Part shown: positions 1 through 64,000 of the stretch, one piece after another
Position numbering within the stretch: position 1 is the stretch's first letter
How the letters are laid out: every line of letters starts with the position of its first letter
Assembly (NCBI GenBank): GCA_025201805.1
Contig: MU619266.1
Coordinates: forward strand, 210,381 to 274,380
Direction of reading: 5' to 3'
From: Parasitella parasitica NRRL 2501
Lineage: Eukaryota; Fungi; Mucoromycota
DNA: 64,000 bases
Notes under the pieces: model-generated
What the model was told of the DNA's origin: nothing
What the model saw: only the letters and a program-made list of their open reading frames with translations
The model's database searches: none
Position numbers and translations under genes: made by a program

Positions 1-1891
1 GTACCTAGCCTAGCGATCTCACGCTCCGATTTTGAAAAATACTTTTCCGAAAAAAAGTCAAAAAAGTCGTTTACCTTCACTGGTGTCGACTTGAAAAGTA
101 TAAAAACTCTCTCTAAGCCATGTAAATATGTAATCAAAAGGTGCCTTATCGTCTAATGCATTACTTTGGATTACTTGTTTTTGTGTTTGAGATCGCTAAA
201 CATTGTTTTCTCACAGTTTTTGTCTTTTTCTGACAATAACACACTGCAGTTCGCGTAGGCCGCAAAGAAAAAAAAAAATCAGGCGCCTAGAACCTACGCT
301 GGCTTTGCAAAGATGCACACTTTTGAACCATTCCAATATTATGGAAAAGATGGCACAAATTTGACTAGCTGTTTTACCGTGCAACTGGATACAGAGAACC
401 CAGCTTGGTATTTGTCTTACAAGACCTTCTACACAAGAAGACGCCAGTCCAGCTGAAGGTATAAGAAAATATCAGAGAAAAAGAAACAATCTGCCATCAG
501 GATAGCACACCCATTCATACTTGCTCTCCGTATCTGAATCCAATTAAAGGTTTTTGATCCAAAGTCAACAGACACACTTACACCCAGAATTACAGATGTT
601 TGTCAATGGACCACCGCAAACTTCTTTAAAGACTATCTTGAGCTTAAAGATATGATATAGATAGCTTATTTCACAACATATTATCTTTGTATTTTCACTA
701 TGAATGAAACAAAGCAACTGCTCATTTTCTCTAAATATGGAAATCCCCACTTGAAATCTTTTTAGGGGGGACATTTCTCTTCTCTCAGAAACTTCTTGGC
801 TTTTATCAGAAATAAAAGGTTTGTTACCAGAAACCCTAATATATAATCACAATCACTATGATCTTTATCATTTACTTGAAATTTTTTTCCCAGAAACTGC
901 AAAATGACAGTACATGTAAACATGACGGTTTACCAAATGCGTTAAATCATCAATAATCTAACATTATTTTGTAGGAAATAGCCTTTTTTTTTTTTTTTTA
1001 CGCTAAATGATTGCTAAAAATCAAGGCTTACAACCAAGTGTTATCCTCATGATGGCACTGGAGAATGCATTGTTGAGAGAATACGACATTTTGTAATCAC
1101 CAAATGTGCTTGCTCTTCATAAATTTGATAAAAGTGGTGCTTTCTCCACTCGATTCAAGTGCTTAAAACCACAACAGATCAGAATTTCATCCTGGCAAAG
1201 GGTCTCGAAGTGTCTAAATATTCTGGTTTAGTTTTGTAAGAAAGCCTTGAAATGCCTTGATTGGGCGAGAATGTCAGTTGACTAGAAAGTGATCGAATTT
1301 GTGGAACAAAGGGAAATCTCTTGAAACGCATATTATATGGCATTTCCAGCATTTGGAGCTGGGGATTTCTATGAATCCTCAATTATATCATATAAGCTCA
1401 CCAAAATACCAAGTGTGAAAAGCTGAAAAAAAAAAAAAAGAAGAAGCAAACGTACGCAATTATAGAAAAGAGGGCATTATGACACACAAGGAAAAAACGT
1501 GTGTCAAAAGGTTATCCGATTCCGTCCGCATGAATCATCCACAAGGGTTTTGTGATGGTTACATTTGACGGGAAACCATCATTGGAGACTTTTGTTTAGA
1601 AGAAGTCAAAAAGACTTGTGTGTCTCTTGGAAATCTCCTGGCTTTCTAGGACAAGGCAGCAAAATCATTTCATTCAAATGTTGCAAGGATGTTAATCCTG
1701 GTAATCCAAATCGTGTAACAGGCTGCTGAATGGCCGACATCGAGGGTTTCACTTGCTTCAACGACATTGATTTTAATAAAAACCCAGCATCCTCCAATGT
1801 TGCAAAAATAGGTATCATGTATAAAAGAAAAAAAAAAAAAGTTTTCAATTAGAAAACAACTTGTTCTTTCCTTTTTTGAATCAATACTAAA

Positions 1892-2934
1892 ATGTTTAGA
1901 AAAGCTAAAAAATTGTCGAAAAGACTCGGCCTAAACAAAGACAGCTGCACCGCAGGAAGTGGATTTACAATGAACAACAACAAAGATGTGTCAAAAACCT
2001 ACGTCTCAGATGAAAATCCATCTGAAAAGCAACAAAGCCAACGCAAGCAACAGTCTCTTCCTTCTCCACAGTTTACATTGAACATTGATAGAGTCAGTAC
2101 TCGTGGAAGCGCCGCCAATAGTGATCTGGTGGATGATGATTCTACAAGCTCAAAGAGCACGGAAAGCGAGGAGCTCAAACTATCGCCGCAAGCAAGACCC
2201 ATCTTGGGTAAATGCCAAACTGCGCCGAATGCTCAAAGCCTATACGACACATCTCCCAATTCATTACAGCGCCAACTTAGTATGATGGATACCGGTAATC
2301 TAGATCTTTTATTATCTATGGAAACCCAGGCGAGATTAGAAGACCAAGCAAAAAGAGAAAAAGAACAGCAGCAGCAGCAATTGCTGGAACATGATAATAT
2401 GTTGGCTCCTCGTCCTACTCGGATCAAATTCGAGCTTCCTGTGACACCACCACGTTCTAGATCTCCAGCAAGGTTAACATATCCAAGAGCTAGGCCCGTC
2501 CGATCTTTACCTGATGAGGGGTTAACTGCAAATACTATGCGACATTCTTTCCCGTCGAGCAATCCCAAGACTCGAAGGGCAGGCTGGAGACATTTATTCA
2601 GCGACCGGGAGGAAGAAGAAGCGAAGCCAGCACCCATACCCATCACAATCGGCACGAGAGTTCGACTAAAGATGAGGCCATTGCCCACTTTTGGCTTTGT
2701 TCGATATATCGGCGCCGTTGGTTTTGGAAGAGGTGAATATATTGGCATTGAACTCGATCATGGAGGTAAAATTGCACCTTATTTCAATTTATGCTTATCG
2801 TGGCTAATATAGAATTTGTGTACTATGTAGTCGGTAACTCTGATGGTAGCGTCGATGGAACCCGATATTTTGAAACAGATCCTCATCGTGGTACATTTGC
2901 CAAACGACATGAACTAGACGCTGTGGCAGAATAA
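1892..2934 (+). CDS. CAP-Gly domain protein with long low-complexity N-terminus (2 exons; intron 2766-2830)
   Basis: ORF ends GTRVRLK..FGFVRYIGAVGFGRGEYIGIELD. Splicing to 2831 adds VGNSDGSVDGTRYF, the CAP-Gly GKNDG-type motif. Stop TAA at 2932-2934. Confidence 0.85.
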
Positions 2935-3103
2935 TTTGGTGTTGATTATACTGTATATACCCTCATCACTTTTTTTTTTATCATCTTTATAATAAAGAAA
3001 AAAAAAAGTATAGAATCCCATTTAATTACTAATGAACTTTTTCGAAAATTTACATATTTCAACCGTTAGATATTTTACACTAAAACTATCATTATGAAAT
3101 GTT

Positions 3104-3682
3104 TTACAGCATATTATGTTCGCCTTTGGAATGGGAAGGAGTGTCAGAGTCTTCTGCTGATGAAGACGATGTGAGCTGTGACGATGAGGAAGGTGAAGCA
3201 GGCGTTGGTAATCCTAATTGTTGGCGAAGTTGCTCGTTTTCCTGCTTCATCGTTTGGATGTAGTCAATAGCATATCGTAGCACTTTGGCACGATGGCATT
3301 TTTCACCTCCGCTCTTCTCTTTGGAGCTTCTTGGCACCAGATCAGATAGTTCATTTACAAGCGTATTCTATTAAATTTACATTAAAACCGCATACGCTAC
3401 TACACAGGCATGTTCAAAATATCTTACCAAATTATCTCTTCGTCTTCTTTCAACTCGGTTATGAGTCTCTCGTCTTTGTTTTATACGACTCATGGCTGTG
3501 TCGCTATCAATACTAATTTTGTTTAGGATATTCACACCATGAACAACTAGTTTAGTAGGATGTTTCTCTAATTGGCTCAGTTTGCGCGCCATGGTATCTG
3601 GATTGTATATTTTAATGCGTTCCTGTAGCGGATAAGTCGCTCTGCGCTCTGAGATGGTCATTTTTGGTGGTTCGATAGCCAT
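3104..3682 (-). CDS. bHLH-leucine zipper transcription factor (2 exons)
   Basis: Basic region RRETHNRVERRRRDNL, then an intron, then NTLVNELSDLVP-loop-RAKVLRYAIDYIQTMKQENEQLRQQL. Confidence 0.88.
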
Positions 3683-4779
3683 GTTGATCGAGATAAAAAT
3701 CAAAGGTAGAAAATAAAATAGTAGAAAAAGGAGAAAATGAATGTAATGATGAAGATCCTTATTTATAACAAAAGTGTCAGCGCTCTGAGTCTACCGTGGC
3801 AGAAAAGAATGAGGGGAACATGTAAGCAAAATTGCCTCACAATTGCCTCATTAGGAGCCCCACTGTTTTGAGCCCTTTTTCCACTCCTAGAGCAAGCAAA
3901 TGGCAAAATGAGCTTTTAAATCTTTTGACTGGTCACCATCTTTTTTGTATATAGGATACTGTATCTTTAAATCTCTTTGACTATAAATCGTAACAGTTTG
4001 CTGCTAATTGACTCAAAGAACAAGGTTTATGAACGTCATGAGATATGTTTATTGTCTCTAAATAACTCACTGTAACATATTCGATTAGTCCTTATTTGAG
4101 TATTGTATTCGTTGACCAAAAGTATCTCTCCGCTTCTACATTTCATCTGGGAAATATCAGAATTCTATTATATTCGCATCATAAAAATACCGTTCTTGAC
4201 TTTAATGTCTTTACTTGTTGGAACAAAGCGTTCATCCTACCGTATAATATCCAGCGCTGCCCCCCCCCCCTTTTTTTTTTTTACGTACATGCTTGTTTAT
4301 TTTGTTGAATTGTTATGCATGCTGCCAATCATTCTCATTTAATTGTGCAAAGCATGCCAAGTATTATAGTTTTCGAAAAAAAAAAAAAAAAAAAAGGTAT
4401 ATAAAACCTTGTCTAGGTTTTTACGTCAATCGAATTTCACAAGAATTTACCTACTATCAGTGATAGATACTGCTATTTCCAGACCACATTCAAAAAACAG
4501 AGCTGTAGGCCCAGAAAGTATCATTCAATATCCTAAACGTGTAAAAAGCACATGGTGTCTATATGGTACTACTTAGTTTGGTGGATAAGGAATGGATTTT
4601 GTAAGAGCCATTTTCTATAAATTTTTGTAAACGATTTTCGATCTACCGTAAATCGATCACCATAGAGCAGCATTTCAATGTATACAAATCGAGACCTTTT
4701 TGAAACATTTATGAGTGCGATATTACAGATGATAGAGGAGTAGATGCTTTTATTTACAATGCGCTGATATTTTTCATAA

Positions 4780-5680
4780 TCGTGTTTCTTTCAAGTGAAA
4801 TTCATTCATCACAGCTATCAAATCCTCAGTCGGTATGGAATTTACTGTTGCGATGCTCTATAAAGCCAGCTCATTCAGTTGATAATCATGATAGTTGCAA
4901 GTATGTAGATTACCTTTGTAAACTGATCAATAGACAAATCTATTTTCATCGCTTTGTCTTGTTTCTCTCTAATCCTCTTTCTGATTTCATTCATCAGTTT
5001 ATAATTTTCTTCTGTAATCTAGATGCTATCATGTCAATGTTTCGCTGGTTGTACCCATGTGTTTACTCACATCATCCAGCATCTTTTGCAAACGTATCAA
5101 TTCATTCTTCTGTGCTTTGTACACAGTGCCTATTGACACTTGACTTGGTGTCAGTAGTAAATGTGTGCTCACTCGTTCTCTTTTTTCAGCGTCTGCTAGC
5201 ATTCGATCCAACTTATTTTGTTTTTCGACTAGATTTGTCTCTTCAACGATTTGGCGTACGCCTTTCTATGAGAATTTGTTACGATTTGGACGTTCTTTGT
5301 GTCAAAAGTACCTTCAGATTGTGATCCATGTATGCTTCGCCCTGCACATAACATTCGTCAATAGCTTCCGTACTTTCTGGCATAACCGCCACAAACATTT
5401 TCTTCATATCAGGCAGACTATTGTTATCCAAGCAAAGATTAGGGGCTTTGATTTCACACCCAAGTAATGCTCTGTACATACATTGCTGCTCTTACACTCC
5501 CACTTACATATTTACGCAGTAGAATCTTGAGTTTGTCTGCTGATTCTCCAGCTATGAGAGTTTCATGATCTTCTTCATTACTCATACGTGCGACTGACCG
5601 TTTCAATGATAACAAAGAAACCCAAGAAAGGGAGTGCATAGTGACGTGAAGGTCCATTGCGGTTGATATATCATCCACCC
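4780..5680 (-). pseudogene. Degraded coiled-coil protein gene remnant, unidentified
   Basis: Three short minus-strand ORFs (5454-5678, 5279-5479, 5029-5211) with protein-like helical composition, broken by stops and frameshifts. No consistent splice path found. Confidence 0.3.
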
Positions 5681-5837
5681 CTCATTCTCTTTGCAAGTGA
5701 CATCACCCTATATGTATTTTGAGAAATCCCCAGCTTTTCTTGTTTTGTTTCTTCAACCTTTCAAAAAGGTAATTGTAATTTGTTCTTGATTCGATCGATT
5801 AAATTCACATATACTTTGATAGTCCTTATATTAAATC

Positions 5838-6546
5838 ATGTCTTGGAACTCTAAAACTTGGTCTTGGGTCAAGAAATACTTTTCTGTCGTAAGAAAATTA
5901 CAATGTTACGAAATGCTAAATACACATCATTGACTTTTTTTTTTTTTTCCCAATAGAACCCTTTATCAACTGATGGTATGCCTGTTGTAGGGAAATTCCG
6001 TACACCTGCCCCAGCGTAAGGCATTTACTCATTGAATGTATCATAAAGTGCTAATTTGATCTGCTGCAGCTCTCGCCCTGAAAAGTACACCTATCCTAAG
6101 TCATCTGCTTCCAAGATTCACGACAATTACTACTTCAATCGTGACACTCGCAGAAACTTCCCTAGACTTGCTGTATACACTCAACAAGATGTTGCTCTTC
6201 TTCTTGATGGTGCTGCCGTTAAACCAAGGTTCGATCTCATTTCCTCCCTTAATGCTTGTATACGATATTAACCCTTCATTAGCCTCTCTGCCAAAGATGC
6301 TTCTGAACAAGTTGTTGCACAGAATGCCGAAACCAAGCCTCTCGCTGACATCCTGAACTCTCAGAAGCTTTATTCCAAAGACAAGTTTGCTCCTGCCCCT
6401 AGATTTGGCCGCCAAGTCAACTGGAAGATCTCTGATGATTTCATCCCTCCTAATGACGGTAAGAGTTGATGGATAATTTGATGAGATGGATATACTAATA
6501 TTTTTATACAGGCTCATACTTCCCTATGATAGTCATTACCGACTAA
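5838..6546 (+). CDS. NADH:ubiquinone oxidoreductase accessory subunit (fungal 21.3 kDa NUZM / NDUFA7-like), 5 exons
   Basis: Spliced product MSWNSKTWSWVKKYFSVNPLSTDGMPVVGKFRTPAPASRPEKY...NYYFNRDTRRNFPRL...GSYFPMIVITD*. The YY.RD.RR.P motif is typical of the family. All introns are GT-AG. Confidence 0.8.
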
Positions 6547-7157
6547 ATTATTATACAACTATACACTGATACATCTACATATATAAAAAAAAAGAGGAAA
6601 TAAATCCGATACTATCGACAAAAAATAACATTCACAACAGCCTGCAATTGATTGATGGGCGTTGGTAAGTGTAAGAATCAAAGATTGGGAGGGAATTATA
6701 ATCGATATCTTTGTACTATCAAAGTGATATTCTCGATGATTTTGTATTTACGGTGGGAAACGACTTTTCTTTTTTCTTTTTGAGAATCCACTCTTGGGAT
6801 ATTTATACGGTATATTTCGTTCTTGACATGATATACATTAAATGATGCCTGGATAGATTTTGGATCATCCTTGGTTAAGGATGAAGAGGGGAAAATGTCA
6901 AGTACGAAATAACAATTGGAAGTCTACGCCATTGAGATTTAGTTTAATCAATTAATTCAGTAATCAACATCTTAAATACTTCCATTATGCACATTAAACA
7001 TTCATCTGTTTGATGAATGACGGCCTTTTACAAAAGCAGAAATTTTTGAGAGAGGGGGGCAAAAAAAAAAAAATCATCACCCACCCGAATTTTAACGAAA
7101 GAGGGGCAAAGAATTATAAATCAACTTTTTTCTTCTACGCATTTCTTATAAATTGTC

Positions 7158-8360
7158 ATGAGCGAAACAATCGCTGCATCGAGCAGAGGCAAATCTGAAG
7201 CCAATTACGTAGAGAGACAAGCGCAAATGTCAGCAGCAACAAGCTCAATCACTGGATCATCCTCGTTTGAAAAGATCGTTTCGGCCTGCACGGGTGCTGT
7301 TATAACAATGTCATTTAGTAAGTAGTCCAAAGCTGAATGTCTATAGAAAGCATTCATTGATATCTGGGTTTAGTGAATCCACTGGACGTTGTAAAAACTC
7401 GTCTTCAAGAGACGTCGAAAAGTGGAACCAGACAGTATACCGGAACAATTGTTAGTATTACAAAATGAGTCATATTTATACATCAACACTAAAAGAGGTG
7501 AAACAGGATGCACTTTCAAAGATATTCAGAAACGAAGGAACTTTTGCTTTATGGAGAGGATTGACGCCTGGTTTAGCAATGGCATTACCATCGACAGCCA
7601 TCTACTTTGTGGGGTACGATTACATACGAGATCACACTAGAAATTCGCAATTTGCCAATACTGCGCTAGACAATTACTCGCCGTTGTGGGCAGGTGGACT
7701 AGCTAGAAGTGAGTATTTGAGTTGATTGAATGCTATGCAGGTTTACTGATGCTATTTATGCTATAGCTATGGCAGCTTTAGTAGTATCACCACTCGAACT
7801 CTTTCGAACTCGCATGCAGTCAGCCGAGGGTATAAATGGGTTTTCAGGTAATTTGTGTATGATCCTTTGATACACTCAATCGCTGATCGTGTCAACATCA
7901 TACAGACGTTTGGAGGGGAGTGACAAGAATGGTTCAGAGGGAAGGGCCGCAGGCCCTGTGGCGAGGACTTTTGCCTACAATGTTGAGAGATGTGCCGTTT
8001 TCAGCAATTTACTGGATGGGATATGAAAAGATTAAACACAGATTGCAAACGCACCATGGATTATCACACTTTCAGACATCGTTTATTGCAGGTGCATCAT
8101 CAGGCATGTTTGCAGCTGTTTTGACGACGCCATTTGACGTTGTCAAGACACAACGACAAGTCAGCTCAGATGCAGAAGAAGCAAGACTGGGGCGTATTTT
8201 AAGAAATATACTACAGAAGGATGGCACATCTGGGTATTTTAGAGGCGTTGTGCCTCGAGTTGCAAAAGTCGCACCAGCATGTGCAATCATGATATCCAGC
8301 TACGAAATGGGGAAGCATTTCTTTGCTAATCGTAAATCACAACAACGCACGCTTGCGTAA
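7158..8360 (+). CDS. MTM1: Mitochondrial carrier, MTM1/SLC25A39-40 family
   Basis: Three carrier signatures (PLDVVKTR, PLELFRTR, PFDVVKTQ), plus LWRGL.PT.LRDVPFSAIYW and APACAIMISSYE. Confidence 0.9.
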
Positions 8361-8447
8361 AATTGTATATATATATAGAGAATTATCCTTATTTCCTTTT
8401 GTTTATTCGTAAATTTATAAATAGATGTAATCTTCGACTTATGACTT

Positions 8448-9195
8448 TTAGCTTTTGTTCTTTTTCTTCGATCCTACATACACAGATGTTTATTAGCTGA
8501 AAATCACATTTACAAACATGAGGAAACTCACTTGAATGATTGCTGAATGCATCTTTTCTCTTGGTGTTTCCTTCATCTTTTTCGTCCTCATCCGATGAAA
8601 TAGACACAACTTCTTCTAATTTTCTCTTTTTCTCTTGGGTTGCTTTGTCGCTTTCAGCTTTTCCTTCATTGATGGCACTCTTAATGAATCTAGCAGCTGC
8701 ATCTTTATCCACTCGCATTGTTGCTATATGATAAAATACATGTCAATCTCAGCATTCAGGCATAGGATTTATATGGTCTTACGTTTAGCTTCTTTTCCTT
8801 GGGCCTTTTTCAGTTTTTGAATATATTGTTGAACACGGATCTGAATGCATGCATCTTGGTTGGTGGGCTCAACTTTCAATGTGTCTATAGACTTACCAAT
8901 TCACTCATCACTTCATGTTTCTGAGGATCTGAACCCTGTGTCTTTAGATAAACTATATACACTGTTAAAAAATGAATCATTAGGCTATGAAAAGGTGCTG
9001 CTTACTGTAATATAGAGTATTCAAACTATACGATAGTAGCACTTCTAGTTCGTAACGCTGATTAACGGGCAATTTACTATATACATCACTAATGGGCCTA
9101 GATAGCATGGGTTCTAGATGCTTCTTTACAACCTGAAGACGTGCTTTCAAGGCACGCACAGCCTTCTTGGGGATGTCTATCGAGGGTGCTTCCAT
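8448..9195 (-). CDS. LRP1: Exosome cofactor C1D/Rrp47 (Sas10/Utp3/C1D family), multi-exon
   Basis: LEVLLSYSLNTLYY, HEVMSEL, and MRVDKDAAARFIKSA followed by a basic C-terminal tail. Confidence 0.8.
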
Positions 9196-10082
9196 GTTTA
9201 ACTAGTCGAGAACTTGGTAATGCAATACAGAATCAAAATATTTTTTCCATCTTTGATAGAGGCAAAGGAGTCACAGTAGATCCATTAGTTGAATCAAAGA
9301 AGCACAAAAGTAAACACCAATGGAGCTGCTTGGTCAGACACATGATAAAAGAATTCCTCCAACATCTCTGTTAATTTCCTGTACCTTCTACTGACTTGCG
9401 GCTATAGTTATTTGAATGAGGTCTGTCTAGACATAGAGTCGAAAATGCAAGAGTGAAAAGAGATTCATTTTTCTTTCGCATCATGCAACTCAATCAAAAC
9501 AGTTTTGTTTTTGTTTTTTCTTTTGGACTCTCGATCAAGTGTTTTAGAAAATATCGATAAAAAGTGCAGGCCTGTCGCTAACGTTAAACTCACAGAGATT
9601 GCTGGAGGTTGTGTCACTCTTTGGTACTGTTAGTCCCTCCTCTAGAATCGTTCGAGTGAACCGCTGAATTTGATCCTGTGTGTACTTTTTATACATCACA
9701 AGTAACTTTCTAGATTATCTCCTCCACTTCAGATGACTGAAGCTTAGCAATGGGATTTTAGTCTATGCTGTCCAACATCTGGATTTCTCCATACTGAATA
9801 CGCTTTTGAAATCCTTTCCATCAAAGTTTTCATCATCTTCTAAAAAAAATAAAAATAAAAGGCTTCTCAAATGTGTTGCAGTGAGTAAAATACATTGCAC
9901 GAAAAAACGAATTTATCCTTATTAAAATGTATGAAAATTCCATTTGCAATGGATTGTTTGAAACAGGTGTATGTAGATTCAAGAAGGGCAATCAGAATAC
10001 TATATAAATACAGCGCAGTTTCTATTGAACGATTTGCACGCTTTTCTTCCCTGTACACACAACTCTTGAGAGCTATTCAAAC

Positions 10083-11863
10083 ATGGATCGAACCGACAAT
10101 GATTCAAAATGGGAATTTGATATGCCTCAATTCTGGGATTTTACAGACTCCATTCCTCAAAAGAGGCCAGATGAACGATGGTTTTGTATGTATGATCTGT
10201 TTTGATTGAATCTACTGCTTCTAAAGCTTTCAATACAGGCCAAGCAAACATCTCAGGTCCCTCCTTTCCTGAACGTAAAAAGAGAAGAGCCCTTCGAGTT
10301 CATAAAAAGCCTGCTGCTGAGTCGCAGATGGCAGCTGAAAAACCCCCTGTGTCTGAAAAGCCAACGAGCAATGTATTCGACCGATTGTCAAGACTGAGCA
10401 CAATATCATTTGCTAACAAGACACAACACAGCTCTAATGAAAAAGAAAAAAGACCGTTAAAGCAGCACGTCTTTCCACCAAAATCGCAACAACACACTGC
10501 TTATGTATCGACGCAAGAACACGAACAATACCAATTAGATGAGGATATGCTCAAAGAATCCGTTGCTGAAAGAATTTCTCGCATTGAAAAGGATATATTC
10601 TCAAAGAAAGACATTCCGCTCAAAAGAAAGATCAGCAGCTCTGCGCCACTTCAGCAAAAGAAAATGCAAAAAACCATTAGCGTCCAGCATGGTACAGAAC
10701 ACACATATCTCCATCGTCCGCCATCGCCAACTGGAGAATCAAGCTCTATCTCTGCAAAACTACATTCAGGATACCCTTCTACAGAAGAAAGACCTTCTCA
10801 ACCCATAAAGGAACAGCCATCATTGCCTGTATCAAATCGCATATCATTACTAAACGAACTGCAGAATTCACGCTGGCCATCACCAACCCAGTCTAAACAG
10901 GCACTTGAATCACCAGCAGCAGAAGAGCGAGAAGATGAAATACCTTACCAAATTCCATTAGATCTCATACCAGTTGTATCTACACGCAGATCATTATATG
11001 CCGAATTGGAAGATTCTCAGCGACAGTCGCCTAGTTATCAATCCAAAGAAATGCACTTGTCACCCTATCACCATCCTCAACCTCCACCTGTGTCCTCTAT
11101 CGCTGAGGCTCAAGAAAATAAGGAAAATGAGGATACATCTACACATGATTTCTTCAACGACCTGTTGAAGTCCAAGCAGCAAAGAAATGATCTACAAAAA
11201 GAAACTACTAGCAACTTCTTTACCGATCTTTTGACATCTAACAAACAACGTTACCAAAATCGTCCTCTTCGCTCCTCTGTAAATGAAAATCGAGATAAAA
11301 AGGAGGCTACTCATGAAGAGGAAAAGGAAGCTACTACCCAGGATTTCTTTGACAATCTTTTGGTATCCACCAAACAGAGAAACAACAATCGTGCTCCACT
11401 ATCCCCAATAAATGACGAGCAAACTACTACGAATAACTTGTTAAGCAATTCCCAGGAGACCAACCAAGAAGGAAATGAAAGCCATCGTTATGAATCCTCT
11501 CTTATTCCAGATGAAATCCAACAACAAAATGCAGAGAGGCAAGCTGTGCCATCCCGCCTTACTCAAGTTGATAGTCAAGCCAATCCAGCACGGCCAACTC
11601 AAACTCATAGAGAAACACTACTAGCAATTCCACCTGGTGGTATCCCGTCTACTTCAATTCAAGTTTATAGAGATGAGCCAGCAACAATGCAAATTAGAAA
11701 AAATTATTACAGTTTAGATGACCCGCACTTGGTTGATGAAACGGTTCAAAGAGCTAGAAAGTTGCTCAAAGCCTCGAGAGAGCGAACTCAAAAATGGTTG
11801 AAGGAATTGTCTGTGAACCAACCTTTGAGAGCGTCCCAAAACATCGAAAAATTGAAAAAATAA
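10083..11863 (+). CDS. Disordered protein with N-terminal TPX2-like (Aurora-binding type) motif; intron 10186-10238
   Basis: Exon 1 MDRTDNDSKWEFDMPQFWDFTDSIPQKRPDERWF splices (GTATGT..ACAG) in frame into the 553-aa ORF. The ORF has a KEN motif and is rich in S/P/Q/E. Confidence 0.7.
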
Positions 11864-12777
11864 ACAAATTACATAGGTTTTTTTTCTTTTTTTCTTTTTT
11901 TCTTTTTCCAAAGGTATGTTTGCGCAAAGTGGTTGGTTTCGGCGAACAAAGACTTTGATTTTTTGACAAAACGCATTCCGTATAACGCTGTGTTGCATTA
12001 ATTGATCCCCTTTGATTGAAGAAGCAGAAAAACATCGGTTTAAGGTCCGACAGACGATATGAACGAAAAATGGGGGGGGGGGTTTTAGGTCATTTCGTTA
12101 GATTATTGTAAAATACACCATCTAAACATGCTTTGAACATTAGTTAAACTTTATAGAGCGAGCGATTCTGAATCCAAAAGTATATCGCACTATGTATATA
12201 GGCACTAAAAATTTGATTTAATTCACGAAATTCCAAAAATCAAATATTTGATTGAAAGTCAATTCTATACATCAACAAAAGCTCATCTAATTACCTAATG
12301 TGATTTTTTAGACATTTCTGATTACTTTTCACCACTATATATCATAACAAAAATCTTTGTTTCCAAGCTCAAATAATCGAATATCGAAAAATCGACAAAT
12401 TTTCCTACTACCCTCTCGTGAAAAAAAAAAAGAGCAGTTGCAGAAACCAAGTACGGGGTTATGAGAAATGTCTCTACATGGTCCTGCGCTCACAAAATGC
12501 TAAAAAAAACCTTGTGAATAGTCCTCTTGGAAACACAGATTTTAGTGCCAACTTTTAGTTTCAAAGAATACTTTAGCATCTAATTGCTAAAAGGTATTGG
12601 TTGTGGTTGAATACTACTCCCGTAGCATAGTAGTACTCTATCCTGTATGGGCAAATCAATGCAAGAAGAGGTTAAACAAGATGACCGCTTTTCATTATCA
12701 CTAACGCCACTCAAAATTTGATTGAAAAATTAGAAATCTCCAAAACACATTCTCGCTACACTCAATACATCACAAAG

Positions 12778-15700
12778 ATGGTCAAGAAGGTAGTCGACTC
12801 TCGTGTGCATACACTCATCAAAAACTGTGTCCAAACCAAGCACAGATCTTTCTTTGTTGTTGTTGGTGACAGGGGAAAAGATCAGGTAACCACTCGAATG
12901 GGTTATTTTTGTCGACCCAAATCTAATGAATGATTTTTGATCTAGATTGTCAACCTTCATTGGCTTTTATCGCAAGCCCAAGTTACTTCTCGTCCATCTG
13001 TTTTATGGTGCTATAAAAAGGAGCTTGGTTTTACAAGGTAAGCAATTGAATTCACCATCCATGGAGCTCTGCTTGTGGGTTTTTTTTCTCTCTCTCTCTC
13101 TTTCTTTTCTGACAAGCTTATTATAGCCATCGCAAGAAGCGTGAAAACAAAATAAAAAATGACATCAAACGAGGTGTAAGAGATGTCAACAAAGAGGATC
13201 CGTTTGAACTGTTCATCACTGTGACAAATATTCGTTACGCTTACTACAAGGAAACCCAAAATATTCTCGGTAATACGTATGGCATGTGCGTTTTGCAGGA
13301 TTTTGAGGCCATCACACCCAACACTTTAGCTCGTACTATCGAAACCGTCGAAGGGGGAGGTATGGTTGTACTCTTATTGAAGAGTATGAACTCTCTTAAA
13401 CAACTCTATACCATGACCATGGTAAGTTTTCATACTATAGACAAGCTTTTTTTTTTTTTTTAATGCTGATGTTTGAATTGTGTGTGTGTGTGTGTGTTTT
13501 TTTGTACAGGATGTCCATTCCAGATACAGAACTGAAGCGCATAGTGATATCATTGCACGTTTCAATGAACGTTTCATACTGTCGCTCGGATCATGCGAGA
13601 CATGTTTAGTTGTAGATGATGAATTGAATGTGCTGCCTATCAGTGCAGGAAAAAACGTGAAGCCCTTGGCCATCAAGCAATCTGACGAGAAATCTGCCGA
13701 AGAAATCGAGCTTGCAGAGTTAAAGGATTCATTAACTGACACCGAGCCTGTCGGATCCCTTGTCAAATGTACTCGCACAATCGATCAGGCCAAGGCCGTC
13801 TTGACGTTCATCGAGGCCATATCCGAAAAATCCCTCCGTAGTACCGTTACATTGACAGCTTCTCGTGGTCGCGGTAAATCTGCTGCACTCGGTATTGCTA
13901 TGGCATCTGCAGTTGCCTATGGCTATTCCAACATTTTTGTTACCTCCCCCAGCCCAGAGAATTTGAAGACTCTGTTTGAGTTTGTGTTCAAGACTTTCGA
14001 TGCCCTTGGCTACGAAGAGCATTTGGATTATGATATTGTTCAGTCCACCAACCCTGAATTCAATAAGGCTATTGTTCGTGTGAATATCTTTAAGCAACAT
14101 CGCCAAACTATTCAGTATATCCAGCCCCAAGACGCCCATGTGCTTGGTCAGGCTGAACTGGTCGTTATCGATGAAGCTGCTGCTATTCCTTTACCTTTGG
14201 TTCGCAAACTGCTGGGCCCTTATCTTGTCTTTATGGCCTCCACCATTAACGGTTACGAAGGCACAGGTCGTTCGCTTTCTCTTAAACTGATTCAGCAATT
14301 GCGTGAGCAATCTCGTGGATTTGTTGGTAAGAATAGCAATGGCGATGCTGAGGGAGTCGTCGTAAATCGTGATCCCCAAGCCAAGAAGGTGGAGGGCACT
14401 GATGCCTCTCTGAGCGGGCGAACACTGAAGGAAGTCAAGCTCGAAGAACCCATTCGTTATGCTCCTAATGATCCTGTTGAAAAGTGGTTAAACAAGGTGC
14501 TCTGTCTAGATGCCACTGTTGTCTCCAAGAACATTCAAGGCTGTCCTCACCCTTCAGAATGCGAGCTCTACTATGTCAACCGCGATACACTCTTTTCTTA
14601 CCATCCTGTTTCCGAGACATTCTTGCAGCGTATGATGTCTCTTTACGTTGCTAGTCATTATAAGAACTCGCCCAATGATCTGCAGCTGATGAGTGATGCT
14701 CCTGCTCACCACTTGTTTGTTTTGCTTCCTCCCGTGGGCGCCAATACCAGCAGTTTGCCCGATCCTTTGGTTGTTGTGCAGGTGTGTCTTGAAGGTGAAA
14801 TCTCTCGCCAGAGCGTTGTCAACTCCCTCGCTCGTGGCCAGCGTCCCTCTGGTGATATGATCCCCTGGCTCATCTCTCAGCAGTATCAGGATGACGATTT
14901 TGCTAGTCTTTCTGGTGCGCGTGTTGTCCGTATTGCTACACATCCTGATTACGCCAAGATGGGTTACGGTTCTAGAGCGCTTGAACTGTTGACCGATTTC
15001 TATCAAGGAAAATCAAACGACCTAAGTGAAAGCAACAGCCCTGACGATGAGTCCCTTCCTCATGTCGAGGACTATGAGTTTGATAAAGTCGACATCAAGA
15101 CGGATCAAGTCAATGTGCGTGATCCTCGCAAGATGCCTCCTTTGCTTACCAAGTTGAGCGAAAAACGTGCACAGCGCCTTGACTACGTTGGTGTCTCGTA
15201 TGGTCTTACCCCTGCTCTTCACAAGTTTTGGAAGCGTGCTGGCTTTGTTCCTCTGTATATGCGCCAAACTGCTAACGACCTTACTGGCGAGCATACGTGT
15301 GTGATGATTAAGGCCCTGACAGACACTGAAGATTCCCGCGTTGCTAATGCGGCCTGGCTCGATGCTTTTGCTCGCGATTTCTGTAAGCGTTTCCTTAACC
15401 TCCTGTCTTATAGTTTCCGTGAGTTCACCGCTGTCAATGCTCTTAGCATCATTGATGCAGCCAAGAATGGTCAAGATAGCCAGGGAGAGGGTGGCCGCGA
15501 TCTCAACAAGAACTCGCTTAGCCTCTTCTTTACACCTTACGACTTGAAACGTCTGGACTCTTACTCTAACAACATGCTTGATTACCATGTTATCATTGAT
15601 ATGATTCCTACTATTGCAGAGCTCTACTTTAGAGGTGAGATGCCAGCCGATATCAAGCTTTCTGGTGTGCAGAGTGCTATTTTGCTCGGCGTTGGCCTTC

Positions 15701-16245
15701 AACGTAAATCCATTGATCAGCTTCAGAGCGAACTCTCTTTGGCTGGCAATCAAGTGCTTGCTCTCTTTGTCAAGATCATCAGAAAAATGTCCCAGTACTT
15801 TGCCAAGGTGGAGGCCAAGGCTCACGAGGAGGAGAAGCCAGTGGCGTCTGCTCCCAGCGCCGAAACGAGCCAAGAAGCTACCGGCAAGCGCGATGCCACT
15901 GATGACGATGCATGGAGACCTTTGAAGGAAAACATTGAGGCTGACTTGGAGAAAGCCGGCGATGAGGTAATGGACGAGCTGAAGGCCAAGCAAAGGGAAC
16001 TCATTGATTCTCTTGATTTAACCAAATACGCAATTGGCGGCAAAGAGGAAGACTGGACTTCTGCAGAAGATAGAGTCAAAGCACTTGCGTCAGGCAAGAA
16101 TGGTGCTTTAAGTTCTGTTGTGAGTATCAAGAATGAGAATTCGTCAAAAAAGAGAAAGACCGAAAGCGCAAAGCAAATGTCTGAAAAAGAAAAGAACCGT
16201 AGTAATGGCAAGATGAAGCTGTCAAAAAAGGCCAAGCGTTCATAG
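12778..16245 (+). CDS. KRE33: RNA cytidine acetyltransferase NAT10/Kre33
   Basis: MVKKVVDSRVHTLIKN start, ASRGRGKS P-loop, DEAAAIP, SHYKNSPNDL, RIATHP..GYGS GNAT motif. Confidence 0.97.
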
Positions 16246-16399
16246 ACTAACCCTCCCCCCCTCCCCCTTTTTTTTTATTTGTAATAAATTTTATATAGCA
16301 CATGCATACTCACTCGACATTCATTGATTTCATGGCGCAAGATGTGTATATAAATATACAATTGCTGTATTTTACACTACATGAATTGCACAACCTAAG

Positions 16400-17362
16400 T
16401 ATTTACTCGCTCAGGGTCTTTCCGTACTGGCTGTGGAAAAGGCCAAGTGCTTTTATCAGGACGACATGGAGCCTGACAATGATTAGTTTGCGTTTTCTGC
16501 CATGTACGAGGATGGTATTCATCCGGCATCAAGAATAGCACAACCAACACTTGGCTCAACACAAGAAATCCATGCTGAGGTATCGCAATTCAGTGGTTAC
16601 ATTTGCCATGAAGCGAGATAGGGACTCAAAATGCAGTGTATAGTACGACCCTCATGGAAAGATCGATGTTAATGTTGACCTTTCAAAGCATGATGGCGAG
16701 AATTTGGTGGAAAGTGTTGTGGGAAATGGCCAAAATACACGCTGCTGCTGGTGCTCGTTAAATCCACGTTTTGCAACATTCAATTGATTTTTTTTTTATT
16801 TTATTTTTTTTGGAATTTGCTACCAATGAAGAACCCTTTGTAGATATTCCAAGACTCTTGACATGGATTAACCATGTCCGCAGTCAGGGAGCATCGACAC
16901 CTTCCTCTGGCCATCAAATGGCTTCGTGGTAAGCGCTATATCATAACCCATCTTCGACACGCAACTCACGGTTTATTGTCGCATGTGTGGAATAGCCCAT
17001 AACTTTTTGCTACAAAACTAACTAGAGACACTTGGAATGTTGGCAATTTGCCCGTCGCAGATTCGTCTTTATATCCTTCTTCCTTGGGTGTCAACCCAAC
17101 GTTGACAACCTAAGCAATGGCAATTCATGCATCTCATCATATTGCAGCTTCTTTTGCTGGCCATCCAAATATTCCAGCAAAAACCTAACGTACTTGACAT
17201 GAATTCCTTTACAAAATATACTTCCTTGCAGTCATTGGGTCTTTGTAGAGCTTTTCCATGAGCCTGCAAAATCAACAAATTATAGCTGTTATGCGTTTAG
17301 AACGGATAACAGTATCAAACGACTCTATCTGAGAGAAGCTGGACGCCGTTGTCTAAGCTCAT
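16400..17362 (-). pseudogene. Unidentified decayed coding remnant
   Basis: Coding-like composition, ATG at 17362 (MSLDNGVQLLSDR) and intron-like tracts, but every frame is broken by stops. Confidence 0.25.
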
Positions 17363-17887
17363 TCTTCTCAACAAAGAAAAAGAGGAGCGAACCCCTCTCT
17401 TTGCTTGCTGGCGAGCAAAATGAATATCCCTTTTGTTTACTCATGAAGGAAAGTTGTTTTCATGTTTTGGGAAGCCATAAAAAAAACTAGATTACTCTCT
17501 GAAAAGTTATCGCATCTGTTTCTTTATTCACATGCGTATGCACAATTGGTTTTTAATTATCGTAAACTTGTATATAAAAAAGGATCTATGGCTACTACTA
17601 TTACGGCAGTACAAAAATGACTATTTCAAGCTTGCTCAAATGTAGGACTTGCTGATCAAACACTTGAGAAAATTGATTGCAATAATATCATAAAAGATTT
17701 TGCCAGAAACTTTTTGGGTCGTTTACTACCTGTTTCAAAGTCATCTGCTAATAACTTACTAATTCAAGTTACAAAGCAAAATGGGACGACCTGCAAATTA
17801 CACGAGCATTTGTCATCTTTGCAATGCATATAAATACTTGCGATTTTTTTTTTTTTTAATGAAAATTCCTAAAAACTTTCATCAACA

Positions 17888-19032
17888 ATGACCAGCCGCA
17901 TCCCAGTTACAATCATCACAGGGTTCTTGGGCTCTGGAAAAACAACACTCTTGAATCAAATCTTGGATGAAAACCATCAATCATCAAGTAACAAAAAACT
18001 TCGTATTGCTGTTATTGAGAACGAATTTGCAGCAGCTTTTGGTATTGAAAATGAGATATTACATCGAGATAAAATTGAAGACGTGCAGAACCTATACGAA
18101 TTTGGAATGTAGGTATACCAACTACATGTGCAATCTATTAGTCAAATTGTGCTAACAAAAATGATAATTAAAGGGGCTGTGTATGCTGCTCTTCAAGTGG
18201 TGAGTTGATTAATGCCCTTGTCGAGATTGCTATGCGTAATGAGCATGAACCAGAAGATAAACGTATTCAGCATGTTGTCTTGGAAACCACTGGGTTAGCG
18301 GATCCCACGCCAATTTTACAGCTTATTGCCCAAGGTGCAGATAGAAAGGGAACAGATGATATTGTTCAAAACTATTACATCGATGGCATTGTGACATTAT
18401 TAGACAGCAAGCATTTCCACCAAAACTTGGCATCGTTATCAACATCATCATCGTCTACTTACAAGAATGAGCTACTGGCCCAGATATTTACAACGGATTC
18501 AATCATCTTGAACAAAGTCGATTTACTGACAAACAAACAAGACGATATCGAGAGCATCATAAAATTCATACGTCAACACAATACAACTGCCAAAATTTTC
18601 ACTGCCTCATTCGCCAAGGTGCCGATTGCAGAAGCTATATTCAATTTAAGGCCTGACAGAAGCCCTCAGGATACTATTGGCATGATACAATCCCAAGCAA
18701 ACAAAGAAGCGCAAAAGAAACATGATCCCTCTATCGAACAGACAATGTTGCTTGCGCCTGGATTTGTGGATCTCTCAGGCGTACAAGATTTTATCAAAGA
18801 CACAACATCGAAAGGAAATATTTATAGAGTAAAGGGTGTGTTGGCATTGAAACAAAATCCTGACATCAAATTTGTCGTGCAAGGCGTCAACAACGACCAA
18901 TTAAGCATCACAGAGCACGGCCCATGGCTTCCTGAAGAAGTGCAGGAGAGTAGGATTACTCTGATCGGGAAAAATGTGATGGAACAGTGCAATCAGCTCG
19001 AACAAGAATTCAAAAAGCATTTATTAAAATAA
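17888..19032 (+). CDS. ZNG1: CobW/COG0523 G3E GTPase, zinc metallochaperone (2 exons)
   Basis: IPVTIITGFLGSGKTT, ENEF, GCVCCS across the intron, ETTGLADP, LNKVD, C-terminal YRVKG. Confidence 0.92.
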
Positions 19033-19037
19033 ACAAA

Positions 19038-20868
19038 TTATAATTCAAATCTCTCTTTTCTAATAGCCCACGAGTATTTCAGGCAGAGATTGTTTAATTT
19101 TACAATAGTGTCTTCATGAGCACAGACGCCTACAACAGTTGCATTATCTACTTGTTTTAATTCTTGAAATATATCGTTGTAATTAGGTCGACAGGACGCT
19201 TTAAACTTGATGCAGGTGAGATTACTGGGTATAGTGTAGTTCTCTTCAGGATCGGATAATCCTGTGATGAAGATCCTACAGTTGAAATCTATTTGCAATG
19301 AATCTGAAAAATGTTTGAACTCTTGTTCGAACGCATAAAATGTATCTGAATTTTTTTTTTAAAGCAATGCTTAGTATGGAAATATTATCTCCTAATGCAA
19401 AGTTACCTATAGAATGAATGCTCCAAATCAAATTGACTAATTGTGTTTTGATAGCATGCTGCTTTTGTTCTATGTATTGCAAGACAGATATCCAAGGCGT
19501 GATACCCATGCCTTCTGCAACCAATACTAGTGACTCAAAATCCCCAAACTCTGCTTCTAAGCTCGCTACGAATGGTCTACCTAGAGGTTTGCTGATGCGT
19601 GCTTTGATGGTTTTTGCCCCTGACTGAGCCAAATCGTACAATGGCTTAGTTTGATTTCCTGTCGCTTTGATGTAGAACGTAAAGTATTGACTATCCACAG
19701 GTCTAATGAGCGATTCCTCAACGGACACACCCGCCATATCTTCGTCTTGTTCATGCTCCTTTGAAGCATCGTTTCCATCTAACCTACAGATCGAAAATGG
19801 ATGTGCATTTATGGCGGCCGCCAATGGAGATGGCGATAGTGAAATGAAAGCAAACTGCCCTGGAATCAATCCGGCGCTGCCCACAGGGTATGGTATATTG
19901 CATTTTACTTTGATGATATCTCCAGGTAGGGCTTCTGCCATCAACATATCGGTTCTATAGGACTTGTCCAGTTGATCCATCACCCAAAATAAAAGCACTG
20001 CAACATAAAAGAGGTAAAACGACCAGTGGTGAAAACACCCGCACAATACCAATACTGCAAAAGCCGCTAAATGTGAGATGCGAAATAATCTGTACGAGAC
20101 GAGTCGAACAAGCGGGTGCGAACCAAACAATAGCAAAAACATGGCGCTCAACATCAATGTTCCTGTCGTATGTCGCACATTTGACGTGAACGTGGCTAGT
20201 ATGCTGCGTTCTTGTTTGCTGTAATTGTACTGAATCTGATAAGATGCATGATACAATACTTGACCGAAAGCTATGCGCCCAAACCAAACATGCCAGCGGA
20301 TTGTCTCGTTGATCTCGAAAAAGTGCCGTTGAATCAGCGATAATTTGGCTGATAGCAGTACAGAAAAAGCAATATTGGTTACTGCAAGTTGTGCAGCCCG
20401 ATTACTTTGCAACTGTATTTCCACGTGAGGGGTCTCGAACTCTCCATAGAGATCTTTCTCAGACGCTGTGGCATTGGCAGCACCAGACAGCATATACACA
20501 TTGAGAAAGATGACAGATGCTATCTTGAGTATATCGATCAAAGAAATGGTGATCCAGGAGAAAGGACGTCTTTCGTATCTAAGCAAACGCTGCCACCTAC
20601 TAATTTTCCACGACCAGGACAGACCTAGCAGTTTAGATCTCCTGTATCTTGCCTTTTGAATCCAAGAGCGAGCAAGCAGAGCTAGATTGCAAATGGTGAG
20701 GATAGCAATGTATTTTAGCAGGGTTGTATTGTCTCGTTGAAAATGCTGCTCCTCATCGACGGAAGGGGTTTGGTATATCGTAACAAGGGCAAGATATGAA
20801 TTTAACTGTAACAAGATGCCTGCAATAAACAGAGTAATCACACAATAGGCTAGTATCCTTTTGAACAT
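19038..20868 (-). CDS. Ferric/cupric reductase-like transmembrane oxidoreductase (FRE family), 2 exons
   Basis: TM helices with heme His pairs (RWH..YH; SH..FHH), PGQF, HPFSI FAD motif, and AEGMGITP plus C-terminal ERFEL NADPH motifs. Confidence 0.88.
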
Positions 20869-21403
20869 GACCGTAAAAGTGTTATCAGGGACATGTAAAT
20901 CCAAGATAAAGAGAAAAAGAAAAGAGAGTGAAAGTGAGAGAGTGAAATGAGAAGAAGGTTCAAAACTACTTTTTTGTTAATCGGGCAAAAGGTCAATGAT
21001 ACGGCCTGTTGCTGCTGTTCGACCATTTCTCCGCTAATTTATACATCACCCTTAGCCAAGCAAGTCAAGTAATTGATGTGGGGACTGATACGTAGTTTTT
21101 TTTTTGTATGAAATAGGGGACTGATACGTAGTGAGCCTATTACTCATGCAAGAGATATAATGTATGTCTATACACTGTAGATATAATTTCCAAGATAGTA
21201 TTATGCAAAAGTGATTATAATCGCTACGTAAGACATGCAAACTTGAACGCTGTTGGTTATACTATTACAGAAGGGAAAACTATGCTACAGCTGTTTATTT
21301 TTATCATGTACAATCAAAATAAAACAAGTGTCTCGAAAATGCTTTTGCAGGTATATATGGATAAAAGCACATCAAAGACGAATAAATAAATAATACAATG
21401 GAT

Positions 21404-23418
21404 TTAGCACATGGGCACGTTGACAGCTAAACCACCTTGGCTTGTCTCCTTGTATTTCGACATCATATCCAAGCCAGTTTGCCTCATGGTTTCGATCACT
21501 TGGTCCAGCGAGACTCGATGGTCTCCTTCGCCATTAAGAGCTAATTGTGCTGCAGCAATGGCCTTGACAGCAGCCAGTGCGTTTCTTTCGATACAGGGCA
21601 CTTGGACCAGTCCAGCGATAGGATCACAAGTCAGCCCCAGGTTGTGTTCCATACCAATCTCAGCAGCGTTCTCTACTTGTTCAATGGAACCGCCCATAAC
21701 TGCGGTAAAACCGGCAGCAGCCATCGAACATGCTACACCGACCTCGCCTTGGCAACCCACCTCAGCAGCTAACAAAAATTGAGTGCATGTTGAATCAGTA
21801 TTCTCGTTATGTTACATATGACATTTGAGAGACTCACCAGAGATGCTAGCACCGCGTTTAAACAGCATGCCAACTGCGGCTGTCGTTAACAAAAACTCCA
21901 TCACATCATTTTCTGGATTTTCAGAAATGAATTCTAAATAGTACTTTAACACCGATGGAATTGTACCCGCAGCGCCATTTGTAGGTGCAGTAACAACACG
22001 ACCGCCACAAGCATTCTCTTCGTTTACGGCAATAGCATAGACGGACAAATAGTCAAGTGCTGGTAAAAAGAACCTCTTGCGAGGACGCTTGGGCAACACT
22101 GTCAAGGATAGCGGCAGTTTCTCATCCGATGAAGCTTCTTCCAAGTCGTCTTGTTTAGCTTGGTTATCCGTCAGCTCGTTTGAGGGCATGCTGTTGGCAG
22201 AAGAGGCTTGTTTGGAAAGTGGTATTCTGGAATCGACGTATGTATTCTTATTTACAACAGGGCCATAGAGGCCTTTTAAGAGCTTATTGTACAACCCAGG
22301 TGCTCTTCGACGAACATTAAGGCCTCCTGGAAGATGTTCTGTTGAAATCACGTTAATAAACTCTTTGTTTTGGGGGGAGGTTTTAAAATTTCACTCTCTA
22401 GCTTTGTTTTTTTTACCTTTGCCGTTGGCCATAACACCGTTCTTGATACTGTCATCCATAGTGTTCCAGATTCTCAACAACTTTTCACGGATCTCCTCAG
22501 GGGTAGACCATTTGAGCTCGTTTTCAAAGACTACCTGTGCAATCGTCATGTTTTCGCGCCTGCAAACTTGAATCAGCTCTTCCGCGTTCTTGAAAGGCAA
22601 GGAAACTACAGCAATGTCTTGTTGGCTACGTTCAGCCATGTCACATTTAGTACTGTGGCCCGCTGTCATGCGTTCGCGTTTGTAGTATACATTTTCACCG
22701 TGATCCATCTGCGTAGCCTCGTTCACAACAAAACCGCCACCGATACTGAAATACTCGTTTGTTGCAATCATATTGGCGTCCGAGTCGTATGCGCAAAATC
22801 GAAGACCATTGGGATGCTGAGGTAGAGTTTTGAAATAGTTGAAAATCAAGTGTTTGTCTGGATTGAAATGAATTCTGTGTGTGCCATCCAAGTGAATGGA
22901 GTGGTTTGTGTGAATATCTTCTACGCGAGCTTTGATTGTAGATGTTTCTACTTGATCAGGCGTTTCTCCCTCAATGCCCATAAGGATAGCTTCTGGTGTG
23001 CCATGGCCCTTTCCAGTTAGAGCCAAAGATCCAAACATGTCTATGCAAAAATCGTAAATATTTCCAAATTCGGTAATACATCCGGGGCTACTTTACCAAC
23101 TCTCAACGTGTGCACTCTTTCAAGGATCCTATGGTCTTTGAGGTCGCTTACAAAGATCTTGGCCGCTCTCATAGGGCCTACAGTATGCGAAGAAGAAGGG
23201 CCTACACCAATAGAGAATAAATCAAATGTAGATACAACGGCATGATGATCTGCATGAGGATCAATGCCTGGCATTTCTGGCGCAAATTCAGTGGCGGCTG
23301 CCGCTGTGGATAAACATGACTTTTGTTGGTGGGTGGCGCCAATGATGACAGTACGGCGAATGATGGGTTGAGTTGTGTTTCTGATGAAAATGCTCGGAAT
23401 CGATCTTAAGCTATTCAT
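21404..23418 (-). CDS. [4Fe-4S]-dependent L-serine dehydratase (SdaA type, fused beta+alpha) with putative mitochondrial presequence, 4 exons
   Basis: [41 protein letters not shown], three cluster cysteines (GCQGE, LTCDP, VPCIERN), [11 protein letters not shown]. Confidence 0.95.
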
Positions 23419-25727
23419 TCAATAATAAAGTGTGTATTCTTTTTCGAGAGGAAGTGAAAGGGCAGAAGGGAGTTTTGTGGTCTTTATTTATAACAAAACC
23501 TTTTTGAATTATATAGTAATTTTTATACCTCTTTGACAAACAATAAGTATTTTTGCACAATACATAAATTAATGAATTCACACGATAGACTTATCTACCA
23601 ATCAAGTCAGGGTTTAAATACTAAACCTAATGGGCATATTGTTGTGCCACTGATATCTTGGACATCAAAATTACATTAGAAAAGGCCAATAATTTCTATA
23701 TGCTAAATGCCTATGTTATAGTATGTGTGTTTTAATTGCACAACAATTATCAATATCTATAATAACACAACAAAAGCCATTGTTTACTTGTATTTTCAGA
23801 GACACTGCATCTGTGATATCAAATAGTGCCAAGATGTAATAAATCACTTGAGATCAGTAGAGCATAGGGCTTACTAAAAATTAATTTCTGATGATAATTT
23901 GGAGTTATTCATATCTCCAAAACTAACAATGGCATACAGTGCAATTATATATAGAGAATATTACCAGTATATCAAAGATTATTGCTCGCAACATTATTTC
24001 CCATCATCGAGGATTTTTTTTTTTTTACAAATTTTCCCCGAGCAAACATCAACATGGAGGATATTCTGATTCAAGTACTTTTTGTCTTTAGATTGTCTTG
24101 TTTTTTTCGCACCAAAGTTGTCAGAAAATACAATATCAAACGTGCGTTTTTACAAAACTATAATGGTCGTCTAGATAATGTGCAACTTATTTTGTCAAGT
24201 AATTCTTGTTTCCTTTAGTATTTTCTGATTGTTAAAACCAATTCAAAATGCCAAGTGGAGCAACTCGTGTAGATTGCGAATCTCGAGGATTAAATCACAT
24301 TGCTGCGTGTTAATGATAATGGCATTGTTCATACCAAAGCGCTTGAACTATTTGATAAAGTTATTTGACTAAAAATTAGTTTTTGTAAGAAGAACAATAT
24401 ATTTTGCATACTACATTTAAACATCTTCTTTTATACTAATTCAAGATCCACGAATGTTACTCAGGGCAGAATAAGAATCATTTCGCACAACATACACATA
24501 AGTATAACTCATGTTGCCTGGATTTACGCATTCAGTAAAAAGAGTTCGAAATTAAATTTAATCTAGCAAAGGTTTCTTTTGATTCAACATCGCTATCTGC
24601 TGCCAGTCGATAGTGTTAACCATCGTTCATATTTTTAGTCAAAGTGCTCTATTCAGTATACGTTTTGTATTAGGGCTACTTCATCAAAATCGGAATGCTT
24701 GCTCTCATTTTCAATGTGCGGTAGATCGCGAGGATTGTATCGTCGTAATGAAACTTATATAGTACTTCTGCTGAATATAGTTGGTAAACATGCCCATCAA
24801 GAGGACACGATTTGCAACTTAATAGCTGATTTCAATGCACGGCTTATTTTTTGTATCATTGATATCAGTCCATGTTGAACTTGTGCTCATTGAGGATTAT
24901 ATAGCCTAGACAAATCTAACCTTGATTGTCAATTGTCCTTTACTGTTTATTCTGTGAAGTTTGACTTTTGAGCTAAGCACACTCTGTTTCGATTATAGAA
25001 TTATGTCTCTAGTCAGTTATCGGCGGAATAAGAGGTGTGGCCAAAGCATTGGAACTTGACCTATTAATAAGGTAAAGTTGGCATTTAGTTTGCAGCGTAC
25101 AAGTTCTGATCTAGGTGACTCAAACAAGGAGGCGATTTTGATATGAAAAGAAGTACTGTTAAATGAAGCCTGAGAAGTCATAGCTATCAATGTATATTCC
25201 ATTCTCATTTTTAATCGAAGGAAATGAACAATAAAGTGCATACTTGCATAAGGTATCCGGTTAGTGCTAGGTCTCAATGTTGGAGATAAACATCCAGCTC
25301 GAGATGGCTCAAGTGTCATACAAAGTAAATGGCGTTTTCAGGAGACAAATAATAATCCGAGGCAGAAAAGACAATTACTTTATTGTAAAAAAAAAAAAAA
25401 AAAAAAAGATGTTGAATTGGGATCCTTGATATCTTGAATACATGCGCCAAAAGGCATTTTCAATTTGTACTGGAGGGTTGCTATTTTTCCGTGGATTCTA
25501 ATCCTAATTATCTCTTGTATCACTGATGATTTTTAAGGAGAAAAGTAGGTTTAGGAAGACTGGGTTTTTGTATTGGAACTTGCCAATAACAGATCTTGGT
25601 CCAACGTCTAAAATCACTAATTAAGAGGAGTAAAAGCCAAAATACAAGTTTATCCTTTCATCTTTTTTTGTGGCAAAACTAAATTACAACATTTCCTTTC
25701 CTCTTTCATTTCCCAACACATCCTATA

Positions 25728-27633
25728 ATGCCAGAAGAAGCCTACGAAATGACCCGCTCAATATCAGGAGCTTCGAGTTCAGCAGATAATCATAATGAAG
25801 CATATGATAGCAGAGAAGAAGAGGCGCAACTTTTGAGTAAAGAAGATCGCTCAGACACTGACGAAGAAGACGATATTGAAGATGAAGATGAAAGCTGGGC
25901 CACGATAGTAGGGGAAAATGGCGAGGAAGCAGAAGAAGAGTATGAAAAGGTCGATGTTCTTTTATATATCAACAGAAAGCGTGTACTGACTTAGCTTGGC
26001 TCGCAGGATAGTTCAGTGTTAAGATATGTCTGCGTTGGTCTGGCGATTGGTTTATTTTTCTTCCTATTCAAAGTTGCCATGATGCGCTTTTCAGAAGACC
26101 CAAGCCATCATGAAAGAGGAGCAGAGAAATTGTACAATAACGGCACTGACTATTTTGCATCCACTGTGATTCTGATTTCACTGGATGGTTTTCGACCTGA
26201 TTATCTGAATAGAGGCAAGACACCTCATATGAAAAAACTCGGTTAGTTTGATTTAGTATACCGGTTAGCTTTTATATAATATTAACTTTCTATAGCGGAC
26301 GATGGCATCATGGCAAAGTATATGCATCCAGCATTCCCTGTAGGTTGATTGAGTTGCTAACAATTCAAGATTGCTAATGGGTTTTATTAGCCAAGTACAT
26401 TCCCTAACCACTGGACACTTGTTACCGGACTATATCCAGAAACTCATGGTATCGTAGGAAACTTGTTTTATGACCCCACATTAGATGCTGTATTCAGCCA
26501 TTCGAATTCAACGATAACTTCTGATCGCCGATGGTGGAAAGGAGAGCCAGTAAATAATCTATAGTTTGACATGCTGCTTGTCTGTTTGACTAATGTGCTG
26601 AATAGATCTGGACAACGTCAAGAATGAATAGAAAGCGTAGTGGGTCTATTATGTGGCCAGGATCAGAAACAAACTACAACCCGCCAGATTTGGTTGTAAA
26701 GTACAACAATTCAATTACAACCAAGCAAAAGATGGACATTTCTCTGAATTGGCTTGATTTGCCTTACAACGATAGACCACAGATGATTTCTGTCTATGTG
26801 CCACAGATTGATGAGGAAGGCCATCGAGGTGGTCCATTTGGCTCTAAGGTATATTTACTGTATCGCGTTTACTACACACAGTGCTCTAATGCAATGATGA
26901 CAGATGGGAAATTACATCCAGGAAGCGGACGATGCTATTGGGTATTTAGTGCAGGAAATTAAGAATAGAAACCTCGATGAGCATGTCCATATTGTCATTG
27001 TAAGATGAAGAAATAATTTGCAGCTGAAAGTATACCAATCTTTTTTTTTTCCAATTTTAGGTTAGTGATCATGGTATGGCAGAGACGCAAGAATCAAAGT
27101 TGATTTTCTACGACGATATTCTTACGGACGATGTCCTTCAGCATGTGCGAAATCGAGAAGCGCTTCCTTTGCTTGATCTAAGACCCTCTCCTGATGCGCC
27201 CAAAGATACTGTCAAGGAAATTTATAATCAACTTTACAACTATACCCAAACCCATTCTGACGCTCACTTTGAGGTGTTTTTAAGAGAAAATGTACCCGAA
27301 AGATTTCACTACAGCCACTCTGAAAGAATCACACCTATCGTGGCTATCCCTGAAGTGGGCTATACCTTTATCACACACGAAGAGTTTGAAAAGAAGGGAG
27401 GATTCAAGAAGGGTGGAAACCATGGCTACGATAACCTTGCTGATGACATGCGAGCTATTTTCATGGCAAAGGGACCCAAAATCAACCGATCCTACAAATC
27501 AGGCACCATTTTGGCGCCCTTTTTCAACATTGAAGTCTACGGTTTATTGACAGAATTGCTTAATATAGATGCAGCACCAAATAATGGTACTTTGCAAGCT
27601 GATTTCCCTGTTTTGTTTCAACCTCCCTTCTAA
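25728..27633 (+). CDS. NPP1: Type I phosphodiesterase/nucleotide pyrophosphatase (ENPP), type II membrane protein
   Basis: [49 protein letters not shown]. Confidence 0.92.
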
Positions 27634-27645
27634 TAAAGTAAACAT

Positions 27646-29086
27646 CTACGCATGGTCGACTAATTTTGCAATTTGATGATACAAGAATTTGTTCCAGTCG
27701 TCCACTGGTCCCGGCAAACAAGTGTGCAAACAATCTGAATCTGGCTGTGAGTGTGCGTCGCCTCTGTAGTTGGAGATGGATACATTAAAGAATTGGAATC
27801 GTTCGTCATTTTCCTTGTTGATCATGTCCTGAAAAATAAAAATAAAAAACCCTTGTGCGTTATTTGGTTTGCTTTATATATGCGTAACTCTACGGCGTAC
27901 CTTCCAAACAAAATCAAATTGCTCAAACATATCCCACTCGTATTCGCCTTTTTGCCCTGCTGGTTTGATGATAGATGGGCTTGGGGAGGTATACTGAGAA
28001 CATTTGGCATGGCCGTATGGCGTGCTTCTGACCCAAACACGCTGATCTGCTTTGACATGCATTTTCAAATAGTCAAACACCTTTTCCATGGCCTTTCTAA
28101 ACGCTTGGAGCAGCTCTTTTCTGTCCTTGTTGGGACCCCACTTCAAGTCGGGATGCCAATGAGGCCCCTATATCACCATATCATTGTCGTTAGTTTAGAT
28201 GGTGATGAGCGAGGTTTTGTGCAATTCCTTACGGTGTTGATCATGATGTACTTGAATCGCGGAATAGCGTGCACCCACGGAAAGTTGCTTCCAACACCAA
28301 TTTGGTATCCTTCTCCTTCGTTCGGTTTGATCAGGCTAAAATCGTCCAGCTTCACTAGATAGTCTGAGCGAATATAAGCAACAGTAATCTTTGCTGGGTC
28401 TTGATATTCCAAATCACGGTGTACCAACTGGCTGACCCACATGGAGGAGTCACCGCCAGATAATTGAGTGTCCCTGTTCTGAGATGTCAAATCTTGTCCT
28501 AGTAGACACCACATACTCTCAAACATCAACTGTGTGATGGAATCTCCTACTAATAACAGTGGATTTTCAGACAGGTGTTTGGAAAAGTCTCGGGCTTCAA
28601 AGGGCAGGACCATGCAGTCGTCAGGTTGCCAGCTGTAGTCAATTCTGTTTTACCGTTTTTTTTTAGCTATAAAAAAACAAAAAAGATCGACAAGCCTACA
28701 TACAGGAAAAACAAATAAACTTACATGGATTTACTCCTGTTGAACTCGCTTGCTGGCTCTTGTCTTCTATAGCATCTATGCGGGAAATCCCAGTTACAAT
28801 GATATCCAACAAAGTTATTGATGCCATCCACATTTTGAGACTCCAAGCCTATGCTTTGATGCACCCATTTCCCTTTGTTGAAACCATCCGAAGAGCACAG
28901 GTTTTTGTAGCCTGACCGTTGTTGGTACAAGGTGTCTCCTTTTAGTCGGTCTGGGGCGGTGTGAACGGTGTCCGGGACAAGAGCCACTGTTGTATTGCTC
29001 GACGACAGCATCCATAAAGTCAATAGACAGGTGATACTTATGCCTGTGACAGCGTAGGTTTGTGATCTGAACGATAATTCGACCAT
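27646..29086 (-). CDS. PC-esterase / TBL (PMR5, Cas1p N-terminal type) SGNH O-acyltransferase
   Basis: N-terminal TM anchor, C..G.W, YSWQPDDC, LLVGDS, NTGPHW, and last-exon DCLHTCLPGPVDDWN. Confidence 0.88.
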
Positions 29087-29156
29087 GCAAGATACACGTA
29101 TATAAAAGGATCAAGTAGAAGAGAGAAACAACAGAGAAAGAGTGCTTTATTTTTAA

Positions 29157-31493
29157 TTAAACTCTTTGAAATCCAAATATTTCGAGTGCCACAGTAGCAT
29201 CAATAGTGACACCTTTTTCAAGATCTGCCTCCACAAGAACTTGTCCTACATAGCCAGGCTCCATTTCTCCAGGTTCTCCGTTTTCCCTTTCACGCTGCTC
29301 AGTTACTGCCACCAATACGCGATCTTCTGGGTCGATGCGGTCACTCTCCAGAATGCCTTCATGGCGGTTCAAACAGTGGATACAGTAATGAATCTTGGTC
29401 TTGCTGCGAACATCATTGGACATGGTTGGATGTCGTGTGACAGCAGCAGTGCCTGTGGGCAGAGAAGTACCAAAGGACGCAGAAGAGCTGCTTTGCTTTT
29501 TGTAATCAGACGGATTACTAGGCTTCAATGGCTTGGTTCCCTTTTCTTTCTTGATCTGAACCGCTGGCAAGGCAATTTGCTTTGAATCCCGCTGCAATTC
29601 AAATCGACACACCAATATGTTTTCATTCGGATCATGCACTGCATAAAATTCCTCTTCCATTTCCTCTTGCCCTGCAATTTCATCCTTGATTTCGAGTCGG
29701 TGGCGAGGCATTACTTGAGCTTCAATCTGCAGGCGATAAGACACACCAAGAATCGTTTCAGCCTCACTATAAAACATTCTTTTGTACAACATGTACTGGA
29801 TCTTCGTGGCACTAGTGTCTATTCTTTCTTTTTGCGGAGGGCTTTTCCCAATCTCCAATTCTTCAACACCGGCGTTTATAACTTGGCTTCCGGTCGACGG
29901 CTCTCCTGCGTGCTCGTTGTCTGAAACTGACCACACGGATCCACCATCACTCTCCTCGTCATCAAATGCATGCATGTCTTGAGATGATAATACGACTTCT
30001 TTCTGTTCACAAGTCCAGCCATTCTCCTCAGAAGGCGGTGAGATAAACACGGATGATTTGAACCGAAAGCGAGGGGTCCCAAGCAACAACCGTCTGCGCT
30101 TTTGTTGAGCTTCTGATTGATCTACGTCGAAATATTCATCCAACGCTGCGCTGCGATCGCCCTCCAAAGTTTGAGGAATAGGATGTCGATTTTCTTGTGT
30201 TTGCTGTGTATAGGTCAAGGGAAATAAAACTCGTTCAAGCGCTTCCCGCTGCCACAACGCTCGAAACACAATGCCTTCGTCCACGATGCCATCTTGGCGT
30301 ACAGAGGTTAATTGATCAAATGTCATGTTGCTATAGGTCACTGTTGTGCGAAGAAGGTAGGATAAGACTGTCGCTTTATCTATGACACCACCGGAAGATG
30401 CATCGGCAACCAGTTTTTCGAATGGTACAAGTGCTGAAAAGCTAAGTCTGTTCAAATGTGGCCCTTGGTGATGCTGTATTTCGCTCACATCTTCAAGGTC
30501 TTCAGAAGGTATACGCTTTCGTTTACGTGAGCGGACTGTATCTGCTGTCAAGAACTTGCCACGGTCGAATCTACCAGTAGATTGCTTGCTGTTTAAAGGT
30601 CGAACATATCCAGATAGTCGTTTTGCATCCTGATCTACAGGTCCTTTGGCTGTCCAGGTGATGTGTCCAACAGACTGCATAAATGCCACCAATACCGACC
30701 TCAACAGACAATAACGTTGATATTCACTGTTTACGAACAAAGGATCGGCACTGAGTACATCAGCCATATAATCCACAGGAAGCAGAGCTAACCGTTCAGC
30801 ATTTTCAGGCCCAAAGCGAAGTAGCAATAAAAGAGCAGCATCTCTCAGTTGCAGATACGAGCTGTGTCCTCTTGGTAGCTGACAGATAGTTTCCAAATCT
30901 CTCATAATACTATTCAAAGAAAGCTGCTCACTGGTGTATCTGTTGACGCAGGCTTGAGTCAGATCATGCACATCCAGTAACACAGCTACAGACAAGATAC
31001 GCAGAGTATCCTTATCCTGCATCCCTTGTAAAAGCTCTTGCTTATTAAGACAGTACATCCACTTTAAGACAAAGCGAATATGCGACGAAAGTAAAGGATT
31101 GAGATTGTTTGTAATGTGTTTCAGGCTATTGTTGGGTGTTTTTTGCCATTGGCGGCGTACAATGTGTTGGAAAGGTGCAAGGACGAATCCACACTGTGTT
31201 AAGGCTCTCGCCAGATCAATTGTGATGATGGTCACTCCTTGGGCATCCTTCGAGTACTTGATGTTAGACTGTATATCGAAGTCTTCTTCTTGGATATTTA
31301 AGTCTATGCTTTCCAGTAACTTGCAAAGAAACGGCGATTGGCTCATAATAGATTTGTGTACATTGAACCGCATTGAAAACGGAAAAGAAGGATGAATAAA
31401 GACAAGCGATAGATCCGAGAACAATGATTTTTCAAACATGGTGTCCAGCAGATGTCTTTCTAATTTCGAGGATGTTTTTTTGTTGGTTGTCAT
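29157..31493 (-). CDS. BTB/POZ domain protein (single exon, 778 aa)
   Basis: FSDLSL..F.VHKSIMSQSPF, ILSVAVLLDVHDL, DVLSADPLFVNSEYQRY (BACK-like). Confidence 0.8.
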   Translation of the reverse strand: MTTNKKTSSKLERHLLDTMFEKSLFSDLSLVFIHPSFPFSMRFNVHKSIMSQSPFLCKLLESIDLNIQEEDFDIQSNIKYSKDAQGVTIITIDLARALTQCGFVLAPFQHIVRRQWQKTPNNSLKHITNNLNPLLSSHIRFVLKWMYCLNKQELLQGMQDKDTLRILSVAVLLDVHDLTQACVNRYTSEQLSLNSIMRDLETICQLPRGHSSYLQLRDAALLLLLRFGPENAERLALLPVDYMADVLSADPLFVNSEYQRYCLLRSVLVAFMQSVGHITWTAKGPVDQDAKRLSGYVRPLNSKQSTGRFDRGKFLTADTVRSRKRKRIPSEDLEDVSEIQHHQGPHLNRLSFSALVPFEKLVADASSGGVIDKATVLSYLLRTTVTYSNMTFDQLTSVRQDGIVDEGIVFRALWQREALERVLFPLTYTQQTQENRHPIPQTLEGDRSAALDEYFDVDQSEAQQKRRRLLLGTPRFRFKSSVFISPPSEENGWTCEQKEVVLSSQDMHAFDDEESDGGSVWSVSDNEHAGEPSTGSQVINAGVEELEIGKSPPQKERIDTSATKIQYMLYKRMFYSEAETILGVSYRLQIEAQVMPRHRLEIKDEIAGQEEMEEEFYAVHDPNENILVCRFELQRDSKQIALPAVQIKKEKGTKPLKPSNPSDYKKQSSSSASFGTSLPTGTAAVTRHPTMSNDVRSKTKIHYCIHCLNRHEGILESDRIDPEDRVLVAVTEQRERENGEPGEMEPGYVGQVLVEADLEKGVTIDATVALEIFGFQRV

Positions 31494-33009
31494 GTCGAAC
31501 TTGATTTGATGTGAATATGAAAGGAAAAAGGCTGTTTGGCATCAAAGTAAAACAAGCGCGACTTTGCTCCGAGTCACGCTGACAGACAAAGAAAAAATGG
31601 CGTTTCTGCCCACAACCTACTACTATCGGTCCTTACTGCCTCCGCTCCCCCTTCTCTCCTCACAATAGGAGTCCGAGGCGAAGTGGTCTCTCTCTTTTCG
31701 TACTGTGTGGCATCAATCCTTGCATTCTTTTCGCTTGTCCAATTCAACTCTGGCGGTCCATCTTTCAAACTTACCTCTCTCCGCTCTCCCTCTCTTTTTA
31801 CCATGATCTCGTCAATCAACTGGTCGCCATCTTGGCAAGCACTGACACTCCTTTCTTGCGTGTTAGCCAAATGCCTTGTGCCTCATCTTTGACAGATCAA
31901 ATCTTTGCATACACGTTACTGACAGTTTGGCAGGCTCATTGGCGCATGAATTTCAATGGCATCCTGTTTCTCCTTCACCCAGTCATACAGCGTACTGTCG
32001 GTGTCTTCTCTGGTCTGGAAGATGAAATACGGCCTGATTTCCAGATCTCCGACCACACTTATCCTGTTTACTACTATTTCGTTACGTATACCCACCCCAG
32101 TCTTTTCATTTCCTCAATATGACAGTGTGAGAACTTTAAATAATGGAGGTTCAGTAAAAACAAATCGTACTTGAAATTAAAAAACTGTTGCTTTGAAAAC
32201 GATTGCGCATTATCTCTCAAAATTGTCATTAGCGCTAATAAGCTTTATTTATTGATGATTTAAAACCATTTCATGACAAAGCTTAGCGTCATATACAATA
32301 TACAATAAATTAAGTTTTTTTTAGCATCTTTGAACTCTTTGTTGTATCCGTAGAATCCATTAACTATTATTATATGGAACCGTTGTCATGGCAACCGTTC
32401 CTGGATCGGATCTAATGTATATGTTGGTAATTTTAAATAAATAAAATTAAACATGAAATGTCTTGTATAAAAAACCATCTATTTTGATTCTATTTACTCT
32501 AAATCATGTAGCTAAACTTGTCAATGAATGACTCAAAAACTCAATAATTAGCTGATTAATTATAAATACAAGGTTGTAGTTTTGCTTGACAGATATTTGC
32601 CAAATATGATCTGATTGTATCCATAGAATTGATTCATGTCGATCTATTCTGTGATAGACAACTTCTAATCAAGAAAATTTAAAGTTTTGTGTCTATAATT
32701 ATGTAGAATCGTTTTTTGTGCTTATTTTCAAGACCTAGCACAACACCATCATCAAAACTAGTGTAATGCTAATTCACGACATTCAAAAACAACATAAAAA
32801 ACAACATGTATTTAAAACAAAGATCAAATACTCAAACCCCAGTTTTTTGTTTTATTTTGCCGCGGACAGAGCTTCACAATATTGAAGACTGAGCTGACTT
32901 TTGTTCGCATGTTTTATACAAAATTAATGTTTTTCGCATAATAAACACATTATAGAAGTAGAACGTAACAGATATATTTATCATAGATATCAGATGTTCG
33001 CTTGTAACT

Positions 33010-33522
33010 TGTTGATCTGGCATAATCTAGGATAAGAGATCATAATAATGTACTTCTTTAATTAAAGAGTGGAGATTGTCCAATGATGTGTTGTTATACT
33101 TGTCGAAACAGGAGAATAAAGTCTTTGTTTCAAATCAGGAAGGTTATCTGTAACACAGATCTGTATGATATTGACAAACAATAAGGTACTGTCAGATCAA
33201 AGATCAATAACAGTTGCAGGACGTAAAATAATGAAATAATTAATAAACAATTATTTCCCTAAAAAAAAATCAAAGATCAATAACCTTGTAGTATAATAAT
33301 ACATCGTACCCTGTTAAGGATATGATGTTGCTTGCAAATTATTCTTATCGATTAGTATCGACTAGTATTTTAAATAAGTCACCAAAAATTTATGTTGTTG
33401 TAAAAAGTATAAATAGCAGATGCAAAGTTGAATCTTTAATAAAGTACTCTCAAGTCTTCGTATCTCGTTAATTCAACGTTTTATATGATACTTTTCTTAT
33501 TTCGATCTTGCAGATCTCAACA
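33010..33522 (+). mobile_element. Solo LTR A1
   Basis: TGTTGATCTG...CAGATCTCAACA termini, TATAAATAG and AATAAA near the 3' end, homologous over most of its length to A2. No clear TSD. Confidence 0.6.
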
Positions 33523-33541
33523 ATGAGCACATTTATCGCCT

Positions 33542-33951
33542 TGATCTGCCATAATTATAGATAGGAGATCATGGCAATGTACTTCAATTGAAGATTGAAG
33601 ATTGTCCAATGATGTGATGTGATACGCTTGTGTAAATTGGAGAATAAAGTCTCTGTTTCAAATCAAGAAGGTTATTCCTGTAAGTAACACAGATCTGAGC
33701 ACCAGGATAAAGGTTAAGGCTCTGTCAGATCAAAGACGTGTAGCCCTTGCTGTATAACCTCATATCGTACCCTGTCAAGTAGATTGTCACTGTGAATTAG
33801 TCTTGTCAATTAGTAATCTAAATAAGTCACCATAAATTTATGTAGTTGTAAAAAGTATAAATAGCAGATGCAATTTCGATCTTAAATAAAGTATCTTTAG
33901 TTTTCGTATCTCGTTAACCTTTGGTTTTTTTATTATCTTTTTGATCCAACA
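33542..33951 (+). mobile_element. Solo LTR A2 (same family as A1)
   Basis: Shares blocks with A1 (GATTGTCCAATGATGTG, GGAGAATAAAGTC, AAAAAGTATAAATAGCAGATGCAA). Ends GATCCAACA. CGCCT flanks the A2+B unit at 33537 and 34168. Confidence 0.6.
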
Positions 33952-34162
33952 TGTTATATCAATAACATGGCAAAGTCTCACATCAGGATCTCAGATCAGT
34001 CCCAGGGTCTTACAGTAAATCATGGGTAGTCATGATTTACATTATGCAGCTAAACAGTAGAACCCTAGTGTAATGAATGTGTATATAATACATCGAGAGA
34101 TGTATTATGAATAAAGGTGTAATTCTTTGGCAGATTTATTTTATCAGACTTTTGACATAACA
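33952..34162 (+). mobile_element. Solo LTR B inserted into the end of A2
   Basis: TGTTAT...ATAACA termini, 5-bp TSD CAACA (33947-33951 and 34163-34167), TATATAA and AATAAA inside. Confidence 0.75.
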
Positions 34163-34620
34163 CAACACGCCTTAACCTAGCTCGATAAGCACTTTTTTTG
34201 GCTCTAAAAAATGTTCCCGTTCATGCATATCTATATTCTCACGAGGACATCGGCGAGGCCATAGTGATATCTATAAAGTTATCAGATGACATCACAAATT
34301 TACATATCAAAATTGCATATAATCGCTGATATGCTGCGATAAAGAGCAAATCAAAGCCAGTCTTAAGCGCCAACAAATCAGACATGATCATCGCTATATG
34401 AGCATAAGTTGGTGTCGACTGGGCGATGAGTCTATCAAAAGTTATGTGCAAAAACAGTTATATTTTTCAGTATTTATTGTTATGCCAGTCTCAAAGGGCG
34501 CAGCGTAATGTTATGTAAATGTTGTTTTTATAAGATAATAAAGACTTTTCTGAATAAAACCAGATACAAAACTGAAGACTTTTATTGACATAAGATATGA
34601 TCTCTATTTATACTAAAATA

Positions 34621-36136
34621 TACACTATTTTCACTTAATGTTGTCGCACATTTGGGAGAACATGTGTCGCACATTTGGAAATAAGCTTGGCGTACTAAAT
34701 GAAAAAAAACTTGGCGCGCGCATAGACAAAAATTTGTCTTATTAAAAGGTTTAAATATTGGCGCATATCAAGTACTTGAGGGTTTACATTTTTCTTTGAA
34801 AATGAATGCTACTTTTATGCATTATGACGGTCAAGGAAATCTTTATAATGACGAAGGCATGGCAGTTACAATAGTGGAAATGGAGGTAGATGAGGAAGAT
34901 ACAAGAGCTCCCGACATTCGCAAGCATTACAAAGATTCAGAAAAGGAGCAGTAGTTGTTTACCTTGATCTATGAAAAGAGCATGAGTGCCAGAGCTGCAA
35001 ACAATAAAACTGCAGATCAACCCACGCACAGCACAGCGATGGTTTAAAAAAACGATCAAGAGAATCCACAGACATATATTGCAAGGAAAGAAGGTAGTGG
35101 AAGACCTGCGGGTAGACCTGGGTTACTTGACGATAGCCACAAAAAATTTATTGTCGATTTAGTGGACGATCAGCCCTCCCTAGTATTAAATCAAATGATG
35201 GAGAATCTGACAGCGTCATTTATCGAATTAGAAATATCCAAAACGGCTCTCTACTATTTTGTCACTAAAAATTGCAATATTAGTCTGAAGAGAGCTCCTT
35301 TTCACTCAGTAGATCGTAATAGTCTTGAAAAGATCAAGGAACGAAAGGAGTGGGTAGAAAAATGGATGGACACAGACATCGACTATATGAGCAACTGTGT
35401 ATTCATCGATGAAGCTGCAATTTACATCAACATGAAGCGAACTTTTGCATGGTCAAAAGTAGAGACTAGGGCAGTAGTCAAAGTGCCAAAAACAAAGGCA
35501 AAAACAACAACCATCTTGGGAGCACCATCAGCTCAAGGCGTTGTCAACATTAAAGTAAGACGGCCTCGAGTGCTGCCTTTTTCGAAGAAGAGGAAAACTG
35601 CTGGATCAAGTGGGTCTTCCCAAAAGCAAAGCAGAGGCACTGTTACTGGTCATTATTTCAATTTCTTGAATGACACGATGGATGTCATGGACAAATTTCC
35701 AGATGTTTTTAAGGACAATTACTTGATAATGGACAACGCCCCGATTCACATAAATGAAGATATCAAAAGTGTTATAGAAGGGCGTGGATATAGATGTGTC
35801 TATCTTTTTCCCTATTCACCTGAGCTCAATCCAACCGAGCAGTTTTGGTCCGTTTGCAAAAGCAAACTAAAAAGGGAGAGGCTTTTAGAAGAAGAAGCGC
35901 TTTCATCGAAAATCGCCGATGCATGCAATCAAATTCTTCTCAATGATCTCAAAGGATTCTGCAAATATTCTATCGATAGATTTAATGATTCCTTGCAAGA
36001 GAAGCCTCTTTAAAAATAAACCATAAACGTCGCATTTGTCGCATACAACTTATACGCCATCTTTTCTTCCAAATGTTTTAAAATGTGCGACAAATTTCTT
36101 TCAAAGAGTGCGACAACATTAAGTCAAAATAGTGTA
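34621..36136 (+). mobile_element. Tc1/IS630-type DD34E DNA transposon, left copy (coordinates include TA flanks); 5' part of transposase disrupted
   Basis: TIR TACACTATTTTCACTTAATGTTGTCGCAC at both ends (1 mismatch at the inner end). Catalytic motifs FIDEA, MDNAPIH, SPELNPTE with 34 residues between D and E. ATG at 34802, in-frame TAG ~34952, frameshifts in the HTH region. Confidence 0.95.
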
Positions 36137-36419
36137 CTTGATAGTTTAATGGGACAAGAAGAACCAACTGTTTATTATATATATATATATATATATAATG
36201 GTTAATACAGAGAACCAATTACGTGATGGGGACAATTATCAATTGTTGGTTCAGGATGATAAAATATAAATAAGGATTGAAATGAAATGAAATGACTAGA
36301 CTTGAGCGATTTGATAGTTATAATCAATGAAATAGTAGTAATGATAATTAAAAGCTAGGGAAAAAGGGAATGGATAGAATATGAAGGGGACACATATATA
36401 CACATATAAAAAGAGAGAG

Positions 36420-38413
36420 TTACTCCTGGAAGTGCTCCAAGTCTTCCCAGCATGCCCGGATGTACTGTTCATCGTCTGCTTCTTCAAGATCTTTGATTGC
36501 AGCTTCTATCTTATTCATAATTCTGCCCTTTCTTTCACTTGTCTCCCACTCTTTTGTTGCTGATGAATCTGACGATGATTGGGATGATTGGGATGATTGT
36601 AAATCTGTGTCAGGAGAGTCCTCTCGGAAAGTATTAAGAGAGGTGGAATTATTCAGATAGTTTAAATCATCTTGCAAAGCTATTTCGCACATTACTGTAA
36701 TCTTTTTAAGATTGAGGAGGACATGACGCTAAAGCAGAATGCAAGTTTTAGAACGTTGATTAAAACCAGATAAATTACAAGACTTACGAAAAGAGACAGT
36801 ATGGTAGTAATATAGTCAGCCAATTGCGAACCAGAGCCGTTGTTTGGAATGCTTGTTTCCTTCTTCACATAATGTAACAGACGATCATCAATTAATTTGG
36901 TTCCGTATATGCGAAGAGTCAGCTTGTTGAAATGACATGAGATAGATTCAATGTAATACGAGCATTCTTTGTAGGGGAGTAGGGTCAGCCAATACTTCAA
37001 TGAGCTGCTTCTCACGAGATCTGCCTTTTCGATGTCATTTTCCGATTTCTTTTCCTTTGGTTTATCCTCGCAGAACAACTGTTCGAAAAACCTGTCATTA
37101 GAGTTGGACTCTAAAATGAAATCAAGTCTACAATTTTTTTGTTCTGTGGGCAATTGCTTTAACTCCTTCAGAGTCTTGATTATCACAGATTCGCATTCAG
37201 CACTACAAGGAAAAAATGAGAAGTTGAGCAACTGCGTGATTGGAGTCATTTAGAAATCCTTACCGTTTGCTTTCAAAGAGATTGCTCGACAGAAATAAGA
37301 GATCAAATGCCTCACTATACACATTTACTCTATACCAGCATTCATTGTGATCCCTCTTCAAGTGATCATGTTTATGCAAGACAATACTATTGGAATAACG
37401 CGATTAAAAAAAAGAGACATGCTAGAATCAATATCCTATCCAAGTACTTACAACTTCTCCACCAGGATTTTGATAAAAACTAGTTCATCAGCACTTTCAA
37501 TAACACTAATTGATTCAACACTTTCAATAAAATCGTCCATTTTTTTTGCTTCGGATATTTTCTTTAACAGTGCATGCTCTTCAGCCTTAAGTAGCGGGAT
37601 AAGCAATTCATCCAGCTTCTTCGTGATCCTATTGGTTATAGCTTGTAATCTTCGAGGGATAATGAAGCTTTGTCTAAAATCAAGGATATCCTTCAAACCA
37701 CTTTAAAAATGTCAATAAAAGTTGGCTGACTATCTAAGTGTACGCTTCAACTTACCAACTATCCACAAGTAAAGCAGCTTGTTTGTAATGACTCAATCCC
37801 TTGAAGTCTTTAGGCATGATTTTTCTTCTTCTCTTTACAGCAGATGATGATGGTGGTGGTGTGGCGACAACAGCAGTAGCAGCCAATGGTGATGATGAAG
37901 AGGCGATAGCACCAGACGACGCACCGATTTGATCTGTGATAGATGTCGTTAAACGACTCTTGGCGGAAGCCTCTGATTGCTAGTTTATGGATCAACATAG
38001 TCAGATTAATAAAGCTACAAGCAATATTAAAAACTTGCTTTCTCCACATTGGCTTCAATTAACAAACTTGCAGGTCTTGACTTCAAAACACTATCAACAT
38101 TACTGTAAAGCATATTCGCTCTTGAAATGACAAAAGGTTTACATTTGGTGTCATTTATCTTGAGTTTCCAGACATCAAAAAGCAATTCCTTTAGTATAAC
38201 CATCTCGTTGGGTCCATTGATAAGATGAAAAGAGCGAGAGACATAAAACAACAAATTCATGTTGGACCAGTTTTTATAACTAGTTTTGGAAACATGTTCG
38301 AATAGTAGTTGCACAATATCCTCCTTTGGAACTATTCATTTTTCAGTAACTATTATTCGTGAGTTTACTTCAGAATATTTACCTTCTACAAGCAGTTGCT
38401 TGGTGTCAGCCAT
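36420..38413 (-). CDS. PD-(D/E)xK (restriction-endonuclease-like) nuclease candidate, 7 exons, 547 aa
   Basis: Exons 38413-38383, 38331-38039, 37979-37756, 37700-37452, 37386-37264, 37202-36788, 36728-36420 join into an open 1644-nt frame (intron 2 is GC-AG). Motifs HNECWYRVNVY, RAECES, CRLDFIL, EQLFCEDK, DIEK; NLS-like KRRRK. Confidence 0.72.
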
Positions 38414-38560
38414 GATGCGATGATAGTAAATGAGTTGAAAGCTTTGCGAAAGGAACAAAACACGAGAAATGATGACGTAAATAACTTCATAAAAAAAAAT
38501 CGCCTTTTCTTTTGGGGGCTCTTTATCTCTCGACTATTGCAGGTAATGTTATAAACGCTT

Positions 38561-38853
38561 GTAGTGGACTAGGGCTTTCCATCTTGCTAGGTGATAGTTA
38601 TGGCCGTGTATCATAGATCACTCCCTAGTCAAACATTTCACTTCCCGGCTGCATCTGTGGAGCGTAATTGCTTGGAGATAGCATAAACCGTGTCTTGGAG
38701 GAAAGTGTCCCATTCACCTACCTGAGTGATAGTTATGGCCGTGTATCATAGATCACTCCTCAGGTAGGCATGGTAGTGTGAAGGTCTCACCCGTGGGGCG
38801 TAATTGCTTAGGGGTAGAGTAGCAGGCGCACTACCGAATGCTTACTTCACTAC
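38561..38853 (+). ncRNA. Candidate structured ncRNA with two repeated three-way-junction domains
   Basis: Terminal stem GTAGTGGA/TTCACTAC. Identical 34-nt hairpin at 38591-38624 and 38726-38759. Repeated GTGG(A/G)GCGTAATTGCTT hairpin. Flanking stems differ in sequence but keep pairing. G-U wobbles favour the + strand. Expression is not shown by the sequence. Confidence 0.65.
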
Positions 38854-39013
38854 TTTATTGATAATATGAGTTGAACTGTGCTAACCCAATCTTTATACAT
38901 ATATATATGAACATGATAACACTATATTGGATTGAGGCGTAATCTGCGAAAAAACGTTAGTGAACAAGCATTATATACTTTTCTATTGGCTTTTCGGTGT
39001 ATTGTGTGTCTGG

Positions 39014-39150
39014 TCATTTGTAAGCGATCGAACTTTTAGAATGTCTGTTTCCAAGGTGTTTAGCTATGGTATCCCAATATGCTGGCATGGATTCTCGCTG
39101 CTGTAATTTTTGCTTGTAAATTTGGTCGAATGTTTTTGAAGTAGATAGGC
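39014..39150 (-). pseudogene. Myb/SANT-like fragment
   Basis: Minus-strand frame reads YWDTIAKHLGNRHSKSSIAYK* with TGA where Myb repeats have Trp. Confidence 0.35.
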
Positions 39151-39238
39151 ATGCATACACAATTAAAAACAAAGTTTAATGTTAAGCTCAAAAGCGTGAG
39201 TTATAGACACGGTATTTTATGTAGTGGTGCAAGTGCAG

Positions 39239-40804
39239 TACACTATTATTTGGTTGACCATGACATAAATCAACTATATTTTCACTTAATGTTGTCGCAC
39301 TCTTTGAAAGAAATTTGTCGCACATTTTAAAACATTTGGAAGAAAAGATGGCGTATAAGTTGTATGCGACAAATGCGACGTTTATGGTTTATTTTTAAAG
39401 AGGCTTCTCTTGCAAGGAATCATTAAATCTATCGATAGAATATTTGCAGAATCCTTTGAGATCATTGAGAAGAATTTGATTGCATGCATCGGCGATTTTC
39501 GATGAAAGCGCTTCTTCTAAAAGCCTCTCCCTTTTTAGTTTGCTTTTGCAAACGGACCAAAACTGCTCGGTTGGATTGAGCTCAGGTGAATAGGGAAAAA
39601 GATAGACACATCTATATCCACGCCCTTCTATAACACTTTTGATATCTTCATTTATGTGAATCGGGGCGTTGTCCATTATCAAGTAATTGTCCTTAAAAAC
39701 ATCTGGAAATTTGTCCATGACATCCATCGTGTCATTCAAGAAATTGAAATAATGACCAGTAACAGTGCCTCTGCTTTGCTTTTGGGAAGACCCACTTGAT
39801 CCAGCAGTTTTCCTCTTCTTCGAAAAAGGCAGCACTCGAGGCCGTCTTACTTTAATGTTGACAACGCCTTGAGCTGATGGTGCTCCCAAGATGGTTGTTG
39901 TTTTTGCCTTTGTTTTTGGCACTTTGACTACTGCCCTAGTCTCTACTTTTGACCATGCAAAAGTTCGCTTCATGTTGATGTAAATTGCAGCTTCATCGAT
40001 GAATACACAGTTGCTCATATAGTCGATGTCTGTGTCCATCCATTTTTCTACCCACTCCTTTCGTTCCTTGATCTTTTCAAGACTATTACGATCTACTGAG
40101 TGAAAAGGAGCTCTCTTCAGACTAATATTGCAATTTTTAGTGACAAAATAGTAGAGAGCCGTTTTGGATATTTCTAATTCGATAAATGACGCTGTCAGAT
40201 TCTCCATCATTTGATTTAATACTAGGGAGGGCTGATCGTCCACTAAATCGACAATAAATTTTTTGTGGCTATCGTCAAGTAACCCAGGTCTACCCGCAGG
40301 TCTTCCACTACCTTCTTTCCTTGCAATATATGTCTGTGGATTCTCTTGATCGTTTTTTTAAACCATCGCTGTGCTGTGCGTGGGTTGATCTGCAGTTTTA
40401 TTGTTTGCAGCTCTGGCACTCATGCCCTTTTCATAGATCAAGGTAAACAACTACTGCTCCTTTTCTGAATCTTTGTAATGCTTGCGAATGTCGGGAGCTC
40501 TTGTATCTTCCTCATCTACCTCCATTTCCACTATTGTAACTGCCATGCCTTCGTCATTATAAAGATTTCCTTGACCGTCATAATGCATAAAAGTAGCATT
40601 CATTTTCAAAGAAAAATGTAAACCCTCAAGTACTTGATATGCGCCAATATTTAAACCTTTTAATAAGACAAATTTTTGTCTATGCGCGCGCCAAGTTTTT
40701 TTCATTTAGTACGCCAAGCTTATTTCCAAATGTGCGGCATTGTTCTTCCAAATGTGCGACATGTTTATTCAAAGAGTGCGACAACATTAAGTGAAAATAG
40801 TGTA
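39239..40804 (-). mobile_element. Tc1/IS630-type DD34E DNA transposon, right copy (inverted); inner TIR interrupted
   Basis: Near-identical reverse complement of 34621-36136 (EE vs EEE indel, few substitutions). Outer TIR ends 40804. Inner TIR resumes at 39277. Confidence 0.95.
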
Positions 40805-41963
40805 TCTCAATCAACGTTTATCCACATAACATCTGATGTTTGACAAGAAGTGTCAAACCTTATTAAATCACAGCATTTCCAGGACAGACCTATCTTTCTA
40901 TTTTACATTAAAGAGAAGATTGGGTAGGATGTCTTCCCGACCTCCCGCGATCATGTATTCTTTGAATAAGCCTGGAACCTTGCAAGAGGTCCAATTACAA
41001 CTTGTAGCTTATTCCTTATTTGTAAAAGAATTACCAACAATTAATATCATGATCCGTGCATTATGACTAAGTTAGATATGACATATGTAGCCTTTATATG
41101 GATACAACATTTATCATGAATATCAGATATTTGCTCATAAGTTCTGCTAAAATGATCGTTGAACCGAGATCTAAGTTGGAAAACTTAGCGTTGACTCACC
41201 TTTATCTGACAACAACGTTGGTATCCATGCTTAAATTGAAATCAAGAAATTTATCAGCAGTGAAACCGCATGAAAATTGTGTATAGATTATAGTGATATA
41301 TAATATATCTCACTGGTCTAATTGTTCCTTTATACAATTCAGTCAGTCACTACATAATAGTTTGTTACTAGCTCTTAAGACATTAACCAACCCACACCAG
41401 CTCATGTTCCTGGATCAATCCTCACAACAGATGAAAGAGCAAATGACACAATAGTGTTCAAACGATGTATTTCTTATTTATTCATCAATAGTTATAAGGT
41501 GCTATTATATTCACCAGTTGGATGTTTCCGCTAAAATCTTTTCATGGTAATAAATATTTGATAGATACAAATATATGTATTCGTATTCGTATTCGTGTCT
41601 ATAGCAAAGGATATCCTCGAAATGTTTGAAATATTAGAAACGGACTAAACAGAGTACTTATTAAAAAAAGTTGTATCTTCATATATTTGACAATTATACT
41701 TTTTGGACTTAGTTGTTTAATAGGTTTTATGGGGCATAGGATGTTCGTATCATCCATCTAAACGATCGTTTGATTACACAATTGAACGATTGAGGCGACT
41801 CCGCTTCTCATAAATTTTGCAGTTGAAAGCTGTTTTATTAGAGCATTACAGCTGCAAAGATAAGTTTGCAATCTATCTTTATATGGTATTTATTTATTAA
41901 CATCAGTAAGAGAGAGACAAAAGGTATAATATAAAGTACAGCATTTCAACAACAAAAGCTTAA

Positions 41964-44256
<2,293 letters not shown>

Positions 44257-44571
44257 TTTGTTTTTTTTGTTTCTTTTTGCTTTTTGGTCAAAAAAAACCC
44301 AGAGAAGAAAGCAAGAAAAAGGAAAGAGGAAAGAGAAGATGTAGAAGGGGATGTAAGTTAGTAGCGTTATTTATTTAAAACTACGTCAACAATATAGTGG
44401 AATGACGACAAGGACAGTTTGTAAGGCTATGAGAATATGCCGTTGCAGTTTATTCTGGTCTAATAAAAAACGAGAAGAAAGAACGAAAAAGAGAATCAAT
44501 CCACTATTTGTGGGTGCTAATTCATATAAATCATACACGTGCACTAGTAAAAAGACTATTTTTGGGGTTCT

Positions 44572-46425
44572 TTAAATCTGTAGATCATTGGCATTTTTCT
44601 CAATAAAAAATTCAGTTCCTTTACATGGAACGCCATCATAAGTAACTACTAAATAAGCAGAGCCTGGAGGATAAATATTAGCATTTGGTGGAGCCATAAT
44701 TTTGAGGGTTTCAGATCCTGGATCCACTTGGAAGCGAAGGTAAACATATCTTTGAGACATGTGCATTGAATGGGTGCTAAATCCAGGTCTCATGATGGCA
44801 ACTTTTAATTTAGTGGCATCCTTGATGTTGTCCTGAAGGTGTAATAGAATTTCAAACTCTTGGTCATAAGTAACTACTCTGGGCACATGTGAAATTCTCG
44901 GTCTAGCACTGTCAGGTCGCTTGTACAGGTGAGGAGGGGTGTAGTATTCCACTCGATATTCTGTGGGGTATTTTGCATGGATATCAGGTGGATCAACGCT
45001 GTTTGAGCCTGCAATCCACAATCTGCCGTCTGGTAATGGCAATGCAACAGAGTGGTACATGCGAGCAATGTCAGTATTGTCTAATCCTTGCGTCCATCTT
45101 TTTCCCAACGGCATTTTGTGATTGTAAATAATAGGGTCAAATGTTGGATCATGGTTGGCGTCCTTGTACCCTGCATAGCCGCGTTGACATCCATTCACCC
45201 ATATCAAGCTACCGTCAGATAATATTACGCCATCAGGCATAACTCGTCTGTGAATAAACGTATCCATTTCCCATTGAGGGTTTCTATCTCGTAGATTGAT
45301 CCGTCCACACGTATTATCGGCAGCGCTGGTGGCTTTCGGACTGGATGAACCACCGCAGATCAATATTTCGACATTGTAATCGTCTTCTGGGTCTAGCGGC
45401 AACATGACAGCTCCACCGGTCAAAGGATAAGATCGTGGCACACCTGGTAATGGAGGCAATTCCTTGACTACTTTATGGTTATTGTAGTCGTAAATGATTG
45501 ACTTTGTCGAAGCAAAAATAAACAAATTTCCATCTGGCAACAAGAAAACAAAAGGATACCTGTTTAGGACAAGAATTAGCTGCAAGATTTTTTGTAGATT
45601 CACCACAATACTTACAAATTGTAGGGTAGTGTGTGCAACAACAAGTCCAATTGAATGGGTTCATCGGTTCTAGGCGGCCAAAATTCGTAGGAAGGTACGT
45701 TTTTCTCTTTGGTGTTGTATTTTGTACCAGCAATAGAACCACCAATAATGATAAGATCGCCTTCCGGTAGTTGCTCAACAGTGGGGTACCATCGGTTACT
45801 GTACATTTTCCCCGTTGGATATTCAACCCAGGCACAACTGTCATCTGAGCAAGGCTGGAAATGTCGTATCGATTGATGCCCTCTGCCTGCTCTCCAAGCA
45901 CTTCTACTCTCTGCTCCACCTGTGCTAATAAAAGTGCCGTTTGCCAAAAATCCACCAGCAGAACAGAACGTATTTGTTTCCAGCAGCAGCGTTCTGTATG
46001 TGTTTGTTTCGATGTCATACAACGACGAGAAGGCGCTGACTCCAGAGTCTAATTTCGCTTCATTCTCCTCGGCTAGCACCCAATGTTAAATCTAACGGAA
46101 ATGGATTGATGCATTCTTCACTACCTTTGTCTATGATCAGGATACTTTGCTCACTATAATAAGGAAAAAAGAATATTAGGACAACATGCAATAAACTTTG
46201 TTTTCTCTTTGTGACACATTACTTCAATAACACAGCGTGCATTGCAGCCACGCCAGTTCGACCTTGTTGGATCATTTTGCCCTGTGTGGCATATTCTGAT
46301 TGATATGTCTTGTTGTAGTCTGGATAATGAAAGGGGGATGTGTTTGATAGCTCTACTTTGCCTGAAGCTACCAGTGAGCTGTAGGCGCTTAAAAGCAAAA
46401 ATATGGACAGCGATAGCTTCAACAT
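44572..46425 (-). CDS. Secreted copper radical oxidase (glyoxal oxidase, CAZy AA5_1)
   Basis: Signal peptide MLKLSLSIFLLL, GVAAMH, NTFCSAG, RWYPT, RSYP, RMYHS, GFSTHS, PPG. Confidence 0.93.
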
Positions 46426-46745
46426 ATATCTAAACGAAAAGAAGACAAAAAAAGAAAATAGACAGGCAACAGGGGGGAGGGGAGGGGAGGGGTTAAACGG
46501 ATGATATAGCAAAAAAAGGCACAATCAATCAGATTACTCGTGATCTGTGGAACCACTAAAACAGAATACTGGATTCAAATATATATATAGGACAGGCTCG
46601 TAATCTTTCATTTCTATTCACTGCTCCCCCTTCTCTCTTGTTTTTCATTCTAAACGGCATTGAATCTCTCTACTAAAAAATTAGTGAATAAAGGGCATTT
46701 TATTCGCAAGCCATTCCTTTCCTTTCCTGCAAAATTAACGCTTCA

Positions 46746-47933
46746 ATGATGAAACTTCTACTGCTGTTGGTGTTTCTGCAAATCATCCATGCCCAGTCGC
46801 TCATTAATTCGACCATCTTGGAATCTCTAAAATCAATATCACCCGTAAGTAAGCTGTGAATACAATGAATGCAGCTACTCATATTTCATTAAAGCTACTC
46901 TATAAAGCTATTCAGTCTTCTCCTTTAGCCCCAGAATTAACTGATTTACTGCATCAAAACATCACACTTTTCCTTCCAGCAGACACAGCATTGAACGCTT
47001 CGATTGAATCCGGAAAACTAAACTTCTCGTCCAATGCTTATGGTGCGCTCAGCTTCTTGACATTGAATGGATCACACTACGCAACCACATTTTCTGCTGC
47101 CAGAAAATTTTATACTACAAATTCAAACAATCAAATCTCAATCGGACCAACCATCTCGGCAAACTACCAGACACAATCTGACAAGTACGAGATTTACGCT
47201 GGACTGACCAAAGCTAAGATCGTGTCCCAAGACATTCAGTGTTCCAATGGTATTTATAGATGAATGTCAGCACTATTTTAGAATAAGACATTTACAGAAA
47301 ATTCGAATTCTAGGTTTAATACACATGGTGGATAATTTTCTGCAGCCAGCTGAAACGCCGTTGGACACTATTTCCGACTTGGACGAACTGGAATACATGG
47401 AAGGGCTTTTGAAATCACTCAACGTCTCGGATACCGTATCCGGCTTGAATAAGACGATTCTGGCTCCCATAAACGAAGCTTGGGTGGCAGCCAACGGCTC
47501 AGCTTTGCCATTTGGCACACTGATTCACAACTTGAAGTACCTGGTCATTGATGGTTTATACACTTCTGACATGTTCCTAACGGGTGAACCTATTTCCTAC
47601 CTGTCTGATTACAAAAAGTTGCCTATTGTGATTCAATTGCAACAAGACAAGGTATTAGTCAATGGCGCGGCCTGCATAGTGAAAACAGACATCATGACTT
47701 CTTGTGGCATTATACATCTCATTGACTCGGTGCCGTCTGCTGATGCCATGTTGGAGTTGGCTAAAAACACTTCTGCGATTGCCAATACCACAAGCAGCAA
47801 CGGAGATGCGAGTAACACAACAACAAGTAAAATGCCATTCCACCCCGTTTCAATAGCTCATCGCCCTTTCAGCATTTCATTAGATTGTGTGTATCTAGTT
47901 GTGTCTTTCGTCTCTTGTCTTTGCTTTTTATAA
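46746..47933 (+). CDS. Secreted/GPI-anchored two-domain fasciclin protein
   Basis: Signal peptide MMKLLLLLVFLQIIHA. FAS1 motifs TLFLPADTA / NGLIHMVD and TILAPINEA / GIIHLIDSV. Hydrophobic C-terminus. Confidence 0.85.
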
Positions 47934-48049
47934 TAAGATACCCTTCAATATAAAACTAACAAATGTACACGTATACTTGCTCGCCTCCTCTCAATTCAAG
48001 AATGAGGGGATGATATAAAAGAATTTAATCCTTAAAATATGTCGATTAT

Positions 48050-48890
48050 TATAAAGAAAACATTGAGGCCGCCAAAATATATCTATTATTGCCTGTCTTA
48101 CTTGCAGTAATACAGTCAAGCTGGTACTTTTAAAGTAATTGGCCATTATGGAAGAATGAGAAATACTATGCAGACCACCGTTAAAAAACCTCATTTTAAT
48201 GCTGAAGCCAGGAACTCTATTGACAAACTAGAGGCAATGCATGAATGGTTTATGAACTGGAAGGACAAAAATCTAAACTGTACAAAAAATTACGCATCTA
48301 TCGATGGAGCCGAATTCCATATAAGTAAAAGAGACAATTGGGCTAGATCACCAGCTAAAAGTTGCGTTATACCGTATCCTTTTGAAGAAGCTCCCTCCCA
48401 CATCTGCAATAGAAATTGCCCCTAAAAAAAACAGAAAGAGCAACAGTTGAAACAAGAGAGCTGTAACTGAGGCCAACGATGACGAAGCTGCCCCAGAAGA
48501 TGATGCCAATGTAACTGATATAAAGCCAACACTAAAAGGCACAAGCACCACCGCCCATTTATCAAGTTATCAATGAGCTCGCTGATATAATAAATGAGGA
48601 TGAGGATGAGGATTTAAAGCGTAGCTATTTAGTGTTAAATAATGCTAGTATTCATGAATCGAAGCCGATGATTCGAAAAATCGAAGCTAAAGGCTACACT
48701 GTAATATATCTCCTTCCCTTGCTCGCTTGAATTAAACCCCCTATTGAGCTATTCTGATCTTTAGTGAAAGGAAAGAAGAGGTTCTAACCTCTAGAATTGG
48801 TAACGCTTGTAATGGTATTCATTTTGGCGATCTTTATAACTTTTGTCGCCATTCAGAACGACAAATTGTAAAGTGCTATACCTTTCATTG
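48050..48890 (+). pseudogene. Decayed Tc1/IS630-type transposase
   Basis: ASIDGAEFHI..NWARS, YLVLNNASIH, GYTVIYL..ELNP.IE remnants with stops and frameshifts. Confidence 0.8.
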
Positions 48891-49356
48891 CATGAAATAT
48901 TCACTACTTTAAACTTCAACGCTATGAAAACGCTGCACTATGTAATTTAGTCATGCAACTTATGATTAAGCGTAATCGATTAAACCCGGTATTATTTTTT
49001 CTACAATTTATTTAGCATTAACCGATAAAGTGAATGCGAATCTCGTTCCTGGACAATTAACTGACATTGTCGATTTCTTTTTTTTTTTTTTGTAACCGCC
49101 AATATCCACCAGCCTGACTGTAACAGCTAGACACGTGTTGGTATACGCTATTAGTATATTCATGACGCAGAGAGTGAAAACCACGCGATTATACTTGAAA
49201 TTCAAAAGAAAGCTCATGACATTTCCGAGATTTCATCTTGAAATTACATGAAATAGGGTTGATTGTCAGAGAGAGGAGAAGGGAATGACAAAAAGGCTTC
49301 AGATTTACGATTTATTTTAATATACAGTTTTTAATATATGCGAAATATAGTTAGAT

Positions 49357-50755
49357 TTAGTATTGTCTTGAATTAGCAGAAGGAGATGTTTCAACAGCAC
49401 CTTGGCCATGCCCAATAGCCACACCCAACATGTCAGTCGAGGCTTTGCTTCTTTGAGATGGTGACCTCGGTAACTTGGAAACAACAGTTGCAACGACGCC
49501 CATGAAGCTCTGTGGTCTCCAGCGTGTGGGCACAGACTGAGCATCATCTTCAAGTTGCTGTTGTTTCTTTCTACGGTTAAACACAACTAAACCAGCTAAA
49601 CCTAACGCTGCGATACAACCAATGCCGACGCCGAGGCCGATTCCAAGTGCCTTGTTGCTAATGTCATTATCAGCCGCTGCATCTGAATTGGCATAGATAT
49701 CGCTATTATCAGTAGGCGAGATTCTGACATCGTTGGATGTTGCAGTTGCAATAGCTGTATCAGTTGCTGTAGCATTCACAGGTGTTATTTCTGCATCTTG
49801 GTCTGTATCTGTATTATCATCAGATTCTGTGTCTTCATCGGCGTCTGTATCAGCGTCTACGTCTGTATCGCTTTCTGTTTCTGTATCGGAATCTGTTTGT
49901 GCATCTGTATCTGATTCTGCGTCTGCTTCAGCGGTTTCTACGACAGAACTATCGTCTGCTTTTGTTTCAGAGGCAACGACTGTATTGGTATCGCTTATAT
50001 GTCCTATTTCAGTTTGACTGGCTGATATTGGCACAGGGACGACTGCAATAGTTGCAGCATTCGTATTCATAATACTGGGTTTTGCAGGCTCTGCGCTAAT
50101 TGATGTTGATGCTGAAGCTTTGTATCTTGAGGCGTTTGCTCTGCTCCTGGATATCGCTTTGCTTCTAGATTTGCTCCTAGCCTTTGATTTGCTTTTGGAA
50201 ATCGATTTGCTAATCGACTTTGATTTTCTGATGGCTTTGCTTATGGCTTTTATGACACGACGATTGATAGGTACAGCGACAACGGTTTTGGAACAGGTGG
50301 GAACGATCAGAGTGGTTTTTCGAGTGACACTTGGTGTAGATTTGTTTTGGGGAGTAACATCGTATGTCTTTGTTGTATTCCAGCAAACTGCGACTGTTTG
50401 GTTTATAAAGTAATGAGTGTGATTATAGCGATCATCATATTTCTTGTAAATTTTACTCCAACATGCTGTTTTATTATTAGCTGGTTGGCATGGAATTAAT
50501 ATCGAATTATTGAAATGACGTGGTGGAGGCAATGAGTGTTTCTGCTCTAAACAAACAAAGAAATTAGATCGACGGTTTACATGAGTCGGGGATCTTGTTT
50601 GGTACCTGTCACTAATCCATCATTTTCGATCTCGTTGTTTTCTGCTTTCCAAGGATATGAATAAGAAGTTTTTTCATAATGGTACTATTCTTCTTACCGA
50701 GAGCAAATGCTAAGCTTATGATGACCAGGAAAAAAAGGAGAGTTGCTTGGTTCAT
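49357..50755 (-). CDS. Type I membrane protein, mucin/Mid2-like (3 exons)
   Basis: Signal peptide MNQATLLFFLVIISLAFA, S/T/D-rich stalk, TM GIGLGVGIGCIAALGLAGLVVF, stop-transfer NRRKK. Confidence 0.75.
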
Positions 50756-53287
50756 CAATACGCATCAAAAGGAATGTACTGGGAAGAAAGGATCAGGCGG
50801 AAGGAAAGAGAAAGAATTAAGACCCTGTTTATATGTGATGAGATAAAAGAAACCAGATAAATGTGCTGCTGTAATAATAAAAAAAATATATATTTAAAAA
50901 AAAACAAGTAAAGAAAAAGAGAGAGAAAGAAAAAGAGAGGAAGAAAGAAATGTTATAATCAAATTGCCCCTCACTATAGTAACCAAGACTTGTGAGCAAA
51001 TTACAGCTTTCTAATAAACCTTCAAAATATTAAGTACTCTTGACTGTACGACGCAACATTATCTTTCTATATTGTTTTTCATCTAAAAATAAAAAAAATG
51101 ACACTAGAAGATGAGTCTGGTTCCTTCCTTCTCCTGCACTCTCTTCAGTAGCCGCATCATCCCCCTTCTTCTTCTCCTCTGCTTCATCCCCCTTTCCTCA
51201 TCCTCCTCTTCATACTCCCCCCCCCCTTGACCTATAATATTTACCTCTTCCCTTTTAAGATTTCTTTGTATTTTGTATACGACTCATTATATAGCCATGA
51301 TTCATCTCCATCAAATTAAAGTATGGGCGAATAAGAAATGTCTGTGCAACCTAAGCCAAGCACCCAGTTACCCATTTTATTTTGTTCTTCTTGTACTAAT
51401 ATATCACACCAAATGATGTGACAAAAAGGAAACCTATATTTGGTAGTCTACTAGCTACATTTCAGGTTCAAGTTTCGTAATTCATACCCGCTAAACCTAA
51501 ATATCTAATGCTCTGCATGCTTTTAGATTAAAAAAATAAATAAATCCAAAGCTAGTGAGCGTATTACTATGCCTTTGACTGTTTGATTAATGAATTACTA
51601 TTGCCCTGAACATGTAAATTATTTTAATCCGATAGATTCAGGAAATAAAATTTTGTAATTATAGTGCGGGATCTTTGACGCTTAAAGTTAAGGCTTCCCT
51701 CTCAATTTCACTGTAGCTAGAGGATAACAATCAGTAATATAAAATTGGTTTCCAAGAAGGCTGTGGTGATAATGGCATAGATATCATGAAGAGCGTTCAT
51801 TGGAATGATGGGCAAGATATTGAGAACAGATATGCGCCAACAAAATTTGAAAAAAATTAGCGAATTAACAACTTTCTTAATACGACCATATATACAATAA
51901 ACTCTCCAGTAGGGGGTGGAGGTCTATAGCTTGCCTTGATCCTCAAAAAAAAAAAGAAAGAAAAAAGGACGGTGCGCAATGATTGTGATTTGGTTGAGGG
52001 AATGCATAAAAGTTTCTCAATTTTAAGTCCATTGCTGCTTAAACTGAACTTTAAAATCATTCGAGCATTTTTTCTTCAGATTGGCCAAATTTGCCCAAAT
52101 GAGATCCCAGAACCTCTCTTTTTTCGTTATTTGAGAGGATTGAAATAATCAAGAAGCAAAAAAAAAAAAAATTAAAAAGATTGTTTTTTTGCGCTCTACA
52201 AAATGGTATCAAAAATAGTTAAATTTTACTTTAAAAATGACAAGCTAAAATTATTTACGAGGAAAAACATTCTTTGCTTTAAATTATATATAATCACATT
52301 TAAAGTCTCTTTTTAAAACTTTTTTGTCATTCTCATTGCTTCTACCAATTTTTTTTCTCACAATGTAAACTATTTGAAAGCCTCTTTAGGGATGAGAGAT
52401 AGATTTTTGTAAAAAGTCGGTTTTTCATGAGGGGCTATAAGCGTTTTGGACCACTGAGAATTGCCAACAAAAATCTGACTTTTAATACAATGCCCGCTTG
52501 AATAAGCCTACAATTGAAAATAAACCATACACACCGATAAAGGTACGATGCATATAAATACAACAGCAAAAGGCTATTAGGTTGGAGTAGTTTGAACTGT
52601 TTAATAATAGGTTTTTTTTGTCAAGACATAAAAACACCTTCTTTGATTTTTGTGGACAGCGTAGCAGCCCTTTTCTTAATCTGGTCCAATGCTTTAGACT
52701 GTGAAGACACGGTAGATGATGGGGCTAGAGCATTGCAATCTATATATCTGTGGGAGTTGTCATATAAAAGTCAATATAGAATATACTTGACAAAGAATTA
52801 CATCCTATAAATGTCAGACACCAATAATAGTAGTGTGATAATGAGGCCTTGTATAAGAGATAAACAAGAGTTTTTGATCTATTTATTTACCATATAAATA
52901 AAAATTGAAATACTAATGCCAAATGAATACTAGTGTTTCTGTACAAATGAATTTTTACTGCTTGTTTCCTTCATTATTTGCGCATATTTTGTCGTACACG
53001 CTTATAGAGCGTGTCTTCAGGTAAAGTAACATACCCTCAACGTAAATTCACGTTATATATCAAATAGAAAGCAACTATTGTCATCCGTAAAACATCAAAG
53101 TTTTGAAGTACGCATCATTGAATGTATTACTGTTCTTCAACATTACACATTTTAATACTGGCAGATAGCCAAATGTCCAGTTGCTTTTTACAATACAACC
53201 AACTAATAAGCCATGCCATACCGTGAATTAGGACAGTTGCAGTTTATTATTATTTTTCTTCCCAAGATTATCAATGGAACAAAAAAC

Positions 53288-54022
53288 TTATATGTCATAG
53301 TCGTCATCCGAATCATCAGAATGTCTACGATTATACTGTAATTGTGATGAGTTTTTCGATTTTGTCATTTTCATATATCTAGATTATCGACTTACGACAA
53401 TTGTTGTTTGTTTAGAGCTGGAACTCTGATTATTGAGTTGACCCAAGAAGTCGATCAATTGTTTCTCAGTAACTTTGCTTCTCAATTGATTGGATTGTGC
53501 CATTCTGATCAAGAGATCTTCGACAGCACGGGCTTTATCTGCCTTCACCATCTGAATACGGCCCACTTGCAAAAAAAGGAAAAAACAAGTGAGTAATCTC
53601 TGCGATTGTATATTGTGTGTATTAACATACATCTTTCACGAGCAGAATTGTCCAAAATTTGATACAACTAGGTTATTTTCGTGAGTTTTCCAATGAAATG
53701 AATGGGACATTTAAAAACATACCATGTTGCGACGCATATCTTCCATTTGCCTATTTATTTAACAAGCCTGAGAAAGATGGCCCTTTTGTTTGGTATTTGA
53801 TCGACTTACTCTTTCTTTTCGTCGCCTTCATTTGATCTGCCCATGGAAGGAATACCAGACGAACCACTGCTCTAAAGGCAAAAAAAAAAAAAAAAAAAAA
53901 AGGTTAATGAGGGCGTCGAGCCGTTGTATTTCGAGAGGCTTTACTTGTGATGATCCGCCTTGATTTCCTTGCAGCTCTGCTAAGCGTCTAGCTCTGATGG
54001 CTTGGAGTTCATCGTCTTCCAT
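53288..54022 (-). CDS. PDCD5: PDCD5-like dsDNA-binding protein
   Basis: MEDDELQAIRARRLAEL, QILDNSARER, KARAVEDLLIRMAQ. Confidence 0.92.
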
Positions 54023-54202
54023 AGTGCTTATGTATAAAAAAATAACGTTTCGAAACGAAGAAGGAAAAAAAAAAGCACGCAGATGCAATGTCACTTGCCT
54101 ACAATCACCATATCAACAAAGCAACATGTTTGAAACCCAACTTCATGTTACTTTAAGATAGAGATACTCGCACTTTCTTTTTTCTTTACGGTAGCCCAAA
54201 GG

Positions 54203-57200
54203 ATGTACTCATATCCCCCTGAATATTTACTTCATCCTGTGCCTGTGTTGGCGTTGTATGGCCTGACAACGGCAACCGCTGCAGATGGACCAAAGCTGAT
54301 CGATGTCGACGAACCTGAAAATCCTTCTCCCACCGCAAATTCCATTGATAACTCACCTTTAATAACTTTGCCATCTTCTTGCACAGCAACACCAGCAGCT
54401 ACCACCACCACCACCACCACAGCAACAACAACAAAATCTGCCCTAGCTAGTTCTTTGCTAAATATATTCACAAGTAAATCTGACTATACTCTGTATGAAG
54501 CTACTCGATATGTTAATGGCAACCAAACACCACCATCTTTCAGAGTCATCACTGTGTCCAAGGTATATATGTATACACGGAAAATGGAAGCGTGTAACTC
54601 ATATTAACATGATACAGGATTACGTATTGCCTAAAAAACCATCGCCGCTAGCACCCAATTTGCCACCACCACACTCCCAACTATCACCTCTCTCGCATGA
54701 CTCACCGCTATACCCGGACGGTGTAATGACACCATTGTGGATAAAGAAACATTTGTATTCGCCAAGCGTGGTTGTAGGGTTTTATGACTTCTGGGATTGG
54801 CAAACTGAAGCAGGAAGTCCTCCTAAACCTCAACGTGAAACTGGTCCTCTGGCTTCGCAAGTGCTCATTGATCCTATTGAGCGTGAGCATGACACACTCC
54901 TAGCAGCCGAGATAAATGCCAGACGGTAAGCGACTGGATAGCATACAAAACTAGTTGTGCTAACTCAACAATGTTAAACAAAAACACATAGTAAATACTT
55001 TCAAGAAAAAGGTGTCAAATTTGCAGCTGTGATAGTGTTGAAGGAACGATATACAGGTATGTTGTTGGTACTGCAAAGCAAGAGAAAGGAGTCTGCTTAA
55101 CCAGTACAACTAGATCAATCGATTGAAGAAAGGCTTGTATCTATTCGAAAACAATGTGGGTTGGATGTCAAAAGCTCGTTCTTCACTATTGCTCCAGGCT
55201 CTCCTATCGAAATACAAGAATTTGTGAATAGGTAAAGAACTATAGGTAGAGTAGCGAGGAATCTCAATACTTACCATTTGTAGTCTGTATCGAGCACTTT
55301 ACGAGCCAGCACTCCACTTTTACAGCAACCGGCTAAAGAAGGTTCGTAAAAAAAAGTCGAAACTGCCCTCTCCCTCTCAAGTTCCCAGAACTACGCCTGA
55401 TCTATCATCTACCGAACCACAACCGCTTTCGATTATAGGATGGATATTGAGATACGACATCAAAGCAGCATTTTTCCAAGAAACCAAGCAAGAGATAGAC
55501 GGCGCACTGAGATCATACGAGGCAGCTTACGGCATTATAGTAGAGATGCTGTCTCCGGCGTCGATCACTGCGGGTCATGTCAATTTAACAGTGCACGGAA
55601 AACGATGGAAAGAAGTTCGAGCATTGGCAGATTGCATCAACGTCAAAATCTGTAGATTCCACCTCTACTTGAATGCGCCAACTGCAGCATTGAGCCAACT
55701 GAATAGTCATTTACACATGTTTCAGTCGTATTCACCTTCATGGGGCATGGGAGAGCATACATTTGAATATTGGTCTTGGCTTTCGAAACAGTAAGTAGCG
55801 TATGGCAAATTTATTGATTATTATTATTATTATTATTGGCTAATTGCTGGCATAGATATCGAATTTTTGCTGATATTATTGAAGCAGCTATTCAGGCTGG
55901 CTACAAAGTGCCCTTGCCAACTGCCTATCTCACAACGTCTGCAAGCGGAACACCTACCAGCCCTACTCTTGGAAATAATGGTGGAGGCGTCGCCAACACC
56001 AGCGGCTGCAATCCAGGTGCCATTCTTCAGCATCCTGGATTTTATTACCACTTGGCAGCCATGTGTTGTGCTGAACGTAGACGGCGGTTTTTGGAGGTTG
56101 AACGAACAGAGGGAAGCACAGATAACCCAGCATTGCAACACGAGAAGCTTGTGGACCATTCCAGTTTAACTATTGAGCTTTTGACTAAAAGCTATGAGCA
56201 ATTCAAAAAATACCGCAATGGACGAATGACGCTGTACCTTGCAGCCGAGATTGCTGGGACGTATTATGAAAGTGGAAAATTCGAAATGGCCATCAAGTTT
56301 TTTGAGCGCATTGGAAAGACGTACAGAAAGGAAAAATGGCATATGGTACTCACGTCGATTTTAAGGTGGTCTTTACGCTGCGCTAAAGAGCTGGGTTCTT
56401 GGGAGAGAGCTGTAGAGTGTTTGGTGGAACTCATGTCAGATGACTTGCCAATGACAGAGAACAAGCGAAATGATATTCAAAAAGAGCTATTCGATATCCT
56501 CACTGTTCATCCAGCAGCAAATGCAGTAAAGCATGCGCCACTTGTTATTCATATGGACCAAATCAATGCCTTTTTCGGCTGCCAGGTCCAGATTAAAAAG
56601 CAAACAAACTTTGTAGGAACCTCTGTAGATTATCAAATCATTGTAAAAACAAACAAAAACTCGCCGTCTGTTCCCTTTCGCTTCAGCGCAGTAAAGATAT
56701 TATTCAGTAATCCTCAGTACAATGTAATTTTGAGGGATGCTGGTACCCAACACGATCCAAAGGCTGTCGAACTGATCGATTTCTCTCAAAATTTAACCAA
56801 AACAACAGAAGAGGGCGAGTATCATGATTGGTATGTAGCAGAGGTAGACTTGCGGGTGCTCAAAGGGCAGACCAAAGCACTACAAGGCTCTATGGTTCCT
56901 CAAGATTGTGGCGAACTGAAAATCTTGAGCGTTTGCTTTGATATCATCACACCTCAATGGCAGGTGGAGCTGAAATATGCGCTAGATAAGACTTCAGAGG
57001 AACCGCCTGCTTCGAGAAGAAAATGGCTTGAATCTTATTCTGGTGAAAGGCCAATCTACAAGATCCTTGATGGTCGAGGTCTTTTGTCAGTAGCAACGTA
57101 GGTACACACCGTCTGCGATTATAGCAAACGACTCACTTTTTACTTGCACAGCGTGTTGCAGAAGCCGCCCAGTCTTGACCTGAAGTTTGAGCATGCAGCA

Positions 57201-58561
57201 CCTGCGCTTTTGGACGAATTGTTCAAGCTCGACATTACCATGACCAGCACAGAAACAGAAACAGTGGAAGCTACACTTGTTGCAGAAATCAAGAACTCAG
57301 AAGGTGTTGTCGATGACGATTACGTTACTTTCACTATGGACGAGGAAGAAGAAATTAAGGCTGCGGTACAAGAGACAAATGTTGGACAAATTGAGCCTGG
57401 AAAGACAATTACTAAATCAGTTTATCTTCACGGCGGCACGGTTACAGGCTCAAGATTGATTAATTTTACAGTGAGATACTCGATTGTTGGAAAGGACAGA
57501 TCACAGACTGTTGAGAAAACAGACTCGCTTCGAGTTCCATTCATTGCACCCTTTGATGCCAACTTTGAGTTATGTGCTCAAAGTGAAAAATTACAAAAAT
57601 CCATCTCTCCCGAATTGCAGAAATCAGAAAGATGGCTTTTGGTAGCTGCTCTTCGGTGCTCTTCTACCTGGGATTTGGATATTAAGCATGTGCAGCTAGA
57701 AAAGGACGAGGTAAATTGAGAGAATGCCGATGCTAACAAGATTTATACGCTAATGGCTGATGATAGACATTCAGCCATACAAATACTGTGCTCTCTTTAA
57801 TTTCAAAGATGGATGGTTTTAACAGTCAAAGTAAGTAGAGACAATGGCTCAAATGCTTATTTAGATACTCATGTCATTTTAGCTTGGAAAACAGGACATA
57901 CTTATAATGCAAATTATCTCTTTCAGCTGAGTACAAGCGATTTAACAGAGGAACAAACAGCTGTGCCTGTAGGCAATATTGCTATTGAATGGAAGAGGTC
58001 CGAAGATCAGAAAGACCAGTATTACAAATCACTGGTTAGGTTACCATCTATTCAATTTCAGCAGCAAGGCCTTGTTGTAGTAGCAGGTAACGTATTTAAG
58101 CAGATATACCATAGACTGTTTTTATTTTATTCTTGTCATTATTATTAATCATATGTTTAGATGTACCATCTGAAATATACGTGGGCGAAGCTTTCGCTCT
58201 ATCTTATACAGTGTATAACCCTACCGAGTACTTGGCCGAGTACAGCGCTTCCATTGAAATCAGCGAGGCATTTGTATTTTCAGGCTACAAGCAACTCAAG
58301 GGCCGTGTCTTACCTCTTTCTCGAGTAGTTTATTACTACACATGCTATCCCCTATTGGCAGGGAAAGTCAAGTTGCCTCGACTCAAGGTCATGGCGTCTC
58401 AGCAGCAAAGTGGGGAAAGAGAGGTGCCTGTCGAGATTGCAGGCAGCGGCATATCAATTGCATTAGATAATGATTTACAGCAAAAACAAACAGGAAGTCC
58501 ATCCGATGTGGCCTCACCTCAACCTATATTGGCATTCGTGAACGCAAAACGAACATTGTAA
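54203..58561 (+). CDS. TRAPPC11: TRAPP III subunit TRAPPC11 (foie gras/Gryzun), multi-exon
   Basis: MYSYPPEYLLHPVP, RYDIKAAFFQE, WSWLSKQY, HPGFYY, FVFSGYKQ..YPLLAGKVKLP. Confidence 0.92.
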
Positions 58562-59060
58562 CCTATTAACAAATAAAATAAAGTTGTTGTTTGTTTGTAT
58601 AAAGTCATGAGCTCGGGATATTATCATGTCAGGATGAAATGCTTTTGTAAGTACCGTTTCAATTGAATCCACCTGGTTCTTATAAATTGTTGTGTATTTC
58701 CAAGAGAAAAACCAAAGCATGCTGTAAATTGAAAAAATTGAAATCGCTGCAATATCCTGCCATAACAAAGTCGAAAATACCATGTTTCCACATATATATT
58801 CAGGTTTGTTGTTGATTAGTGAAAATTTAAAATGAACCATTACCGATTTATTTGTTGATCCAGTTCAGTTGTTTATTCTAGAAACTTGCAATATATCAAA
58901 TTTTTGACGCATTTGGTTGAAATCTTGCTCTTTTCTTGGTTTCAATCATATTTCGTTTTAATTTCAAAGTTTCTTTACAGGTTGAGCAGCTTTTATTATT
59001 ATTGCTTGAAAAATATAGAATATTTGTAATACTGACTTGTTGAATCACTAGCAAACAACT

Positions 59061-61396
59061 ATGAAATTTGGAGCAGAACTTAATTCAAAAATCAATGAAG
59101 CATGGAGAGATTCGTATATTCATTACAATAAACTCAAAAGCCATCTTAAAATTCAGCATAGCAATGGTGTTTGGAGCACTCAAGATGACAAGGACTTTAT
59201 CAATCAAATAGAAATGGAACTGAAGAAGGTGTATGCATTTGTCCAAGTTCGTCAAAAGGCACTCATTAGCCGCATTGATTATTGCGAGTCTGTGCTAAGA
59301 GACTACAAGGAAGTACCAAAGACAAGAGCAACCGCCTATGATTCAGTAGCTGACAGCCTGGCTGAAATACTAATCGATGTGGATGATTTAGCCAAGTTTC
59401 ATGAACTCAACTTGGCAGGCTTTGAAAAGATTGTCAAGAAGCATGATAAATGGACTAGAGGAGATCTCACATCTTACTATTTTGGAAGGCTCTTGGATTT
59501 GTATCCTTTAGACAAGCAACGTTTTGATGTCATGATTGTACGTATCTCTGATATGCATGATTTATGTCGTCTTTATGGCAATGCGAGATCAATGCAAGCT
59601 TACAGTCAAGGTGGAGACCAAACTGCTTTTGAGAGAGCAACCAACAAGTACTGGATCCATCCGGATCATATCACTGAAGTGAAAGCAATAATCCTGCTAC
59701 ATCTCCCGGTGCATGTGTTTAACCAAAAGAAACAATATGAATCGAAAGACGCTGCTGTATCCAGCATATACTACGACAATGAAGATTTTGACTTGTATCA
59801 AGGACGTCTTGAGAGAGCTAAGGGCGCAGAAGCAATTCGTATCCGCTGGTATGGTCAAAGCGATGACCTTAATGACGATGTCTATATTGAAAGAAAAACA
59901 CATCATGCTGAATGGCTCAATGGTAAATCGGTTAAGGATCGATTTAGGCTAAAGGAATATCAAGTAAACGATTTTATGAGCGGCGCTTACTCTGCCGACA
60001 GCTTCAGAAAGGATCTCGAAAAGAAGGGAAAGCTAGACCAGATCTCCATTGGCGACAACCATTTTGTTGCAAAGGGTATCCAAAGCTCTGTCAAGACCAA
60101 AAACCTAAAGCCAATGTGTCGAGTATTCTATAACAGGACTGCATTCCAGTTGCCTGGAGACCAGCGTCTAAGAATCAGTCTAGATTCCAACTTGACGTTT
60201 ATCAAAGAAGACCACATGGACGGTAAACAGAGAAGATGCATGCCAGATAAGACAGACAACTGGCGAAGGCCTGATGTAGGCATAGATCATCCATTTCGCC
60301 ATGTCGATGATACAGATATCTTGCGATTCCCTTATGCCATTTTAGAAACCAAAATACAAAGCCATCTAGGCCAGGAAGCACCTGCTTGGTTGACATCGCT
60401 GCTAAACAGTCATTTAGTACATGAAGTACCTCGATTCTCCAAATACATACATGGTGCCAGCTACTTGTTTAAGGATAAAATACCTGTTATGCCATACTGG
60501 TTGGATCAGCTTATAGGTGACATCCGAAAGCCCATTACACCTAATGTCGGTTTATCTCGCTCCCAGAGCTTCAAGGCGCTCTTTAACGGGAAGCATAGAA
60601 GATCTTTGGCCTATGATGACTCTTTGAATATCTACACTGAATCCACAGCTAGTCCAGCGCCTCCTAAACAAAGCAGCAAAAAGACCAATTTGGGGTTGGA
60701 TGTAGGCGATGCAATGAGAAAGTCCAGCAAATTGACTCGAAAAGGGCAACCTGGAAACGTGCCTCATTTATCCATTAATTTCTCAAGCAGTACCATGCCT
60801 GAAACTACTACAACAGCTACTCCTGGCCGAGATATGATTTCAAGATTTTGGGCAAACAATAATTTTTCAGATGAAAAGAAAAAGGAGGACTATGCATCCT
60901 TACCAGCGACACCAGCAAGCGGTTTTATAGAGAGAGGCACATCAGGTGGCAAGCGAAAGAGAGGAGGCTTGATAAAGAAGATGGATCCCAAAGCCTTCTT
61001 TGCCAACGAAAGAACTTTTATTGCTTGGCTACAGTTCTGCGCACTGCTTCTGACAGTTTCTTTAAATTTGCTAAATACCGGTGATAGAATCTCTCGAGTT
61101 GTGGGGGCATGTTTTATTGTATTTTCGTCCATCATTTCAATGTAAGCGACACAGCTATATATGATATCATGTTAGACTAAATTCTGTGTGTTTGTTTTTA
61201 TAGTTATGCTCTGGTTCGCTTCCAGTTGAGAGCTTACCAGATGAGAACCGGAAGGGGCATGATCAACATGGAAGATATATATGGCCCAGTTTTGTTATGC
61301 ATTCTGCTCGTCACTGCTTTAGGCATTAACTTTTACCTTCGAGCCCCTCTTTTATTCTCTTCGCCAGATCAGTTAAATGTTGAGCCTTCTGAGTAA
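59061..61396 (+). CDS. VTC4: Vacuolar polyphosphate polymerase, SPX-VTC-DUF202 (Vtc4-like)
   Basis: MKFG SPX start, KIVKKHDK, TNKYW, RIRWY, ERKTH, LETK, FSKY, PKAFFANERTF; last exon from 61204. Confidence 0.9.
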
Positions 61397-61527
61397 ACAT
61401 GACCCTTATTTACTATTATCCTATTATTATTACTCATTACTTAATATTATCATTAAAACTGCTTGTTAAAATCAATATAAAATGGCAATGTTTTATCCAG
61501 GTGCTAGAATTTTTTCTTTAAGTTATC

Positions 61528-63982
61528 ATGAAATTTGGAAACTATTTGAAAGAACACATGTTGAGTCCGTGGAGGCTCGAATACATCCAATACGACCTGT
61601 TAAAAATGGAACTAAAGAATAGGCAACTCGATCATGAATGGAATCAACAAGACGAAACCGCATTTATCGAGCTTTTTGCTAATGAAAAGAACAAGGTAGT
61701 GCAGTTTATCCATAATTTTAATCACCAGCTTGTATCTCGCATAAAATACAGTAAACATTTACTACAAAATGCTCGAAAAAACAATGTGGACATTCCTCCA
61801 GATGTGCGTCTCAGTCAATTGCCATCGATGAAGGATTCAACTTCTGCTTTTCTCAACAATTTGGATGATGCCTTGATTGAAATACTGTTTGATATTCATG
61901 ATTTCTCTACTTTTATTTACCTGAATCATCTTGGGTTTGAAAAGATATTGAAAAAGCACAAGAAATGGGTGCATATTAACCAACGCGAGGATCATGCATT
62001 GAAATATCACCATGACATTGCATCGCTTGAAATAAATCACAGTTACTTGTATTACAAGCAAGTCTCAGCACTACGGTATGAATGCCAGCACGAGGTCTAC
62101 AAGGAAAGCCAGATAACTTACAATGAGCTGCATCAAATTCCTCTGGTTGTGCCTGAACGAAGATGCAATAAATACTGGGTTCACAAAGATCATATATCTG
62201 AAGTTACTGCTATTCTTTGCATGTACAGCTATATTATTCCAAAATCAACCAGCCAAGATATATCCATGTCCAACTTGTATTTCGATAATGATTATATGAG
62301 TATACATGGGGATAGAATCGAAGAAAAAGAGGATTTCCAAGTTATTAAATGCAAAAGGTAAATTTGAAATACTCTGTTTACAGTTGTTTCTGTGCTTGTA
62401 TGTATGCTCAAGCTCTTTGGTTGTTTTTTTTCATACAACTATGATAGATTTGGCTCATTTTCAAATGAATCCGTGTATTATTTTGAACATGAAGTTCACA
62501 ATAGCTCTTATTCAGATGACATATCAAGCAAATTCAGATGTGAAATCAGCACGAACAAGATGAATGATTTTTGTCAAGGAAATTACTCCCTTACAAGTAG
62601 CGCAGAGGATGATGAGATAGATGAAAAAGAAGCTATAAAGAAGCTTGATTTAAAAAGCACTAGAGCTGTCGCAAATGCAGTTCAAGATGGATTATTTTCC
62701 CGATCTTTAAAACCAATATTACAATGCAATTATAATCGGCTTACGTTTGAACTACCAGATAATGATGGCAAACTGATATTCACGCTTGATACAGACATTG
62801 AATTTTGTTCACAATCCAGTGCACAAGATTTTGTCAGTAGGCCTAATGAAAATCAATGCATGGCGTTTCCTTATGCTGTTTTGGAAGTAAAAATCTCGAA
62901 AGACATGAAAATGGACGATCCTTCTCTCCACTGGGTAAATGCATTTACGCAAAGGAGTAAACTTGTGCATGAAATCCCAAAGTTTTCCAAGTACATACAA
63001 GGAATGTCTCAAGTATTTCCGTGCCAGGGTCTCAAGAAACCTAGTTGGTTTGACTTGTATGAAAAGGGCATATCAGCTTCTGCCGAGCATAAAGGTCTTT
63101 CTCGCTCAAGAAGCCTCTGTCCACTTTTGAACGGCAAAAAGTTTCGCTCTAGCATCCCTTATTCCAATACAACATCCAGAACAAGCTACTCTTCTCAGAA
63201 GTATCACGACAGTTCCGTGAGATCAAGTCATACAAAATGTGAATATACCTCGTTATCGCTTCGTGTGCCCTCTGTTAATATCAATCTAGCTCGCAGTGCT
63301 GTCATTATACCAAACAAGTATGCCAAAATAGTACTCGACATGAATGAAAAAACCGAGATGCATTCACCTGCAATGGACAACAGCACAAAATCGTGCAGTT
63401 ATTATCCCAGATACAGTGGTAGCGTTGATTGGGAAAGTAACAGCAACAACAATTCTGCTGACAATCTTATTCTGGATCAAGCAGGATACCCAGTTATTTA
63501 CAAGGACCAGCCTCAATTATCATTCTATCACAACAGTACCAAAGGCTATGATATTGAAAAGAGTTCCGTTACTGGCACCAATTCAAACAAGAGAAAGAAA
63601 AAGATCAAGGTTAAGATTGAGCCTAAAGTTTTCTTTGCAAATGAAAGAACGTTCCTCATGGCTTCAGTTCTGTGCCTTGCTGCTGACGGTTGCTTTGAAT
63701 CTACTTAATTTTGGAGACAGAATCTCTCGTATCTGCGGTGGTGTATTTTTGTCTATCTCAATGCTCTTAGCATTTTATGCTCTCGCAAGGTTTCAATATA
63801 GAGCCTATCAATTGAGAAATCTACATCAAAAGGGTCGATTCGACGATGTCTACGGCCCAGTTGTGTTGTGTTTATTAATTGTTGCTGCCTTGACAATTAA
63901 TTTTTGGCTACGATTTAAAGATTTACCAAGTGAGAGTGACCAAAATACTTATTTGGGAAATAAAACAGCTGAATGGCATTAG
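61528..63982 (+). CDS. Divergent VTC paralog (SPX-VTC-DUF202) with apparent frameshift near 63655
   Basis: MKFG, KILKKHKK, CNKYW, LEVK, FSKY, PKVFFANERTF. The continuation WLQFCALLL is in another frame. Confidence 0.8.
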
Positions 63983-64000
63983 GTGTTTTTTTTTTTTTTT

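Follow-up and report, generated by a model that had tools for sequence, protein, structure and literature searches.

A repeated-domain noncoding RNA beside a restriction-fold nuclease-like gene on transposons of Mucoromycota

The stretch of 64,000 nucleotides of Parasitella parasitica DNA analysed here (the window) contains, at 38561-38853, an element that an initial annotation, made from the letters alone, took for a novel noncoding RNA of two Y-shaped, covarying domains. Is this a real RNA, and what is its partner, if any? The element is a real, novel ncRNA of an undescribed family, transcribed and folded. The view of it as a lone ncRNA was incomplete: the RNA belongs to a nuclease-RNA cassette that had been missed. 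The RNA comprises the following parts.

38561-38853, + strand: structured core of the ncRNA, an outer stem around two Y-shaped three-way-junction domains (from fold and covariation)
38561 and 38846-38853, + strand: arms of the outer stem (from the motif check)
38575-38705, + strand: domain 1, with closing stem 38575/38700, hairpin A 38584-38632 and hairpin B tip 38650-38683
38711-38840, + strand: domain 2, with closing stem CAUUC/GAAUG 38711/38836, hairpin A 38717-38768 and hairpin B 38772-38835
38599-38624, + strand: first copy of the most conserved motif; the second copy lies at 38734-38759

Every motif previously listed for the element was recovered at its position. The most conserved motif of the RNA (38599-38624) consists of a 4-bp tip stem, a loop opening with CC, an invariant G-C pair and a CUC bulge on the 3' side. 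An identical 34-mer recurs with a period of 135, at 38591 and 38726, for which the chance probability is about 2e-13; hairpin B has its tip at 38657 and 38793, and the element is flanked by a TATAAA at 38550 and a reverse B-box-like motif at 38868-38876. Compared with shuffled controls, the + strand folds favourably (-101.7 kcal/mol, z -2.26, with 4 of 200 shuffles equally good), the - strand reaching -85.5 kcal/mol (z -1.65); the sense strand is the better folder at all 12 loci tested. Domain 2 and the outer stem prevail among the predicted structures, with pair probabilities of 0.6-1.0. For domain 1 of the window copy the lowest-energy fold differs, the comparative structure costing about 6 kcal/mol, and pair probabilities do not exceed 0.02 in hairpin A1 and its closing stem. 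Folding z-scores of the homologues are weak (-4.0 to +1.4). Support for the structure comes from covariation, not from folding energy.

The covariation is extensive. Across 16 family-1 domains 89% of the cells pair, and two-sided changes are seen in 18 of the 28 pairs; none of 500 shuffles reaches these values, and sliding the register lowers pairing to 41-52%. The shuffle test is inflated by relatedness, so that more weight falls on the control with slid registers and on the range of seven genera; the pairing figures are a tool count, a few closing stems having been mis-registered by automatic helix picking. The tip stem is paired in 100% of the 16 domains. The invariant columns of the alignment are one G-C pair, the CUC bulge and the CC opening loop A. 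The earlier proposal that the conserved tips are protein-binding modules is plausible, and we regard them as candidate sites.

Members of the RNA family contain one to four Y-domain units of about 130 nt, usually two, with a period of 115-194 nt. Nested three-way junctions account for the covariation, and the pseudoknot of type III antitoxins was not encountered. At six other loci the domains within a dimer are 92-97% identical, and the differences are almost confined to the closing stems, which are pyrimidine-rich/purine-rich in domain 1 and CAUUC/GAAUG in domain 2. In the window, too, the differences between domains fall in compensated stems. A distinct closing stem for each domain means that the copies can fold separately. 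Judged from sequence, near-identical domains with their own closing stems are the pattern of repeated binding sites and not of spacers. These observations speak against the earlier idea that the variable loops are guides, as does the genome, where a decayed paralogue is the sole match to the element or its 3' tail. A kissing pair between loop A and hairpin B (CC with GG) is possible and is left unclaimed because its register shifts between lineages. In Rhizopus stolonifer (L048:5259-5641) the tip of hairpin B is itself duplicated within each domain (period 194).

Could the element belong to a known class? Rfam gave no match at the gathering threshold for the window element, and relaxed searches, with E up to 10 for the window element and up to 1 in the case of four homologues, returned chance matches only; no score for tRNA, snRNA, SRP, RNase P/MRP, snoRNA or ribozymes came near the threshold. 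A descriptor scan for HDV-like ribozymes, over both strands of seven loci and the whole window transcript, yielded 0 matches. Motifs of hammerhead and hairpin ribozymes, SECIS, IRE, H/ACA and C/D boxes are absent or unconserved, partly as judged by inspection. Telomerase RNA is ruled out by the multi-copy, non-syntenic occurrence of the family and its lack of a conserved template, and a small ORF inside the fold (28-31 codons) is lost in domain 2 and in the homologues. An antisense relation of the type I toxin-antitoxin kind was also rejected, cognate complementary runs (8-11 nt) being no longer than non-cognate ones. Exact-pattern scans of JGI metagenomes found no match to the RNA, and the literature searched, largely outside the subscription journals, contained no account of such an RNA or of a nuclease-RNA pairing.

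The stretch is present in twenty public sequencing runs, six of them RNA. Contigs of three RNA runs (X7, X15 and X17) span about 38484/38595 to 39146-39212 with no splice joint, and define two further features.

38484-39212, + strand (presumed): host transcript of the RNA, about 700 nt, unspliced (RNA contigs X7, X15, X17)
38414-38483, no strand: divergent intergenic stretch from the nuclease start to the RNA transcript (RNA coverage gap 38352-38453)

The contigs carry no strand; the + strand was assigned from the G-U pairs, the gene geometry and the better folding of the sense strand. ORF lists contain no frame of 60 codons in the transcript. Contig depth is about 1000 for the RNA versus 119-239 for the neighbouring nuclease gene (X7, X15), an excess of 4-9 times over the nuclease mRNA, which is a rough measure and not a true level. 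X15 is an oligo-dT library whose contig starts at or before 38484, upstream of the TATAAA. The fold is thus the 5' part of a probably polyadenylated transcript of about 700 nt, which continues for 300-350 nt 3' of the fold into locus-specific sequence. Depth over the piece between the repeats exceeds that over the 3' piece by a factor of 1.6-2.3 (X7, X17), which hints at a stable processed core. The stretch 38414-38483 is a probable shared promoter. With these contigs and covariation, and no match in Rfam, the description of a novel covarying ncRNA of two Y-shaped domains stands. The suggestion of Pol III transcription, drawn from the TATAAA and the B-box-like motif, does not: the transcript begins upstream of the former, in an oligo-dT library, and runs past the end of the fold by 300-350 nt, and in two other organisms a 5-nt deletion falls in the B-box-like motif, which homologous loci lack. 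An intron-encoded RNA or spliceosomal 3' processing (donor-like motif at 38543, branch-like motif at 38879) was rejected, as the contigs are jointless and the motifs are missing elsewhere. In run X11 (window 36210-39260) another organism's DNA carries the RNA gene at about 97% identity and gives no nuclease-gene contig at 80% likeness; it may be an orphan RNA, though holes prove nothing.

Head-to-head with the RNA lies its presumptive partner.

36420-38413, - strand: PD-(D/E)xK nuclease-like gene, intact and spliced (from RNA contigs, exon frames, family and fold)

Five introns are seen in RNA contigs, one of them GC-AG, and the RNA-supported exons comprise 535 codons with zero stops; the motif D..EDK lies in the exon 36788-37202. 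The GC-AG intron (37980-38038) is spliced in run X15 and retained in a contig of X7. The window nuclease was searched exon by exon, and the fold model is that of a full-length homologue. The catalytic exon matches 77 homologues, the named ones all from Mucoromycota and Mortierella, and the family occupies about 12 loci in its own genome. The homologue model (pLDDT 88) best matches restriction endonucleases: BpuSI with Z 9.5 (rmsd 3.5, 152 aligned) and DrdV with Z 9.0. Mitoribosomal proteins with a restriction-like fold rank second and third in the fold search. The top rows of Foldseek are also restriction enzymes, not significant, and the model has a TM of 0.44-0.47 to the PDDEXK_12 cluster. 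Residues D294, E310 and K312 are kept in 16-17 of 18 full-length members. The partner, as modelled, combines the restriction fold with the D and (D/E)xK residues of the PD-(D/E)xK superfamily, and this protein of about 500 residues with a basic, NLS-like patch is predicted to have nuclease activity. Searches of Pfam, PADLOC, NCBIfam and PDB sequences gave no match for the family; the helical region ahead of the nuclease domain found no telling match, and the protein has no recognisable RNA-binding domain.

Is the vicinity of the two genes fortuitous? A model of four domains (R1: the window's two and a decayed paralogue on contig C35) gives genome-wide, apart from its own copies, significant matches at C14 and C8 only, each next to a nuclease paralogue. 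A wider model (R2) brings the RNA loci of the genome to eight: four have a nuclease within 8 kb, and four are orphans. The linked loci are C30, C14, C8 and, loosely, C61, where the RNA is 7.4 kb from the nuclease with host genes between. That 4 of 8 family loci should lie near one of about 12 nuclease loci has a binomial probability of 7e-6, calculated without the window. Control DNA contains almost no tandem units of this type. Orphan RNAs that outlast their nuclease are found on C35, C46, C42, C13 and C201. Beside two other nuclease paralogues, C36 and C209, lies RNA of a sister family that shares the hairpin-A tip and the CUC bulge. At the end of C35 a seemingly intact, distant-clade nuclease has no homologous RNA in the flanking DNA examined; an end-to-start join of C35, which would pair its RNA and nuclease, was rejected for lack of overlap.

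Other elements were observed around these loci. On C115 (L032:2916-3161) a third, sequence-unrelated tandem Y-shaped dimer (period 126, one tip motif common to both hairpins) lies head-to-head with a distant-clade nuclease. A tandem unit on C209 (L031:5149-5492; period 188, 93% identical, AT-rich) occurs 1 kb past the family-2 RNA, and a common non-coding element (L033:444-796 and L034:4680-4867), partly duplicated in L033 (period 159), is found downstream of two nuclease loci. The C46 dimer reproduces a segment of the C61 locus that also takes in the 3' end of one host gene (L044:6435-8269, L046:4809-10000), and an inserted element splits the copy.

In other species homologous RNA lies at 8 of 11 genomic loci of nuclease homologues, being found beside the gene in Mucor ambiguus, M. 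lusitanicus, R. stolonifer, R. microsporus, Cokeromyces, Benjaminiella and Helicostylum. The orientation is mostly head-to-head and twice same-strand; the RNA block follows the gene in Helicostylum and precedes it in Benjaminiella. Of the three RNA-less loci, one encodes a protein devoid of both catalytic Asp and Lys, another is a gene call truncated at the 5' end, and the third is a distant-clade member that adjoins an unrelated hairpin array. The Lichtheimia nuclease has no homologous RNA in the flanking DNA examined. In L. ramosa (L054:3674-4184) about 11 hairpin repeats of ~46 nt occur 1.8 kb upstream of the nuclease homologue; this array folds well on the divergent strand, and its layout resembles a type III antitoxin array. 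In M. lusitanicus Asn replaces the catalytic Asp of the nuclease, and the RNA is a decayed monomer only. The Fennellomyces nuclease is 50% identical to the C36 and C209 paralogues, and a four-unit sister-RNA array, predicted beforehand, was indeed found 2.2 kb away (E 1e-16 to 1e-18, 91% paired), an out-of-sample test that the pairing passed. Over 11 loci the identities between RNAs rise with those between the nucleases (Mantel rho 0.74, p 1e-4), a correlation that linkage alone can yield. Of the two partners the RNA is better conserved (97 vs 89%, 95 vs 90%). Subfamily-matched pairing persists across fungal families, different carriers and orientations.

The window cassette is a 3.1-kb cargo between inverted Tc1 elements (34621-40804) at one TA, and an empty insertion site is present in a related repeat at L010:268.

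34621-36136, + strand: Tc1/mariner element, left arm of the composite transposon (DDE_3 match, inverted repeat, empty TA site L010:268)
39272-40804, - strand: Tc1/mariner element, right arm, inverted, about 100% identical over 1.4 kb

The 5' end of each transposase frame seems disrupted. In R. stolonifer and Cokeromyces the cassette lies between inverted arms of 1.0-1.1 kb that are 99% identical and have Tc1-type termini. These arms hold the last exon of the nuclease, so that the RNA transcript reads into an exon copy; a near-perfect copy of this exon is present 3' of the fold in both species and in R. microsporus. More generally, the cassettes at L048:4084-8642, L050:561-8750 and L049:4097-7830 are flanked by near-perfect inverted arms that measure 0.5-1.1 kb and contain the nuclease last intron and exon; the likeness of the arms is about 99% within a species but 70% from one species to another, and Tc1-type termini close two of them. 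Judging from these sequences, composite transposons with Tc1 ends spread the cassette as their cargo. At the DNA level the C8 cassette and that of R. microsporus are 89% identical (RNA 97%), far above the host-gene level between these genera (51-54% protein identity, best match), which points to horizontal transfer. Cassettes of different genera are 84-90% identical in DNA (L027 vs L049, L051 vs L052). Cassettes have probably moved between genera. The window also contains an AT-rich, imperfect tandem duplication (33056-33873, period about 450-530 nt) and two adjacent SPX-VTC polyphosphate-polymerase-like genes (59061-63708), and a VTC protein of the window is 88% identical to that of Mucor circinelloides.

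What known system does this arrangement recall? The closest layout is that of type III toxin-antitoxin systems (ToxIN, CptIN, TenpIN; PMC6315513), in which a nuclease gene likewise lies beside a folded ncRNA of repeated units, on mobile DNA, with lineage-matched partners and RNA in excess. Those systems are bacterial and employ a ToxN-type endoribonuclease, whereas the fungal cassette is eukaryotic with a restriction fold. Tandem RNA units beside the putative toxin gene are common to both; a ToxN, CptN or TenpN toxin is not, as the fungal family matches nothing in Pfam, PADLOC, NCBIfam or PDB sequences. Type III repeats are short pseudoknots in one operon, with the antitoxin upstream, while the fungal RNA consists of ~130-nt Y domains encoded by a separate, mostly divergent gene, with no sign of the nuclease cutting the repeats. 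The Spok spore killers of Podospora (PMC6660238) are fungal selfish genes with a PD-(D/E)xK killing domain, mobile and transferred between species. In Spok, however, resistance resides in a kinase domain of the same protein; the fungal cassette is kinase-less, and a separate RNA is the candidate antidote. Restriction-fold nucleases thus act as killers in Spok drivers (PMC6660238) and in CRN/CR effectors (PMC5289972), which are similarly eukaryotic and of transposon origin. The Crinkler domain occurs in 17% of the members of one structural neighbour cluster of the nuclease. The fungal nuclease itself, nevertheless, has no Crinkler header, NTPase or kinase domain, and no RNA partner is described for the Crinkler effectors. 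Fanzor/TnpB (OMEGA) proteins are also transposon-borne nucleases, present in eukaryotes, with a structured ncRNA transcript entering flanking DNA. Their fold is RuvC rather than PD-(D/E)xK, their RNA overlaps the transposon end instead of forming a separate, usually divergent gene with repeated domains, and no target match for a guide of this kind was found for the fungal RNA in its own genome.

Directly binding RNA restrains protein toxins in bacteria. Our preferred reading, which we hold tentatively and at slightly under an even chance, is that the RNA is an antitoxin that binds and silences the nuclease, like a type III system without being a member of that class. Each Y domain would bind one subunit of the nuclease, using the conserved tip of hairpin A and the CUC bulge, and the bound RNA would keep the enzyme inactive. 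A nucleus or cell without the RNA, whether by loss or from the start, would then face the nuclease, which may make the cassette addictive or selfish. In coenocytic hyphae, speculatively, the protein could spread in the common cytoplasm while the RNA antidote stays with the nucleus that produces it; such confinement would, equally speculatively, favour cassette-bearing nuclei. Travel on Tc1-ended composite transposons, probably between genera, would complete the cycle. The antidote role is favoured by the RNA excess, by the interchangeable repeated units (one to four), by the decay of the RNA beside a catalytically altered nuclease and by the lack of a guide-like or antisense segment. It is also favoured by the orphan RNAs outlasting the nuclease, as expected if the toxin must be lost first; these orphans would equally fit independence. 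Also to be counted against it are the co-divergence that linked passengers of one mobile unit show without interacting, the RNA-less nucleases of the C35 end and Lichtheimia, the 7.4 kb at C61 and the want of a recognisable RNA-binding domain.

The same linkage and co-divergence could reflect an RNA that is an activating subunit or guide scaffold, its 3' sequence or a captured partner strand directing the cutting, which would serve either defence or the spread of the cassette itself. This is unlikely, though it deserves real weight: the transcript does run 300-350 nt past the fold into locus-specific sequence, which in R. stolonifer, R. microsporus and Cokeromyces is the near-perfect last-exon copy, and restriction-like folds do bind RNA in the mitoribosomal proteins that rank two and three in the fold search. 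Yet the RNA has no internal spacer (domains 92-97% identical in six loci), the window's 3' tail is without a match in its own genome, and targeting the nuclease's own exon would be self-destructive. We know of no RNA-guided enzyme of the PD-(D/E)xK fold in eukaryotes, and a literature search for one of restriction fold found none. The exon copy has been considered in another light, namely that the fold is a cis leader for a small protein antidote (the acidic C-terminal segment of the nuclease), or a protein-sensing regulator. In those three species the transcript enters a duplicated last intron and an exon starting with an in-frame ATG, and the duplicated exons are annotated as genes of 94-120 residues. 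However, no exon copy follows the RNA in the window, C14, C8, C61, Benjaminiella or Helicostylum, the window transcript has no ORF of 60 codons, the duplicated arms have Tc1-type termini in two species and look like transposition products, and no antisense match to the nuclease mRNA was found. We regard this possibility as quite improbable.

Might the RNA instead serve mobility, as a signal or scaffold for a restriction-fold protein that acts in transposition or recombination? In every species cassettes do lie at host loci that are unrelated, and they take several orientations; the likeness of the C8 cassette to that of R. microsporus (89% of DNA, against 51-54% for host proteins) would agree with it. 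The cassette itself, though, has neither common termini nor a target-site duplication, its visible ends being those of Tc1, and no reverse transcriptase, helicase or integrase lies nearby, so that we hold this role to be very unlikely. The least probable of all these readings is that RNA and nuclease are unrelated passengers of the same transposons. Half of the genome's RNA loci being orphans would suit it; against it stand the subfamily-matched pairing across fungal families, carriers and orientations, the purifying covariation of the RNA, which demands a function, and the near absence of such tandem units from control DNA.

It appears fairly likely that these loci are Mucoromycota-wide eukaryotic RNP cassettes, in which a restriction-fold nuclease is under the control of its own repeated-domain ncRNA, be it as an antitoxin and drive or as an RNA-programmed enzyme. 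To our knowledge, the pairing of an RNA antidote with a nuclease has so far been known only from bacteria, and eukaryotic RNA-guided nucleases are limited to a few folds. If true, the cassette would be the first eukaryotic RNA-antitoxin addiction system or nucleus-level drive, or else a new RNA-programmed nuclease of a fold for which no RNA guide is known. Restriction-fold nucleases with matched, covarying RNAs across fungal families would represent a new kind of RNA-controlled enzyme, in a compact two-part system testable in yeast or in vitro. For the coenocytic moulds that carry it, the cassette would offer a mechanism for selfish inheritance among nuclei.
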